A DNA stretch of 63,763 nucleotides, the filler included, from a bacterium (GTDB lineage: Bacteria > JADJOY01), in NCBI GenBank assembly GCA_046331705.1. It is 4 parts of 4 records of this genome, joined end to end, with 100 filler letters (N's around TTAATTAATTAA, not from the genome) between each part and the next. Parts side by side here need not be neighbours in the genome. Positions count along the whole stretch, not along the records: positions 1 to 21,033 come from JAXLQJ010000088.1; 3 more parts are not named here. One strand, written 5' to 3'. The first letter of the stretch is position 1, and each line of letters opens with the position of its first letter. Shown piece by piece: positions 1 through 63,763 of this stretch. The translations under genes were made by a program, and so were the position numbers. The notes under the pieces are model-generated. The model made no database searches, was not told the origin of the DNA, and was given only the letters and a program-made list of their open reading frames with translations.

Positions 1-1812
1 GACGACGAGCCCGCCGTTCGCCAGCTCGAGCTGCTCGCGCTCAGCACGTTCGGCTTCACGGTCGACGAGGCGCGCTCCGGCGAGGAAGCCCTGGAGCTTT
101 GGGCGCGCGAGCGCCACGGGCTCATCCTCCTCGACCTCAACATGCCGGGGATCGGCGGCTTCGAAGCATGTCGGCGCATTCGCGCGATGCCCGGTGGCGA
201 GCACGTACCGATCCTGGTGGTGACGGGCGCCAACGACAACGACTCGGTTCGCGCCGCGTTCAACGCCGGCGCCACCGACTTCCTGCTCAAGCCCATGAGC
301 CTGATCATGCTGGAGAACCGCGTCCGCTACGCGCTGCGCTCCTCGGACGCGCTGGAACGGCTACGCGAGAGTGAGCGCAGCGTCCGCAAGCTCGCCTATC
401 ACGACAGCCTGACGGGGCTCGGCAATCGGCGTTTCGCGCAGGATCGGTTGTCGAGCGCGGTCGCCGCGGCGAAGCGGCACGGTCGGATGCTCGCGGTGCT
501 GTTCCTCGATCTCGACAAGTTCAAGCGCATCAACGACACGCTCGGGCACGGCGCCGGCGACGCGCTCCTGCGCGAGGTCGCCCACCGCTTGTCGGATGCC
601 GTTCGCAGCTCGGACTCCGTGTCGCGCCTCAACGATCCCGACGACTCGGCGGTGTCGCGGCTCGGAGGCGACGAGTTCACGGTGGTGCTGAGCGAGATCC
701 GCGAGCCCCACGATGCAGCGAACGTCGCGCGGCGCATCCTGCACACGCTGGCCGCGCCGATGAGCCTGGAGGGCCACGAGGTGGTCGTGGGCGCGAGCAT
801 CGGGCTCGCGATCTTCCCCCGCGACGGCGAGACCCCCGAGGCGCTCATGTGCAACGCCGACGCCGCGCTCTACAGCGCCAAGGAAGCGGGCCGCAACACG
901 TTCAAGTTCTACGATCGCGCGCTCAACGCGGTCGCGCACGAGCGGCTGGCGCTCGAGGAGGGGCTGCGCCGGGCGCTCGATCGCGACGAGCTCGAGCTCT
1001 TCTGGCAGCCGATCGTGGAGACCTGCTCCGGCCGCACCGTGGGCGCCGAAGCGCTGTTGCGCTGGCGGGATCCCACGCGTGGGATGGTCGGCCCGGACCA
1101 GTTCATCCCGCTCGCGGAGGACACGGGGCTGATCGTTCCGATCGGCGACTGGGTGCTGCGCGCGGCGTGCAGCCAGCTCGCCGCGTGGCGCGCCAGCGGC
1201 GCGACGCCGCCGCAATTCCGCGCCGCCATCAACCTCTCGCCCGTCCAGCTCGCGCGCGAGGGCTTCGCCGAGCGCGTGCGCGCGATCCTCGCGGCGCACG
1301 ACCTCGCCCCCGGCTCGATCGAGCTCGAGATCACCGAGCGGACGCTGATCCGCGCCGAGGCCACGGTGGAGGCGAACCTGCGCGCGTTGCGCGCGATCGG
1401 GCTCAGGCTCTCCCTCGACGACTTCGGCACCGGCTTCTCGTCGCTCTCGTATCTGCGGCGCTTCCGCTTCGACACGCTCAAGATCGACCGCTCCTTCGTC
1501 CGCGACGTGATGGTCGACCCCGAGGACGCCGCCATCACCACGGCCATCCTGTCGATGTCGCACGCGCTCGGGCTGGAAGTCGTCGCCGAAGGAGTCGAGA
1601 CCGAAGCGCAGCGCGCGTTCCTCACCGAGCGTCGCTGCGATCGGATGCAGGGCTATCTGTTCAGCCGTCCAGCGGATGCCGAGACGATCGCCGCGCTCTT
1701 CGACAAAGGCTTCGGCGGCGCGTCGAGCTCGATGCGACCGCACCCGGCACCCGCCGAGCGACGAGCCCCGGCGGCCATGCCCCGCTTCACCCATCCGCCG
1801 ATCGCGGCGTGA
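1..1812 (+). CDS. Response regulator receiver + GGDEF + EAL c-di-GMP enzyme (5' partial)
   Basis: Frame is open from base 1 (DDEPAVRQL...LILLDLNMPG, receiver domain). Motifs AYHDSLTGLGNR, FLDLDKFKRINDTLGH, RLGGDEF, GAEALLRW, DDFGTGFSSL, KIDRSFV, AEGVET. True start is upstream of the window. Confidence 0.95.
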   Translation, partial: DDEPAVRQLELLALSTFGFTVDEARSGEEALELWARERHGLILLDLNMPGIGGFEACRRIRAMPGGEHVPILVVTGANDNDSVRAAFNAGATDFLLKPMSLIMLENRVRYALRSSDALERLRESERSVRKLAYHDSLTGLGNRRFAQDRLSSAVAAAKRHGRMLAVLFLDLDKFKRINDTLGHGAGDALLREVAHRLSDAVRSSDSVSRLNDPDDSAVSRLGGDEFTVVLSEIREPHDAANVARRILHTLAAPMSLEGHEVVVGASIGLAIFPRDGETPEALMCNADAALYSAKEAGRNTFKFYDRALNAVAHERLALEEGLRRALDRDELELFWQPIVETCSGRTVGAEALLRWRDPTRGMVGPDQFIPLAEDTGLIVPIGDWVLRAACSQLAAWRASGATPPQFRAAINLSPVQLAREGFAERVRAILAAHDLAPGSIELEITERTLIRAEATVEANLRALRAIGLRLSLDDFGTGFSSLSYLRRFRFDTLKIDRSFVRDVMVDPEDAAITTAILSMSHALGLEVVAEGVETEAQRAFLTERRCDRMQGYLFSRPADAETIAALFDKGFGGASSSMRPHPAPAERRAPAAMPRFTHPPIAA

Positions 1813-1848
1813 GCGCCGCCGTACGGCCCGGCGCGCGCGCCGGCGGAA

Positions 1849-2454
1849 TCACGCGCCGAGGGCGCGCAGGCAGAGCTCGGCCGTCGCCGCCGGAATGGGC
1901 ATCCCGGCGAAGGCGCTCGGGTTCTCGACCATGGCGGTCGCCGCGGCGCGCACCGCGCCCACGATGACGGTCGCCGCGAGGCGCGGCTCCACGTCGCGAA
2001 ACTGCCCGCGCTTGATGCCGGCGCCCACCAGCTTGGTGAGCTCGGTCTCGAAGGTGCGGAACTGCTCCTCCAGCACCTTCGAGCGCCGCCCCGACGTCTT
2101 GCCGAACTCCTGCACGTAGGCCTGCTGGAGGACGGCGACGCGGTGGTGCAGGACCGACTCCTCGAGCACGGCGACGATCGCGCGCTCGATCCGCTCACGC
2201 GGGCTGGCGACCCCCGCCACGCGTGACAGGATCGTGGACGTCATCTGCTCCACGGCGTGCTCGTAGACCGCGAGGAAGAGCTCCTGCTTTCCCGCGAAGT
2301 GCCAGTAGAGCGCGCCACGCGTGTAGCCGGCCGTGGCCACGATCTGGTCGATGCTGGTCGCCTGATAGCCCTGCTTGGCGAACAGATCCGTCGCCACGCG
2401 CAGCAAACGCGCGCGGCTCGCGGCGAGATCGGGCGGGGTCCGCTTTCGGGCCAT
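1849..2454 (-). CDS. TetR/AcrR family transcriptional regulator
   Basis: N-terminal HTH LFAKQGYQATSIDQIVATAGYTRGALYWHFAGKQELF; divergent from the carboxylase operon. Confidence 0.93.
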   Translation of the reverse strand: MARKRTPPDLAASRARLLRVATDLFAKQGYQATSIDQIVATAGYTRGALYWHFAGKQELFLAVYEHAVEQMTSTILSRVAGVASPRERIERAIVAVLEESVLHHRVAVLQQAYVQEFGKTSGRRSKVLEEQFRTFETELTKLVGAGIKRGQFRDVEPRLAATVIVGAVRAAATAMVENPSAFAGMPIPAATAELCLRALGA

Positions 2455-2491
2455 GGGTGTCGCAGCCGGTCGTCGCCTTCAGGATACCATT

Positions 2492-2511
2492 CACATGACG
2501 ACTGGCATGTG
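2492..2511. promoter_or_regulatory. Putative TetR operator 1 (CACATG-N8-CATGTG)
   Basis: Perfect 6-bp inverted repeat with 8-bp spacer in the divergent intergenic region; a similar copy lies at 2566-2585. Confidence 0.6.
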
Positions 2512-2563
2512 TCGCATGCCGATATGGGCCGTGATAAGTGGCCATTTTCGTCGGGACGAGGAA

Positions 2564-2592
2564 TAGACATACTCGACATCATGTGATAGGGT
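2564..2592 (+). promoter_or_regulatory. Putative sigma70 promoter (TAGACA-N17-TAGGGT) overlapped by operator 2 (GACATA-N8-CATGTG, 2566-2585)
   Basis: -35 at 2564-2569, 17-bp spacer, -10 at 2587-2592, 47 bp before the ATG at 2640. Confidence 0.55.
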
Positions 2593-2639
2593 CGCACTCG
2601 TTTCGCACCGACCCGAGCCACCTCGCCGGCGAGGATCGC

Positions 2640-4250
2640 ATGCAGGTCATCGACACGCGCATCGACACCCAGAGCGACGAGTACAAGCGTCGCTACGAGC
2701 ACAACGAGAAGCTGGTCGGCGAGCTGCGCGAGAACCTGCGCAAGGCTCGCGACGAGCGCTCCGAGAAGGCCCGCAAGCGCCACGTCAGCCAGGGCAAGCT
2801 GCCGATTCGCGAGCGCCTGGAACGGCTGCTCGATCCCAACACGCCGTTCCTCGAGACCGCGCCGCTCGCCGGCCACGGCATGTACGACGGCGGCGTGCAC
2901 GCCGCCGGCTTGGTCTCGGGCGTCGGCATCATCCACGGCCGCGAGTGGTACGTGGTCGGCAACGACGCGATGGTGAAGGGCGGCTCGTCCTATCCCATCA
3001 CCGTCAAGAAGAGCCTGCGCGACCAGGAGATCATCCTGGAGAACCGGCTGCCGGTCGTGAACATGATCGATTCGGCGGGCGCCTACCTGCCGGAGCAGGC
3101 GCAGATCTTCGCCGACAAGTGGATGGGTGGCCGCGTCTTCTACCACCAGGCGCTCATGTCGAAGCTCGGCATTCCGCAGATCGCCGTGGTGATGGGCCAT
3201 TGCACCGCCGGCGGCGCCTACGTGCCGGCCATGTCCACGTTCGTCGTCCAGGTGAAGAAGACCGGCGCCATCTTCCTGGGCGGGCCGCCGCTGGTGCGTG
3301 CCGCCACCGGCGAGGTCGTGAGCGCCGAGGATCTGGGCGGCGCCGACGTCCACTGCAGCCAGTCCGGCGTCGCGGACTTCTACGCCGAGAACGACGAGCA
3401 CGCGCTCGCGATCGCCCGCGACCTCGCGCAGAACGTGAACCTGAGCGACAAGGTCCGCGTGCCCACGCGCGAGCCCTGCGAGCCCAAGTACGACCCGCGC
3501 GAGCTCTACGGCATCGTGCCCGCCGAGATCGCCAAGCCCTACGACGTGCGCGAGGTGATCGCGCGCATCGTCGACGGCAGCGAGTTCGAGGAGTTCAAGG
3601 CGCGTTTCGGCACCACGCTGGTCACGGGTTTCGCGTACATCCACGGCATGAAGGTGGGCATCCTCGCCAACAACGGCGTGCTCTTCAGCGAGAGCGCGCT
3701 CAAGGGCACCCAGTTCATCCAGATCTGCGATTCGATGCGCATCCCGCTGGTGTTCCTGCAGAACATCATGGGCTTCATCATCGGCCGCGAGTACGAGGCC
3801 AAGGGCATCACCAAGGACGGTCACAAGATGGTGGCCGCGGTGTCGTGCGCCACGGTGCCCAAGTTCACGGTGATGATCGGCGGCTCGTTCGGCGCCGGCA
3901 ACTACGCGATGTGCGGGCGCGCCTACGGTCCGCGTTGGCTCTGGACGTGGCCCAACCACCGCGTCTCCGTGATGGGTGGCGAGCAAGCTGCGGACGTGCT
4001 CGTCTCGATCAAGCAGGACCAGCTCGCGCGCGAGGGCGAGCAGCTCCTCGACGAGGGCGCGATCCAGTGGATCCGTCAGCCCGTGATCGAGACCTACGAG
4101 CAAGAGGGCAACGCGTACGCATCGACCTCCAAGCTCTGGGACGACGGCATCATCGATCCCGCCAAGACCCGCGACGTCCTCGGGCTCGCGATCAGCGCCT
4201 CGCTCAACGCGCCGATGGAGCCCTTCGGCCACGGCGTCTTCCGGTTTTGA
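2640..4250 (+). CDS. Acyl-CoA carboxylase carboxyltransferase (beta) subunit, methylcrotonyl/geranyl-CoA carboxylase type (LiuB/AtuC-like)
   Basis: GKLPIRERLERLLD, GHCTAGGAYVP, GGPPLVRAATGE, FLQNIMGF, GGSFGAGNYAMCGRAY, LWDDGIIDP. Start placed at ATG 2640 after GAGGA. Confidence 0.93.
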   Translation: MQVIDTRIDTQSDEYKRRYEHNEKLVGELRENLRKARDERSEKARKRHVSQGKLPIRERLERLLDPNTPFLETAPLAGHGMYDGGVHAAGLVSGVGIIHGREWYVVGNDAMVKGGSSYPITVKKSLRDQEIILENRLPVVNMIDSAGAYLPEQAQIFADKWMGGRVFYHQALMSKLGIPQIAVVMGHCTAGGAYVPAMSTFVVQVKKTGAIFLGGPPLVRAATGEVVSAEDLGGADVHCSQSGVADFYAENDEHALAIARDLAQNVNLSDKVRVPTREPCEPKYDPRELYGIVPAEIAKPYDVREVIARIVDGSEFEEFKARFGTTLVTGFAYIHGMKVGILANNGVLFSESALKGTQFIQICDSMRIPLVFLQNIMGFIIGREYEAKGITKDGHKMVAAVSCATVPKFTVMIGGSFGAGNYAMCGRAYGPRWLWTWPNHRVSVMGGEQAADVLVSIKQDQLAREGEQLLDEGAIQWIRQPVIETYEQEGNAYASTSKLWDDGIIDPAKTRDVLGLAISASLNAPMEPFGHGVFRF

Positions 4251-4255
4251 GACCG

Positions 4256-5755
4256 ATGTTTCGCAAGGTTCTGATCGCGAATCGCGGGGAGATCGCGGTG
4301 CGGATCATCCGCACTTGCCGCGAGCTCGGACTCGGCACGGTGGCGGTCTACTCGGACGTGGACGCCGCGGCGCTCCACGTTCAAGAAGCGGACGAAGCCG
4401 TGGCACTCGGTCGCGCCGCGCCCGCCGAGAGCTACCTGAACATCGCGAAGATCCTGGACGCGTGCCGCGCCACCGGCGCGGACGCGCTCCATCCCGGATA
4501 CGGCTTTCTCTCGGAACGACCCGTGCTCGCCCGCGCCTGCGCCGAGCACGGCGTGACCTTCATCGGTCCGCCGCCCCACGCGATGGAAGTGCTGGGCAGC
4601 AAGACCGAATCGCGGAAGCTCATGATCGCGCGCGGCGTGCCCGTCACTCCCGGCACGCCTGCCGAGGACTGGACCGTGCCGCGCCTCGCCGCGGCGGCGG
4701 AGAAGCTGGGCTATCCGGTGCTGCTCAAGGCGGCGGCCGGCGGCGGCGGCAAGGGCATGCGCGTGGTGTTCGGCCCGCAAACCCTCGAGGCTGACCACGC
4801 AGCAGCCGTTCGCGAGGCCATCTCCGCGTTCGGCGACGGCACCGTCTACCTCGAGAAGATGGTGAAGTCCCCGCGCCACGTGGAAGTGCAGATCCTCGCC
4901 GACCAGCACGGCAACTGCCTCCACCTCGGCGAGCGCGAGTGCTCGATCCAGCGCCGCCACCAGAAGATCGTCGAAGAATCGCCGTCGATGGTCGTGGACG
5001 ACGAGCTGCGTGCGCGCATGGGCGAGGTCGCGGTGCGCGCGGCGCAGGCCGCGGGCTACACCAACGCCGGCACCGTCGAGTTCCTGGTCGATCCCGAGCG
5101 CAACTTCTACTTCCTCGAGATCAACGCCCGCCTGCAGGTCGAGCACCCGGTCACCGAGCTGGTCACCGGCATCGACCTGGTGAAGAAGCAGATCGAGATC
5201 GCCGCGGGCGAGCCGCTCGGGCTCACGCAGGAGCAAGTGGTGCGGCGCGGCCACGCGATCGAGGTCCGCATCTACGCCGAGGACCCGGCCCACGACTTCC
5301 GACCCAGCCCCGGCACGCTGGTGGCCTACGAGGAGCCGCGCGGCCCCGGCATCCGCGTGGACAGCGGTGTGTACGCCGGCTACACGGTGCCGCTCGAGTA
5401 CGACCCCATCCTCGCCAAGCTCATCGCGTTCGGAGACGACCGCGAGACCGCGCGCCGCCGCCTGGTTCACGCGCTCGAGCGCTACACGGTGCTGGGCGTC
5501 GCCACGGCCACGTCGTACCTGCGCGACATCCTCTCGCACCCGGCGTTCGTCGCTGGCGAGCTCGCCACCGACTTCATCCCCAAGCACTTCGCCGAGTGGA
5601 CGCCACCCGCGAAGCACGAGCTCGAAGCGGTGGTGGCCGCGGCGCTCGCGGCGCGTTCGCGCCCAGCGCGCTCCATCGGCACCGCGAGCGGCGCGCCAGC
5701 CACCAGCGAGGGCTCGCCGTGGAATCGTCTCGGCGCCTGGACCCTGACCTCCTGA
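4256..5755 (+). CDS. Biotin carboxylase subunit
   Basis: MFRKVLIANRGEIAVR, HPGYGFLSE, KAAAGGGGKGMR, ERECSIQRRHQK, RLQVEHPVTE. ATG is 5 bp after the beta-subunit stop. Confidence 0.95.
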   Translation: MFRKVLIANRGEIAVRIIRTCRELGLGTVAVYSDVDAAALHVQEADEAVALGRAAPAESYLNIAKILDACRATGADALHPGYGFLSERPVLARACAEHGVTFIGPPPHAMEVLGSKTESRKLMIARGVPVTPGTPAEDWTVPRLAAAAEKLGYPVLLKAAAGGGGKGMRVVFGPQTLEADHAAAVREAISAFGDGTVYLEKMVKSPRHVEVQILADQHGNCLHLGERECSIQRRHQKIVEESPSMVVDDELRARMGEVAVRAAQAAGYTNAGTVEFLVDPERNFYFLEINARLQVEHPVTELVTGIDLVKKQIEIAAGEPLGLTQEQVVRRGHAIEVRIYAEDPAHDFRPSPGTLVAYEEPRGPGIRVDSGVYAGYTVPLEYDPILAKLIAFGDDRETARRRLVHALERYTVLGVATATSYLRDILSHPAFVAGELATDFIPKHFAEWTPPAKHELEAVVAAALAARSRPARSIGTASGAPATSEGSPWNRLGAWTLTS

Positions 5756-5777
5756 CGCGAGCGGCGACGAGCGCACC

Positions 5778-6302
5778 ATGAGCCTCACCTACCAGATCGG
5801 CGAGCGCGCCCTCCGCGTGCGCATCGAGAGCGAGGCCGACGGCTTCGCGCGAGTGACCGTCACGCCGGTGGCGGGTGGCGAGGAGCGGACGTTCCGCGCC
5901 CGCTACGTCCCCATCGAAGGGACGCGCGCGCTGCTCGAGATCGACGGACGCCAGCACGTCGTGCACGTCGCCGCCGGCGAGGATGCGCACCACGTGTCGA
6001 TCGCCGGCGAGCACCATGCGGTGCTGCCGCCCGAGGTGCTGGAGAAGCGACGTCGTGCCGGCGGCGGCGCCGCCGAGGCGAGCGGACACGTCACGCCGCC
6101 CATGCCCGGCCAGGTCATCAAGGTCCTGGTGCAGCCGGGCGACGACGTCGCGAAGGGTCAAGCGCTCGTCGTGATCATGGCGATGAAGATGGAAACGACG
6201 TTGTGCGCCCCGCACGCCGGCAAGATCACGCAGGTGCGCGCCACGGAAGGCGCGCAGGTGAAGCCGAGCGACGTGCTGGTCGACATCGAACGCGAAGGCT
6301 GA
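5778..6302 (+). CDS. Biotin carboxyl carrier protein with N-terminal BT-like domain
   Basis: PMPGQVIKVLVQPGDDV and AMKME biotinylation motif. Confidence 0.92.
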   Translation: MSLTYQIGERALRVRIESEADGFARVTVTPVAGGEERTFRARYVPIEGTRALLEIDGRQHVVHVAAGEDAHHVSIAGEHHAVLPPEVLEKRRRAGGGAAEASGHVTPPMPGQVIKVLVQPGDDVAKGQALVVIMAMKMETTLCAPHAGKITQVRATEGAQVKPSDVLVDIEREG

Positions 6303-6392
6303 AGCCAAATCGGTCGCGCTCGGCCGCGGCGCGCGCGCCGAGCATCCGCCCCGTCACCACCGCATCAGGCAATTGCTCGCGAGGATCCGCCC

Positions 6393-7550
6393 ATGCCCAT
6401 GCACTACTTCACACCCGAGCAGCGCACCTTCCAGCAAACCGTCCGCGACTTCTTCGACAAGGAAGTGAATCCGCACATCGACGAGTGGGAGGAGAAGGGG
6501 ATCTTCCCGGCGCATCGCATCTTCAAGCGCTGCGGCGAGCTCGGGCTCCTGGGCATCACCTACGATCCCAAGTACGGCGGCTCGGGACTCGACTACTGGT
6601 GGACGGTCGCCTTCGCCGAGGCGATGGGCGAGACCGTGCAGTGCAGCGGCATCCCGATGGCGATCATGGTGCAGACCGACATGTGCACCCCCGCGCTTCA
6701 CGAGTTCGGCAGCGAGGAGCTGAAGGAGCGCTTCCTGGTGCCGTCGATCAAGGGCGAGATGGTGGGCGCGATCGGCGTGACCGAGCCGGCCGCCGGCTCG
6801 GACGTGTTCGGCATCCAGACCCACGCACGTCGCGACGGCGACCATTACGTCATCAACGGCCGCAAGATCTTCATCACCAACGGAACGCAAGCCGACTACG
6901 TCACCACGCTGGTCAAGACCGACAAGGACGCGGCGCACCACGGCTTCAGCCTGATCGTCGTGCCGACGAGCACGCCGGGCTTCCAGGTGGCCCGCAAGCT
7001 CGACAAGGTGGGAAATCTCTCGTCCGACACCGCCGAGCTGGTCTACGAGGACGTGCGCGTTCCGGTGGCCAACCGCATCGGCGACGAAGGAATGGGCTTC
7101 ATCTACCAGATGCGCCAGTTCCAGAAGGAACGCATGGTGGCCGCGGTGGGCGCCGTCGCCGGCGCGCAGAAGGCGCTCGACATCACCGCCGAGTACCTGA
7201 AGCAGCGTGAAGCGTTCGGCAAGCCGCTCATCGCCAAGCAGTACATCCAGTTCAAGCTCGCCGAGCTCTCGACCCAGATCGAGCTCGCCCGTCAGCTCAA
7301 CTACCACTGCGCGCGCATGATCGCCGCCAACGAGGACTGCGTGCGCGAGACCTCGATGGCGAAGCTCGCCTCGTGCCGGCTGTCACGCGAGGTCGCCGAC
7401 TGGTGCGTGCAGTTCCACGGCGGCTACGGCTACATGAACGAGTACCGGATCAGCCGCTACTGGCGCGATTCCCGGCTCGGCTCGATCGGCGGCGGCGCCG
7501 ACGAGGTGATGATGTACATCATCGCCAAGCTCGAGAATTACGCCGCCTGA
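6393..7550 (+). CDS. Acyl-CoA dehydrogenase (AtuD/long-chain-like)
   Basis: AIGVTEPAAGSD, INGRKIFITNG, REAFGKPL, QFHGGYGYM, IGGGADEVM. Confidence 0.93.
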   Translation: MPMHYFTPEQRTFQQTVRDFFDKEVNPHIDEWEEKGIFPAHRIFKRCGELGLLGITYDPKYGGSGLDYWWTVAFAEAMGETVQCSGIPMAIMVQTDMCTPALHEFGSEELKERFLVPSIKGEMVGAIGVTEPAAGSDVFGIQTHARRDGDHYVINGRKIFITNGTQADYVTTLVKTDKDAAHHGFSLIVVPTSTPGFQVARKLDKVGNLSSDTAELVYEDVRVPVANRIGDEGMGFIYQMRQFQKERMVAAVGAVAGAQKALDITAEYLKQREAFGKPLIAKQYIQFKLAELSTQIELARQLNYHCARMIAANEDCVRETSMAKLASCRLSREVADWCVQFHGGYGYMNEYRISRYWRDSRLGSIGGGADEVMMYIIAKLENYAA

Positions 7551-7744
7551 ACGAAGACGGCACGCACGCGCTCGGCGCGATCCTCGACGAGCCCCAGCCG
7601 CTCGAGCGAAGCGGCGACTCGCGCGAGGACGATTCCCCCGGTCTTCGTGGGGCGCGTGCACACGGGTCGGGTAGCCGGCCCCAACGTGGCTCGGGAACCG
7701 CGTGGCTCCCGCGTGGCTGCCGCGCGCCCGGCAGCGCGACGAGC

Positions 7745-8509
7745 TCACAGCACGTAGCCGGAATCGACGGATAGCTCGACTCCGGTGATGTGCTTCGCGT
7801 CGTCCGAGGCCAGGAACCGAATGGCGCGGGCGATGTCGTCCGCGTCGGCGAAACGCCCGCCCCCACTCTTCTCCATCGCGTCGAACGCGGCGGCCTCCGA
7901 GCCGGTCTTCGCCACCAGATCCTGGAAGAACGGCATGCCGAGCCACATCGGCGTCCTCACGCCCGCGGGGCTCACGGCGCACACGCGAACCTGGCTGTCG
8001 CCGTCTCGCAGCTCCTTGGCCGCCACGCGGACCAGCATGCCGAGCCCGGCTTTGCTCACCGAGTACGCGGCGGCGCCGGCGGCGGGGCGAATGCCCGACG
8101 CCGACCCCACCAGCACGATGACGCCCGCGCGCTCGCGCAGCGCGCGCGCTCCGTGCTTCACGGCGAGGAACGCGCCGTCGAGGTTGGTGCTCATCACACG
8201 TCGCCACTCGGCCAGCTCGGTGTCGTGGATGGGGCTGGCGGCGGAGATCCCCGCGCAGTGCACCAGCACGTCGAGCGGGCCGTGGCGCTGGGCAAGAAGC
8301 TCGAGCGCGCGCTCCCAATGCGACTCGGTGCGAACGTCGAGCGCACATGCGCTGACGGTCGAAGGGTCGGAGACCTCGGCGGCAACGGCCTGAGCCGCGA
8401 GCGGATCGAGATCGGCGCACAGCACGCGCGCGCCGTCGGCGGCGAAGAGCCGCGCCGTGGCGGCGCCGATTCCCGACCCCGCTCCAGTGACGAGGACGTT
8501 GGCCGTCAT
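7745..8509 (-). CDS. Short-chain dehydrogenase/reductase
   Basis: VTGAGSGIG, YSVSK (YxxxK), VSPAGVRTPM, ITGVELSVDSG. Start moved to ATG at 8509. Confidence 0.92.
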   Translation of the reverse strand: MTANVLVTGAGSGIGAATARLFAADGARVLCADLDPLAAQAVAAEVSDPSTVSACALDVRTESHWERALELLAQRHGPLDVLVHCAGISAASPIHDTELAEWRRVMSTNLDGAFLAVKHGARALRERAGVIVLVGSASGIRPAAGAAAYSVSKAGLGMLVRVAAKELRDGDSQVRVCAVSPAGVRTPMWLGMPFFQDLVAKTGSEAAAFDAMEKSGGGRFADADDIARAIRFLASDDAKHITGVELSVDSGYVL

Positions 8510-8788
8510 GATCGCACCAGGAGTTCGCGGGCGCTGGCGACGCACCCGTGGCGAGTGTGCCGCGCCGATGCCCGTGCGCCTAGCAGAGAGGACTCGTGAA
8601 ATGGACTCCGCAGGTTCGGCCGTGATTTCATAGCCGTGACGCCGAGCGAGCCGATCGCCATCCCCGATCGACCGCACCCGAATCCTCGACATTCAGCCTC
8701 GCTTCCGACGTGCATCGAAGGGCGTCGGTTGGACGCGCCGAAGAACCGAGATCGCGCGGGTCCGTGCCGCGCCTGCAGGAGACATCCG

Positions 8789-10510
8789 TTGAAACCCCAT
8801 CACCGCTTCCGCTGGATGCTCTCCCCGTGGCTGACGATTCCGCTCTTGCTCGTCTGTGCGACTCCGCTGCGCGCCGCGGTGCTCCTGAGCCAGAACTTCG
8901 AGTCCGGCTCACCTCCCAGCGGCTGGACGCGAACCCAGACGGTCCCGTCCGTCGGTTGGGAATTCGGCACGGCGCTGGGCTCGACCTACTTTGCGATCGG
9001 ATCCCACACCCGCTACGCGGCGTCGAACGACGACGCGCACGACGACTCCACCCACAACGCCAACAAAGCCGACAAGGATCGGCTCATCACGCCGGAGGTC
9101 GATCTCACGCCCTATGCCGGCCTCACCGTGCTTCTCACCTTCGACTACGTCCAACCGTCGACCTACGGCTCGACGGGCGACGTCGAGTTCACGATCAACG
9201 GCGGTTCGTTCTGGACGACGATCACCACCGTCACGCCGTCGACGAACTGGACCCAAGCCACGGTTCCGCTCAGCGATCACACCGACGCCTCGACCCTACA
9301 GATCGCTTTTCGTCACAACGACCACGGAGGATGGGCCGACGGCTTCGCCATCGACAACGTGCTGATCCAGACGCTGGCGCGCGACGTCGAGCTCGCCGCG
9401 ATCACCAACCCCAGCCACGTGGTCCTCGGCAGCAACTCGATCCTCGCGCACGTGACCAACCGAGGAACCACGCCGGTCACATCCCTGGCCTTCTCGTACC
9501 GGGTGAACGGCGGTGGTGCGGTCAACGGCACGGTCAGCGGGCTCAACATTCCTGCGGGTCAGAGCGCCACGATCACGCACCCGATCCCCTACAACTTCGC
9601 GAGCTACGGCGACTACGCCGTCACGGCCACCGTGACCGGCGTGAACGGCCAATCCGACCTCAACTCGGCGAACGACCAGGCGTCCGCCACGATCTCGACT
9701 GCGTCGCAGCTCGCACGCAAGCGCGTCGTGCTCGAGCAGTACACGGGGGCGTGGTGCCAGTTCTGCCCGGATGGCACGGTGTACTGGAACGACGCCCGTG
9801 CCATGGCGCGGGAGGTGATCGGGGTTTCCGTGCACAACGCCGATGCGATGGACATCCCGGACGGCGACACCGTCACCAATGCGTTCGCCTTCTCTTTCCC
9901 CGAGGGGAGCGTCGACCGCCGCCTGTTACCAGACGAGCCCTCGGTCGCCTTCACCCGCGGGCAGTGGCTGAACCGAATCGCCGAGAGTCTCGCCGACACC
10001 TCGGCGGCCAAGGTGGAGATCACGAACGTCGGCTTCAACGCCGGCACCCGCCAGATCTCGGGCACGGTGTCGGTCGAGTTCTTCGGTGACGACAGCGGCG
10101 ATCTACGCCTCAACCTGTGGGTCTTGGAAGACGGCGTCGTGGGCGTCGGCAACGGATACGATCAGGCGAACTTCTACAACACCCAGGTCGGACACCCGTT
10201 CTACGGGGCGGGAAACCCGATCATCGGCTTCGTGCACGACGGCGTCGTTCGCGCGATGCTCGGCGGCGCCTGGGGCACGGCGGGTGTCATCCCCAACGGC
10301 GTGCAGCACGGCCACACCTATCAGCAGTCGTACCAGTACGTGCTGCCCGCGGGGTACGACTACCAGAAGATCCGCCTCGTGGGCGTGCTGCAACGCTACG
10401 GCGCGACCGCAACGGACCGGGAGATCGTCAACGCGATGCAAACCGGTCTCTTCGACATCTTCGCCGACGACTTCGAGGACGGAAACGTGAACGCGTGGTC
10501 GAACTACTGA
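8789..10510 (+). CDS. Secreted Omp28-related protein (choice-of-anchor J/MAM-like jelly roll, CARDB-like Ig, thioredoxin-fold Omp28 domain)
   Basis: TTG start after AGGAGA; signal peptide ending PLRA; RLITPEVDL and FAIDNV; KRVVLEQYTGAWCQFCPDG (CxxC); HDGVVRAMLGGAWG; C-terminal DIFADDFEDGNVNAWS. Confidence 0.8.
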   Translation: MKPHHRFRWMLSPWLTIPLLLVCATPLRAAVLLSQNFESGSPPSGWTRTQTVPSVGWEFGTALGSTYFAIGSHTRYAASNDDAHDDSTHNANKADKDRLITPEVDLTPYAGLTVLLTFDYVQPSTYGSTGDVEFTINGGSFWTTITTVTPSTNWTQATVPLSDHTDASTLQIAFRHNDHGGWADGFAIDNVLIQTLARDVELAAITNPSHVVLGSNSILAHVTNRGTTPVTSLAFSYRVNGGGAVNGTVSGLNIPAGQSATITHPIPYNFASYGDYAVTATVTGVNGQSDLNSANDQASATISTASQLARKRVVLEQYTGAWCQFCPDGTVYWNDARAMAREVIGVSVHNADAMDIPDGDTVTNAFAFSFPEGSVDRRLLPDEPSVAFTRGQWLNRIAESLADTSAAKVEITNVGFNAGTRQISGTVSVEFFGDDSGDLRLNLWVLEDGVVGVGNGYDQANFYNTQVGHPFYGAGNPIIGFVHDGVVRAMLGGAWGTAGVIPNGVQHGHTYQQSYQYVLPAGYDYQKIRLVGVLQRYGATATDREIVNAMQTGLFDIFADDFEDGNVNAWSNY

Positions 10511-10607
10511 CCGCGGCGCTCCCGCCACGGTTTGCGGCTCGCGCCTCGCGGCGGTTAGGGTCGGAGCGCTGCGGTTTCGGGCTGGCCGTTGCCGCCGCAG
10601 CTCGTCC

Positions 10608-11009
10608 ATGACCCGCCACCGTCGATCGTCGTTCCCTCGCGTCCCGCTCGCGGGATTGCTGGCGCTGCTGGTTATCGCGTCGAGCGTACGCGCCGACGCC
10701 GGGTGGCGCGACTTCTCGAGGCAGGCCTCGAACGGCGGCGAGCTCACCGCCACCCGCGATCGCGACGACGCGCGCGCTACGGACTCGCTGCGCGCGGGCA
10801 CGACCTCGACCGAGCTCGCCTGCGAGGCGCTCCGCAACGCGCGCTCGCGTCACTCCCTCGACACCACGCACGCGCCGCCACCGGCGCGCGCCGATACCGC
10901 GAGCCACCACTCGGTGGCGCCCATCCGGCTCGCGGTCAGCACCGCGGGATCGGCCACCCTCACCCGCGCTTCGCCCGCCTCGCCCCGCGCACCACCGTTC
11001 GCCGACTGA
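10608..11009 (+). CDS. Small signal-peptide ORF ending in RAPP; candidate ribosome-arrest leader peptide
   Basis: Basic N-terminus, hydrophobic LAGLLALLVIA, ADA cleavage-like site, C-terminal SPRAPPFAD-stop. No obvious RBS. Confidence 0.5.
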   Translation: MTRHRRSSFPRVPLAGLLALLVIASSVRADAGWRDFSRQASNGGELTATRDRDDARATDSLRAGTTSTELACEALRNARSRHSLDTTHAPPPARADTASHHSVAPIRLAVSTAGSATLTRASPASPRAPPFAD

Positions 11010-11213
11010 GCCTGCGCCGCTCGCGCAGGACCTAGCTCGACGCCCGCCGCCGTGGAGGTTCCACGGCGCCGGGTTCGCGTTCGCGCGGGCAGTCGGCCCG
11101 CACCAGCGCGACCTGGCGATCTCCGCATCGCGTCGTCGCAACCTCGGTGCGCGCGCGTTTCGCCGCCACCGATCCATCCACCCTCGACTCACACGACTGG
11201 CACGAGGAAACCC

Positions 11214-11411
11214 ATGTCCACTCCCGAATCCAACCAGCACGATCTCGACGATCTCGAGACACCCACCCCAGCGGAAGCGACGGGCGCCCCCACTTCCAAC
11301 GGCGGCGGCGTGAAGGCATCGATGCGCGTCGCCGGGCTCGTCGCGCTCTCGACGGCCGCCGTGATCGTCCTCGGGAAGCTCGCCGAGCTTCTCGTCGGCC
11401 CGAGGCCGTGA
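11214..11411 (+). CDS. 65-aa peptide with acidic N-terminal half and hydrophobic C-terminal helix; candidate precursor peptide
   Basis: GAGGAAA RBS before ATG; stop overlaps the next start (GTGA). Sequence MSTPESNQHDLDDLETPTPAEATGAPTSNGGGVKASMRVAGLVALSTAAVIVLGKLAELLVGPRP. Confidence 0.7.
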   Translation: MSTPESNQHDLDDLETPTPAEATGAPTSNGGGVKASMRVAGLVALSTAAVIVLGKLAELLVGPRP

Positions 11412-13729
11412 GCACGCGATCCACGAGACGCGCGTCCGCCGGGCCGCGTCTCCATCCCGACGTGGAGATCCTCCGCGTCGGTCCCCGATCGTTCCTGCTG
11501 CGCGATGCCCGAACCGCGCATTCGTTCCAGCTCGGCGCGGTGGAGCGCCAGATGCTGCGTGCGATCGAGGAGACCGAGACTCCCGCGGCCGCGGCACAGG
11601 CTTGCGCCCAAGCCACGGGCAGACCCGTCTCGGCGCACATGGTTCGAGAGCTCGTCGAGCAACTCCGCACGGCGGGGTTGCTCGATCTCGACGGCGCCAC
11701 CGAAGCCCTGGTCGCGCCCGCTCTCGCGCACGAGGACGGCGACGCGCGCGCCCGCTCTCCGTGGGTCGCGCGCTGGAACGCGCTCTTCGGCGTGGGCGCC
11801 ATCGCCTTCGGGTGGGCGATCCACCCCGCCACGGTCGCGGCCGTGGCCGTGCTCGGCGCGGTCGGCGCCACCGCGGTGGTGCGCGGTCTCGACCGCTACC
11901 TGAGCGAGCTGAGCACGCTCTTCGATCGCGTGCCGCTGGTGTTGCTGGCAGCGCTCTCGCTCGCGAAGACCTTCTTCTTGGTCAACGTGCCGCGCGAAGC
12001 CGCCGTGGGTGTCGCCTGCAGGAAACACGGAGTGTGGGTGCGCGGCTTCCGCATCCACTGGATCCTCGGGCTCGTTCCCTTCATCCACTGCGAGCTGGGT
12101 GACGGCGTGGCGCGCCTCGCGGGCAGGGCGAGATGGCTCACGCTGACTGCGGGCCTGGTGTGCCAGTCGGGGATCGCCGCCGTCGCCGCGATCGGCTGGG
12201 CGATGACCCATCCGCGCTCGGACCTGAGCACCTTCTGGCTCCTCCTCTTGCCGGCGTGCCTGGCGCACCTGGCGCTGCACGCGTTCGTCTTCCTGCGCTT
12301 CGACTGCTATCGACTGCTCTGTGCGGCCGTGGGCGACTGGCGGCTGCGCGAGCGCGCGCTCGCCGAGACGCACGCATGGCTGGGACGGCGAGTCTCACCC
12401 GAGCCGCTGACGCGCCGCGAGCGCACCTGGCTGCGAGCGTACGGCCTCGGCCACCACGTGTTCGTGTGGGGCGGCGGCGCAGCCCTGCTCGTCGCCGTGC
12501 TGGTGTGGCTCGAATCGCGCATGGGGCCGAACGGTCTGCTCGTGGCCTTGGCGATCGGGCTCTGGGGCTATCGCCGCGAGCTCGGCCGCTGGTTGGTCGG
12601 GACACTCCCGTGGCGGTGGCTGGAACGACGGATCGGCGCGCTCGCCACCCGAGCGTTCGCGTGTGCCGCCGCCGCTCTGATCGCGATCGCGGGCCTGCTC
12701 TGGCCCTATCCCCTCGAGGTATCCGGCCCGTGCCAAGTCGTGAGCAGCGACCTCGCCGCGGTCCGAGCGACCGTCGCCGGCAGCGTCGCCGAGGTGGCGG
12801 TGCGCACGGGCGATCACGTGGATCGAGGTGCCGTGCTGGTGCGCCTCGACGAACCACCGCTCGCGCGCGAGCTGGGTGAGGCGCGGGCGACGCTGGCCCA
12901 CGAACGGGCGCGGCTCGCTCGAGCCGAGGCCGGTCCGCGGGCGGAAGACCTCGCGGTGGCCGAGGCCGAGGCACGCAGCGCACGCGCCGATCTCGCGCTC
13001 GCCGAGAGCCGCCTCGCACGCGCCGAGCAGCTCGCGTCCGCGCGTGCCACCACGGATCGCGAGGTCGCCGAGACGCGACGTCGTCGCGAGGCCGCGCTTC
13101 ACGCCGCGCGCATCCAAGAGCTCGAGCTCGCGGCACTTCGCTCCGGCTCACGCCCGGAAACGGTCGCTGCGGCGCGCGCCGACGTGGAGCGCTGGGCGGT
13201 GCGCGTGGCGCAGCTCGAGGACCAAGCCGCGCGACTCACGATTCGCGCGCCACACGCGGGGCGGGTGGTGAGCACGGACGTGGAATCGCGCCTCGGTCAA
13301 CGCGCCGACCGCGGTGATCTGCTGGTCCGCCTCGAGCGCGACGATCCCTCCCTGGTGGAGGTCGCCGCCGCCGAGGAAGCCATCGTCCGCGTCGAGGACG
13401 GCATGCCCGCGACGATCCGGCTGGTGGGGCTCGACGGTCACGCGCTCGCCGGCCGCGTCGTCCACGTCGCCAGCGCCACCGAGTCCTTGGCGCGGATCCG
13501 CGTACCGCGCTATCGCACCGAGCGCGAGGCCTTCCGGGAGTCCGCGCACGGCGATCGAGCTGCGCGGCACGTGCGCGTGATCGTGCGCCTCGACGACTCC
13601 GCTCGCCTGCTCGGGCCCGGTCTCACGGGCTTCGCCCGCATCCACGTCGCCCCCGATCGGCTCTACGCGGCGCTCGGGCGCGCCGTGCTCGGCTATCTCC
13701 GGACCGACGTCTGGTCGTGGTTGCCGTGA
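11408..13729 (+). CDS. PqqD/RRE-like domain + degenerate M50 (site-2 protease)-like membrane domain + HlyD membrane-fusion domain
   Basis: N-terminal FLLRDARTAHSFQL...VRELVEQLRTAGLL; multi-TM middle with PREAAVGVACRKHG and FLRFDCY; C-terminal VRATVAGSVAEVAVRTGDHVDRGAVL, coiled coil, LTIRAPHAGRVV, LGPGLTGFARI. Confidence 0.8.
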   Translation: MSTRSTRRASAGPRLHPDVEILRVGPRSFLLRDARTAHSFQLGAVERQMLRAIEETETPAAAAQACAQATGRPVSAHMVRELVEQLRTAGLLDLDGATEALVAPALAHEDGDARARSPWVARWNALFGVGAIAFGWAIHPATVAAVAVLGAVGATAVVRGLDRYLSELSTLFDRVPLVLLAALSLAKTFFLVNVPREAAVGVACRKHGVWVRGFRIHWILGLVPFIHCELGDGVARLAGRARWLTLTAGLVCQSGIAAVAAIGWAMTHPRSDLSTFWLLLLPACLAHLALHAFVFLRFDCYRLLCAAVGDWRLRERALAETHAWLGRRVSPEPLTRRERTWLRAYGLGHHVFVWGGGAALLVAVLVWLESRMGPNGLLVALAIGLWGYRRELGRWLVGTLPWRWLERRIGALATRAFACAAAALIAIAGLLWPYPLEVSGPCQVVSSDLAAVRATVAGSVAEVAVRTGDHVDRGAVLVRLDEPPLARELGEARATLAHERARLARAEAGPRAEDLAVAEAEARSARADLALAESRLARAEQLASARATTDREVAETRRRREAALHAARIQELELAALRSGSRPETVAAARADVERWAVRVAQLEDQAARLTIRAPHAGRVVSTDVESRLGQRADRGDLLVRLERDDPSLVEVAAAEEAIVRVEDGMPATIRLVGLDGHALAGRVVHVASATESLARIRVPRYRTEREAFRESAHGDRAARHVRVIVRLDDSARLLGPGLTGFARIHVAPDRLYAALGRAVLGYLRTDVWSWLP

Positions 13730-13792
13730 GTGGCGCGCGGCGCTCGCCAAGCGGAGCCGAGCGCTCACCGCTGGCGAACGGCGCGCGAGCCA

Positions 13793-14392
13793 TCACACCT
13801 GCGATGGATCCGGTTCGTGGCGCACCGGCGGAAGGTAGCCGGGATCGACTCGGTACGCCTCGATCGCTCGCGCGAACGCGGTGAGCGCGCGCACGATGAC
13901 GGGTGCAGCGTCGGGATGCGCTGCAATCCCCTGCGCATCGAGGGTGGTGGAACGCAGCGAGACCGTGATCGAGGCCTCGTCCACGAGTCGGCACGACATC
14001 GTCCGCAAGGTCTCCACGAGGGAAGCCACGGCGTGGACCGAGGACGGTGACGCGTGGAAGATCGCGCACGGCTTGTGGGTGATCTCGCATCCTCCCACCA
14101 GCCAATCGAGCGCGTTCTTGAGCGATCCGGGCAGGCCGCGCGCGTACTCGGGCGTCGAGAAGAGCAGGCCGTCGGCGCCGTGGACCGCTCGACGGAGGCG
14201 ATCCACCGCCGGCCAATCGTCGCGTTCGCGATCGGGGTTGAAGTGCGGCAGCTCACCCAGCTCGTCGTAGCGCTCGATCGTCATCCCTGCGGGCGCCAGC
14301 AACGCCGCCGCTTCGAGAAGCGCGGTGTTCGAGGACGCGCGGCGCAAGCTGCCCGAGATCGCGAGCACGCGCAGCGGCGGGGCGTCATTCAT
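13793..14392 (-). CDS. NADPH-dependent FMN reductase (ChrR/SsuE-like)
   Basis: LAISGSLRRASSN, LPHFNPD, STPEYARGLPGSLKNALDW. Confidence 0.93.
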   Translation of the reverse strand: MNDAPPLRVLAISGSLRRASSNTALLEAAALLAPAGMTIERYDELGELPHFNPDRERDDWPAVDRLRRAVHGADGLLFSTPEYARGLPGSLKNALDWLVGGCEITHKPCAIFHASPSSVHAVASLVETLRTMSCRLVDEASITVSLRSTTLDAQGIAAHPDAAPVIVRALTAFARAIEAYRVDPGYLPPVRHEPDPSQV

Positions 14393-14819
14393 CGCCGGGC
14401 TGCCAGGGGCGCTCACGTCGTCGCCGCGCGTGGCGGTGAACGCCGTCGGCGATCAGCGGCGCCAGCGCGAGCACCGTCATGCCGATCGGCAGCAAGCCGC
14501 CGTGGGCGAGGTCGTAATCCGCCAGGATCCGTTCCCAGGGCTGTTTCGCCACCCAGCGCCCGAACGTGATCTCGAAGGTGAGCATTCCCACGAGCCACGC
14601 CGCACCGACACGCAGCAGCTCGCGTGTCGAGCGCGCGCCGATCCAGCGAATCGAGGCGTAGGCGATCGCGAGGATCAACGCCGATCCGGTGAAGACCGCG
14701 ATCTGCCGCGCGCGAACGTCGCCGACGCGCGGCGCGAGCAACAGCGTCCGCGCGATGCCGTGCGCGGTCTCGGCAACCACCAGGCCGAGCCAAACGGTGG
14801 CGACACGCCTCCAGCGCAC
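14385..14819 (-). CDS. Hypothetical membrane protein (about 4 TM)
   Basis: GTG start 7 nt after GGAGG; hydrophobic segments; stop overlaps the FMN reductase start. Confidence 0.7.
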   Translation of the reverse strand: MRWRRVATVWLGLVVAETAHGIARTLLLAPRVGDVRARQIAVFTGSALILAIAYASIRWIGARSTRELLRVGAAWLVGMLTFEITFGRWVAKQPWERILADYDLAHGGLLPIGMTVLALAPLIADGVHRHARRRRERPWQPGDE

Positions 14820-14966
14820 GCTCAAGCCTCCGCCATGCGCGGTGCAACCCGATCCACGTCCCGTCCCGACCTGCGCGCGTGCTTGAAACGGATGCGCGCG
14901 CAACCCGACGGAAGGTAGGAGAGAACCGCGACACCGCGCCCCCGCGCGGCGAGAGGGACGATACCC

Positions 14967-15362
14967 ATGCTCGGAATCTGGTCAGCGCACACGCCGGTCT
15001 TCCTGGTGCTGCTCGCGATCGGCACGCTCGCGACCCTCGGCCTGCCGATGTGGGTGAGCCCGCTCGGCTGGGCGCGCGTTCTCGGCTGGTGGATCCCGGA
15101 AGACACGCGCCTGGCGACCTACTTCGGCCGTTGCCTCGCCAGCGTGATCTGCATGCTGTGCTGGGGCGCCCTGCGCGCGGCGACACACCCGGCGGAGGCG
15201 CCGCTCTTCTTCGACCTGCTCACGGGATCGTCGGCGCTGATGATCGGGATTCACCTCCACGGCGCGGTGCGCCGCGTCCAACCACGCGCCGAAACCCACG
15301 AGACGCTCGCGTCGGCGGCGCTGCTCTTCGCCACGGTCGTCTTCCGGCCAGCGCTCGGCTGA
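14967..15362 (+). CDS. Hypothetical membrane protein (about 4 TM)
   Basis: GAGGGA RBS, four hydrophobic segments, coding-like codon pattern. Confidence 0.7.
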   Translation: MLGIWSAHTPVFLVLLAIGTLATLGLPMWVSPLGWARVLGWWIPEDTRLATYFGRCLASVICMLCWGALRAATHPAEAPLFFDLLTGSSALMIGIHLHGAVRRVQPRAETHETLASAALLFATVVFRPALG

Positions 15363-15417
15363 CGCGACGCGATACCGGCTTTCCATCGTCCTGCCCCCGC
15401 GCCGGGCACGGTCCCTG

Positions 15418-16290
15418 TCAGCGGAACGCGGCGAGGTACTCGTCGGCGAAGCGCCGAATGCCGTCCTGCTTGGCCGTCACCGGTTCGTCCGGGGCGACAC
15501 CCGCGAACATCCACGGCGCGGTGATGAAGTCGGTCACGCCTGCCTCCGCGAGCCGTTTCATGCCGTCGAGGTCGAAGACGTCGGTGCACGCGACCTGGAT
15601 CTCGTACGGCTCGTGCTCGCGGCCGAGCTCCTTGCGAAGCGCGGCGAGCTCGCGGATGTAGCCGCGGATCTCCTCCTCGGTGGCCATCGCCGCGCACCAG
15701 CCATCGCCGAGGCGCGCGGCGCGCTTGAGCGCCGGCTTCGAATGGCCGCCCACGTAGATGGGCACTGGCGCGGTGGGGGCCGGGCTCATCTGCAGCCGAT
15801 CGAAGTCGTAGTGCTTGCCGTGGTACTCGACCATTCCGCCGGCGAGCAGCAAGCGAATGATCTCGATCGCCTCGTTGGCGCGCGGTCCGCGGCTCGCGTA
15901 GTCGGTGCCGCACCACGCGAATTCCTCGGGGATCCAGCCCAACCCCACGCCCAGCCCCACGCGGTTGCCCGAGAGCACCGCGGCCGAGCCCACCGTCTTC
16001 GCCACCAGCAGCGGGTTGCGAATCGCGAGCTTGAGCACGTGCGTGTAGAAGCGGATCCGCGTGGTGACCGCCGCCATCGCGGGGATCGCCACCCACGGCT
16101 CGAGCCAAGGCGTTTCCGCGTCCCAGAAGCGGCTACCGTCGGCCGTGTAGAGGTAATCGGCGGAAACCTTCTCCGGATAGAAGACCGAGTCGGGCAGCGC
16201 GATGGAATCGATGCCGCACTCGTCCGCGGTGCGCGCCAGCGGCAGGTATTGCTCGGGCGGGGTGAGAGCCAGCGCCATGGTGAATTTCAT
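15418..16290 (-). CDS. LLM-class (luciferase-like) oxidoreductase, probably F420-dependent
   Basis: PDSVFYP, LEPWVAIPAMAAVTTRIRF, RNPLLVAK, LGVGLGWIPEEF, PIYVGGHSKPALKRAARLGDGW. GGAGA RBS before ATG at 16290. Confidence 0.9.
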   Translation of the reverse strand: MKFTMALALTPPEQYLPLARTADECGIDSIALPDSVFYPEKVSADYLYTADGSRFWDAETPWLEPWVAIPAMAAVTTRIRFYTHVLKLAIRNPLLVAKTVGSAAVLSGNRVGLGVGLGWIPEEFAWCGTDYASRGPRANEAIEIIRLLLAGGMVEYHGKHYDFDRLQMSPAPTAPVPIYVGGHSKPALKRAARLGDGWCAAMATEEEIRGYIRELAALRKELGREHEPYEIQVACTDVFDLDGMKRLAEAGVTDFITAPWMFAGVAPDEPVTAKQDGIRRFADEYLAAFR

Positions 16291-16385
16291 CGATCGTCTC
16301 CGTGGGTGTGCGCGCCCCCTCATCCGCTCGTCGCGCCGCCGCGTAAGGGAGGTCGAAGGCCGTCGTCGTCGCGCGAGGCTATGCC

Positions 16386-17144
16386 ATGAAGCGCTCGTAC
16401 CTGGAAAGCTCGTTTCGCGAGCCCCACCCACGCTGCGGCTTCCGCTGCGTCGAGCTCGTGGCGATCGCCGCGTTCGCCGTCCTCGAGACCACGCTCGTGA
16501 CGCGCCTCGCGCTCGACTCGGCGGGGCATGGCGTCACGCTGGCGCTGGCGGTCACGCTCGCGCTCGTGGGCATCGACTTCCTGTCGGGGCTCGTGCACTG
16601 GGCGGCGGATACGTGGGGCACTCCCGAATGGCCGCTGGTCGGGCGTACGCTCATCGCGCCGTTTCGCGAGCACCACGAGGACCCGCTGGCGATCACCCGC
16701 CACGACTTCGTCGAGACCAACGGTTCGAGCATGCTGGTGGCGCTGCCGGCGATGCTGCTCGCGGCAGCGGTTCCGCTCGAGCGGCTGGGAGAGGCGGCGC
16801 GGCTGGGGGTCGCCACCGTCACGTTCCTCGCCGCCGGCGCGGTGCTCACGAATCAGGCGCACAAGTGGAGCCACACGGCGCGCCGTCCCTCTTGGGTGGT
16901 CGCGTTGCAGCGTGCGGGCCTGCTGGTGTCGCGCGAGCACCACGCGGTCCACCATCGCGCGCCCCACACACGCGCGTACTGCATCACCTTCGGCTGGCTG
17001 AACCCGATCCTCGATCGCGTCCGTTTCTTCCCGGTGCTGGAATCGTGGATCCAGGCGATGACCGGCGCCGTGCCCCGCGCCGACGATCGCGCCCACCGCC
17101 ACGAGCGGCGCGCCGCGCGACGCGCGCTCAGCGCGACACGATGA
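16386..17144 (+). CDS. carF: CarF/TMEM189 (PEDS1) family lipid desaturase
   Basis: DFLSGLVHWAADTWG, PFREHHEDP, RHDFVETNG, NQAHKWSH, HHAVHHRAPH, YCITFGWLN. Confidence 0.85.
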   Translation: MKRSYLESSFREPHPRCGFRCVELVAIAAFAVLETTLVTRLALDSAGHGVTLALAVTLALVGIDFLSGLVHWAADTWGTPEWPLVGRTLIAPFREHHEDPLAITRHDFVETNGSSMLVALPAMLLAAAVPLERLGEAARLGVATVTFLAAGAVLTNQAHKWSHTARRPSWVVALQRAGLLVSREHHAVHHRAPHTRAYCITFGWLNPILDRVRFFPVLESWIQAMTGAVPRADDRAHRHERRAARRALSATR

Positions 17145-19284
17145 CGCGATCTCCCGACCCGATCGAGACTTCGTAGAGCGCCTGCATCTCGAGGTCGAGC
17201 AGCCAGAAATCGCCGTCGTGGAGCCCGCCCACGAGATCGGCGGGCGTGTCGAAGCGCGGTCCCACGCCGGTGCTCGCGTCGGCGGCGATCGTGCGGTCGC
17301 CGCTCGCGAGGTCGATCGCGACGATGGCCCGCAGCGCGTCGTCGGTGACCAGCGCGCGATTGGCCGCGTTGTCCACCACCACGCCGCGAGGCAGCCCGAG
17401 CTCGGGACCGGCGCCGCGACCCGCCCCCGAGACGAGGGTGCGATTGCCGGTGACCAGATCGATCGAGAGCAGCGCCTTGGAGTCGATGTCCGTCACCAAG
17501 AGCGCGCCGCGCGCGGAGTCGATGGCGAGGTCGCCACCCGAGGAGATCACCGGCCCCGTGCCGCGCGACGGATCCGACACGACCACGCGGTCGCCCGTCA
17601 CCAGATCCACGGCGAGGACGCCGTCGACGCCGTCGTCGAGCACGAACACGCGGCTGGCGATGGGATCGAGGGAGACGCGGATGGGCTTCAGGAACACCGG
17701 CCCCGATCCCTGGGACGCGCCCGAGATGATCGTGCGGTCGCCGCTGGTCAGCGCCACCGCGAGCAGCGCGTCGAGCTCGGTGTCGACGACCAACGCGCGA
17801 TCCGAGGCGCCGTCGACGGCCGCGCCGCGCGGACCCGCCAGCGCGACGCCACCGCCACGGGCCGGACCCGAGACCAGCGTACGATTCCCGGTGGCGGGAT
17901 CCACCGCCACGAGCGCGGCGGCGCCGCCGTCCACGAGCAACACGCGGCCGGCGACCGCATCCAGCGCCAGCGACCGCAAGTCCTCGAAGGTCGGACCATC
18001 GCCGAAATGCCGTGACACGGCGGCGGCGCGATAACCGCCGGTGAGGTCGACCAGGATCGCGCCGCCCCGCGCCTCCGTCGGGACCACCAAGCGCTCGCCC
18101 CTGGCGTCGAGGATCAGGTCCTCGGTGCCCGCGAGCGCGGTGGTGGAATCGGCTCCGGCGGCGGAAACGAGCGTGCGATCGCCGCTCGCGAGATCGATCG
18201 CCACCACTTGATCGAGCACGGAGACGTCCGCGACGTAGACACGCGCGTGCGTCGCGTCGAACGCGATCCCCGCGGGGAAGCCGAGCGCCGGCCCGGTCCC
18301 GCGCAGCGCGTCCGAGACCGTGGTGCGATCGCCGCTCGCGAGGTCGATGGCGATCACCGCCTGCAGCGCGCTGTCGGTGACGTACGCGGTCTGCGAGGCG
18401 GCATCGAGCGCTAGACCGCGCGGCGAGCCGAAGAGCACGCCCGCGCCGTGCGCGGCATCGCTCACGATCGCGCGCGCGCCCGTGGTGGGATCGATCGAGA
18501 GCAGCGTGGCGCTGCCGACGTCCAGCACCACGAGGCGCGCGGTGGTCGTGTCGAACGCGATGGCGCGCGGAGTGACGAGCGCGGGCCCCAGCTCGGCGGT
18601 CGCGTCGCCGACCAGCCGCCGATCGCCGCTCGCCCCGTTCACCGCGACGATCGCCAGCGCGGCGGCGTCGAGGGCGAAGACCGTGCCGGTCGCGGGATCG
18701 AACGCGACGTCCACCGGCGCGACCAGCACCGGACCACTGCCGCGACGCGCGCTCGAGATCTCGTCGCGAGTCCCCGCGGCGAGATCGAGCCGCACCACGG
18801 ACGCCGCCTTCGCATCGGCCACGAGCACGCTGCCGTCGCTCACCGCGCACCCACCGCGCGGATCCTCGAGCAGCGCGCCGCGCTGGACGAACGAGGTCGC
18901 CGCGCTCGCCGCGACGTTCCCGGCGGCATCGGTCACCGACACGGTCAGCGTGGTCGTCCCCAGCGGCAACGGAACCGCCGCGGTCCAGTGGTCGAACGCA
19001 TCGTCCGAGAGGGCATCGACGCCGTTCACGCTCACCGACGCGACACCCGAGTCAGCGTCGTTTGCCGTCCCGGACACGTTCACCAGTGGTCGATCGGTGA
19101 GCGCGACCGCGGGCGGGAACGCGATCGACGCGCGCGGCGGCACCGAATCGGAGGGAGGTGGCGGCTCCGCCGTCGTGTCGTTGCCACACCCCACGAGCAG
19201 CAGCGCCGTCGCCAGCCCGAGGCCGGCGAGCGCCGCTCGCGGACGCAGGCCACGGATCGTTCCCGTCCACGCGAATCGACTCAT
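17128..19284 (-). CDS. Lipoprotein with Ig-like domain and 12 tandem ~49-aa beta-propeller blade repeats
   Basis: Lipobox LLLVGC; Ig-like segment ending VTDAAGN; repeats of type GxGPxLxxPxxIAFD...VxD...vvAIDLASGDRTxVS. Confidence 0.85.
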   Translation of the reverse strand: MSRFAWTGTIRGLRPRAALAGLGLATALLLVGCGNDTTAEPPPPSDSVPPRASIAFPPAVALTDRPLVNVSGTANDADSGVASVSVNGVDALSDDAFDHWTAAVPLPLGTTTLTVSVTDAAGNVAASAATSFVQRGALLEDPRGGCAVSDGSVLVADAKAASVVRLDLAAGTRDEISSARRGSGPVLVAPVDVAFDPATGTVFALDAAALAIVAVNGASGDRRLVGDATAELGPALVTPRAIAFDTTTARLVVLDVGSATLLSIDPTTGARAIVSDAAHGAGVLFGSPRGLALDAASQTAYVTDSALQAVIAIDLASGDRTTVSDALRGTGPALGFPAGIAFDATHARVYVADVSVLDQVVAIDLASGDRTLVSAAGADSTTALAGTEDLILDARGERLVVPTEARGGAILVDLTGGYRAAAVSRHFGDGPTFEDLRSLALDAVAGRVLLVDGGAAALVAVDPATGNRTLVSGPARGGGVALAGPRGAAVDGASDRALVVDTELDALLAVALTSGDRTIISGASQGSGPVFLKPIRVSLDPIASRVFVLDDGVDGVLAVDLVTGDRVVVSDPSRGTGPVISSGGDLAIDSARGALLVTDIDSKALLSIDLVTGNRTLVSGAGRGAGPELGLPRGVVVDNAANRALVTDDALRAIVAIDLASGDRTIAADASTGVGPRFDTPADLVGGLHDGDFWLLDLEMQALYEVSIGSGDRVIVSR

Positions 19285-19499
19285 CACCGCGCCTCCCGAG
19301 CTCGTACCGACCACGCGAGCCAGTCTCCCCGATCCCCACCGAAAGGCAAGGGCAGCGGGCCCGCGTGAACGAGCCCCGGTGCGCTTCGGCCCGCCCGGCG
19401 CACGAGGGAAGCGCGCCGACGCCCGCGCGAAGCACCGCCGCTCGGTCGTGGCGACGTCCCGGCGGGATCGCCCGGCCCCACTTGGGCTACGATCGCGGC

Positions 19500-21033
19500 A
19501 TGCGACGGTTTCGCTGGCTCGCATCACTCGAGGGGCGCTTGGCCCTGGGGGCGCTCGCGTCGATGGTCGTGGCGGCGTGCGCCGCGCCGCTGCTCTTCGC
19601 CGGCGATCTCGCGACCCCCTTCCGTCATCGCGAGGCACCCTGGACGCGCTCGGGCACCTGCGAGTCGTGCCATCCCGATCACTACGCGAGCTGGCACCGC
19701 ACCTACCACCGCACCATGACGCAGGACGCGAGCCCCGCCTCCGTGGTCGGCGCGTTCGACGGCAAGCCCGTCACCTACTTCGGCGTCACCGCGCGCCCGA
19801 TCCAGCGGGACGGCCAGTACTACGTCGACTACCTGCGCAAGGACGGCACCACGCTGCGATCGGTGCGCGTCGTGCGCACCGTCGGCTCGCACCGCTATCA
19901 GCAATACCTCGCCGAGAACCCCGACGACGGCTGCGACAACTACTATCGGATCCCGCTGGTGTGGCACATCGGCGAGCGGCGCTGGATCCACCTGAACGGC
20001 GCCTTCCTGAGCGGTGACGACAAGCCCTACGACGCCTACCTCGCGCTCTGGAACCAGAACTGCATCTTCTGTCACAACACGGGACCCGCCCCGGGCAGCC
20101 TCAACTACGACGAGCTGCAAGCGCGTAGCCACCGTGGCGAGAAGGTGAGCTGGGAGTTCGACGGCAAGTACGACTCGTCGGTCGCGGAGCTCGGGATCTC
20201 GTGCGAGAGCTGTCACGGGCCCGCCGGCGAGCACGCGAAGCGCAACCGCAACCCGCTGCGCCGCTACTTGCTCCATGCGACCCATCGCGCCGACCCCACG
20301 ATCGTCAATCCCGACCGGCTCGCGAAGGAGCAGAGCGTGGACGTGTGCGGCCAATGCCACGGCCAACGCCTCGCGAATCCGCCGGGGTCGATTCGCGACT
20401 GGATGCACACCGGACCCGTGTATCGCGCCGGCGAATCGCTCACCGAGAGCGTCACGCCCCTCGCCGCCGATACTCCGGGCCCACCGTGGAACCCGGGACT
20501 CGTGAAGAAGCGTTTCTGGGGCGACGGCACTCCGCGGCTCAGCGCGTACGAGTACCAGGGCATCCGCATGTCCGCCTGTTACTCGAAAGGCGAGCTGACC
20601 TGCACGTCCTGCCACGCGATGCACGGCGGCGACGTCGCCGGCCAGATCGAGCCCGCGATGCGGACCAACGACGCGTGCCGCGGCTGCCACGCGGAGATCG
20701 TCGCGAACGTGAGCGCACACAGCCATCACGACGCACGCGGCTCGGGATCGAGCTGCTACGAATGCCACATGCCGCGCATGGTGTACGGCATCCTCGCGAT
20801 CCATCGCTCGCACCACATCGAGAACCCCGACCCCGCGCGCGATGCCGAGAGCGGCCGCCCCAACGCGTGCACCAACTGCCACCAGGATCGCTCGGCGGTG
20901 TGGGCCGCCGAGGCGACGCGGCGCTGGTGGGGCGAGAAGTACCGGATGCCCGCGGGACGCGCCGACGGCGCGCCCCTCGACGCCACCGCGTTCGTCGCCG
21001 AGCTGCTGGGCGGCGACCCGGTGCAGCGCGCCG
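19500..21033 (+). CDS. Multiheme c-type cytochrome (at least 8 CxxCH), 3' truncated by fragment end
   Basis: CESCH, CIFCH, CESCH, CGQCH, CTSCH, CRGCH, CYECH, CTNCH; N-terminal hydrophobic signal/anchor. Confidence 0.9.
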
Positions 21034-21133
21034 NNNNNNNNNNNNNNNNNNNNNNNNNNNNNNNNNNNNNNNNNNNNTTAATTAATTAANNNNNNNNNNN
21101 NNNNNNNNNNNNNNNNNNNNNNNNNNNNNNNNN
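21034..21133. other. Artificial contig spacer
   Basis: 44 N + TTAATTAATTAA (stop in all six frames) + 44 N; genes are truncated on both sides. Confidence 0.98.
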
Positions 21134-21134
21134 C

Positions 21135-22040
<906 letters not shown>

Positions 22041-22047
22041 GCGCGTG

Positions 22048-22075
22048 CGCGGATGCTCGCCGGCGAGCGTCCGCG
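22048..22075 (+). terminator. GC-rich hairpin just after rho
   Basis: CGCGGATGCTCGC-CG-GCGAGCGTCCGCG. No U-tract, so a terminator role is uncertain. Confidence 0.35.
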
Positions 22076-22195
22076 AGGCGACGGTGTGTCGGGTATTCGC
22101 GCACGAAATCGAGCTCGGCGCACTTTTTCCGTGAGAATCGACTCGCCCACGAGGACGGCACGAACCGGAACCGCACGTCCGCAGGAGAACCGATC

Positions 22196-24325
22196 ATGAC
22201 GAACACCGGCCTCCGCACCATCGGCGCCTTCTCATTCGCGCTCGCACTCGTCGCCTTCGGGTGCAGCAGCGGCGGTGACGGCACGCCACGCACGCCCGCC
22301 TCCGTCGCGGTCACGCTCTCGAGCGCGGCCCTCGAATACGGCGGGTTCACCACGCTCGCCACCGCCGTGGTGCGTGACGCCGAGGGTGTCGCGATCACGA
22401 CACCGGTCACGTGGGGCAGCTCGGATCCAGCCGTCGCCAGCGTCGCCGCAGACGGCGTCGTCACCTCGGGCGCCATCGGCACGGCGCAGATCCGCGCGAC
22501 GGCCGCTGCCGGCGTGACCGGCTCGGTGACGGTGCAAGTGATGAAGCAGGCGAACCCCGCCTGCAGCGTGCCCGCCGACCCCGCCGCGCCCGGCCCCGTG
22601 GCGCCGCCGCCGAGCTTCGGGGTGCTCGCCGATGGGTTCGACGGCCTCCCGCCCATCCCCTACGACACGCGCTTCCTGATCCCCGTGGATCTCGACGGTG
22701 ACGGCAAGCGCGATCTGCTCCACCTCAACTCCAGCGCCGCGGGCGGCAACGCCGCGGGCACGGCCTTCGCGTACCGCAACGACGGCTCGGGCCACTTTCG
22801 CGATGCCACGGCAGCAATCCTCGGCACCGCCGGCATCGCCGTCGACCAGCCCGCGAGCTTCGAGGTCGCCGACCTCGACGGGGACGACCGCTCGGACGTC
22901 TTCGTCACCCAGCAGGGCCATGCCGACGGCGGTGCCGCCAGCCTGCTCTTCCTGTCCAGGCCCGACGGCCAGTCGAGCGAGTCCGGCGCCACCGCGCTGG
23001 CCCCGAACGCCAGCAACAGCGTCACGAAGTCGAGCGCCAGCGGCGATCTCGACTGTGACGGCGACGTCGATCTCTTCCAATCGGCGATCGGCCCCACCGG
23101 CGTCTCGACGCTCTTCGTGAACGACGGCTCGGGCACCCTGCGCGGCGATCCGCTGCGCCTGCCGAGCGCGCTCACGTCCGGAAGCGTGAGCTTCACCGCC
23201 GCCGCCGCGTGCGACGTCGACCGCGACGGCGACGTCGACCTGGTGGCCGGCGGCTGGAACGGCTCGGCGCTCGCGCGCGACGCGCTGCTGCTCAACGACG
23301 GGTTCGGCAATTTCCGGCTGGCGCCCGATGGCGCGCTGCCCCCCTGGTCGTTCTCGGCGGCCACCAACGTCACGGTCGCGATCCGCTGCGCCGACCTCGA
23401 CCTCGATGGCTTCCCCGACCTGGTGGTGTCGCGCACCGATGCGTTCACGCGCGGCTCGGTGAGCCTGCTGCGCAACCAGCAAGACCGCACGTTCGCGTCC
23501 GTGCCGGCCGAGGGCCTCGATTGGGCCAACGGCTGGGCCTCCAGCCTGTGGGCCCTCGACTTCAACGAGGACGGTTGGCCCGACCTGAGCGTGAGCGGCG
23601 TGAGCAGCGATCACGCGAGCCGCGTGCTCGCGAACGCCGGCGCCTTCACGTTCACCCCCGTGACGCCGCCGCGCGACGACCAGCCGCTGACGCCCATCGA
23701 GGCGACCGGCGACGGGCGGCCGGATCTGGTGGCGCCGGAGACCGCGGGCGCGCCCACGCTCATGGTCAACGGTCTCGAGGAGGAGCCGCCGCCGCCCGCC
23801 AACTACTTTCGCACCGAGAACGAGGGCGATCGCCTGGAGATCCCGCTGGGCGCGTCCTCGGCGGCTTCCGGCCACTTCCACTTCGAGGCGCGGGGCTTCG
23901 TCGACGACTTCAAGCCGCGCTACTCGCCCGGGACGCTCTTCATCTATTTCTGGCTCTACTCCGGGGACAACTTCTACTACAAGGGCGCGGGCGAGGGCTT
24001 TCTCTACATCCCCTCGCAGTACGCGATGACCAACTACACCTGCAACTACGGCAAGGTTCGCGGCCGCAGCAACACGCCGGGTGAGTGGCCGATCGAGGCC
24101 TGCTACCAGTACGACGCCTGGGATTCCCAGAAGTGGTACACGTTCGACATCTACTGGGATGGCTCGAGCATCTCGATCTACATCGACGGTGAGCACAAGA
24201 ACACGGGCGTTTACGGCTCGAACGCGCTGCCGCTCATCGCCGGGTTCGGGTTTCCGCCCGCCGAGGTCGAAGAGAGCGGCATCCTGGGGATGGAGTTCCG
24301 CAACTGGAGCTTCACCCAGGACTGA
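22196..24325 (+). CDS. Lipoprotein with Big_2 Ig domain, FG-GAP/VCBS repeats and an aromatic-rich C-terminal domain
   Basis: AGGAGA RBS; lipobox LVAFGC; VTWGSSDPAVASV; repeated DLDGDGKRDL, DLDGDDRSDV, DLDCDGDVDL, DVDRDGDVDL, DLDLDGFPDL, DFNEDGWPDL. Confidence 0.85.
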   Translation: MTNTGLRTIGAFSFALALVAFGCSSGGDGTPRTPASVAVTLSSAALEYGGFTTLATAVVRDAEGVAITTPVTWGSSDPAVASVAADGVVTSGAIGTAQIRATAAAGVTGSVTVQVMKQANPACSVPADPAAPGPVAPPPSFGVLADGFDGLPPIPYDTRFLIPVDLDGDGKRDLLHLNSSAAGGNAAGTAFAYRNDGSGHFRDATAAILGTAGIAVDQPASFEVADLDGDDRSDVFVTQQGHADGGAASLLFLSRPDGQSSESGATALAPNASNSVTKSSASGDLDCDGDVDLFQSAIGPTGVSTLFVNDGSGTLRGDPLRLPSALTSGSVSFTAAAACDVDRDGDVDLVAGGWNGSALARDALLLNDGFGNFRLAPDGALPPWSFSAATNVTVAIRCADLDLDGFPDLVVSRTDAFTRGSVSLLRNQQDRTFASVPAEGLDWANGWASSLWALDFNEDGWPDLSVSGVSSDHASRVLANAGAFTFTPVTPPRDDQPLTPIEATGDGRPDLVAPETAGAPTLMVNGLEEEPPPPANYFRTENEGDRLEIPLGASSAASGHFHFEARGFVDDFKPRYSPGTLFIYFWLYSGDNFYYKGAGEGFLYIPSQYAMTNYTCNYGKVRGRSNTPGEWPIEACYQYDAWDSQKWYTFDIYWDGSSISIYIDGEHKNTGVYGSNALPLIAGFGFPPAEVEESGILGMEFRNWSFTQD

Positions 24326-24410
24326 CGATCGTCGTAGATAGGTCTGCAGCGTCGCGGCGCGCGACGGCGATCCGTCGCGCGCCCGGCGCGCCTCCCTCGA
24401 GCGAGCCCCG

Positions 24411-24950
24411 ATGCCCGCGACCGACGGCGCCAGCCCACGCGCTCGACCGATCTCCGCCACCCTCGGCACCGAGGCGGGACGCGACGCCTACTTGGCGGAG
24501 AACGGCTTCTCGGTCGCGGCGTACGACGAGCCGTGGACGGAGGCGTCGTTCCTCGGCATCCCCTTCAAGGTGCCGAACCCACCGCGGCACCGCTGGGCGA
24601 TCATGCGTCATGACCTGCATCACGTCGCCACCGGCTACGGCACCGATCTGATCGGCGAGGCCGAAGTGTCCGCGTGGGAGCTCGCCTGCGGCGGCTACGG
24701 ATTGCTCGACGTCTACACGCGCGCGATCGTGACGCAGATCATCCTCGTGGGCCTCGTCGCCGCGCCTCGCCGCACGGTCGCGGCGTGGCGCGCAGCCAAG
24801 CCCGGCGCGCGCTCGCTCTTTCACGATCGACGCCCCTACCCAGAGGTCCTCAGCGGTTCGGTGGGGGAGCTGCGCGCGCGGCTCGGCGTCCCTCCCGAGG
24901 GTCTCGCGCAACACCCACGCCTGCTCCACTCGCGCGCGCCGCGCTCCTGA
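24411..24950 (+). CDS. Small Coq4-like metal-binding protein
   Basis: RHDLHHVATGYGTDLIGEAEV matches the HDxxH-x10-GE pattern of the Coq4 family. Confidence 0.65.
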   Translation: MPATDGASPRARPISATLGTEAGRDAYLAENGFSVAAYDEPWTEASFLGIPFKVPNPPRHRWAIMRHDLHHVATGYGTDLIGEAEVSAWELACGGYGLLDVYTRAIVTQIILVGLVAAPRRTVAAWRAAKPGARSLFHDRRPYPEVLSGSVGELRARLGVPPEGLAQHPRLLHSRAPRS

Positions 24951-25099
24951 GCGATCGCGAGTGGGTTCGCCGTGGCGCGTCGGCGGCGCGTCGAGGCGGG
25001 CCGCAGGCGGCCGAATCGCGCTCCGCCGCTGCCTCGGGGCTCGCTGCGTTGCGCGAATGGGCGTCCGATGGGCAAGATCGCGTCGTGCCGGATCTCGAG

Positions 25100-27199
25100 G
25101 TGATCCCTCGCCCTCCATCACCCTCGCCGTCGAGGTCGAGCGCGCGAGCTCGATCGGTGGCGGCGCCGTGGTGGCGGGCGGCGATCATCGCGGCGCACGC
25201 GCTCGTCGTGGCGGCAGCGGCACCCGCCGCGACGTTTCTCGTCGACCGGCGGGACGATCCCCCGCCCCAGATCCCGTCCTGCACACCGGCGCCCAACGAC
25301 TGCTCGCTGCGTGAGGCGATTCGCGCCGCCAACTCGCTCGCGGGTGCCGACGAGATCGATCTCGGCGCACCGGATGCGTCCGCGAACGCGCCCTACGCGC
25401 TGACCCGCGCGGGCGAGGACGACGCCGCGCTCGTCGGTGACCTCGACATCACGGGACCGCTCACGATCCGCGGGGTGTCGTCCACGAGCACGGTGATCGA
25501 TGCGGGCACGCTGCCCGCCGAGTCACGCGACCGCGTCTTCGACATCGTCGCGAACGCCGCGGTCGAGATTGCCGACCTTTCGATCCGGGGCGGGCTGGCG
25601 CCGACCGGCGGCGGCATCCGCAACGCGGGCGACCTCACGCTCACGGATGCGGCCGTCGCCGGCAACGAGTCGAGCGGAGGTCTCGCCACCGACGGCTACG
25701 CCTACGGTGGCGGCGTCCACACGCTCGAGAACAGCTCGCTGACCGTCGTCCGCGGCAGCATCTCGGAAAACGTCGCTCGGGGTCGCACGCTGCCGGGCGA
25801 TGTCGGTGCCTACGCGTACGGCGGCGGTGTGTGCGCGGAGAATGGCGCGAGCGTCGTGCTCGAGGACGTCACCCTCTCCGACAACCAGGCCCTCGGCGAC
25901 GGCGGCGACGGCGCGGGCGGCGGTGGCGGTGGCGCCATCGCCACGTTTCAGGCCTCGCTCAAGGCGACGGGCTGCACCATCCAGCGCAACACCGCGCGCG
26001 GCGGCAGCGCCGCGCGCTGCAGCGATTGCAGCGCGTTCGGTGGAGGCATCGCGGTGCTCAGCTTCGGCGTCGGATCGCTGGCGCTCGGCGACTCAACCGT
26101 GCTGGAGAACGTCGCGCAGGCGGGAGCGAGCACGGAACGGTGGGGGGGCGACGCCTTCGGCGGTGGCATCTACGTGGATGCGCCGGCGGTGATCGAGCAG
26201 ACACGAATCGAAGGCAATCTCGCCCACGCCGGCGACAGCGGCGATCCCGCGCACGCTGGCGGGGAGGCCTTCTGCGGCGGCATCGACGCGTCGCTCGAGC
26301 TGACCCTGCGAGACTCCACGCTTCGCGACAATCGGGCCACCGGCGGATCCGGGCCGATCGAGGGCGGCGACGCCTTCAGCGGGGGGCTTTGCAGCGACGG
26401 CAACGCCGTGATCGAGCGCGTCCTGGTCGAGGGCAATCAGACCGAGGGCGGAACGGGCGCCGTGGCAGGCGGCGACGCGTATTGCGCGGGGCTCGCTTTC
26501 GACGGGCTCTCGGGGAGCGCGGTGAGCGTCGAGGCAAGCGCCGTGGTCGGAAACCGCGCCGCCGGGGGTGCGAGCCCGGGCGCGGTGACGGGCACGGCGT
26601 ACGGTGCAGGAATCTGCATTCGCGGCATCGACGACGCGACGATCACCAACACCACGATCACCCGCAACGAAGCGAGCCTCGAGAGCGCGCTCGAGATCTT
26701 CCAACAGGACCCGGAAGGCGCGGTCTTGCTCGCGTTCTCGACGGTGACGGGGAACACCTCCACCGCCAGCGCCCCCATCGGCGTCGACGAGCCCTCGGCG
26801 TTGGTGCTGCGCGGGAGCTTGCTCGGCGACGCGTGCGCAGGAGCGGGATCGTTCGCGTCCGAGGGCGGAAACGTCGAGCGCGTGGTGGGCGCCGGGCCCT
26901 CCACCTGCGGCCTCGGCGTCGCCGGCGACGCGACGGTGAACGATCTCGCGCTGGCGCCGCTCGGCGACCACGGCGGGCCCACGCCGACGCTTCCGCCGCT
27001 GCCGACGAGCCCCGCGCTCGCGCGCGTCGCGGGCTGTCCGCCGCCGTCGCTGGATCAACGTGGATCGCCGCGCGGCGCGGAAGTCTGCGACGCGGGAGCC
27101 GTGGAGGTCCAGGCCGGCGAGGATTTCGGTCGCATCTTCGAGTCGTCGTTCGAGAGCGGCGAGCTCGACGATTGGAGCGCGGTCGTCGGCGCCGGATGA
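25100..27199 (+). CDS. Secreted CSLREA-domain beta-helix protein with choice-of-anchor Q domain (start uncertain, 25085-25157)
   Basis: Signal-like WWRAAIIAAHALVVAAAAPAA; DCSLREAIRAAN; GDLDI; GGGI/GGDA repeats; LAPLGDHGGPTPT...DQRGSPR...CDAGAVE; C-terminal RIFESSFESGELDDWS. Confidence 0.85.
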   Translation: MIPRPPSPSPSRSSARARSVAAPWWRAAIIAAHALVVAAAAPAATFLVDRRDDPPPQIPSCTPAPNDCSLREAIRAANSLAGADEIDLGAPDASANAPYALTRAGEDDAALVGDLDITGPLTIRGVSSTSTVIDAGTLPAESRDRVFDIVANAAVEIADLSIRGGLAPTGGGIRNAGDLTLTDAAVAGNESSGGLATDGYAYGGGVHTLENSSLTVVRGSISENVARGRTLPGDVGAYAYGGGVCAENGASVVLEDVTLSDNQALGDGGDGAGGGGGGAIATFQASLKATGCTIQRNTARGGSAARCSDCSAFGGGIAVLSFGVGSLALGDSTVLENVAQAGASTERWGGDAFGGGIYVDAPAVIEQTRIEGNLAHAGDSGDPAHAGGEAFCGGIDASLELTLRDSTLRDNRATGGSGPIEGGDAFSGGLCSDGNAVIERVLVEGNQTEGGTGAVAGGDAYCAGLAFDGLSGSAVSVEASAVVGNRAAGGASPGAVTGTAYGAGICIRGIDDATITNTTITRNEASLESALEIFQQDPEGAVLLAFSTVTGNTSTASAPIGVDEPSALVLRGSLLGDACAGAGSFASEGGNVERVVGAGPSTCGLGVAGDATVNDLALAPLGDHGGPTPTLPPLPTSPALARVAGCPPPSLDQRGSPRGAEVCDAGAVEVQAGEDFGRIFESSFESGELDDWSAVVGAG

Positions 27200-27294
27200 C
27201 GCGGTCCGCCTCGCGGAGCGGCGCGCGGGGCGCGCTCGGCGCCAGGCTCGCGCACGACCGGCGCTGGGCCGAGCGGCGATCCCGAAGAGCGCGC

Positions 27295-28083
27295 TCAGAG
27301 CAACCGGAGGCGTTCGTGGACGGTGCGCGCGGCGAAGCGCGCGTTGCCGATCAGATACCGCCGCCACAGACGCTTGGGCTCGCGCACCATGCGATACGCC
27401 CACTCGACGCCGAGGGTCATCATCCAGCGCGGTGCGCGCGGCTTTCGCCCCGAGTGGAAATCGAACGCGCCCCCGACTCCCCACACCAGCGACGCCCCGA
27501 GCTCGCGGGCACGAGCGAGAATCCAGCGCTCTTGCCTGGGACTGCCGAGCCCCACCAAGCACGCGTCCACGGCGAGCCCGCGGATCGCCTCCACCACCGC
27601 CCGCTCGTCCGCAGCGGACGCGAAGAACCCGGCGTGCGCTCCCACGATCTCGACACCTGGCGCGAGCGCCCGCAATCGCTCGGCGGCGAGCGCCGCCACG
27701 CCGGGCTCGCCCCCGAGCAGGAAGAGCCGCACTCCGAGCGGCGCCGCCGCACGGCAGAAATCGGGGAGAAAGTCGCTCGCGGTGACGCGCTCGGGCAGCG
27801 CCTGGCCCAGGAAGCGCGACGCCCACACCAGCCCGATCCCGTCCGGATAGAGCAGATCGAAGCGGCGGAGCTCGTCGGCGAAGCCGCGCTCGTCGCGCGC
27901 TTGGTTGAGGGTGTGCGGGTTCAGGTAGGTCGCGAGGAACGGTGCTCGCGAAGAAGGCCGGATCTCGCCGCGCGCCGCGCGAATCAGCAGCGCGACGGTG
28001 GCGGCGGTGTCGAGACGCGAGACCGGCAGACCGAAGAGATTGACGGCGGGCACGAGAAGCCTGTCGGAGAATGAGCTTCGCAC
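27295..28083 (-). CDS. WecB/TagA/CpsF family glycosyltransferase
   Basis: YPDGIGLVWAS, ERVTASDF, FLLGGEPGVA, VGLGSPRQE, GVGGAFDF, RAPRWM, EWAYRMVREPKRLWRRY. GTG start after GAGGAG. Confidence 0.93.
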   Translation of the reverse strand: MRSSFSDRLLVPAVNLFGLPVSRLDTAATVALLIRAARGEIRPSSRAPFLATYLNPHTLNQARDERGFADELRRFDLLYPDGIGLVWASRFLGQALPERVTASDFLPDFCRAAAPLGVRLFLLGGEPGVAALAAERLRALAPGVEIVGAHAGFFASAADERAVVEAIRGLAVDACLVGLGSPRQERWILARARELGASLVWGVGGAFDFHSGRKPRAPRWMMTLGVEWAYRMVREPKRLWRRYLIGNARFAARTVHERLRLL

Positions 28084-28181
28084 GCCGACAGGCTCCTCGC
28101 TTGATGCTTCCTCGGGGGTCTGTTCCAGCCCCCCACCCCGAAGTCGCCTCGCGTTCGCTCGCCGATCCTCGCCGTCGGCGA

Positions 28182-28226
28182 GGCTGGGAGTGTGTCGGGA
28201 ACGGATTTCCCGACACATTCCTAGCC
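28182..28226. repeat. 20-bp-stem inverted repeat in the intergenic region
   Basis: GGCTGGGAGTGTGTCGGGAA-CGGAT-TTCCCGACACATTCCTAGCC, with two G-T wobble positions. Confidence 0.8.
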
Positions 28227-28283
28227 CGACGCGGTCCGCCGGCGCCAGCACGCGATGCATCCGCGACGCCGCCCGGAGCGCGG

Positions 28284-29771
28284 TCACACGGTGGCGGGCT
28301 CGGCGGCGTCGGCTCGCGCGCGCCCCAGGAAATCCCGGATGTGCCCCGCCATCGCCCACGCGCCGCGCGCCAGATAGGACACGTCCTCGGCGCTACGGAT
28401 GCCGAGGAAGCGCCGCGCCACGTGCTCGGGGCGAAAGGACAACCGGTAGAAGCGCCTGCACCAGTCGAGGATCTCCTCGGACGAGAGCCCTTCGGTGCGC
28501 AAGATCGGCTCGCGCATGCCGAAGCGGTCGTAGTCCTGGGGATCGCAGGCGAGCCAGCCCTGCTCGACCGCCTGGCGGTAGAGCGGCGTTCCGGGATACG
28601 GAATGAGCACCGTCGACTGGAGCATCTCGATGGCGCCTTCGGCGTAGAGCTCCTCCACGATGCCGAAGGTGCTCGCGAGGTCGGCGCGCGTCTCCCACGG
28701 ATAGCCGACCATGATCGTGAGGTGGATCTCGAGCCCGTGCTTCTTGGCGGCACGGCAGCCGGCGCGCACCTGCTCGGGCGTGGTCCCCTTGCGCAACCGG
28801 CGCAACGTCTCGGGACTCATCGACTCGAGCCCCAGCTTGAGCTTGCGAAAGCCGGCGCGCGCCATCTTCTCGGCGGTCGCGTCGGTGAGCGCGTCGAAGC
28901 GCATGTTGCACGAGAAGAGCAGCTCGTCCGCGAGCCCGCGCTCCACCATGCCCGCGCTGAACTGATCGAGCCAGCGCCCGATCGGCAGGGTGCCGGTGTC
29001 GTCGAAGATCTCGCGCGCGCCGTGCTCGGCGACCAGGTACTCGAGCTCGTCGAGGACGTTGGCCGGCGTGCGCGCGCTGAAGGAATCCGCCGGATAGAGC
29101 GTGGTCCACGAGCAGAACGTGCACACGCCCCAATGGCAGTCGCGCCCGGCCATGATTCGGAAGAACGGCTTGCGCTTCCACCACTTCTCGGAGTAGCGGA
29201 AGCCCTCGGTGAGCCGGCGATCGATGAACGGCAGCTCGTCGAGGTTCACCGGCACGATCGCCACCGGGCTGTGCGCGATCGCGTCGCCATCGCGCCAGTA
29301 GACGTTGGTGGGCGGCTCGGTCCCTTTCTCGAGCGCACGCGCCAGATCCCGCAGCGTGATGTCGTAGTTCCCGCCCACCACGGCGAAGTCGACGGGACAC
29401 TCGCGGAAGCTCTCCTCGGGAAGCGCGGTGACGTGGTCGCCGAGCAAGAGGAAGCGGGTCGCGGGCAGGCGCCGCTTGGCCTCGCGAATCCACGCCCAAT
29501 GGCGCTTCACCACCGGCGTCTTGGTCTCGCACACCACCCAATCGGGCGCGGCGCTTTCCAAGCGCGCCCAGTGCTCGGCTGCGCTCAATCCCTGGGCGAC
29601 GGCGTCGTCCCAGAGCACCTCGTGGCCATCGTGAGCGAGCAGCGTCGCCGCTTGCGCGGGCACGATCGGAAAGAGATACGACGGGTGCGTGAACCACTGG
29701 AACTGGCGGTTCTGGGTGAGCATCGGCACGCCCGGACCACCGAGCGGCGGATAGGTGATCGCGATCTTCAT
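28284..29771 (-). CDS. Cobalamin-binding radical SAM protein
   Basis: N-terminal B12-binding-like domain (ETKTP, LLGDHVTALPEE); GRDCHWGVCTFC; IFDDTGT; LGLESMS; IMVGYPWET; PYPGTPLY. Confidence 0.88.
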   Translation of the reverse strand: MKIAITYPPLGGPGVPMLTQNRQFQWFTHPSYLFPIVPAQAATLLAHDGHEVLWDDAVAQGLSAAEHWARLESAAPDWVVCETKTPVVKRHWAWIREAKRRLPATRFLLLGDHVTALPEESFRECPVDFAVVGGNYDITLRDLARALEKGTEPPTNVYWRDGDAIAHSPVAIVPVNLDELPFIDRRLTEGFRYSEKWWKRKPFFRIMAGRDCHWGVCTFCSWTTLYPADSFSARTPANVLDELEYLVAEHGAREIFDDTGTLPIGRWLDQFSAGMVERGLADELLFSCNMRFDALTDATAEKMARAGFRKLKLGLESMSPETLRRLRKGTTPEQVRAGCRAAKKHGLEIHLTIMVGYPWETRADLASTFGIVEELYAEGAIEMLQSTVLIPYPGTPLYRQAVEQGWLACDPQDYDRFGMREPILRTEGLSSEEILDWCRRFYRLSFRPEHVARRFLGIRSAEDVSYLARGAWAMAGHIRDFLGRARADAAEPATV

Positions 29772-29826
29772 GTCGTGAGTGGCCCCGGCGGCGACGAGCG
29801 GCGAGCGGTCTCGGGATGGGCGCGCG

Positions 29827-30999
29827 TCAGCTTACGAGCGCGGGTGCCGGAGACGCCAACTCGAGGTACGCATCGAGCGTCTCGCGCGCCGTCGTCTCCC
29901 AGCGGAATCGCGTGGCCCGCGCGCGGCCCGCGGCGACGAGTGCCGCGCGCGCCGTGGGATCGCCGAGCAGGCCGAGGATGGCACAGGCGGCCTGGGTCGG
30001 CGACTCGGTCGGCAGCGCGAGATACGCGTCGCCCAGCACCTCGGGCAGCGCTCCCGCCGCTGCCGCCGCGACCGGGCAGCCGGAGGCCATCGCCTCGAGC
30101 GGCGTGAAGCCGAAACCCTCGTGAAGCGCCATCGTGACGTAGAGAGCCGCACGCCGATAGAGCGCGCGCAGCGCCGCATCGCTCACGTTCTCGAGGAAGC
30201 GGACCCGCTCGACGAGCCCGAGTCGCGCCGCGCGGCGCTGGACGCCATCGAAGAACCGGTCGCGCACCCCCGCGATCACCAGCACCGGCGCGGCCCCCGA
30301 CTCCGCGCGATCGACGAGCGCCCGGAACACGTCGAGCAGCCCCTCGACGTTCTTCTGCGGCCGCGTGTTGCCGACGTGCAAGAGGTACGGCCGGCTCGCG
30401 TCGAGTCCCACGCTCGCGAGCACGGCGGGGTCCCCCGTCTCGTCGCCGGGCTCGAAGAAGGCGTCGCCGAGCCCCTCGTGCACCACGCGAAAACGGCGCG
30501 ACGGGATTCGATACGTGCTCATCACGTCGTCGCGGGTCCACGCGGAGCCCGCGAGAATCCGATCCGCCGCGCCGAACGACCACCGATAGGCGAGCCCGTA
30601 GAAGAGCCGCGACGCGAGCGCCACCACCGGGCCGCGCCCGCCGTGAAAGCCGCGCACCCGCAGCGCCTGCAGGTCGTGGGCGGTGACCACCGTGCGCGGC
30701 GCCGCGCCGATCGGCAGCACCGGAAAGAACGCGTGGAAGACGTCGAGACGCTCGGCCCGGGCGATGGGTCCGAGACGCGTCAAGGTCGCGAGCGAGACCG
30801 GCAGGAAAGGCACCGGGATCTCGCGCACCCCGTCGCCGCGAGCGAGCGGCTCGGGAAGGTCGGCGCGGCGGAACACCACCAGCTCGTGGCCACGGGCGCG
30901 GACCCGCGGCACGAGATGACGCACCAGCTCGGCGCTGTAGCGGCCGATGCCGTGAACGTGGCTCGGATAGACGTAGCGCGCGTCGAGGCCGATCCGCAT
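29827..30999 (-). CDS. Glycosyltransferase family 4
   Basis: MRIGLDAR, GIGRY, VVTAHDL, HVGNTRPQKN, HEGFGFTPLEAMASG. Confidence 0.93.
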   Translation of the reverse strand: MRIGLDARYVYPSHVHGIGRYSAELVRHLVPRVRARGHELVVFRRADLPEPLARGDGVREIPVPFLPVSLATLTRLGPIARAERLDVFHAFFPVLPIGAAPRTVVTAHDLQALRVRGFHGGRGPVVALASRLFYGLAYRWSFGAADRILAGSAWTRDDVMSTYRIPSRRFRVVHEGLGDAFFEPGDETGDPAVLASVGLDASRPYLLHVGNTRPQKNVEGLLDVFRALVDRAESGAAPVLVIAGVRDRFFDGVQRRAARLGLVERVRFLENVSDAALRALYRRAALYVTMALHEGFGFTPLEAMASGCPVAAAAAGALPEVLGDAYLALPTESPTQAACAILGLLGDPTARAALVAAGRARATRFRWETTARETLDAYLELASPAPALVS

Positions 31000-31010
31000 G
31001 CTCGTCCTCG

Positions 31011-32180
31011 TCAACGGCGCGCAGCGGCCGCGCTCTCCGCATAGAGCTCGGCGGTGCGCGACGCGATCTCTTCCCACGAGGGCGTGCTGGCGCGCTTGCG
31101 CGCGGCCGCGCCGAGCCGGCGGCGCAAGGCGCGATCGTCGCGCAAGCGCATGAGCGCCGCGGCGAGCGCCGCCGCGTCCCCGGGGCTGACGAGGATCGCG
31201 GGCGGATCGGCCGCCGACCACGCGCGCGGCACGCACGGACCGTCGGTCGTCACGATCGGCAGCCCGTGCGCCATCGCGGCGAGCATCGACCCGCGCCGCG
31301 CGGACGCTCCACCGGCGAACGGAAAGACCGCCGCATCGGCCGCGGCGAGCAGCGCGCTCAGCTCGGGCGCCGCCAGATGACCGATGCGACGGAGCGTGCC
31401 TTCCTGCTCCGCCGCCCTGAGCGCCTCGAGGTCGCGGCGCGGCGCGCGCCGGCGCACGCGGGGCGGCGGCTCGCCGATCACCACCAGCTCGACACCGTCG
31501 CTCGCCAGCCAGCGGCTGGCGCGCGCCAGCACCTCGAGCCCGCGATCCTCGGCCAAGAGCCCGAAGTGCATGACCAGGAACGACTCCGGCGAGAGCCCGC
31601 GGCGGCGCCGCACGCTCGTGACGTCGACGGCGGTGCTCGCCGGCGAGAGGTTGGCGGCGATCGGGATCACCCGCAGCTGGCTGCGCGCGAGCCCGGGCCA
31701 GCCGAGCGCCGCGTCGCGATCGAGCTCGCTGGTGAACACGATGCCGTCGCTCGCGACGAGGTTGAGCCACGCCCGCGCTCGGAACCGCCTGCTGCGCTCC
31801 GAGAACTCGTGCAACGTCGTCACCACCGCCGGCACGCGTCCGCGGCGGCGCACGCCACGCGCCACCCAGGGGATCGCGTTGGCGAGCCCGCCGCGATCCT
31901 GGGTGCCCAGGCGAGACGGATACATGAGGTGCACCACGTCGGGCTCGCAGCGCAGGATCGCGTCGCGCAGGCGCTCGATCTCGTCGAGACGCCAGCCCTC
32001 CATGATCCGATGCACCTCGACTCCCTCGATGGGTTTCGCGGGGCCCGGCCCCGTCGAGGTCAACACGTCGATGTGCTCGAGATCGCGGATGCGCGCGAGC
32101 GCCCGGGCCAGCAGCGCGGTGTAGTCGCCCACGCCGCAGATCTGGTCGGGAAACGTGCCGCTGACGAGCAGGAGGCGCAT
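31011..32180 (-). CDS. Glycosyltransferase family 4 (GT-B)
   Basis: FPDQICGVGDYT, VTTLHEF, HFGLLAEDRG, VFPFAGGASARRGSMLAAMAHGLPIVTT. Confidence 0.88.
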   Translation of the reverse strand: MRLLLVSGTFPDQICGVGDYTALLARALARIRDLEHIDVLTSTGPGPAKPIEGVEVHRIMEGWRLDEIERLRDAILRCEPDVVHLMYPSRLGTQDRGGLANAIPWVARGVRRRGRVPAVVTTLHEFSERSRRFRARAWLNLVASDGIVFTSELDRDAALGWPGLARSQLRVIPIAANLSPASTAVDVTSVRRRRGLSPESFLVMHFGLLAEDRGLEVLARASRWLASDGVELVVIGEPPPRVRRRAPRRDLEALRAAEQEGTLRRIGHLAAPELSALLAAADAAVFPFAGGASARRGSMLAAMAHGLPIVTTDGPCVPRAWSAADPPAILVSPGDAAALAAALMRLRDDRALRRRLGAAARKRASTPSWEEIASRTAELYAESAAAARR

Positions 32181-32205
32181 GGCTGAGCGAGGATGCGCCG
32201 CGGGG

Positions 32206-33354
32206 TCAGCGCGAGCGGGCGCGGTCGAGCGCAGCACGATACACCGCGGCGGTCGCCGCCGCCGCCACGTCCCAGGTCATCGCGCGAGCCTGAGCGACCC
32301 CGCGCGCCAGCCGCGACTCGAGAGCGGCACCGCCGCGCAGTGTTTCCTCGATGGCGCGCGCGATGGCGAGCGGCGACGCTCCCACCGGCGCGAGCTGGGC
32401 GAACGAGCGCGCCTGCTCGACCAGCGGCGCGATGGCGGCGCACACGACGGGCACGCCGCAGCCTGCCGCCTCGAAGACGGGGATGCCGAAGCCCTCGTAG
32501 CGCGACAGGAACACGAACGCCCGCGCGCCGCGATAGATGGCGGGCAGCGCCGCTCGCTCGACCGCGCCCGTGGCGATCACGCTCGCGCCGCGCTCGCGGA
32601 TCGCCTTTCGGAGCGCCGCGCCGGCGCCGGCGGTCGGCCCGACCAGCACCAGCGGCAACGTCTCGCCGCGACCGCGCTCGAGCGCCGCGTGCGCGGCGAG
32701 CAGCTCGCCGATCCCCTTGCGCGCCTCGATCGCGCCCACGAAGAGCAGATAGGCGGGCGGCAATCGGTAGCGCTCGCGAAAGGCGTCGTCCGTCGCTTCC
32801 GGAGTGGGCTGGAAGTCCGCGTCGATACCGTGCGGCACCACGTGAATCTTGTCGCGGGTGGCGGGGAACGCCCGCGACAGCGCCTCGCCGGTGAAGGCGC
32901 TCGGCACCACGATCGCCGAGGCGCATTCGAGCGACGCCGCGAACCACCGCTCCAGAAAGAAACGCAGCCCGTCGCTCACCCAGCGGGGCTCGTCGCGCCA
33001 CGCCAGATCGTGAACCGTGAGCACCACCGCCGCCTCGCGAGCGCGTGGCGCGAGCAGGTCCGTCGCGTGAAAGACGTCGAGCGGCCCCACCAGGTCCTCG
33101 ATCCCGCCCACTCCGCGGTCGAGCCACGAGCGATTCAGCAAGCGGCGCGGCACGCGCGTGTGCACCGACCGCACACCCGCGAGATCCACGCCAGCGAGCC
33201 GCGGCGCGCGCAGCGACGGCTGATTCACCCACGCCACCAGCGCGCGTGCGTCGAGCGCCGAGCGCGCGCCGAGCAGCCCGCGCACGTAGCTCGCGATCCC
33301 GGTGGCGCCGCGCGCCAGCGGTGTGAGGTCCACGCCGATACGAAGCCCGCTCAC
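32206..33354 (-). CDS. Glycosyltransferase family 4
   Basis: RIGVDLT, TGIASY, VLTVHDL, FVGAIEARKG, SRYEGFGIPVFEAAGCG; GTGA overlap with the upstream gene. Confidence 0.93.
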   Translation of the reverse strand: MSGLRIGVDLTPLARGATGIASYVRGLLGARSALDARALVAWVNQPSLRAPRLAGVDLAGVRSVHTRVPRRLLNRSWLDRGVGGIEDLVGPLDVFHATDLLAPRAREAAVVLTVHDLAWRDEPRWVSDGLRFFLERWFAASLECASAIVVPSAFTGEALSRAFPATRDKIHVVPHGIDADFQPTPEATDDAFRERYRLPPAYLLFVGAIEARKGIGELLAAHAALERGRGETLPLVLVGPTAGAGAALRKAIRERGASVIATGAVERAALPAIYRGARAFVFLSRYEGFGIPVFEAAGCGVPVVCAAIAPLVEQARSFAQLAPVGASPLAIARAIEETLRGGAALESRLARGVAQARAMTWDVAAAATAAVYRAALDRARSR

Positions 33355-34976
33355 GAGGTCACGCCCGCTCGCGGCGCCGCAGCCGTCGCCAGGCGTCCAC
33401 GCCCCAGCGGCGGCGCCAGCGAGATCCCCGCCAGGATCATCACGGGATACGCCGCCGGCCGTTCGGTGAGCGCATGCAGGAAGCACGCGGCCAGCGCCAG
33501 TGCGCACCACGCCGCGCCGACCCCGGCTGCGCCCGCTCTACCGGCGACGGCGGCGGCGAGCAGCGCGCGGCCCATGCTGAGCACGAAGCCCGTCAGCAAC
33601 CCCATGCCCACGATGCCGTACTCGACGCCGAACTGGAGATACGAGCTCTCCGTCACGATCCCGTTCGCCCCGAGCACCCGCACCGAGACCTCGCCGGCGC
33701 GCCCCGGTCCCAGACCCCAGGGATGATCGGCGAGGGTCTGGGCACCGCGCAGCCACGCTTCGAGATGCCGCGGTGACGACGTATCCGTCGCCGCCCCGGT
33801 CAGCGTGTCGCGCGTCCACGACGCGAGGCGCGGCGCGAGCGGCAACGTCGCCGCGGCGGTCGCGAGCACGGCGAGCGCGATCCAGCGCCGCGCGGCGCGG
33901 TCGCGCCAATGGACACGTGCGACGATCGCCGCGCCGAGGGCGAGGCCGAGCCACGCGCTGCGCGTGAACGTCGCCAGCGCCGTCACCGCGAGACCAGCGG
34001 CCAGAGCCAAGCTGCGAACGCGCGCGCCGGCGACGCCCGCTCGGAACGCATCGTCGAGGGCGAGCAAGCTCGCGATGGCGAAGACGAGCCCCGCGGGCAG
34101 CGGATCGAGGAAGACCGACGTCAGCCGGTAGTGCTCGTAGCCCGGCACCTTGAAGTCGCGCGGGCCGGTGTACCCCGCCGCCGCGTACCAGCCGGGCCCG
34201 AGAATCGCGAGCTGGACCAAACCGAACACCGCGAGCAGCGCCGCCAGCCAGACCGTGAGCGCACGCAATCGCCGCGCCTCGGCGGGATCGTCGCCGGCCA
34301 CGCGAGCCGCGATCCCGACCAGCGCCAGCGGCCCCAAATCCGCGGCCAGCCCGCGCAGCGCGAGGCCGAGCCCCACCTGGTGCACCACCAGCGCGCGCAC
34401 GCTCGTCGCCGCGACCCACGCGGTGAGCGCCACGCCCCAGCGCACGGGCCGGGCCCACGCGCGAGGATCGGCGCACGCCGCCGAGCGCCCCTCGCGACGC
34501 ACCGCCATCGCGAGGGCACGCACCCCCAAGGTCGCGATGCCCAGGTCCTTCCACTGACCGAGCGCGCCGCCCTCGAGAAGCCATCGCCCTTCGAGAACGC
34601 TCAACACCAACGTGTGGAACGGTGCGATGGCGATCAACGCGGCAAGCGCGACGAGGGGCCGAGCCCACGCAAGCGCCACCCACGCCACCGCGCCGACACC
34701 CAGCACCAGCGCGCGGGTCGTCGCCGTCGCGAGCAGCGGCGCCGCCAGCGCCGCCGCCAGCGCCACGAGCATCGCTGCCGGCGCCGGCGCTCGCCGGCCG
34801 CCGAAGCACGCCACCTCGAACGCCACGAGGGCACCCGCGACCGCCGCGCACGTCACCCCGGGCAGCAGCGCACCCGCCGCGCCGATCGCAACCGCGTAAC
34901 CGAGCACGCGCACCACGTCGCCGGCGCGGAACGCGAGGCGCGTGGGCCGATCCGGGCTGGAGGCGAGGCTGGTCAT
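33351..34976 (-). CDS. O-antigen ligase/polymerase-like membrane protein
   Basis: Multi-TM; RLTSVFLDP, TFTRSAWLG, DHPWGLGPG, ESSYLQFGVEYGIVG. Confidence 0.8.
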   Translation of the reverse strand: MTSLASSPDRPTRLAFRAGDVVRVLGYAVAIGAAGALLPGVTCAAVAGALVAFEVACFGGRRAPAPAAMLVALAAALAAPLLATATTRALVLGVGAVAWVALAWARPLVALAALIAIAPFHTLVLSVLEGRWLLEGGALGQWKDLGIATLGVRALAMAVRREGRSAACADPRAWARPVRWGVALTAWVAATSVRALVVHQVGLGLALRGLAADLGPLALVGIAARVAGDDPAEARRLRALTVWLAALLAVFGLVQLAILGPGWYAAAGYTGPRDFKVPGYEHYRLTSVFLDPLPAGLVFAIASLLALDDAFRAGVAGARVRSLALAAGLAVTALATFTRSAWLGLALGAAIVARVHWRDRAARRWIALAVLATAAATLPLAPRLASWTRDTLTGAATDTSSPRHLEAWLRGAQTLADHPWGLGPGRAGEVSVRVLGANGIVTESSYLQFGVEYGIVGMGLLTGFVLSMGRALLAAAVAGRAGAAGVGAAWCALALAACFLHALTERPAAYPVMILAGISLAPPLGRGRLATAAAPRAGVTS

Positions 34977-35115
34977 GGGCGAGGCGGCCGGGCGACCCGG
35001 CGATTGAACCACCGTGGCGCAGCCGGTCCAATCGCGGCGCGTACGATGCCCACGGGATGTCCGCGGTATCGCCGCGCGGCACGCTCATCGGCCACCCTTC
35101 GCCGCGGTGACGACG

Positions 35116-36507
35116 ATGGCGATGCCGGCCGATCCATGGCGCTGCTCGGCGCTCGAGCAAGCCGCCGCGATCCGCTCGCGCGCGATCTCGGCGGAGGAGC
35201 TGACGCGCGGCTACCTGGCGCGCATCGAGCGCCACGATCCGCGCCTGCACGCGTTCGTCGACGTGCACGCCGAGCGTGCCCTCGCTCGTGCGCGCCGCGT
35301 CGATCGCGCGCTCGCAGCGGCACCCGCTGCCCCCTCGCCCACGTTCCTCGGCGTGCCGTTCGCCATCAAGGACACCGATGCCGTGCGCTTCGCGTTCAAT
35401 CGCGCGGGCTCACGGGCATACCGCTACGTCTGGATGCCCTTCGACGCGCGCGCCGTGCGGCTGCTGCGCCGCGCGGGATTCGTGATCCTCGGCAAGACCA
35501 GCACCTCCGAGCTCGCGCTGATGCCGGTGGTGGAGCCGGACATCCACCCGCCCACGGCCAACCCGTGGAACGTGGCGCACAGCGCCGGTGGCTCGAGCGG
35601 TGGCTCGGCGAGCGCAGTCGCCGCCGGGATGCTGCCGATCGCGCACGCTGCCGACGGCGGCGGCTCGATCCGCATCCCCGCATCCTTCTGTCATCTCTTC
35701 GGCTACAAGGCGTCGCGCGGCCTCACACCGGACTTCTACGCGGCCATGGACCCGGTGGGCCTGTCGATCCTGGGCTCGGTGGCGCACCGCGTGGCGGATG
35801 CGGCGGCCGTGCTCGATGCCTTGCGCGGCGACGCGAGCGGTCCCGGCGGGCCCGACGCGCTACGGACGAGCGCGCTCGCGCCCCCGCCACCGGCGCTGCG
35901 CATCGGGCTCTGCCTGGAATCGCCGACGGCCAGCGTGGACCCGGAGATCGCGAGCGCCGTGACCGCCGTCGCGCGGCTGCTCGAGAGTCTCGGGCATCGC
36001 ATCGAACCGCTCGATCCACCCGCGGGCTCGCTCGACGAGTTCCTGCCCGTGTACCAGCGTCTCGCGGCGAATCCCCCCGCGCTCAGCGAGCGCGGCTTCC
36101 AGCCCGTGACGCGCTGGCTGCGCGACGCCGGAAAGCGGCTCACCGCCGCCGACGCGATCGCCGCCAACCAAGCGCTGAGCGCGCGGCTCCTCGCCTGGTT
36201 CGGCGATCTCGATCTCTGCCTTTCGCCCACCGTCGGCCGGCCACCCCCGCGCATCGGCGAGTGGTCGCATCTGCCCGCGGAAGCACAGTTTCGCGCCGCA
36301 GCCGAGCTCGGTGGTTTCACGGCCGCGTTCAACATCACCGGGCAACCGTCGGCGAGCCTTCCCGCCGCCGTTTCCGCGGCCGGCCTGCCCATCGGCGCCA
36401 TGCTCACGGGACGGCGCGGCGCGGACGTCACGCTGCTGCGCGTCTGCCATCAGCTCGAAGAGGCGCTCGCGTGGCACCGGCGTCGTGCGCCGCTCGCCGC
36501 TTCGTGA
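35116..36507 (+). CDS. Amidase signature family protein
   Basis: GVPFAIKD, GKTSTSEL, SAGGSSGGS, ADGGGSIRIPAS, FNITGQPSASLP. Confidence 0.93.
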   Translation: MAMPADPWRCSALEQAAAIRSRAISAEELTRGYLARIERHDPRLHAFVDVHAERALARARRVDRALAAAPAAPSPTFLGVPFAIKDTDAVRFAFNRAGSRAYRYVWMPFDARAVRLLRRAGFVILGKTSTSELALMPVVEPDIHPPTANPWNVAHSAGGSSGGSASAVAAGMLPIAHAADGGGSIRIPASFCHLFGYKASRGLTPDFYAAMDPVGLSILGSVAHRVADAAAVLDALRGDASGPGGPDALRTSALAPPPPALRIGLCLESPTASVDPEIASAVTAVARLLESLGHRIEPLDPPAGSLDEFLPVYQRLAANPPALSERGFQPVTRWLRDAGKRLTAADAIAANQALSARLLAWFGDLDLCLSPTVGRPPPRIGEWSHLPAEAQFRAAAELGGFTAAFNITGQPSASLPAAVSAAGLPIGAMLTGRRGADVTLLRVCHQLEEALAWHRRRAPLAAS

Positions 36508-36522
36508 GCGGGCAGGTCCGCT

Positions 36523-37062
36523 TCACGAGCGCGCGGCGGTCCAGTCCGCACGAACCCGCGCGTAGCGCAGCCCGTCGCCGACGCGGCCGTCCTTGATCAC
36601 GTAACAGCGCAGACGGCCCTCGAGCCGATAGCCGGCCTTCTCGAGCACACGCGCCGAGGCGGGGTTCCATTCGTACACCGTGGCTTCCAGGCGCAGCAGA
36701 TCGAGTTGCGTGAACGCGTGGTCCGTCGCCGCGCGCAGCGCTGCGGTGGCGATCCCGCGCCCCCAGTACGGACGGCCGAGCCAGTAGCCGATCTCGGCGC
36801 CGACGCGGTGTACGTCGTCGAAGCGGTCGAATCCGACCGCGCCGGCCGCCTCGCCGTCCACCTCGATCGCGAATTGCGTCGGCGTCCCCGCGAGCGTGGC
36901 GCAGTGCGCGATCCAGGCCTCGGCATGGGCCGTCGTGTACGGATGCGGGAAGCGGTCGCGCAGGTTGCGCCAGACCTCCGCGTCGCTGGCGTGACGCGCG
37001 AGCGCGTCCACGTCGCGGGGCTCCCAGGGCCTGAGCACGAGTCCCTCCCGTTCGATCCTCAC
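36523..37062 (-). CDS. GNAT family N-acetyltransferase (RimJ/RimL-like)
   Basis: LRDRFPHPYT, AEIGYWLGRPYWGRGIAT, NPASARVLEKAGY; GTGA overlap with the upstream gene. Confidence 0.92.
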   Translation of the reverse strand: MRIEREGLVLRPWEPRDVDALARHASDAEVWRNLRDRFPHPYTTAHAEAWIAHCATLAGTPTQFAIEVDGEAAGAVGFDRFDDVHRVGAEIGYWLGRPYWGRGIATAALRAATDHAFTQLDLLRLEATVYEWNPASARVLEKAGYRLEGRLRCYVIKDGRVGDGLRYARVRADWTAARS

Positions 37063-38297
37063 GCGGCGCCCCCGCGCGGCCGCTGAGGCTCGCCGTCGAA
37101 GAGCTTCACCACCCGCTCCGTCCCCGCGGCGCTCGTCACCCAGCGCTCGCGACGATCCGACAAGAGCTCGCGGGTCCAGGCCAGTGCACCGCCGTCGCCG
37201 ATCGCCACCTCGAAGCCGTCGAGGCGCCGGATGAAGAAGCGAATCGTCGCGCCCTGGTAGTAGTTGATCCCTTCCAGGCGTGCGAGATCGAAGCGCACGT
37301 CGAGCGACGGGTGACGCGTGCGAAGCGGCGCCGCGATCGAGTCGACGAGTGTCCGCGCCCAACCGCGCTCGGCGTCGCCGAGGCCGAGCGCCGTCACCGC
37401 TGCCACCGGATCGTCCACGGCTCGCGGCAGCTCGACACCGCTCGCCGCGATGAGCGATTCGCCGGCCTCGGGCCGGTGCGCGCGCGCACCGCGGCCGAGC
37501 TCGGCGGCGTCGACGCCCCGCGCTCCGAAGCACGCGCGCACCAACCGCGTGTCCGACAGCACCACCCGCGCACCCGCGATCGCGAATCCTGCGGCGGGTA
37601 ACGACGCGAAGATCCGCAGCCACACGTCGAGCTGCTCGGCGAGCGCTTCCGCGTCCACCACGTCGCCGCTGCGGTCGGCCGCGGTGCGCGCCGCGGTCGC
37701 CAGCGCGAAGAGCCGGAAATGGGGCGAAAAACCGGGTTGATCGACGGGCTGGAGCCGGATCACCCGCTGGCTCGCCGCGTAGCGCAGCGCGGCCTCCGTG
37801 CGTGCCCGACGCCGCGCCTCCACCGCATGAAGCGCCATTGCCGTGGTGGGATCCGCCGCGACCTCGGTGAAACGCAGCGCGCCGAGGACGTTGTTGGGAT
37901 CGACGCCCACGCACGCCGACGTGCCGAGCGGCAGGACCGGCGCCAGATCGAGCGCCTCGAACGCGCTGGCGCATCCGAACGCCACCGTGTCGAACGCGTG
38001 CATCCGCCGGGCGTCGGCACTCGACGCCTGGAGCAACGGCGTGCGCGCCGCGTGGTCGCGAACGTCGGCGAGGCGGCGCGCGCGAGCGCGGCGGCGGAAG
38101 GCGTGCAGCAGCAGCGTCGTCAGGTCCGAGCCCGCGAGCTCGTGGGCGAGCAGCTCGTGCAACGGCCGATCGGCGAAGCGCTCGGCGACACGCCGCGCCA
38201 CCCGCGCGGCGAGCCTCTCGGTGGCATCGCGCGACTCGCCGTGCCCAGCGTCGGGCGCAGCCGCCGGACGCGGCGAGCGATCGTCGTGCGTCTTCAT
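37059..38297 (-). CDS. Hypothetical protein resembling a class II aminoacyl-tRNA synthetase catalytic domain
   Basis: QRVIRLQ...HFRLFAL (motif 2-like), RLEGINYYQG (HisRS-like), IGDGG, TSAAGTERV (motif 3-like). 4-bp overlaps at both ends. Confidence 0.6.
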   Translation of the reverse strand: MKTHDDRSPRPAAAPDAGHGESRDATERLAARVARRVAERFADRPLHELLAHELAGSDLTTLLLHAFRRRARARRLADVRDHAARTPLLQASSADARRMHAFDTVAFGCASAFEALDLAPVLPLGTSACVGVDPNNVLGALRFTEVAADPTTAMALHAVEARRRARTEAALRYAASQRVIRLQPVDQPGFSPHFRLFALATAARTAADRSGDVVDAEALAEQLDVWLRIFASLPAAGFAIAGARVVLSDTRLVRACFGARGVDAAELGRGARAHRPEAGESLIAASGVELPRAVDDPVAAVTALGLGDAERGWARTLVDSIAAPLRTRHPSLDVRFDLARLEGINYYQGATIRFFIRRLDGFEVAIGDGGALAWTRELLSDRRERWVTSAAGTERVVKLFDGEPQRPRGGAA

Positions 38298-38980
38298 GAC
38301 GCACTCGATCCGCGCAGCGCGCCGCCGCCGCGGGTATCGGCCGCGCGCGCCAAGCCCAGAACGCACGCCGCGATCAGCGCCGCCGCCAAGCCCGCGCGCA
38401 GCGGCCCCGCGCCGCGCGAGCGCACCCGCACCGGATCGACGAGCCCGTCGGTCCACTTGAGAAGCGCATCGCGCTTCAAGCGAAAGGACACCACCGCCAT
38501 CTCCGCGTCGGCGCGTGCGCTCGCGTCACCCGCGCGTTCCGCCTCGTCGAAGCGCTCGAGCAGCACCGTCTCCAGATTGTCGGCCTGCGCGAGCGCGTCG
38601 TCGATCATCGCGCGCTCACGTGCACGCGCACTCTCCAGCACCTCGCGCACGAGCTTCTCCGCCGCCGCCGCCGTGGCCGCGTGCGCCGCGACCACCACCT
38701 GATTCCAATGCCCGCCGCTCACCACCGAGATCGCGAACGCGTCCCGCTCGATCCGCACCGCATCCGCCTCCATCTCTGCGCGCACCTTGTCCACGTCGAG
38801 GAGCGGCACACCGTCGAGAACCGGCACCCGCACGGCGCCCGTCGCCTGCGCACCGGGCGCCACCACCAGCCCGACCACCCAGGCCGAAAGCGCCGCCACC
38901 AACCCCGCGGCGATCCCCCCAGCGAGCAACTGCACCACCGCCGAGAACCGCCCGGCCATCGCCGTCACGAACCCGCGCAT
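38294..38980 (-). CDS. Two-TM membrane protein with helical middle (Wzz-like topology)
   Basis: Hydrophobic helices near both termini flanking a charged helical region; stop overlaps the next ATG. Confidence 0.6.
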   Translation of the reverse strand: MRGFVTAMAGRFSAVVQLLAGGIAAGLVAALSAWVVGLVVAPGAQATGAVRVPVLDGVPLLDVDKVRAEMEADAVRIERDAFAISVVSGGHWNQVVVAAHAATAAAAEKLVREVLESARARERAMIDDALAQADNLETVLLERFDEAERAGDASARADAEMAVVSFRLKRDALLKWTDGLVDPVRVRSRGAGPLRAGLAAALIAACVLGLARAADTRGGGALRGSSAS

Positions 38981-39170
38981 CGCACCCTCACCAGGCACGA
39001 TTCAAACACCCCGCGGCCGCGGCGCACAGCGGACCGACAGCACTCGATCCGCACACGCCGCTCGGCGCCACACGCGCACCAGCGATCGCGAGACAGCACC
39101 GCGTGCCCGCGAACGTGAGCGTGGCCGCTGCTCGGTTCGGCGCGCCAGCGCCCGGGGCGACCGAGCACGG

Positions 39171-39200
39171 TTGACACTCCTCCGAGCCCGTCAATATCTT
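39171..39200 (+). promoter_or_regulatory. Sigma70 promoter for tRNA-Asn (TTGACA-N18-TATCTT)
   Basis: Consensus -35 at 39171-39176 and -10 at 39195-39200, 22 bp before the tRNA. Confidence 0.7.
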
Positions 39201-39222
39201 CCGGCGGCTCGAAATCGCACCT

Positions 39223-39298
39223 TCCCCGGTAGCTCAGTCGGCAGAGCGGGTGGCTGTTAACCACCAAGTCGGCGGTTCGAGTCCGTCCCGGGGAGCCA
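39223..39298 (+). tRNA. tRNA-Asn (GTT)
   Basis: Acceptor TCCCCGG/CCGGGGA, D arm AGCTCAGTCGGCAGAGC, anticodon arm GGTGG-CTGTTAA-CCACC, GGTTCGAGT T loop, encoded CCA; 76 nt. Confidence 0.98.
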
Positions 39299-39331
39299 CG
39301 TTTTCGTCCAGGGTTGCGTCAGCCGCGCGGC

Positions 39332-39739
39332 TCACTCCTGCGACGCAGTCGAGACGAGTCTCGCTCGAATCCAAGTGGCCAGCTCCTCTTCGGAGACCCG
39401 GCCCTCGGCCAAACCGACGAATACTCGGTACTTGTCGTCCGGCGCGCCGGCGATGTCGGCGCCGTTGATGCGCAGGAAGGTCCGACACGCGACCAGCGCG
39501 GTGCGCTTGTTACCATCCACGAACGGATGGTTTTGCGCGATGCCGAACGCGTAGGTGGCGGCGAGATCGGCCAAATCCGCATCGGCTCCCCGGTAAGCAA
39601 GTCGGTTACGCGGTCGAGCGAGAGCCGAATCCAGTAGACCGGCATCTCGCAGGCCCGCATCACCACCGTGCTCGGCGATCTGCCGGCGATGGATCGCCAG
39701 CACGACCTCAGCGCGAAGCCAGACCGGCCCGTCCGTCAT
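39332..39739 (-). CDS. doc: Doc (death-on-curing) family toxin
   Basis: HGGDAGLRD, LDSALARP, HPFVDGNKRT. Confidence 0.95.
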   Translation of the reverse strand: MTDGPVWLRAEVVLAIHRRQIAEHGGDAGLRDAGLLDSALARPRNRLAYRGADADLADLAATYAFGIAQNHPFVDGNKRTALVACRTFLRINGADIAGAPDDKYRVFVGLAEGRVSEEELATWIRARLVSTASQE

Positions 39740-39743
39740 CGCA

Positions 39744-39968
39744 CTATTCGGCGAGCTTGCGGAGCACGTCGCGATCGTCCCGCATCACCCGCTCAGCCTC
39801 GTCGAGTTGGTGCGCCACTTCCGGGTCGAAGGGCGTCAGCTCGACGCCTCCTGGCGTGTCCAGCAGAAAGAGCGTGTCGCCACGCTCCACGCGGAGGCGC
39901 TTCAAGACCTCTTTCGGGAGCACCACACCGGTGGAGTTTCCGATCGTCGTCAGCTTGACCTTGGTCAC
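39744..39968 (-). CDS. AbrB/MazE-type antitoxin
   Basis: KLTTIGNSTGVVLPKEVLKRLRVERGD; GAGGAGG RBS; 4 bp upstream of doc. Confidence 0.92.
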   Translation of the reverse strand: MTKVKLTTIGNSTGVVLPKEVLKRLRVERGDTLFLLDTPGGVELTPFDPEVAHQLDEAERVMRDDRDVLRKLAE

Positions 39969-39985
39969 GTCGTCCTCCTCGGCCG

Positions 39986-40000
39986 ATTATAACGATCGTT
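39986..40000 (-). promoter_or_regulatory. TATAAT -10 box with adjoining palindrome AACGATCGTT; likely TA promoter/operator
   Basis: ATTATA at 39986-39991 reads TATAAT on the minus strand; 10-bp perfect palindrome at 39991-40000. Confidence 0.5.
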
Positions 40001-40140
40001 GGAACGGGCAGGCACTCCCTGGTGGTGCTCACCATTCAGCTCCGCCGAGAGTTCGAGCTACGTCGAGTACGGGGAGCCAGATTGGACGCAGGCTGTCGGA
40101 ACCGATCCCGATGGCTTGGTGCTCGTCGATATCGTCTCCA

Positions 40141-40338
40141 TCACCGGCGATCGAGGTCGCCTCGCTCGGCGTTGGCGTCCTCGATGGTGCGAAAGCGACG
40201 AACGCCCGGGGGTGGATCGCCGGCCAGGCTCCGATACAGCCGCAACATCCGAGCAGTCTCGCGCAGGTTCGCCGGATCGTCCGGCTCGCGCCACGGCGGC
40301 CGCATGTCCTCGATCGACCGATATCGTTGAACCGTCAT
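40141..40338 (-). CDS. 65-aa hypothetical protein with a duplicated V-x-R-[FY]-R-[ST]-I-E-D motif
   Basis: AGGAG RBS then ATG; VQRYRSIEDM and VRRFRTIEDA; directly follows the nucleotidyltransferase remnant. Confidence 0.65.
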   Translation of the reverse strand: MTVQRYRSIEDMRPPWREPDDPANLRETARMLRLYRSLAGDPPPGVRRFRTIEDANAERGDLDRR

Positions 40339-40339
40339 C

Positions 40340-40847
40340 TCAGCGCTCCTCGCATCCGAACCTGCTGCCAGCGCGACAGCATCGAAGCGGTCGATCGGAC
40401 GGACGGTGTCCTTCTTCATCGGCCAAAGCGCCCTCGGGCTCACGACGCGGACCCGGACGCCTGCGTACGTCTTCTCCTCGATCACCAGATCGTCGAAAGC
40501 GCATGCTTCCCCGAGCCGGGTCAATATGTCGAAGCCGAATCCGGTGGGTGGCACGTAGCGGAGCACGTGGCGGACGGCTGGATGATTACCGCACCGATCG
40601 TCCGATGAGATCTCGTCGATCTGCGGATCGCCGTAGACGTCTCTCAGCGCGCGCTTGAGGCGCTCGATCTGCTCCGGATCGGCGCGGATGATCGGCGGAT
40701 GAACAGGTCGAGGTCGGCGGTGGCACGCGCCAGCCCGTGGAGCCCGAGCGCGATCGCGCCGAGGACGGCGTATTCGACCGGACGCGCCTCGAGCGCGCGG
40801 AACACGTTCACCAGAAGGTCTTCGTCGACCGCGACCCGCTCCGCCAT
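40340..40847 (-). pseudogene. Frameshifted DNA-pol-beta-type nucleotidyltransferase
   Basis: YAVLGAIALGLHGLARATADLDLF in one frame, continuing as IRADPEQIERL...MKKDTVRPIDRFDA in another after an 11-bp near-duplication at about 40690-40700. A second shift near 40365 bypasses the TGA at 40340-40342. Confidence 0.75.
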
Positions 40848-41132
40848 GGGGTGAGCGTGACATGGATCGCGGCCGTCGCGAATCCAGCCCGGAAGGTCCG
40901 GGGCATGCGACTCGCGAAGCCGATTCGCGCCCGGCAGGCCCGACGCATGCAGCTCTCGACGATTGGCGGCGCGACCCTTGGCGTGTTGCTCGCGATGGCC
41001 CTGGTGCTGCTCCACGCGTCGACCGCGCGGGCTGACGGGATCGCGTTCGAGTACCGGATCGCGTTCGGCATCGTCGTCCTCGATCCCGTTCTTGCCTTCG
41101 TGACCGTGTTCGAGGCTGGGTGATGGCGTGGG

Positions 41133-41232
41133 NNNNNNNNNNNNNNNNNNNNNNNNNNNNNNNNNNNNNNNNNNNNTTAATTAATTAANNNNNNNNNNNN
41201 NNNNNNNNNNNNNNNNNNNNNNNNNNNNNNNN
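41133..41232. other. Artificial contig spacer
   Basis: 44 N + TTAATTAATTAA + 44 N. Confidence 0.98.
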
Positions 41233-41233
41233 C

Positions 41234-43075
41234 GAGGCGCGCGCCACGAACCCGGCCGCGCAGATCGCCGTGTCGCCGATGGGCGAGGATCGCTCGCTGA
41301 CCATTGCCGCTGCGGACCCGTTCGCGTACCTGGGAACCAGCCTGGCGGTTGGCGATCTCGACGGCGACGGGAAGGACGATCTGGTGATCGGCTCGCCGGG
41401 CTACAACGTCGTCGGCGGTCCGCAGGTGGGACGCGTCCGGGTGGTCCGCGGTCGCGCCGTCGCCGCCCACGAATCGCTCGACGTGACCAGCGGCGGTGCG
41501 GACATCACGCTCACCGGCGACCTGGCCTTCGGCCGCTTCGGCTGGGCGGTGGCGCTGGTCGATCTCAACGCCGACGGTCGGCTCGATCTCGCCGTCTCGC
41601 AGCCGACCACCGACGCGGCGAGCTACGGCTACCGCGGACGCGTGCTCGTCTATTTCGGTCAGCCGGGCGGCACGCTCTCGAGCACGCCGGACGTCACCGT
41701 CACCACCTCGAACGCCTACGCGAACCTGGGCTTTCGTCTGGTTGGCGCCGACCTCGATCAGGACGGGCACGCCGATCTGGTCATCTCCACTCCGTACGAG
41801 CGCGCCGGTGGCCGTCAGCGCGGTCAGGTGGCCGTCTTTCGCGCCAGCGCGTCCTACACCTCCGGCGTCTCGAAGGACGTCTCGCTCGCCGATTGGCGCG
41901 TGACCGGCTCGCAGGATTGGGCGTGGCTCGGCTTCGAGGTGATCGCCGCGGACCTCGGCTCGCCGGCGCACCCACACCTCGTGGTCGGGGCGCCCAAGTG
42001 GAAGAGCGGCTCGATCCAGGGCGCGGGCCGCGTGTACGCGTTCGACATGGCCGGCCTCGCCAGCGGCACGGCGTCGACCAGCCCGGTGTTCACGATCACC
42101 GGCACCGGCGAGTTCGACAACTCCGGCTCGGCGCTGGCGTTCGGTGATCCGCGCGGCAACGGCCAGCCGTTGCTCGCCATCGGCTCTCCTGCCGACTCGC
42201 CCAACGCCACGGCGCAGACCGGGTCGGTGGCGCTGGTTTCCGTGGATGGCCTGAGCGGCGATCACTCGCTCGGCTCGCTGGCCGTGGCGACGCGGATCGA
42301 CGGCGATCTGTCGTTCGCGCGCCTGGGTGCGCGGCTCGGGTTCGTGGACGTGAACGGCGACGGCGCCGACGAGCTCTGGGTGAGCGAGCCGATGCGCAAG
42401 GATGGGCTCGCGAACTGGGAGGCGGGTGCGGCGTATCTCTTCGCCGGCGGCGCTTCGTTCCCCGCCGGCTCGCTGGTGGCGGGGCCGTCGACGGCGCTGT
42501 GGAGCATGCGCGACACCGCGCTCCGCGGCGTCTTCGGATCCACGCTCGCGTTTCCCGATTTCGACGGCGACGGCTCGCCGGATTTCGCCATCGCGTCGCG
42601 GCGCTCGTTCGCTGCGGAGAACGAAGGCGGCTTGGTGCGCGTGGTGATGGCGCCCAAGCTCGCCGTGAGCACCGTCCAGCCCACTCAGCTCGGTGTGGCC
42701 ACCGAGCGGAACGTGGTGGTCAACGGTACGCGCTTCCACTCGGCGGGAGCGGCGCTGAGATTGGTGCGAGGCGCCACCGAGATCGTGCCCAGCATCACCT
42801 CCGTGACCGCGACGCAGATGCGCGGCTCGGTGAGCGTGCCCGCAGGGGCGGAGCTCGGAAGCTACGACCTGGTGGTGCGCGACGCGTTCGGATCCGTGAC
42901 GCTGCCGGGCGCGGTGCAGGTGACCGCCGAGCCGGGCCCGGTGGTGTGCGGCGTGAGCCGCTTCGGTAGCGCGGACGAGTCCGCCGCCGCGCGCGCGTGG
43001 TTGGTGGCGCTGGCGCTGCCGATGGTGATCGTGGCTGCGGTCCGTCGTCGCCTGCGCGCGCCGCGCATCGACTGA
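41234..43075 (+). CDS. FG-GAP (integrin-alpha-like) repeat surface protein with IPT-like domain and C-terminal Cys-TM-Arg anchor (5' partial)
   Basis: GDLDGDGKDDLVIGSP, DLNADGRLDL, DLDQDGHADL, VVGAP, DVNGDGADEL, DFDGDGSPDF; tail VVCGV...AWLVALALPMVIVAAVRRR. Frame is open from the fragment edge. Confidence 0.88.
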   Translation, partial: EARATNPAAQIAVSPMGEDRSLTIAAADPFAYLGTSLAVGDLDGDGKDDLVIGSPGYNVVGGPQVGRVRVVRGRAVAAHESLDVTSGGADITLTGDLAFGRFGWAVALVDLNADGRLDLAVSQPTTDAASYGYRGRVLVYFGQPGGTLSSTPDVTVTTSNAYANLGFRLVGADLDQDGHADLVISTPYERAGGRQRGQVAVFRASASYTSGVSKDVSLADWRVTGSQDWAWLGFEVIAADLGSPAHPHLVVGAPKWKSGSIQGAGRVYAFDMAGLASGTASTSPVFTITGTGEFDNSGSALAFGDPRGNGQPLLAIGSPADSPNATAQTGSVALVSVDGLSGDHSLGSLAVATRIDGDLSFARLGARLGFVDVNGDGADELWVSEPMRKDGLANWEAGAAYLFAGGASFPAGSLVAGPSTALWSMRDTALRGVFGSTLAFPDFDGDGSPDFAIASRRSFAAENEGGLVRVVMAPKLAVSTVQPTQLGVATERNVVVNGTRFHSAGAALRLVRGATEIVPSITSVTATQMRGSVSVPAGAELGSYDLVVRDAFGSVTLPGAVQVTAEPGPVVCGVSRFGSADESAAARAWLVALALPMVIVAAVRRRLRAPRID

Positions 43076-43125
43076 GTCGTCGCGGCTCGACCGGCCCGAT
43101 CGCGCCCCACGCGTGCGGCAAGGCA

Positions 43126-43182
43126 CGGCGGTGCCATGCTGCGGCGCGGCGCGGCGCTGCGGCGGTGCCATGCTGCGGCGCG
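43126..43182. repeat. 23-bp direct repeat, two copies
   Basis: CGGCGGTGCCATGCTGCGGCGCG at 43126-43148 and 43160-43182; the second copy abuts the ATG at 43183. Confidence 0.85.
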
Positions 43183-44907
43183 ATGACGGCGATCGTCGAC
43201 GACAGGGCAGCGGGAGCGCGCCGCGCGCGCTCGCTCGAGTCGGGCCTCGCGCTTGCTGTCGTGGCGCTGGTGACGGCGCTCGCGCATTTCCTGCTGGTCG
43301 GCGGCTTCGGGCTCTACGAGGACGACCTCTTCCTCATCGGGTCGCCGCTCGCCCACCCGAACGGTGCCTACCTCTTCGAGCAGCTCGATCGCTTCGTGTC
43401 GTGGCCGGAAGGGCGTCCGCTTCACGGCTACGTGGCGGCGGTCCTCACCATCGTGGCGTCGCGGCTCGGCGGCATCGCGGGCCTGTGGTGGCTCGCGTGG
43501 GGGATCCTGGTCGCCAACGCATGGCTCTTCCAGCGCCTGCTGCGACGACGTCTGCCCGGGCGGATGGCGCTCCTCGCCGCGCTCTTCCTGACCCTCGCGC
43601 CGTCGGACACCGCGCGGCCGATGATGCACGTGGTCTACGTCGTCCAGGCGTCGCTGACCTTCGTGCTCGTCGCGGCGCTGCTTCACGGCCGCGGCAGGAC
43701 GACGCTCGCGTGCGTGCTCGCGGTGATCGCGCTGCTCACCTACGAGACGTTCTTTCCGCTCTACGTGCTGGCTCCCGTCTTCGCTCGCGACGAGCGGATG
43801 CGCAGCCGCCGCGCTTGGCTCAGACACCTGGCGACGGTGGCGGCGTGCCTCGCGTTCGTGCTCGCGGCGCGCGTGCTGACGCGAGAGGCGCGGGTGCTGA
43901 CGACGCTCGCCCCCACGGCGCTCGGCGGGACGCTCGCGACGCTCGCTGGCCACCTCGTCGCGGGACCCGCGCTCGGCCTCGGGCTCTCGATCTACCGTCC
44001 GCTGCGTGAGCTCGCGAACGCCGACGCCACGTATGCGGTGGTGGTCGTGGCCGTGGCAGCCGTGTGCGCTACGGCGCTGGTGATGCAGCAGTGGCTCGAG
44101 GACCACGCGCCGGGCGCACCGGACGCCGACGTCCGCGGGCCCGACATCGCGACGATGCGCGAGCGGTTGACGCTCGGTGGCGCGCTGCTCGTGCTGGGCT
44201 ACGTGCTCTCGTTCACGCGTCCAATCGGGCTCACCGAAGGGCGCATGTCGACCGTGCACTCGGCGGGGACGCTCGGGCTCGCGGTGATCGTGGCGACCCT
44301 CCTGGATCGTGCGCTGGCGAGTGCTGCGACCCAACGCGCGCGGCGTGGCGCGCTGGTCGGCGTCTCGCTCTACCTCGGACTGCTCGCGGGCCCGCAGCTG
44401 CTGGTGCAGCAGGACTACGTGCGCGATTGGTCGCTCGCGGCGCGGTTCTGGACGCGGGCGCTCGTGCTGCTGGCCGACCTCGGACCGAACACCCAGGTGG
44501 TCGTCGAGCGAGACGGCCTCTCCCTGGGGCGGTTCGCGTATCCGCATCACCGCGCCGACGATCGCGTCTTCAAGCATCTGTGCGGCTTCGGCGACGAGTG
44601 GGAGGATCTGAATCGCTGGATCGAGGTCGATCGGGGCTGGACCGAGGGCCTGCGCTGGGTGGACGGCAGCGCGGAGCTGCCCGACGCGCCGTTCTTCAAG
44701 CCCATGCCGGGTGCCGGGCCGAATCTCGCGCTGCCGAACGGCGACGTGATCGTCTTGACCTCGCGCGACGGCGAGTGGTTCCGACGCGAGGAGCCGATCG
44801 CGGTCGGCGAGCACGTGCTGGCGCTCAAGCCCTTGGAGCCGAACGCGCGCGGAATCTGCGGGGATGGCGTCCTGCGCCCATGGCTCGCGCGCGCCAAGCC
44901 GGGTTGA
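43183..44907 (+). CDS. Polytopic membrane protein, GT-C glycosyltransferase-like
   Basis: Many TM segments; acidic GLYEDD in the first loop followed by GRPL; TYE motif; soluble C-terminal domain. Confidence 0.6.
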   Translation: MTAIVDDRAAGARRARSLESGLALAVVALVTALAHFLLVGGFGLYEDDLFLIGSPLAHPNGAYLFEQLDRFVSWPEGRPLHGYVAAVLTIVASRLGGIAGLWWLAWGILVANAWLFQRLLRRRLPGRMALLAALFLTLAPSDTARPMMHVVYVVQASLTFVLVAALLHGRGRTTLACVLAVIALLTYETFFPLYVLAPVFARDERMRSRRAWLRHLATVAACLAFVLAARVLTREARVLTTLAPTALGGTLATLAGHLVAGPALGLGLSIYRPLRELANADATYAVVVVAVAAVCATALVMQQWLEDHAPGAPDADVRGPDIATMRERLTLGGALLVLGYVLSFTRPIGLTEGRMSTVHSAGTLGLAVIVATLLDRALASAATQRARRGALVGVSLYLGLLAGPQLLVQQDYVRDWSLAARFWTRALVLLADLGPNTQVVVERDGLSLGRFAYPHHRADDRVFKHLCGFGDEWEDLNRWIEVDRGWTEGLRWVDGSAELPDAPFFKPMPGAGPNLALPNGDVIVLTSRDGEWFRREEPIAVGEHVLALKPLEPNARGICGDGVLRPWLARAKPG

Positions 44908-44944
44908 GCCCGAGATGGGCGGGGCGCTCGGGGACGCCCGCGGG

Positions 44945-46441
44945 TCAGCCCGCGGCAAGCACGGGGTCAGGCGCGAGATTCGCGGGAAGCTCGATCCCAG
45001 GTGCGAGGGAGCGCTCGCGCCGATAGAGCGAGAATCGTCCGATCGCGAGGACCTCGCGAGCGAACGTCTCGGCCAGGATGCGCGCGCCGTGGCGGCGCCG
45101 CAGCACCGCCGAGCCGAGCCTCAGTGCTTGTCGGGGGCGCAGGTAGAAGCGCCGCAGGAACCGATCCGGCAGTGCGCGCAGCTGCTCGAGCGGGATCGCG
45201 GGAGTGCGCACCACCGGCTCCTTGGTGGTGTAGAGATCGGTGTCGTCGCTCGCCAGCAGCCCCGCGGCGCGCACCTCGTCGCGAAACGCCGTGCCGCCGA
45301 AGGGCGTTGCGAAGACGATGGTGAGCAGGTCGAGCGGCAGGCGCGCGAACCAACGGTACGAGCGCTCCAGCGACTCGAGCGTGTCGCTCGGAAAACCGAT
45401 GATCCAGCCGGCGTGGCTCAGGATGCCGTGGCCGTGCATGGCCGCGAGCGCGCGCTCCGCGTCGTCGTCGTCGTAGCGCTTCTGGATGCGCTCGCGTAGC
45501 ACGGCGTCGCCGGATTCGAGCCCCAGGAAGCCGTACACGCAGCCGGCGGCGCTCATCGCGTGGGCTAGCTCGTCGGTCATCTCGTCGGCGCGGCAGAATG
45601 CGCCCCACGCGAGGCGATCCGGGAGGCGGCGGCGCACCAGCTCGTCGCAGATCTCCACGACCCATCTCGGGCGCACCGTGAACTCCTCGTCGCGGAAGAA
45701 GAGCGAGTCGATCGCATGACGGTCGAGGAGCATCTCGATCTCGTCGACCACGTTCGCGGCCGTGCGCTTGGTCCACGCCGCGCCCCACAGCGCCGGTGTC
45801 TGGCAGAACGAACAGGTGTACGGGCAACCGCGCGAGGCCTGCACGGAGAGCGTGCGCATCCGCGACGCCGGCGTGCACAAGAACTGGTTGAAGCGGTAGC
45901 GCTCGATGGGCAGACCGTCGCGCATCGGCAGCGACAGGCGGTCGAGCTTCTTGAGGCGACGCCGGGACGGCGTCACGACGAGCTCGCCAGCAGCGCCGCG
46001 AAACGCGAGCCCCTCGATGGTCGTGAGATCGGGCTGGCGCGCCGCGCCGAAAGCGTCGAGGAGCTCGACCATCGCTTCCTCGCCCTCGCCGCGCACCACC
46101 ACGTCGATCGCCGGATCGAGCGCGCAGCCGGGCTCGCCGGACACGTGCCAGCCGCCGAACACGATGCGCGCGCCGTACCGCGCCTGAGCCGCGCGCGCCA
46201 GCACCAGCCCGTTCCGATAGGTCTCGGTCATGGCGCTCAGGCCGACGACCTCCGGGCGGAACGCATCCAGCTCGTCGAAGAGTCGCGCGACCGCGGTCCG
46301 GTCGCGGTCGATCAGATCGCGAAGCAGCACCTCGTGGCCCGCATCGCGGCACGCGGCACCGACGTAGCCGAGCCCGATCGGCTCCAGAAAGCACGACGCG
46401 TTGGTGTAATTCGTGGGCGGCTGGATCAGCGCGACGCGCAT
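44945..46441 (-). CDS. Cobalamin-binding radical SAM protein
   Basis: EPIGLGYVGA, VVGLSAMT, IVFGGWH, VVRGEGE, SRGCPYTCSFC, FRDEEF, GLESG, IIGFPSDT, TPFGGT. Confidence 0.92.
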   Translation of the reverse strand: MRVALIQPPTNYTNASCFLEPIGLGYVGAACRDAGHEVLLRDLIDRDRTAVARLFDELDAFRPEVVGLSAMTETYRNGLVLARAAQARYGARIVFGGWHVSGEPGCALDPAIDVVVRGEGEEAMVELLDAFGAARQPDLTTIEGLAFRGAAGELVVTPSRRRLKKLDRLSLPMRDGLPIERYRFNQFLCTPASRMRTLSVQASRGCPYTCSFCQTPALWGAAWTKRTAANVVDEIEMLLDRHAIDSLFFRDEEFTVRPRWVVEICDELVRRRLPDRLAWGAFCRADEMTDELAHAMSAAGCVYGFLGLESGDAVLRERIQKRYDDDDAERALAAMHGHGILSHAGWIIGFPSDTLESLERSYRWFARLPLDLLTIVFATPFGGTAFRDEVRAAGLLASDDTDLYTTKEPVVRTPAIPLEQLRALPDRFLRRFYLRPRQALRLGSAVLRRRHGARILAETFAREVLAIGRFSLYRRERSLAPGIELPANLAPDPVLAAG

Positions 46442-46576
46442 CGGTGGGCCTCGCGTCCGCGACGCGCGGCGCCCTCCCTTCGTACTGGACCCCGTCCGCC
46501 GCCGCAAGCGGCGGGGCCGGACGCGGACACTGCCTCCGCGCAGCGGCGCGCGGCGATCCCGAGCAGGGACTCGGGC

Positions 46577-47344
46577 TCAGCAGACGATCGAGTAGCCGCC
46601 GTCGACCACCAGCGTGTGGCCGGTGATGAACCGGGCCGCCGGGCTGGCGAGGAAGAGCACCGGCGGCGCCACGTCCTCGGGCTCGCCCCAGCGGCCGAGC
46701 GGCGTGCGCTCGAGCACCGGGCGCGAGAGATCCTCGCTGCCGACCATGATCTCGGTCATGCGCGTCGCGATGAAGCCGGGTGCCACGGCGTTGACGCGAA
46801 TGCGGTCGGGCGCCCAGTAGGCCGCGAGGTTCTTGGTGAGCTGGACGAGACCGGCCTTGGCGGCGCCGTAGCCCGGGACGAGCGGCACGGCGGAAAACGC
46901 CGCGAGCGACGCGATGCTCACGACGCTCGCGCCGCCAGCGAGCGTGCTGGCGGCGAGGCGTTCACGCACCGCCAGCGAGAGCCGGAACGCACCCACCAGG
47001 TTGATGTGGAGCGTCTCCTCGAAGACGTCGGGCTCCCATTCGCTGCGAAAGCCCGGGAGGTTGGCGCCGGCGTTGTTCACGAGCACGTCGAGGTCGCCGA
47101 GGGTTGCGACGAGGGCCTCGATGGAGTCGGGCGTGCGGGTGTCGAGCGGGTGATAGCGGAAGGCTCCGAGGTCGGCGTCGTAGTCGGAGGCGCGCGCACG
47201 CGTGCCGGTGACGGTCACCGCCGCGCCAGCCTCCGCGAAGGCCGCCGCGATCGCATGGCCGATGCCGCCGGTCCCGCCGGTGACCAGCACGGCGCGATCG
47301 GTGAAGTCGAAGCGAACGGCAGGTGCGACGGTCGGCTCGGCCAT
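46577..47344 (-). CDS. Short-chain dehydrogenase/reductase
   Basis: VTGGTGGIG, LVNNAG, YGAAK, RVNAVAPG, VDGG. Confidence 0.95.
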   Translation of the reverse strand: MAEPTVAPAVRFDFTDRAVLVTGGTGGIGHAIAAAFAEAGAAVTVTGTRARASDYDADLGAFRYHPLDTRTPDSIEALVATLGDLDVLVNNAGANLPGFRSEWEPDVFEETLHINLVGAFRLSLAVRERLAASTLAGGASVVSIASLAAFSAVPLVPGYGAAKAGLVQLTKNLAAYWAPDRIRVNAVAPGFIATRMTEIMVGSEDLSRPVLERTPLGRWGEPEDVAPPVLFLASPAARFITGHTLVVDGGYSIVC

Positions 47345-47347
47345 GGC

Positions 47348-48373
47348 TCAGTCCCAGACTCGTTCCCAGCGCTTGGTCTCGGCGGAACGGTACATCGCGA
47401 GCGCGGCGCGCAGCTCGCCGATCGCGGCCTCCGGGCCGGCGGCCAGCGGGGTGCCGTCGAGACAAGCGCGCGCGAAGTCGCCGAGCTGCGGGGCGTACGA
47501 TTCCATGTAACCGCACGGCTCGTCGATGGCTTGCCCGAAATGAGTCTCGTTGAAGAGCACGACCCGTCCGCCCATCTCGGCATCGATCACGATCTCGCCG
47601 CGTGTGCCCGTGACCCGGAAGAAGGTATCCATGCCGAGCATACCGTCGACCAGCATGACCTCGAACGACGCCGAGCGCCCCGAGCGGAAGCGCAGCAGCG
47701 CACGCGCCAGCGATTCGCCCTCCATCTGGGCGAGCGGCCGATCGAGGATGGCCACGACCTCCTCGATCTCGCCCATGAACATTCGGAGCGGCCGGATCCA
47801 GTGCGAGCCGATGTCGAGCGCCACGCCGCCGCCGGCCGCGCTCTTCTGGAACCGCCAGGGGCTCGCCCCCTCGTAGAACGACGCCGCGATCATCAGCGTC
47901 GCGAACGAGCTGGCGCGAGCCGTGATCACCTCGCCGATGGCGCCCTCGTCGATGAGGCGCTTCGCGATCACGACCTCGGGCCAGTACTGAGCGTTCTCCG
48001 CGACCATCAGCACGCGGCCCGCGGCGCGCGCGGTCGCGAGGATGCGATCGCACGCGGCGAGCTCGAGCGCCATGGGCTTCTCGAGCAGCACGTGCTTGCC
48101 GGCGGCGAGCGCCGCGCACGCCGCGCGCTCGTGAAGCGCCGGCGGCAGCAAGATGGCGACCGCGTCGAAGTCGCCGTCGGCGAGCGCCGCGTCGAGCGAG
48201 GCGAAGGGCATGGCGCCGGTCTCGGCGGCCACGGCTTCCGCGCGCTCGATCGCGGTATCGACGGCAGCGGTGACCCGGACCGCGCCGCCGGAGGCTTCCA
48301 CGGCGTTGAGGTGCATGCGAGAGATCGCACCGCAACCGACGATCGCGAGACGCAGCTGCGGGGTGCCCGTCAT
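47348..48373 (-). CDS. Gfo/Idh/MocA family oxidoreductase
   Basis: AIVGCGAIS, GKHVLLEKP, GGGVALDIGSHW; ATGA overlap with the upstream gene. Confidence 0.93.
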   Translation of the reverse strand: MTGTPQLRLAIVGCGAISRMHLNAVEASGGAVRVTAAVDTAIERAEAVAAETGAMPFASLDAALADGDFDAVAILLPPALHERAACAALAAGKHVLLEKPMALELAACDRILATARAAGRVLMVAENAQYWPEVVIAKRLIDEGAIGEVITARASSFATLMIAASFYEGASPWRFQKSAAGGGVALDIGSHWIRPLRMFMGEIEEVVAILDRPLAQMEGESLARALLRFRSGRSASFEVMLVDGMLGMDTFFRVTGTRGEIVIDAEMGGRVVLFNETHFGQAIDEPCGYMESYAPQLGDFARACLDGTPLAAGPEAAIGELRAALAMYRSAETKRWERVWD

Positions 48374-49689
48374 CGCGCGTCCTCCTCGGCGAGCGCGCTG
48401 GTGAGCTCGCGGATCCGATGCGTGAGCCAGCCCCATTCCCAGAAGTTCTCGCCCCGCGAGCGCTCGAGCAGCAGCTCGTGGGCGGCGAGCTGCGCGCGGA
48501 GCGCGGCGGCGTCGCGCGGCGCTGCGGCGAGGGCGATCTCCGTCAGGTGGATGGCCTCGACGGGCTCGCCCGCCTCGAGATGGCGGCGAGCGGCGGCGAC
48601 CAGCGCGCCGGCGCCGCCGGCGAGCTGCGCCAGCTCCGCGTAGAGTGATCGGACGGGAACGGGATAGAGGCTGGTGGTGGAGTCGTAATGGAACCAGCCT
48701 TGGTAGTGCTCCCAGATGGCGCGCACGCTCCACGACACCTTGCCGTAGCCCTCGCCGACCTCGACGTGCGCGGGGAGCCGGATCTCGCGCATGAGCGTCG
48801 CGACGTCCTTGCCCTCGTTCATGCCCTCCACGGTGGCGTCGTGGACGTGGCGGACGGCGTCGCGAAGGTCGTCGAGGCAGCGCGCGATTCGCTCGCGGCC
48901 GCGGATCGGCTGGTAGTGGCCGGTGACGAGCATCTCGGGCTCGAGCGCGCGCAGTCGCGCCAGCGAGTCGAGGTAGTCGAGCGCCGAACGCAGGAAGTCG
49001 CCGCGCAGCGTGATCAGGTTCGGAAAGTGCGGAAAGAGCGGGCCGAGCTGATTGCCGGTGAAGGCGATCCGCTGCTCGGGGAGCCACACGATCATCGAAT
49101 CGGTGGTCTCGCCGCCCGGCACGGCGAGCAGCTCGACGCGCAGCCCGCCGTGCTCGAAGGCGAGGTGGTCGTCGACGAGGATGGTGGGCGTCACGTCCAG
49201 GCTGGGGTGAGTCTCGTTGCGCTCGGCGGCATCCGACAGGGATCGGATGGCCTTCTCGATCACCGGCGCGAAGTAGACGAGGTTCCGGCGCATGCGAAAG
49301 CCGGTGAAGCGCTTCTGGTAGTCCTGGAGCTCGGCGAAGCGACGCTGCGCGATCACCTCCGTGGCGGGGCCGCGCAGCACGTTCACGCCGCCGATGTGAT
49401 CGAAGTGCCCTTGCGTCAGCAGGATGTGCGAGATCGGCCCGGGCGCCGCCGCCGCGAAGAGTCGGCGATGCCGATGCGCCTCGTGGGGAAGGCCGGTGTT
49501 CACCAGCAGGTTCCCGGCGGCATTCGCGATCAGATAGGCGTTCGAGGCGCCGTTCGACTGGTAGACGAAGTCGTGGATGCGAATGGCCTCGGTCTGGTCG
49601 TCGCCGTCGGTGTAGATGCTGGCGAAGAGCGGGCGGGGCGCCGCGTCGGTGTTCGGATGGCTCGAGCTCGGCTGGGATCGCATGGTCAT
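48370..49689 (-). CDS. Alkyl/aryl-sulfatase-like metallo-beta-lactamase fold protein with dimerisation domain
   Basis: LVNTG, LTQGHFDHIGG, PGGETTDS, FPNLITLRG, LVTGH, EGYGKVSWSVRAIW, YQGWF. Confidence 0.85.
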   Translation of the reverse strand: MTMRSQPSSSHPNTDAAPRPLFASIYTDGDDQTEAIRIHDFVYQSNGASNAYLIANAAGNLLVNTGLPHEAHRHRRLFAAAAPGPISHILLTQGHFDHIGGVNVLRGPATEVIAQRRFAELQDYQKRFTGFRMRRNLVYFAPVIEKAIRSLSDAAERNETHPSLDVTPTILVDDHLAFEHGGLRVELLAVPGGETTDSMIVWLPEQRIAFTGNQLGPLFPHFPNLITLRGDFLRSALDYLDSLARLRALEPEMLVTGHYQPIRGRERIARCLDDLRDAVRHVHDATVEGMNEGKDVATLMREIRLPAHVEVGEGYGKVSWSVRAIWEHYQGWFHYDSTTSLYPVPVRSLYAELAQLAGGAGALVAAARRHLEAGEPVEAIHLTEIALAAAPRDAAALRAQLAAHELLLERSRGENFWEWGWLTHRIRELTSALAEEDAR

Positions 49690-50858
49690 CTCACCGCGCT
49701 CGCGGAGCCCGCGCGGGCGGGCGCGAGGTCGAAGCGCTCGATGTAATCCGCGAACTCGTCCCGGATGGCGTGCTCGCTGAGCCCGAGCTCCGCGAGCGCG
49801 TAGCTGTGCTTGCCGAAGCGGCCCTGCGGGCTCGCGGCGAGGTGGGCGCGCATGCGCAGCTCGGCGTCCGGGGTGAGCTCGTCGCCGAAGAAGCGGTACA
49901 TCGCGCGGAGGGACCCGATCGGATCGGCCATGAACTCGCGATAACGAAAATCGTAGAAGCGGATCTGGGGGTGCGCGTCGCGAAAGCGCAGCATCGCGCT
50001 CACCATGTTGCGAGGAATCGCCCGCCACACGGTCTTCGCGTACTCGGCCCACGGGCCGTCGGTGAGCATCGCGCCCCCGGTGTGGAGCATCATGCTCACG
50101 TTCGATCCCACGACCTCGACGGGATCGCGGTGGGTGACCACCAAGCGGGCGTCGGGATAGACGCTCGTGAGCGCCTCGAGCGCGTACATGTGGCCAGGGG
50201 CCTTGAGCGACCAACGACCCGGCGCTTCGGACTGGAGTAGCGCCAGCACCATCTCGTGGTAGCGGTAGGCGTCGCGCATGTCGCAGCGCTCGTACCATTC
50301 GTTGAAGGACGGGATGCGGAACATCCCGATGTAGTCCTGGCTGCGGAAATGCTGGCCGAGGACCGGAACGCACTCGGTGGGGCCGTCGCCCGGCTCGTAG
50401 TGGATGGCCTTGAGCGTGGGGTTGAGATCGTAGGTCCACTCGGTCTCGGCGACCGTGCGAGCGATCCGCGGATCCGAGGTGAAGGTCTCGCGCCGCGGCG
50501 GCGGGACGCAGTCGAGGGCCTCCCACTTCATGAGCGCGCGGTTGGCGGGATCGCGCGCCAGCAGCTCGCAGAGGATCGTGGTGCCCGTGCGCAACATGCC
50601 GAGCACGAAGAGCGGGCGCTCCACGCGTTCCGCGCGGAGCGCTGGATGGCGCTTCACCCAGTCGACGACCTTCAGCCGATTCGCGATCCGCTGACCGATC
50701 CACCACTCGGCGATGCTCTCGCCGGTGGCGTTGAGGGCGGCCTCGGTGCGCAGCCCGTGGGTGAGCCGATCGAGCCCCTCGCGCCAGTCGCCCGCCCCCA
50801 TGTCGTCGAGACCCGTGGCGCCGTGGGCGGCTTCGAGCAGGGCTTCGCTGGTCAACAT
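49686..50858 (-). CDS. Sulfotransferase family protein
   Basis: PLFVLGMLRTGTT (5'-PSB loop), GPTEC, WSLKAPGH, VVTHRDP (3'-PB). Confidence 0.92.
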   Translation of the reverse strand: MLTSEALLEAAHGATGLDDMGAGDWREGLDRLTHGLRTEAALNATGESIAEWWIGQRIANRLKVVDWVKRHPALRAERVERPLFVLGMLRTGTTILCELLARDPANRALMKWEALDCVPPPRRETFTSDPRIARTVAETEWTYDLNPTLKAIHYEPGDGPTECVPVLGQHFRSQDYIGMFRIPSFNEWYERCDMRDAYRYHEMVLALLQSEAPGRWSLKAPGHMYALEALTSVYPDARLVVTHRDPVEVVGSNVSMMLHTGGAMLTDGPWAEYAKTVWRAIPRNMVSAMLRFRDAHPQIRFYDFRYREFMADPIGSLRAMYRFFGDELTPDAELRMRAHLAASPQGRFGKHSYALAELGLSEHAIRDEFADYIERFDLAPARAGSASAVR

Positions 50859-50888
50859 GCGCGTGGCTTCTCGGCGGCGTTCGTGGGT

Positions 50889-50922
50889 TTGACCTGAACA
50901 AGAAGTAAGTGTACGTTTACTT
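50889..50922 (+). promoter_or_regulatory. Promoter TTGACC-N17-TACGTT overlapped by palindrome AAGTAA-N8-TTACTT (putative TetR operator, 50903-50922)
   Basis: AT-rich patch in the 71-bp divergent gap; perfect 6-bp inverted repeat covering the -10 box. Confidence 0.7.
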
Positions 50923-50929
50923 ATAAGTC

Positions 50930-51664
50930 ATGGCAAGCACGATCCGATCCAAACGACAGGCGAAGAACGCCGCCCGAGCGGTGGCCGGAGGCCGAAACCT
51001 CGCCGCCCATCGTGCGCGGGCGAGACATCCGCCGCGACCGCGCCGTGCCACGCCGCGTGAGCCGCGCAGGCGGCTGCCGAACGAGCAGCGCCGGGTGCTG
51101 GTGCTGGAGGCAGCCGTGGCGCGTTTCGCCGAGCACGGCTTCGCGGGCACGACGCTCGCTCACGTGGCGAGCGCCGCGGGTCTCTCGGAGGCGATGCTCG
51201 TCAAGCTCTTCGGCAGCAAGCTCGGGCTCTTCGAGGCGCTCATCGAGCACCAGATGGCGCGCACCGGAGGACGGGATCTGCTCGCGCCCGCGGCGGCCAC
51301 CACCGACGACGCGCTCGCCTTCTTCCGGGGGTTTGCCGAGAAGGTGTTGCGGCTCGGCCGCGAGGAGGTCGCGTTCCTGCGCGTGGTGCTCTTCGGCGCG
51401 CTGGAGGGCAGCGAGCTGGCGCGCATGTTCCACGAGGTCCGAATCCGGGCGATCGTCGACTACGTCGCGGGCTACGTCGATCGCCAGATCCGCGCCGGCC
51501 GATTCCGTCGCGTCGATGCCGAGACCGCGGCGCGCGCGTTCCTCGGCATGCTGAGCGAGGACGCGTTCTCGCGGGCGTTTCGCGTCGGCGAAGGCTCGCC
51601 GCATTCGCCGGAGGAGCTGGCGCGGACCTTCGCGGAGATCGTGGTGCGGGGCTTGCGCCGATGA
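50930..51664 (+). CDS. TetR/AcrR family regulator with basic N-terminal extension
   Basis: VLEAAVARFAEHGFAGTTLAHVASAAGLSEAMLVKLFGSKLGLF. Confidence 0.9.
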   Translation: MASTIRSKRQAKNAARAVAGGRNLAAHRARARHPPRPRRATPREPRRRLPNEQRRVLVLEAAVARFAEHGFAGTTLAHVASAAGLSEAMLVKLFGSKLGLFEALIEHQMARTGGRDLLAPAAATTDDALAFFRGFAEKVLRLGREEVAFLRVVLFGALEGSELARMFHEVRIRAIVDYVAGYVDRQIRAGRFRRVDAETAARAFLGMLSEDAFSRAFRVGEGSPHSPEELARTFAEIVVRGLRR

Positions 51665-52584
51665 GCGCCGCCGCGCGTCTCGGTCAGGCGGCGTTCTTTC
51701 CCGCCGTCATGGCCGGCGCGATCGGCGCGATGCTGGTCCTGCTGCACGCCGGCCTGCCGCCCACGGCGGCGTTCGTTCCGCCGCTCGCCCTCGCGTACGC
51801 GACGGTGGCGCTCGGCGAGCGGCGGATGCCCTTCCGGAGCGAGTGGTCGCGGGCCCGCGGCGACGTGCGCGTCGACGTCGCCCACTTCCTCGGCTCGGGC
51901 ATCGTCGGCGTGGAGGCCGCGCGTCCGCTGCTGATGGCCGCGGCCGTGGCCATGGCCGAACCGCTCTCGGCGGCGTTCCACGCGCCGCTCTGGCCGCGCG
52001 CCTGGCCGCTCGTGGCACAGCTCGCGCTCGCCGTGGTGCTCGGCGATTTCTTCCTGTACTGGATGCACCGCCTCAGTCACGAGGTCGAGTGGTTGTGGCG
52101 GTTTCATTCGATCCACCACAGCGCGCCGCGGCTCTACTTCTTCAACGCGCACCGCTTCCACCCCATCGATCTCGTGCTCTCGTATGCGTCGTGGTACGTG
52201 CCGGTGGTGGCGCTCGGCGCCGGTCCCGAGCTGGTGGTCCTGCACACGCTCTTCACGGCCGTGAACGGGATCTTCAAGCACACGAATTTTCCGCTTCGCT
52301 TGGGTTGGTGGAACCACGTGTTCAGCACGGCCGAGACCCATCGCTGGCATCACTCGCGGGTGCTCGGCGAGGCGAACGCCAACTACGGCCAGAACTCGAT
52401 GATCTGGGACGTGCTCTTCGGCACCTGGCTGCTACCCGCGGATCGCCAGCCGCCAGTGGACGTCGGACTCGCGGATGCGCAGCTCGGCGCATTTCCGCGC
52501 GACTACGCCGGGCAGCTCCTGGCGCCGCTGCGCTGGCGGCGGATGCGTGCGGTCGAGGCGGACGCCCGCTCGGCGGATTGCTGA
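51661..52584 (+). CDS. Sterol desaturase/fatty acid hydroxylase family protein
   Basis: YWMHRLSH, FHSIHHS, RFHPID, HRWHHS, NYG; ATGA overlap with tetR. Confidence 0.92.
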   Translation: MSAAARLGQAAFFPAVMAGAIGAMLVLLHAGLPPTAAFVPPLALAYATVALGERRMPFRSEWSRARGDVRVDVAHFLGSGIVGVEAARPLLMAAAVAMAEPLSAAFHAPLWPRAWPLVAQLALAVVLGDFFLYWMHRLSHEVEWLWRFHSIHHSAPRLYFFNAHRFHPIDLVLSYASWYVPVVALGAGPELVVLHTLFTAVNGIFKHTNFPLRLGWWNHVFSTAETHRWHHSRVLGEANANYGQNSMIWDVLFGTWLLPADRQPPVDVGLADAQLGAFPRDYAGQLLAPLRWRRMRAVEADARSADC

Positions 52585-52689
52585 GCCGAGGGCGAGACGC
52601 GGCTTCCTCGTTTTGCGGATTCGCGCCGGCGAGGGTTGATCGCGGCAGCGCGCGTTCGGTAGAAGAGTGCCCTCACCTGGGGGCTTCTC

Positions 52690-54741
52690 ATGATGTGCCT
52701 GAGCTGCGGCGAGACCATCGACGCCGGCGTCGCGCTCTGTCCGGAGTGCGGTAAGTCGCCTTACGAGCCGCCCGAGGCCGTGCGCGCTCCCAACTCGCCG
52801 TCCGCGCTGCTCGCCGACGAGCTCGTCGCCGGCCTCGTCGCGAACGCGGCGCCGCCCGCCGCGGCGGCACCGGAGCCGCTCCCGCTCGTGGATTTGACCG
52901 AGAGCCAGCAACGACGCGTCGCGTTCCTGCTGCAGAAGCTCGAGGCCGACCCCAACCAGCCCAAGGCGCTCCTCGGTCTGGCGCAGGTGTACGAGGAAGC
53001 GGGGGACGTGACGACCGCGCTCGGCTACTACCGCTCCTGCGCGAGCGTCGACCCGCTCGACGGCTACGCGGCGGGTCGGCTCGCGATCCTGGAGGCGAAG
53101 CACGGCAGGCGCCCCGCGCAAGAGCCCGCGTCGGACGGCCGCGGGAACGCTAACGGGGCCGCGGTTGCGCCGATGGCCACGCCCGGCGGCGAGCCCGCCA
53201 CGCGCTCGCTGCGCACTCCGCGCACCGGCGCGGTCTCGGATCGCGGCGCAGGCGTGGAGCCGCGTCCGACCACGGGGACCTTGCGTCAGACCACCGGCGT
53301 GCCGCGCGCGCGGACCGATTCGGTGCACGGTCGTGCGCCGGTGCCGCCCGCCGCCGCGCCGCGCCGCTGGTACGCCAATCCGGTCGCCTGGATCATCGCG
53401 GTGGCGTTGCTCGCGGTGGGTGGCTACGTCGGGTTTCGCCAATACGAGCGCAGCGCGCAGGCCTCGGTGCTCGGGGAGCGGCGCACCTGCTGGGGCCCGT
53501 CCTTCAGCCACGACGGACGCTATCTCGCCGTCTACGAACCCTCGGCGAAGCCCGATCTCGAATCCGTGACGTGGGGTTACCAAGGGACCGGGGATGCGTT
53601 CGTGCGCGTGCTCGCGATCGAATCGCGCGACGTGCTCGCCTCGTTCACGAAGGCGAACGTGTGGAAAGGCAGCGAGGGGCCGTCGTGGGGCGGCGCGCGT
53701 TACCTGGTGTTTCCCACCGCCAGCGGCGACGACGAGGCAGGCCGCATCTCGGTCGCGGACATCCAGACCAAGACCGTGGCCATGACGCTCGAAGGCGCCA
53801 ACGCGCGTATCTCGCCGGACGGCCGCTTCATCGCGTACGAGAAGGGAGTCGAGGTCGAGCCCGACGCGGTCGGGCCGTACCGCTTCTATTCGCGCTACAA
53901 GCCGAAGCAGCCCGAGATCTTCGTGTTCGAGATCTCGACTCGCGACGACCGCCAGCTCACCTCCGACGGCGGTTACGACCCCGTGTGGTCACCGGACAGC
54001 CGCCAGCTCGTGTATCGGCGGGTTCGGGCCACCGAGTTCATGAAGCAGGGAGTGCAGATCCGCCGCGGCGATCCGGAGACCGATCGCGACGGCGGCCGGC
54101 TCCACCGCGAGCTCTACACCTACAAATCCAAGCGCTTCGCCGGTGTCGAGTTGGTGTCCATCCCGCGCGATGGCGGCGAGCCGGTGGTGGTGGCGAGCGG
54201 CGGCATCAACGGCCACGCCGCGTGGGTGGGCCGCGACGCGCACACGGTGTCGTGGGTGCACTGGGAGCTCGACGAGGAGGACGACGACGAGTACGGCAGC
54301 GCGTTTCGACTCTACGCCTTCGGGCGGGCCGAGGACTCGGGCAAGGTCGCGCTGGAGGCGACGTTGATGATCGGCACGGCGGCGGGCGGAGAGGCGGAGG
54401 AGGTGCTCGGTCCGCTCAACGACGCGATCCGCCTCGACACCGCGCGGTGGTCGCCGGACGGCGCCAAGCTGGTCTACGAGCGCGTGATCTCGGACTCGAC
54501 GATGATCGTCGCGAACCGGCGCGCCGGCGCGAAGCTGGGCGATTTTCAGGACGAGACCGATCTGCACTTCTATGATCGCGCCACCCGTCGCAGCATCCGG
54601 CTCGCCGGCAAGGACAATCCGCACCGAACACGGCCGAGCTTCAGCCCGGACGGCCAGTCGCTCGCGTACCTGATCCACGAATGGGCGATCCCGAACGTTC
54701 AGGTCGCGAAGCTGAGCCGGCTCCTGCCGCAGAGTCGATGA
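52690..54741 (+). CDS. Zinc ribbon + TPR + single TM + TolB/PD40-like beta-propeller protein
   Basis: CLSCG...CPECG; ALLGLAQVYEEAGDVTTALGYY; TM VAWIIAVALLAVGGYVGF; PSFSHDG, ISPDG, PVWSPD, WSPDG, PSFSPDG. Confidence 0.85.
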   Translation: MMCLSCGETIDAGVALCPECGKSPYEPPEAVRAPNSPSALLADELVAGLVANAAPPAAAAPEPLPLVDLTESQQRRVAFLLQKLEADPNQPKALLGLAQVYEEAGDVTTALGYYRSCASVDPLDGYAAGRLAILEAKHGRRPAQEPASDGRGNANGAAVAPMATPGGEPATRSLRTPRTGAVSDRGAGVEPRPTTGTLRQTTGVPRARTDSVHGRAPVPPAAAPRRWYANPVAWIIAVALLAVGGYVGFRQYERSAQASVLGERRTCWGPSFSHDGRYLAVYEPSAKPDLESVTWGYQGTGDAFVRVLAIESRDVLASFTKANVWKGSEGPSWGGARYLVFPTASGDDEAGRISVADIQTKTVAMTLEGANARISPDGRFIAYEKGVEVEPDAVGPYRFYSRYKPKQPEIFVFEISTRDDRQLTSDGGYDPVWSPDSRQLVYRRVRATEFMKQGVQIRRGDPETDRDGGRLHRELYTYKSKRFAGVELVSIPRDGGEPVVVASGGINGHAAWVGRDAHTVSWVHWELDEEDDDEYGSAFRLYAFGRAEDSGKVALEATLMIGTAAGGEAEEVLGPLNDAIRLDTARWSPDGAKLVYERVISDSTMIVANRRAGAKLGDFQDETDLHFYDRATRRSIRLAGKDNPHRTRPSFSPDGQSLAYLIHEWAIPNVQVAKLSRLLPQSR

Positions 54742-54788
54742 AGCGACGTTCCGAGTCCCGCGAGCGCGCCGAGCGCGAGAGGATCGAC

Positions 54789-55223
54789 ATGCGAATGGCC
54801 CATTCTTCACGTTCTTCACGAGTTGCGGTGCTCCTCGGCGCCGCGCTTGCGCTCCTCTCCGCGAGCTGCAAGCAGCAAGCGTCGATGGCGCCGATGGCCG
54901 TGCACATGCGCGAGATCGACAAGACGTGGGCGCTCTTCTCGAAGACCATCGACGAGAAGGGGCCCTACCACGCGCAACCCTACGTCGCGCAGCTCGCCGG
55001 CATGTTCCGTTCGGACGTGATCGCGAGCTCCGACTACTATCGGAACCCCGAGTTCAAGCGGCACAACGACGACATGGTGAAGGCGCTGGATCGATTCGAC
55101 ACCGAGCTGAGCGAGCGTGCCCTGTTCGACGTCATGTCGAGCCGCCAGGACATCCAGAACCTCTGCAAGAATTGCCACAACCAGTTCTGGGAGAAGGCCA
55201 AGAAGCGGCGCGAGAGCCGGTGA
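54789..55223 (+). CDS. Small monoheme cytochrome c lipoprotein (cytochrome c'-like layout); alternative start 54738
   Basis: Lipobox LSASC, helical body, single C-terminal CKNCH. Confidence 0.75.
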   Translation: MRMAHSSRSSRVAVLLGAALALLSASCKQQASMAPMAVHMREIDKTWALFSKTIDEKGPYHAQPYVAQLAGMFRSDVIASSDYYRNPEFKRHNDDMVKALDRFDTELSERALFDVMSSRQDIQNLCKNCHNQFWEKAKKRRESR

Positions 55224-55350
55224 CGCGGGCGCGGGAGGTGGCGACGAGTCGCGCGCTCGAATCGCTCGCGCCGCCGGTCCCGATCGCGAAGAGTCGTCGA
55301 GTCGTGAGATGGGGTGCGCTTCGCGCTCGTTTCAGGGCTAGCAGGGCGCC

Positions 55351-56841
55351 GTGATCCTCCCCTACGCACACGATCAGGCCGTTCGTCGCACACCGTGGGC
55401 GACGATCGCGATCGTCGTGCTCAACCTCGTGCTGTTCCTCGCGACCCGGGTCGTGCTGGGCGGGCGCAGCGCGGAGGCCCACGATCGCGCCGAGCTGCGT
55501 GCGGGGCAAGCGCTCGCGTCGGCGTATCGAGACCACGTGCACCACGTGCGCGACTCTCGCGCCGCGCCCGCTGCCGCGGAACCGCTGGCCTGGGACGCGT
55601 TCGCGGCGGCGCTTAAGCGCGGGCCGGTGGCCGGCGTGGAGACCGCGAAGCGTGACCACTGGCTGGAGGCGAAGGCCGACTTCGAGCGCATCCACCGAAA
55701 CGATCCCGACGTGGCGTTCGACCTCTTCTACGGAGAGGGCTTTCGACCCTGGCAGCTCGTCACGCACATGTTCATGCACGTGAGCTGGCTCCACATCGTG
55801 GGCAATCTCTACTTCTTCGTGCTGTGCGCGCCGCCGCTCGAGTTCCGTTGGGGTATCCCGATGTTCCTGCTGCTCTACGTGGGCGGCGGGCTCGCGGCTG
55901 CGGCGGCGATGCTGCCGATCCTGGCTGGCACCAACGGCAATCTGCTCGGCGCCTCGGGCGCGATGGCTGCGTGCATGGGCGCGTTCTTCGTTCGCCATTG
56001 GAACGCCCGCGTGAAGTTCTTGTGGCTTCGAGGCTTTGGCATGACCTCGTTGCACTGGGGCGAGCTCGCCATGCCCGCCTGGTTGATGCTCGGGCTGTGG
56101 CTGGCGGAGCAGTCGATGTTCGCCTCCGTGCAGGAGCACCTCGGTGTGGCGGTGTGGGCGCACCTCGGCGGCTTCGGGTTTGGCGCGGTGCTCGCCGCGG
56201 CCTTGCGCGCGGCCGCGTGGGAGAAGAAGCGCTTCGAGAGACGCATCCTGCTCGGAGGAGATGCGTCGCCGGACGACGAGGACACGGACATGGCGCTGTC
56301 GCTGACCAAGAGCGGCGCTTGGCGCGACGCGAGTCGCTATTGCATCCGCGCGCTCGAGCAGCATCCCGATCATCCGGTGCTGCTCGCCGCTCACGCACGC
56401 GGCTTGGCGCACCTGGGCGATCCGGATGCGGCGCGTGCGGCACTGGCGAAGGCGATCACCAAGGCCAAGGCCGCCGGTCCCTCCGAGCACCTCCTGGATG
56501 CGGCGCGCACGCTCGCGGAGCGCGTGCCCACGCTGGCGCTCGACCCGGCGCTCGGCATGGTGCTGGCGCGCTGGTTCGAGGACGACGGTGAGCCCGCGGA
56601 CGCGCTCTGGGCGTATCGCGACGTGGCGGAGACGAACGTCGAGCACGCGCTCGCGCCCAAGGCGCTGTTGCGCGCCGCCGAGCTGCATCGAACCGTGCTC
56701 GCGGATCCCGCGAGGGCGCGTAACGCGCTGACGCTCTTTCTCGAGCGCTACCCCGAGCATCCCCTGGCGCCGAGCGTCCGCGGCCTGCTCGATGGCCTGC
56801 CGCGGGAGCGCCCGACGTCGATTCCCCTCGATCGCTCGTGA
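55351..56841 (+). CDS. Rhomboid intramembrane serine protease with C-terminal TPR-like region
   Basis: WQLVTHMFMHVSWLHIVGN, LLGASGA, WAHLGGF; helical repeats ending FLERYPEHP. Confidence 0.9.
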   Translation: MILPYAHDQAVRRTPWATIAIVVLNLVLFLATRVVLGGRSAEAHDRAELRAGQALASAYRDHVHHVRDSRAAPAAAEPLAWDAFAAALKRGPVAGVETAKRDHWLEAKADFERIHRNDPDVAFDLFYGEGFRPWQLVTHMFMHVSWLHIVGNLYFFVLCAPPLEFRWGIPMFLLLYVGGGLAAAAAMLPILAGTNGNLLGASGAMAACMGAFFVRHWNARVKFLWLRGFGMTSLHWGELAMPAWLMLGLWLAEQSMFASVQEHLGVAVWAHLGGFGFGAVLAAALRAAAWEKKRFERRILLGGDASPDDEDTDMALSLTKSGAWRDASRYCIRALEQHPDHPVLLAAHARGLAHLGDPDAARAALAKAITKAKAAGPSEHLLDAARTLAERVPTLALDPALGMVLARWFEDDGEPADALWAYRDVAETNVEHALAPKALLRAAELHRTVLADPARARNALTLFLERYPEHPLAPSVRGLLDGLPRERPTSIPLDRS

Positions 56842-56929
56842 CCGAGCCGATCGGCGCCCGTGGCTCGGAGCGGCCGGGCCGCGAGCGAGGGTGTACGCTC
56901 GTCCTCGAACGGTGCTCGCGAGGTGAGCG

Positions 56930-57658
56930 ATGACGGGACGACCTTCGGCGGCAGGCGATCGAGCGTTTTCGAGACGATGCACGGGCGCGCTCGTGGTGGC
57001 GCTCGCCATCGCGTTACAAGCGATGCCGGCGGCTGGCGCCGACGACGCCGATCGCGATCTGGTGAAGGCCGTGCACGTGGTGCGGACCTTCTACCGCTAC
57101 CACCTGAGCCACGACATGCGCTTCACCGAGACCACGGTGGCGAAGCGCAAGGAATGGCTCTCGCCCGACTTCTACGCGTTGCTCCTGGCCGAGGTGCGCA
57201 GGCCCGCCAATCCCGAGGAAGCGCCGTTCGTGAACGGCGATCCCTTCACGGACTCCCAGGACTTCCCCACGCGCGTCGAGACCGGCGCCGCGGTGCGCAC
57301 CGGCGAGGACACGATCACGGTGGAGGTCGAGCTGCGCTGGACGCGCCGAGTCCGCGAGTACCGCCAATACCGCTGGGAGCGCCGCCCCGTGACGCGCGAG
57401 GTGGAAGACGCGCCGGCGCGCCGTCTCACCGTGAAGCTCAGCCGCGGCCAGCGGCTGTGGCGGATCGACGACCTGCTGTCCGAGGGCAAGAGCCTGCATG
57501 CCGCCCTCACCGCGCGAAACGACCCGACCCAGCAATTGCCCCGCGCCGCGCCCGCCTGGATGCAGAAGCCTGTGCCGGCCGACCCGCTCGCTCCACCCGC
57601 GCCCGGCGAGCCCGCGAAGCCGTGGCAGCCGAGCCCCACCCAGCCCTGGCAGCGGTGA
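56930..57658 (+). CDS. Secreted protein, DUF3828/YbjP-like, with Pro-rich tail
   Basis: Signal peptide; VVRTFYRY, NGDPFTDSQD, WRIDD. Confidence 0.65.
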   Translation: MTGRPSAAGDRAFSRRCTGALVVALAIALQAMPAAGADDADRDLVKAVHVVRTFYRYHLSHDMRFTETTVAKRKEWLSPDFYALLLAEVRRPANPEEAPFVNGDPFTDSQDFPTRVETGAAVRTGEDTITVEVELRWTRRVREYRQYRWERRPVTREVEDAPARRLTVKLSRGQRLWRIDDLLSEGKSLHAALTARNDPTQQLPRAAPAWMQKPVPADPLAPPAPGEPAKPWQPSPTQPWQR

Positions 57659-57700
57659 CGCCGAGCTGGCGGCGACTCGCTTCCGAGGCCTCCCGGCGCA

Positions 57701-57749
57701 CCGAGCGCCGAGCGCCGAGCACCGAGCGCCGAGCGCCGAATGCCGGGTG
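57701..57749. repeat. Heptamer tandem repeat, 7 units (consensus CCGAGCG)
   Basis: CCGAGCG CCGAGCG CCGAGCA CCGAGCG CCGAGCG CCGAATG CCGGGTG between convergent genes. Confidence 0.85.
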
Positions 57750-57831
57750 CGCTTCGAGCCGAGGAACGCGGGATCGCCGGCTCGATCGGAGCGACGTGTG
57801 CTCGTCGCGCTCGCCGCTCGGGCTGGAACGC

Positions 57832-58857
<1,026 letters not shown>

Positions 58858-58922
58858 GGATCCCCCGAGCTCTGGACGAGCCGCGGGGGGCCCGGCCGCG
58901 CCCCCCCGGCCCACCCCGGGCT

Positions 58923-58949
58923 GGGGGGGGGGGGGGGCCCCCCCCCCCC
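58923..58949. repeat. G15-C12 homopolymer tract within a low-complexity G/C patch
   Basis: G run 58923-58937 followed by C run 58938-58949. Confidence 0.9.
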
Positions 58950-59013
58950 GCCACCTCCCCGCCCACCGGACGCTCCTGACTCGCACCGACTTCCTCGCGC
59001 AGCGGTCACGCCG

Positions 59014-60181
59014 ATGAGAGCCACCGAATCGAAGGGGATGCCGCGCTGGACGCGAGCAGCGTGGATGGGCGCGTGCTGCTCGCTCGTCGCGCTCACCGCC
59101 GCGCTGGCCGCCGACCCCCACGACGTCGTCTACGAGCCCGTGCACCGCGGCGCGAGCCCGAACGCGTCGGCCACCCGTTGGCGGCGCGCGGAGCCGGCCC
59201 GTCCCGCGAGCTGCGCCGAGGCCACTCCCGGTAGCGCCCTGCAGCCCGTCCTCGACGCGCTTCCCGACGGTGCCGCGCTCTGTCTGCCAGCGGGAAACTA
59301 TCCCGGTGATCTGAACGTGAGCCGCGGCCTCACGATCTGGGGGACGCCCGAGTCCGTGATCGTCTCCACCAAGGTCGGCTCGACGATCCGCGTCGCGGGC
59401 GTCGGCGTGCGGCTGCTGGGCTTCACCATCGACGGCAGCGGAGGCCGCTTCGACACCGTCGATGCGGCGGTGCGCGTGGCCGGCGACGACGTGACGATCG
59501 AGGGGCTCGTCGTCCGCCACGCCACGTTCGGCATCCTCGTCGAGAGATCCCACCGGATCGTGGTGCGCGGCAACGACGTGGTCGGCGATCCGAAGCTCGC
59601 GTTCGGGCTGCGCGGCGACGGCATCCGGCTCTGGGAAACCTACGACTCGGTGGTCGAGCACAACCGGCTGACGGATTCCCGCGACATGGTCGTGTGGTAC
59701 TCGCGCGGCAACGAGATCGAGCACAACCTCGTGGTGCGCGGGCGTTACGGCACGCACTTCATGTACAGCCACGACAACCTCGTGGTGCGCAACCGGTACG
59801 TCGACGACGTCGTCGGCATCTTCATCATGTACAGCCGCGGCGTGACGCTAGACGGCAACGTCCTCGCGGGCAGCGGTGGCGCCGCGGGCATGGGCATCGG
59901 CCTCAAGGAGTCCGGCAACATCCGCGTCGTCGGCAACGCGCTGTTGCGCGACACGGTGGGGATCTACATCGACACCTCGCCGCTCAACGACTCGGACCAG
60001 AACCACTTCGAGCACAACGTCGTCCGCCTGGGCGGATCCGCCGTGGTCTTCCACGGCCGCGCCAGCCGCAACCACTTCGTCGCCAACAGCTTCCGCGACA
60101 ACCTCGTCCAGGTGGAGTGCCGTGGCGGCACCAACGCTCGCGACGCCGAGTGGCTCGGCAACGACTTCGACGACTACGCCG
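59014..60181 (+). CDS. nosD: Nitrous oxide reductase maturation protein NosD (3' truncated)
   Basis: Signal peptide; LRGDGIRLWE, RYGTHFMYSHDN, VGIFIMYS, GIGLKES beta-helix repeats. Confidence 0.88.
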
Positions 60182-60281
60182 NNNNNNNNNNNNNNNNNNN
60201 NNNNNNNNNNNNNNNNNNNNNNNNNTTAATTAATTAANNNNNNNNNNNNNNNNNNNNNNNNNNNNNNNNNNNNNNNNNNNN
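60182..60281. other. Artificial contig spacer
   Basis: 44 N + TTAATTAATTAA + 44 N. Confidence 0.98.
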
Positions 60282-60576
60282 GGTCCGCGAGGAGGCCGTG
60301 CAGCGCGGCGAGCTTGCCGCGCGCCTCGTCGCGCCCGACCTCGATGCCGATCTCGCGGCCCGCGCGGTAGCCCTCCTCGTACGCGCGCCGGATCGCTTCC
60401 TCGTCGAAGCCGGTGGCGGCGGGAGGATTCGGCTCCTGCTGCGCCACGGTCTCGTTGCCGAGCGCGCCGATGGGGCGATAGCGGAACGCGTCCACCGTGG
60501 ACGATCCCGTCTTGCCCTTCAGGATCCGGGTGTTGCTCGCGGGGGGGATGGGCATGGGGCTCGATTCGCTCGTCAC
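60282..60576 (-). CDS. fliH: Flagellar assembly protein FliH (3' truncated)
   Basis: AYEEGYRAGREIGIEVG (AxxxG/GxxxG repeats); overlaps the fliG stop. Confidence 0.85.
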
Positions 60577-61646
60577 ACGAGCACGTCTCCGGTTTCACCG
60601 CGGGTCGGCATGGTGATCTGACCGGCGGCCTCGAGCTTGCGCACGATCTCCACGATCTCGCGCTGAGCCTTCTCGACCTCGCTGAGGCGCATCGGGCCGA
60701 GCGCGTCGAGGTCCTCCTGGAGCATGCCGGCGGCGCGCTTCGAGATGTTCGCGAAGATCTTCTCCTTGAGCTCGGGGCTCACGGTCTTCATGGCGAGCAC
60801 CAGCAGGTTGCGCGGCACGTCCTTCACGATGAGCTGCAGATCGCGATCCGAGAGCTGCACCAGGTCGTCGAACACGAACATCAGCTCGCGGATTCGCTCC
60901 ACCATCTCGGGCTCGCGCTTCTCGATGTCCTCGAGCAGCGTGGTGCCGACGGTGCGGTCCATGCGGTTGAGGACCTCGGCCACCGCCTCGACGCCGCCGA
61001 GCTGGGTGGTGGTGGCGGCGGACGCCTGCTCCTGGAACTCGGCGCCCAGGATCTCGCTCACCTCGAGCAAGGTGCTGGGATCGACCTGCTCGAGCCGTGA
61101 CATGCGGATGAGCACCTCGGCGCGCAGCGCGTCGGGCATGCCGCCCAGCACTTGCGACGAGATCTCGGGGCTCAGGTGCGCGAGCACCACGGCCGTGATC
61201 TGGGGATGCTCGTTGGCGAAGAACTGGCTCAGGGTCGCCGGAAAGAGCTCGCCCAGCTTCTGCAGCGCGCCGCCCGAGCCGTTGGCCACCTCGCCCTGGA
61301 GCGCGAGCACGGTCTGCTCCTTGAGCACGTTGCGCAGCCGCTCGGCGTCGAGCTTGCCCTCGAGCTGGCTCAGGCTCAGCACCGAGTCGGAGATCCGCAC
61401 CACGCCTCCCGTGAGCCGGGTGTGGAACTCCTGGATGATCGCGTCGGGGTCGGGCCCGCCCTCCTTCTGGAGGCGGTCGGCGCCGGCGAGGATGCGCGCG
61501 ATGGTGCGGTCGGGCAGGTGGGCCAGCACCTCCGGCACGATCTGGTCGTCGAGGATCTGAAGGATGCTCGCGGCCTTCATCGCGCCGACCATGATCCCGG
61601 TCTTGGGAGCTTCGTCACGGGCCGCGCGCCCGTTCGCAGCGCTCAT
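60573..61646 (-). CDS. fliG: Flagellar motor switch protein FliG
   Basis: EHPQITA, GGVEAVAEVLN, MFVFDDL, NISKRAAGML, VEKAQ. Confidence 0.97.
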   Translation of the reverse strand: MSAANGRAARDEAPKTGIMVGAMKAASILQILDDQIVPEVLAHLPDRTIARILAGADRLQKEGGPDPDAIIQEFHTRLTGGVVRISDSVLSLSQLEGKLDAERLRNVLKEQTVLALQGEVANGSGGALQKLGELFPATLSQFFANEHPQITAVVLAHLSPEISSQVLGGMPDALRAEVLIRMSRLEQVDPSTLLEVSEILGAEFQEQASAATTTQLGGVEAVAEVLNRMDRTVGTTLLEDIEKREPEMVERIRELMFVFDDLVQLSDRDLQLIVKDVPRNLLVLAMKTVSPELKEKIFANISKRAAGMLQEDLDALGPMRLSEVEKAQREIVEIVRKLEAAGQITMPTRGETGDVLV

Positions 61647-61649
61647 CGA

Positions 61650-63254
61650 TCATTCCTCTTGGATGAGCGTCTGGATGAGCATCGCCACGCGCTTCGGGTC
61701 TTGCCGGGCCGCAGCTTCGATCTCGCCGCGCATGCGCGAGTTGAGGGGCGTCGTGTCGAGCACCGCTCCGCCTTCCGCGAGCGCCGCGGCGGCGCTCTCC
61801 GAGAGCGACCCGCCGCCGGCGGCCGCGACCTCGACGCTGGTCGTGAAGGCCGGACGCGCGGGCATCGGCAGGGACCGAAGCAGCGGTCTCAGCACCGTCG
61901 CGTAGAGCAGCAGGATGCCGAGCGCGGGTGCCGCCGCGCGCAGCACGGCGAGGGCGGTGTTGAGCCAGTTCCGACTCTCGCCGGTGGCGACCGGGACCTC
62001 GGGCACCTGGAAGCGGACGTTCTCGATCCGCACCGAGTCGCCGCGCTTCTCGTCGAAGCTCACCGCCTCGCGCACCAAGCCCTCGATGCGGCTCAAGGTG
62101 TCCGGCGAAAGGGCCTGGTACTCGGCCGCCTTGCCGTCGGCGGTGGCGCCGTAGGTGCCGTCCACGAGCACCGCGGCGGTGACCCGCTTCACTTGGCCGG
62201 CGGGCAGGATGGAACGCGTCTCGACCTTGCTGACCTCGTAGTTGATCGTCGATTGCTGGGTGGCGCGTCCGCTCGGCCCGCCCCCGGGCGGCGCGCCGGC
62301 GGGCGCGCCGGGCACGTTCGCGGTCACGCTCGCGGAGCCGGCGCCGCTCTGCGCTTGCTTGTCCTCGGAGCGCGATTCGCTGCGAATCGCCGTGGTGTCC
62401 GGGTCGTAGCGCACCTCGGAGGTCTCGCGACGGGTGACGTCGAACTCGACGCCGACGCGCGCCACCACGTGGCCGGCGCCGACGATCGGCACCAGCAGCG
62501 CCTCGATGCGGCGCTCGAGCTCGACCTCGTGGCTGTGGCGCGTCTGGGCGAGCTTGGCGTCGGTGGGCTCGCCGTCGTCGCTGGTGGTGTCGCCGCTGGT
62601 GAGCAGCGTGCCGTGCTGGTCGATCACCGTCACTTGATTGGGCTCGAGGCCGGCGACCGCACTCGACACCAGGTGCACGATGCCGCCCACCTGCGTCGGC
62701 GTGAGGCCGCGGCCCGCGTGCAGTCGCAGCACCACCGAGGCCGAGGCGGGCGATGCGCTCGAGCGGAACAGCTCGTGCGCCGGCAGCACCAGGTGCACGC
62801 GCACGGCCTCCACGGAATCGAGGCCGCGGATGGTGCGGGCCAGCTCGCCTTCGAGCGCGCGCTGCAGCGCGATCTTCTGGTCGAACTCGGTCTGGCCGAA
62901 GCGGCTCGACTCGAAGAGCTCGAAGCCCGGACCGCCTTGCCGAGGCAACCCCTCGGCGGCGAGCCGCATGCGCACCTTCTCGATCGCCTCGGCGGGCACC
63001 TCGATGGTGCCGCTGCGCTCGTCCTGGCGGAACGGGACGCCGTCCTTGCCGAGCACTTGCTGGATCTCGTGCAGGTCGCCCGTGGCGAGGTCGCGATAGA
63101 GCGGCTGATAGGCGAGCTTGGTGGGGGCGATCGCGAAGTACGCGGCGCTCGCGAACCCGAGCGCGATGACCGCGGCGACCACGATGCGCTGCGCGGGCTT
63201 GAGCTCGAGCCAGAGGCTGCGGGCCTTGGCGATCCAGGGTTCGAGGGTGCCCAT
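61650..63254 (-). CDS. fliF: Flagellar M-ring protein FliF
   Basis: GFELFE, FGQTEF, QRALEGELARTI, VRVHLVLP, ASASVVL, NYEVSK, RGDSV. Confidence 0.97.
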   Translation of the reverse strand: MGTLEPWIAKARSLWLELKPAQRIVVAAVIALGFASAAYFAIAPTKLAYQPLYRDLATGDLHEIQQVLGKDGVPFRQDERSGTIEVPAEAIEKVRMRLAAEGLPRQGGPGFELFESSRFGQTEFDQKIALQRALEGELARTIRGLDSVEAVRVHLVLPAHELFRSSASPASASVVLRLHAGRGLTPTQVGGIVHLVSSAVAGLEPNQVTVIDQHGTLLTSGDTTSDDGEPTDAKLAQTRHSHEVELERRIEALLVPIVGAGHVVARVGVEFDVTRRETSEVRYDPDTTAIRSESRSEDKQAQSGAGSASVTANVPGAPAGAPPGGGPSGRATQQSTINYEVSKVETRSILPAGQVKRVTAAVLVDGTYGATADGKAAEYQALSPDTLSRIEGLVREAVSFDEKRGDSVRIENVRFQVPEVPVATGESRNWLNTALAVLRAAAPALGILLLYATVLRPLLRSLPMPARPAFTTSVEVAAAGGGSLSESAAAALAEGGAVLDTTPLNSRMRGEIEAAARQDPKRVAMLIQTLIQEE

Positions 63255-63360
63255 GGCAAGCTCGGCGATGCGGGTGCGGCGAGGGTGGCGAGCGAGGGGT
63301 CGGTGGTTGGATGTCGGATCGGGTGTGGGGCTCGCGCTTGGCGCTCAGGCGCGTCGTCGC

Positions 63361-63675
63361 TCACACCGGCATGCGCATGATGTCCTGGTAGGCCTCGACG
63401 ATCTTGCCGCGCACCTTCATCATCATCTCGAACGAGAGCGAGGCCTTCTCGAGGGCCACGACGGCCTCCTGCAGGCCCTCGCCGTTGCCCAGCGCGAATC
63501 GCTTGACCGCTCGGTCGGCGTCGCTCTGGAGCGACTCGACCTCGCCGAGCTTCTCGCTCAGGATCTGACCGAAGCCGCCGCTCGGCTGCTCGGTGGGAGT
63601 GCCGGTCGCCTCGCCCAGCTCGCGGCGGTTCTGGATCGGCAGATCCCGGATGGTGTTGAGCTTGGTGTCGATCAT
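63361..63675 (-). CDS. fliE: Flagellar hook-basal body protein FliE
   Basis: EKASLSFEMMMKVRGKIVEAYQDIMRMPV. Confidence 0.95.
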   Translation of the reverse strand: MIDTKLNTIRDLPIQNRRELGEATGTPTEQPSGGFGQILSEKLGEVESLQSDADRAVKRFALGNGEGLQEAVVALEKASLSFEMMMKVRGKIVEAYQDIMRMPV

Positions 63676-63706
63676 CGTTCACCCTCGTGTGCGCGGGCGG
63701 TTCGCC

Positions 63707-63763
63707 TCAGCGCAAGAGCTCGACGGTTCGTTGGATGAGACCGCGGGCGGTCTCCGCCGCGGT
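63707..63763 (-). CDS. flgC: 3' end of probable flagellar rod protein FlgC (partial)
   Basis: TAAETARGLIQRTVELLR-stop, in the usual flgC position upstream of fliE; only 18 codons are visible. Confidence 0.6.
   Translation of the reverse strand, partial: TAAETARGLIQRTVELLR

Follow-up and report, generated by a model that had tools for sequence, protein, structure and literature searches.

We identified a conserved three-gene cassette of an activated-sludge bacterium within the analysed stretch of DNA (63,763 nt including filler; hereafter the window). It consists of a candidate RAPP-type arrest leader (ORF A), a small membrane protein (ORF B) and a large fusion protein (ORF C) composed of an RRE domain, an M50-like pseudoprotease and an HlyD adaptor. 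The locus is a real, ordinary-looking operon made of known parts in a new combination, and in our reading not a RiPP maturation system. Its likeliest role would be that of an envelope export or quality-control adaptor. Our preferred reading, to which we assign a probability of roughly 0.45, is that A, B and C form a self-contained operon in which the RAPP-arrest leader A regulates the synthesis of such an adaptor by B and C.

Layout and conservation of the locus

All features described here are located on the plus strand. As read from the sequence, A extends from 10608 to 11009 (133 aa, a candidate small secreted protein), B from 11214 to 11411 (65 aa) and C from 11408 to 13729 (773 aa). The complete trio was present in all five orthologous loci found, namely the window, L001/L009, L002/L010, L011 and L012. 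These loci span two genera, differ in their flanking genes and encode C proteins whose identity falls to 54-55%. The TGA stop codon of B and the GTG start codon of C overlap within the sequence GTGA (11408-11411), which was kept in 5/5 orthologues, and from which we infer that the translation of B and C may be coupled. The start codon of B is preceded at a distance of 5-10 nt by the Shine-Dalgarno (SD) sequence GAGGAA (11204-11209), and SD-like sequences were found ahead of B in each of the five orthologues. Thus, the three co-oriented ORFs, the separate ribosome-binding site of the small gene and the stop/start overlap, all of which had been pointed out in a first-pass annotation of this DNA, were borne out, and the small ORF proved to be real and conserved. 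The same annotation had remarked on missing neighbours, and indeed none of the 15 genes called on the 21-kb contig encodes a modifying enzyme, an ABC transporter or TolC. As transporter, ATPase and TolC genes are lacking nearby, it is not apparent what would power an export role. Sigma factors, anti-sigma domains and transcription factors were likewise found neither within the cassette nor adjoining it.

The recurrence of a small ORF and a RAPP ORF upstream of C homologues, which the first-pass annotation had suggested looking for, held for the five orthologues; upstream of distant relatives of C, a B-like ORF was detected in 0/35 loci. The genome also encodes a paralogue of C (43% identity), which, like the counterparts of this paralogue in three relatives, occurs without A or B; no B-like ORF was present at the four loci of this group that were examined. 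Neither A nor B is therefore required for a C-type protein to work.

Upstream of A, a conserved element was read from the sequence (GCGGCGGTTAGGGTCGG, 10548-10564), which has a counterpart ahead of A in the orthologues, in L012 as the near-identical GCGGCGGTTACCGTCGG and in L011 in a related form. It may be the -10 region of a promoter, since its TAGGGT fits TANNNT. A sigma-70 consensus promoter was not found in 10400-14000, and there was no recognisable SD sequence ahead of A.

ORF C and its family

The N-terminus of C (residues about 14-95; 11447-11692) was confirmed by profile searches, VIA-align and Foldseek to have the RRE/PqqD-like winged-helix fold, with the B1 proteins of lasso peptides as best matches. 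Its secondary structure follows the order beta-beta-beta-alpha-alpha-alpha. Searching PDB sequences, the family profile hit TbiB1 (E=8.2e-6) and TfuB1 (E=0.015). VIA-align gave Z values of 10.7 for TfuB1 (rmsd 2.6 over 83 aa), 9.4 for TbiB1 and 7.1 for PqqD, and Foldseek yielded TM(target) values of 0.67-0.75. In the AF2 model, residues 19-88 showed a block pLDDT of 79-90. Pfam PqqD matched 14/48 family members, and the window protein alone hit only NF033530 (E=0.0034), which is under the cut-off.

The adjacent domain (residues about 118-431; 11759-12700) was assigned by VIA-align to the polytopic site-2-protease (M50) fold. The Z values were 10.6 for SpoIVFB (154 aa, rmsd 3.9), 9.7 and 8.4 for RseP orthologues and 7.5 for the S2P of M. 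jannaschii, though with helical bundles a Z below about 13 may reflect a mere common arrangement. The M50 homology of C is supported by HExxH-bearing relatives within the same alignment; Pfam Peptidase_M50 matched 3/48 family members. In place of HExxH, the alignment blocks of the window protein contain the degenerate R196-E197-A-A-V200 (11993-12007), and D299, situated within FLRFDCY, aligns with the Asp of NxxPxxxLDG. Only 4/48 aligned family members kept HExxH; it is degenerate in 44/48, as it is in the window protein. Judging from the motif RExxV, the window protein should not bind zinc or cut, and because both zinc-binding histidines are lost, the removal of a leader by C would be excluded. 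Thus, C is M50-like, yet by its residues apparently no competent member of Peptidase family M50.

The remainder of C (residues about 432-773; 12701-13726) is a periplasmic adaptor of the HlyD/membrane-fusion protein type. It matched Pfam HlyD_3 (E=4.1e-12) and HlyD_D23 (E=1.1e-11), both above their cut-offs, and its lipoyl, alpha-hairpin and beta-barrel periplasmic domains were found. Foldseek recorded 72 PDB chains at E<=0.001, among them MacA, EmrA, AcrA and MexA at E 1e-15 to 1e-10, with MacA and EmrA at about 1e-15 to 1e-14. Model searches hence confirmed all three domains that had initially been ascribed to C, the RRE, the M50-like pseudoprotease and HlyD; the folds of C and the loss of its catalytic residues are established.

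The fusion is not rare. It constitutes a large, widespread and unstudied family, for which a search of cluster representatives gave 9031 matches at E<=1e-3, 142 of them reaching E<=1e-30. HlyD proteins with weak similarity to Peptidase_M50 were already reported in 2015, as stated in the accessible part of that paper (PMC4452313). The initial view that this minimal arrangement is not a described one can therefore not be upheld for the fusion. TolC-family (OEP) genes adjoin relatives of C in 3/14 loci examined, and ABC transporter genes were found next to them in none of these 14. The genes for a transporter and a channel working with C may lie in other parts of the genome. Distant relatives with an intact protease are preceded by tandem leader-bearing small ORFs in 5/24 loci, suggesting that the C family as a whole may handle peptides. 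The RRE is strongly conserved across the family, whereas the neighbouring small ORFs are not.

The small ORFs and the spacer between them

ORF B encodes an acidic, variable N-terminus, one conserved C-terminal TM helix (predicted for about residues 37-55 of 65; 11322-11378) and the tail LGKLAELLVGPRP. Among the five orthologues, the N-terminal 35 residues vary and contain deletions, the N-terminus of L011 and L012 being shorter by 8-17 residues, whereas the TM segment is conserved. R38, L42, T47, G54, L56, A57, L59, L60 and G62 are invariant. In the window, the acidic N-terminus is followed by GGG and an amphipathic hydrophobic segment; GGG is missing in L011 and L012. Homologues of B were not found beyond the five orthologous loci. 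One homologue is annotated by NCBI as a hypothetical protein.

B had originally been taken for a precursor-like peptide. As a RiPP precursor it was not supported, as its "leader" is variable and its hydrophobic "core" conserved, the reverse of the leader/core pattern, with no neighbouring modifying enzyme and a degenerate M50 site in C. On the original view, B might be a precursor or substrate peptide whose acidic N-terminal leader is bound by the RRE and whose hydrophobic core is handled in the membrane by the M50-like domain and passed by HlyD to an outer-membrane channel, the peptide leaving the cell uncut or being cut by an unlinked protease. Such a function is suggested by the genuine lasso-peptide B1-type RRE of C, by the position of the gene immediately upstream of C and overlapping it, and by the succession of acidic stretch, GGG and hydrophobic segment, but this succession is not maintained in L011 and L012, which lack GGG and part of the N-terminus. 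The tandem ORFs at 5/24 loci of intact-protease relatives make peptide handling plausible, and the M50 protease EpeP has been proposed to act on its peptide both as protease and as exporter (review PMC10885120); the window protein, however, has lost both catalytic histidines, and B-like ORFs are absent from the 35 distant loci. Moreover, B is encoded as a single copy per locus, stoichiometric with C, which is subunit-like and not product-like. We consider a precursor function unlikely on balance. By its sequence, B has more of a lineage-specific membrane subunit with a tail anchor than of a RiPP precursor.

The product of A ends with SPASPRAPPFAD directly before the stop codon, RAPP being residues 127-130. 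Its N-terminus (10608-10697), MTRHRRSSFPRVPLAGLLALLVIASSVRA followed by DA, resembles a signal peptide according to sequence reading and a hydrophobicity scan. It shows a basic n-region, a hydrophobic core (KD 2.72 over 13 aa) and a predicted cleavage site between VRA and DA. All A homologues possess a comparable hydrophobic segment, and the L012 orthologue carries a lipobox-like LVGC here instead. The reading frame looks coding, with a GC3 of 0.80-0.92 and differences between close orthologues that decrease from the third to the first to the second codon position. No Pfam or NCBIfam family matched A.

In 9/9 distinct A homologues, the C-terminal end is PRAPP followed by 1-3 residues and the stop, even though identity outside this end falls to 27-33%. 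A central motif, AGT(T)ST..AC.A[LM]R..R[ST]R, is conserved too, so A may have a function of its own. This genome is GC-rich, and 214 of its 77,480 six-frame segments (0.28%) have RAPP <=6 residues from the stop, so a single occurrence alone is weak evidence. RAPP is commoner than AAPP in six-frame noise (4209 vs 2712) but depleted in likely coding ORFs (46 vs 225). Genome-wide, a RAPP-like motif at the C-terminus and a hydrophobic segment at the N-terminus occur together in three ORFs, of which A is the only convincing candidate. Like the published class, A has fewer than 300 aa and a RAPP-like motif near its C-terminus that is conserved among homologues. The assignment of A as a RAPP leader in the first-pass annotation has thus been strengthened, and by analogy with this class A is likely a ribosome-stalling leader. 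The stall codons would be R127-A128-P129-P130 (CGC GCA CCA CCG, 10986-10997) and, by analogy with the CruR toeprint (PMC12992588), P129 would presumably occupy the P site and P130 the A site.

A and B are separated by a structured, C-rich spacer of 204 nt (11010-11213), presumably a regulatory RNA. Between the window and L001 it is conserved better than any other segment, with 94% identity compared to 79% for the coding sequence of A, 81% for B and 89% for C, i.e. above coding level. Folding of 10975-11235 gave an MFE of -112.3 kcal/mol (z = -2.42), and the consensus fold of three close orthologues comprised 68 pairs, two of them with compensatory change. RNA-library contigs from two studies span the region from the stop of A to the start of B with zero differences. 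At gathering score, no Rfam family matched the spacer. The consensus fold joins CGAGG (11203-11207) to CCUCG (11182-11186) in a local hairpin predicted for the window, L001 and L002, though this 5-bp pairing was seen only when the fold began at 10975. For L011 and L012, the predicted pairing partners of B's SD lie mainly inside the footprint of the RAPP-stalled ribosome (pairing mass 6.9 of 9.8 and 8.95 of 12.7, respectively), and 7-nt perfect complements exist between footprint and SD. The corresponding pairing masses for the window and its two closest orthologues were 0.07, 0.61 and 0.00, and a helix joining the stall site to the ribosome-binding site of B and sequestering the SD was not predicted in the window. 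Upon stalling, the predicted accessibility of this site rose only from 0.45 to 0.55 in L011 and from 0.30 to 0.48 in L012, and it stayed at 0.47 in the group formed by the window and these two orthologues.

These data also bear on the view that A is an ordinary secreted protein or lipoprotein with a periplasmic function, its RAPP being non-regulatory and the genes merely co-transcribed. The central motif is not obviously needed by an arrest leader, and the window lacks the sequestering helix; on the other hand, the spacer is conserved above coding level and the complements in L011 and L012 connect footprint and SD. RAPP-like strings are frequent in GC-rich sequence, and Fujiwara et al. observed no stalling for most of the natural RAPP-like motifs that they tested. 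Against this stand the depletion of RAPP in coding ORFs of this genome, the invariance of PRAPP 1-3 residues before the stop in proteins whose flanks and greater part diverge, and a published class sharing exactly the features of A, in which stalling was seen for 7/7 of the tested proteins from Streptomyces lividans that carry RAPP/RGPP at the C-terminus (PMC12992588). We therefore regard an ordinary secreted A as improbable.

Proposed mode of action and relation to known systems

According to our preferred reading, A would be a small protein targeted to Sec, with its translation stalling at the C-terminal Arg-Ala-Pro-Pro for a time set by the fate of the exported N-terminal portion of A. By remodelling the structured spacer RNA, the stalled ribosome would open the ribosome-binding site of B, whereupon B and C would be made together through the GTGA overlap. 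B may be a tail-anchored single-pass membrane protein and a small subunit of C. C would be an inner-membrane protein whose cytoplasmic RRE binds a peptide, whose site-2-protease-like domain, having lost its zinc site, holds rather than cuts a transmembrane or peptide ligand, and whose MacA/EmrA-type periplasmic adaptor reaches a TolC-type outer-membrane channel. Disturbed export of A would thereby turn on the export or quality-control adaptor of B and C. We infer what C binds, which channel it partners with and in which direction transport or signalling runs.

Two other interpretations appear considerably less probable still than those discussed for A and B. One regards the cassette as a signalling device, in which the dead site-2 protease holds B, comparable to RseP and its anti-sigma factor, HlyD acts as a sensor of the periplasm or outer membrane, and the RRE passes the state on to a cytoplasmic partner. 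The best matches of the site-2-protease fold, SpoIVFB in complex with pro-sigma-K and RseP, would suit this idea, as would the N-in, single-pass layout of such substrates, which B probably shares given its C-terminal TM helix, and the fact that pseudoenzymes often keep binding when catalysis is lost; but the cassette and its neighbours encode neither a sigma factor nor an anti-sigma domain nor a transcription factor, the cytoplasmic part of B is short and unconserved, and HlyD domains are known as adaptors, not as sensors. The other, equally improbable, holds that A monitors not Sec but the machine encoded behind it, with B and C forming a previously unrecognised route by which peptides or small membrane proteins are handled across the envelope. 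Once this route engages nascent A, the RAPP stall would be released, so that the cell could gauge the capacity of the route and adjust the synthesis of B and C. If true, no earlier feedback loop based on an arrest peptide outside Sec/YidC would have provided a family with thousands of members with a function.

For our preferred reading, the closest comparison is provided by the RAPP/RGPP arrest peptides ApdA, ApdP, CruR and the Streptomyces lividans proteins (Sakiyama 2021; Fujiwara 2024, 2025). Their hallmarks are small size, a localisation signal, the motif near the C-terminus and a co-oriented downstream gene (PMC12992588). A shares with them the localisation signal, RAPP a few residues before the stop, the co-oriented downstream gene and scant sequence conservation outside the motif. 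It differs from the examples of Fujiwara 2025 in lacking a His/Met/Cys-rich metal-binding segment, and from the class in being followed by a small membrane protein and an RRE-pseudoprotease-HlyD fusion. The S. lividans proteins of this set lie upstream of non-Sec genes, and genes for periplasmic adaptor subunits are among the downstream classes in the source data of Fujiwara 2025. The terms "HlyD", "PqqD" and "site-2" are absent from the main text of that paper, as are "HlyD" and "M50" from the searchable part of its supplements.

The HlyD/M50-like proteins described in the accessible part of PMC4452313 are the same kind of fusion as C. They are situated in loci with secondary SecA_DEAD proteins, sometimes adjacent to OEP genes, and the M50-like part was proposed to be the inner-membrane component of a type-I-like secretion system. 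The genome studied here differs in having neither a secondary SecA_DEAD protein nor a GAF-HlyD partner; its single SecA_DEAD match is a 960-aa open frame of canonical SecA size. In the same accessible part of the paper, PqqD has 0 occurrences, and a RAPP leader or small membrane ORF is not mentioned.

As to its single domains, C has the three-strand, three-helix winged helix in common with TbiB1, TfuB1 and PqqD, to which sequence homology is detectable, but its RRE is fused to a membrane protein instead of standing alone or residing on a modifying enzyme. With SpoIVFB, RseP, EpeP/YydH and TglG it shares the membrane-core fold; more distant family members retain HExxH and NxxPxxxLDG like site-2 proteases, whereas the window protein has RExxV, and unlike site-2 and RiPP-linked M50 proteases C contains no PDZ or CBS domain. 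The lipoyl, alpha-hairpin and beta-barrel domains are those of MacA, EmrA and HlyD. In contrast to these, C is not adjoined by a gene for a cognate ABC, MFS or RND transporter, and its membrane anchor is a whole S2P-like domain, not one helix. In HlyD of E. coli, it is likewise a cytoplasmic N-terminal part that meets the substrate. Finally, AcrZ-like subunits are small single-pass components of efflux pumps, and B resembles AcrZ in layout: both are very small single-TM proteins encoded together with a component of the tripartite-pump type.

Gene order and orthologous loci

The source genome comprises 8.17 Mb on 118 contigs. The contig carrying the cassette forms the first 21,033 bases of the window; runs of N (21034-21133, 41133-41232 and 60182-60281) separate the joined contigs, and only positions 1-21033 belong to the contig with the cassette. 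Its three ORFs are located on the plus strand: A (10608-11009; 133 aa), B (11214-11411; 65 aa), which is preceded by GAGGAA at 11204-11209, and C (11408-13729; 773 aa), whose GTG start overlaps the TGA stop of B (GTGA). Of the 15 genes called on the contig, those outside the cassette have metabolic or regulatory functions (GGDEF/EAL, TetR, carboxyltransferase, acyl-CoA dehydrogenase, SDR, FMN reductase, luciferase-like monooxygenase, lipid desaturase). Neither a modifying enzyme nor an ABC transporter or TolC gene was found among the 15 genes, and the first-pass annotation had correctly described three co-oriented ORFs with a GTGA overlap and no such neighbors. The gene directly upstream of A (8636-10510) encodes a secreted protein with choice-of-anchor J, CARDB/DUF11-like repeats and an Omp28-like domain. 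The orthologous locus L001 retains this gene upstream of A; in another one, L002, just a remnant of its 3′-end (approximately 50 aa) is left.

Close full-length relatives of C were obtained in just a handful of records, and a phylum-level genome search covered six genomes of one family and two genera. Five orthologous loci were identified: the window, L001 and L002 (identical in position to L009 and L010, respectively), L011 and L012. The C proteins of the latter four are 86-87%, 84%, 55% (same genus) and 54% (other genus) identical to that of the window, respectively. Each of the five has ORFs resembling A and B as well as the GTGA overlap, with spacers of 204, 204, 193, 133 and 124 nt between the stop of A and the start of B. 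As the flanking genes vary among the loci, the trio A-B-C constitutes the conserved unit. Near-identical copies of the locus occur in activated-sludge and wastewater metagenomes from 13 studies. The same genome contains a second copy of C (G000:C9:184026-186317, corresponding to L004:1498-3795), which is 43% identical to C and reads PREVAVG where HExxH is expected. Upstream of this paralogue, and likewise at its counterparts in three relatives (L013, L014, L015), A-like and B-like ORFs are absent.

ORF A and the intergenic region

The reading frame of A behaves as coding, as it shows a GC3 of 0.80-0.92 and differences between close orthologues that decrease from third to first to second codon positions. 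It evolves fast: A of the window differs from that of L001 or L002 by 27-28 synonymous and 40-41 non-synonymous codon changes. When 5.8 billion proteins were searched by profile, seven matches emerged, all of the same size (133-136 aa). Matches and loci together gave nine distinct A sequences, whose identity to A of the window goes down to 27-33%. All nine are basic and hydrophobic at the N-terminus, carry a central motif of the form AGT(T)ST..AC.A[LM]R..R[ST]R and end in [SA]PRAPP, followed by one to three residues and the stop codon. To control for the high GC content, we counted RAPP in six-frame noise of the genome, where it occurs 4209 times in 77,480 segments, 214 times within six residues of a stop, and is commoner than AAPP. 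Within 5564 ORFs of coding-like codon-position GC content, RAPP was found 46 times versus 225 times for AAPP and is therefore about fivefold rarer. Fujiwara et al. report such a depletion in proteomes (PMC12992588). According to the same paper, RAPP/RGPP motifs concentrate close to the C-terminal ends of small proteins that are secreted or membrane-bound. It also reports that such ORFs sit ahead of functionally varied genes, that seven of seven tested examples from Streptomyces lividans stall, and that in the CruR stall two prolines occupy the P and A sites. The term HlyD is absent from the searched parts of its supplements.

We also screened the whole genome for ORFs of 60-300 aa that carry a RAPP-like motif at most eight residues from the stop and are hydrophobic in their N-terminal part. 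Three ORFs passed, and only A has a proper signal-peptide layout; by this screen, A appears to be the sole convincing leader of the RAPP type in the genome. A simple screen disclosed no RAPP-type candidate upstream of secA, secDF or yidC. On the sequence level A exhibits every feature of the RAPP arrest-peptide class, and it is probably a functional arrest leader. With the RAPP ending kept in nine of nine sequences, we regard it as unlikely that A is an ordinary secreted protein without regulatory stalling. A role as metal sensor, as for CruR and copper-related upstream ORFs, was dismissed: A contains no conserved cluster of His, Met or Cys, and at the position of its single conserved Cys L002 has Arg.

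Upstream of A, a conserved 17-nt element, GCGGCGGTTAGGGTCGG (10548-10564), is found nearly unchanged in L012 (GCGGCGGTTACCGTCGG) and L011 at varying distances to A. It may mark a promoter. No recognizable Shine-Dalgarno sequence precedes A in any of the five orthologues, and the region 10400-14000 revealed neither a sigma-70 consensus promoter nor an intrinsic terminator. This gives no support to attenuation by a classical spacer terminator. Rfam gave just sub-threshold matches at chance level for 10400-11500.

Between the window and L001 the spacer (94% identity) is better conserved than the coding sequences of C (89%), B (81%) and A (79%); compared to L002, its identity amounts to 72-74%. 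The region 10975-11235 folds with -112.3 kcal/mol (z = -2.42 relative to shuffled sequences). A consensus fold of three sequences comprises 68 pairs, two of them with a compensatory change, and places the Shine-Dalgarno sequence of B (CGAGG, 11203-11207) in a local hairpin with CCUCG (11182-11186). Stalling was modeled with P129 in the P site and nucleotides -12 to +14 set unpairable. In L011 and L012, the footprint of the stalled ribosome would account for 6.9 of 9.8 and 8.95 of 12.7 units of the pairing probability of the ribosome binding site of B, respectively, and perfect 7-nt complements link both sites (CCUCCGG/CCGGAGG and UCUCCUG/CAGGAGA). Upon stalling, the predicted accessibility of the binding site rises modestly from 0.45 to 0.55 in L011 and from 0.30 to 0.48 in L012. 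No such pairing was predicted in the window, L001 and L002 (0.07, 0.61 and 0.00), where accessibility remained unchanged. Thus, classical unmasking of the Shine-Dalgarno sequence is supported by the model in two lineages and stays hypothetical in that of the window. The 3′ part of the spacer is rich in C and poor in G (20 C and 8 G in 11150-11189). Since this C-rich stretch lies 140-200 nt past the stall site, beyond the reach of a stalled ribosome, a TnaC-like model of Rho blocking was set aside. Two studies provided RNA-library contigs that span 10908-11058, 11076-11226 and 11010-11249 without any difference and bridge the stop of A and the start of B; most of A, B and C is uncovered. This coverage is compatible with a single transcript; such contigs reveal neither strand, ends nor absence, and DNA carry-over may contribute.

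Domains of C, its relatives and the role of B

In Pfam, C matched HlyD_3 and HlyD_D23 above the cut-offs. The lasso-type PqqD model gave just E = 0.0034, and the family-model scan found no M50 match in the C sequence of the window itself. AlphaFold2 models were confident, with a mean pLDDT of 85.5 (whole C) and 82.3 (residues 1-432). Residues 11-95 match TfuB1 (Z 10.7, rmsd 2.6, 83 aa), TbiB1 (Z 9.4) and also PqqD and the RRE domains of many RiPP enzymes; the family profile matches TbiB1 by sequence as well (E = 8.2e-6). Residues ~120-360 resemble SpoIVFB (Z 10.6), two RseP orthologues (Z 9.7 and 8.4) and the site-2 protease of M. jannaschii (Z 7.5), and the C-terminal part matches MacA, EmrA, AcrA and MexA (Foldseek E down to 3.6e-15). 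C reads PREAAVG and FLRFDCY at the catalytic motifs, so that both histidines are gone and the Asp is retained. The earlier assignment of RRE, M50-like and HlyD domains, including the term pseudoprotease, is confirmed by these data.

B yielded no family match in Pfam or NCBIfam. Its homologues are restricted to the five orthologues, one being annotated by NCBI as hypothetical protein. In the alignment the N-terminus is variable and acidic, lacking 8-17 residues in L011 and L012. The hydrophobic helix and the tail behind it are conserved, and R38, L42, T47, G54, L56, A57, L59, L60 and G62 are invariant. The sole hydrophobic stretch comprises residues 37-55 of 65, a layout suggesting a tail-anchored protein with a cytoplasmic N-terminus. 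In the first-pass annotation B had been taken for a precursor-like peptide that C recognizes and couples to export or sensing. A small ORF next to an RRE gene would suit this reading; RiPP precursors, however, combine a conserved leader with a variable core, and B shows the reverse. Because of this reversed conservation and its one-to-one coupling to C, B is better explained as a small subunit than as a product. We consider export of B as a substrate rather unlikely, and a subunit somewhat the likelier role for this ORF. A double-glycine leader was also rejected, the GGG being limited to three close orthologues. Complex prediction for residues 1-432 of C with B was uninformative, giving no answer (score 0.00) in two runs without controls.

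An exhaustive search of 1.84 billion cluster representatives with C returned 9031 matches at E<=1e-3; their number drops to 1304 at E<=1e-10 and to 142 at E<=1e-30. Full-length proteins (750-800 aa) are numerous among them, alongside longer forms and proteins split into N halves (~390-415 aa) and C halves (~370 aa). Among 48 aligned full-length members, Pfam detected HlyD in 48, PqqD in 14 and Peptidase_M50 in three; HExxH is kept in only four, distant members that read HE[LF]AHG and N.NP...LDG. Databases label such proteins as HlyD family efflux transporter periplasmic adaptor subunit, multidrug efflux pump subunit AcrA or putative peptide zinc metalloprotease protein. In the Atlas, clusters reach 1281 members; they are mostly termed hypothetical, otherwise HlyD family adaptor or Peptidase family M50, and are commonest in Pseudomonadota, Planctomycetota and Acidobacteriota.

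We fetched 66 metagenome loci with a 10-row alignment of the C family, and scanned 77 flanking proteins from 14 loci with Pfam. TolC-family (OEP) genes adjoin C relatives in three of the 14 loci (L027, L029, L032); an ABC transporter was not seen among the 77 proteins. A TPR protein is encoded immediately upstream in L032 according to Pfam and, judged by sequence, in L027 and L022; one neighbor in L032 combines TPR repeats with a PilZ domain. A C ORF of 1081 aa (L028:1528-4773) carries an N-terminal extension of ~300 residues that reads TPR-like. In relatives without HExxH, a TPR protein often precedes the C gene. Methyltransferase or sulfotransferase genes lie near C relatives in three loci (L025, L032, L022).

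None of 35 distinct distant loci with enough upstream sequence harbors a B-like small transmembrane ORF abutting the C gene, as judged by a hydrophobicity threshold for ORFs ending -60 to +40 nt from the C start, a screen that misses shorter or otherwise placed ORFs. The expectation that a small ORF and a RAPP ORF recur upstream of homologs held for five of five orthologues and failed at the paralogues and, as regards a B-like ORF, at these distant loci. Five loci carry one to four tandem small ORFs directly upstream of the RRE-M50-HlyD gene (L033:2713-3832, L049:2917-3720, L034:144-377, L075:907-1146 and L077:288-527), which share the N-terminal sequence ...[VI][ED]ELEERIAP[SG]... and possess low-complexity tails rich in G, N, P, S and H. 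They occur in five of 24 loci with intact HExxH, where NxxPxxxLDG is intact as well, versus none of 11 without HExxH, a comparison that is trivial for several of the 11 because they are split halves. The peptides matched no Pfam or NCBIfam family and had no relevant match in the literature searched. They look like a family of precursor peptides not described so far, served by a single protein for recognition, cleavage and export. As these ORFs are confined to loci with intact HExxH, the idea that one polypeptide recognizes, cuts and exports a peptide is supported in the catalytically intact branch and not in that of the window.

Proposed function and comparison with known systems

The order A-B-C, the RAPP ending, the B/C overlap, the three folds of C and its lost zinc ligands are shown by the data. 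Ribosomes would stall on A at R127-P130, with release depending on export of its N-terminal part. The stall would refold the conserved spacer and allow translation of B, and of C by coupling. The helix of B may sit with the S2P-like domain of C, the RRE may bind a cytoplasmic peptide segment, be it the N-terminus of B or another ligand, and the HlyD part may reach a TolC-type channel encoded elsewhere. We give this picture of arrest leader, subunit and export adaptor as a whole a probability of roughly 45%; taken by itself, the adaptor function of C is a tentative assignment. That the cassette is a signalling device seems very improbable.

The cassette makes the simple prediction that expression of B and C depends on RAPP. 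It provides an experimental handle on a large uncharacterized family combining RRE, site-2-protease fold and secretion adaptor. The presence of ELEERIAP ORFs at relatives with an intact protease and the lost catalysis in the clade of the window suggest that a peptide-processing exporter repeatedly turned into a non-catalytic binder, which is of interest to the RiPP, secretion and pseudoenzyme fields. The broader C family and the ELEERIAP peptides of the intact branch are more promising leads than the cassette.

Each part of the cassette is of a known kind. HlyD proteins with weak similarity to Peptidase_M50 were noted in 2015 in loci with secondary SecA_DEAD proteins; OEP genes sometimes adjoin them and a type-I-like secretion role was proposed (PMC4452313). 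Since our genome has a single SecA_DEAD match, a 960-aa open frame of canonical SecA size, a link to secondary SecA ATPases was dropped. An RRE within such a fusion was not described in the literature searched, nor was the combination of RAPP leader, tail-anchored micro-protein and RRE-pseudo-S2P-HlyD fusion, which is confined to a single orthologue group from a sparsely sampled lineage. The view that the arrangement is undescribed holds, within the literature searched, for this combination and is not supported for the HlyD/M50 fusion. RAPP arrest peptides were recently shown ahead of genes well outside the Sec/YidC machinery, and the cassette would add a new downstream class to these, present in two genera.
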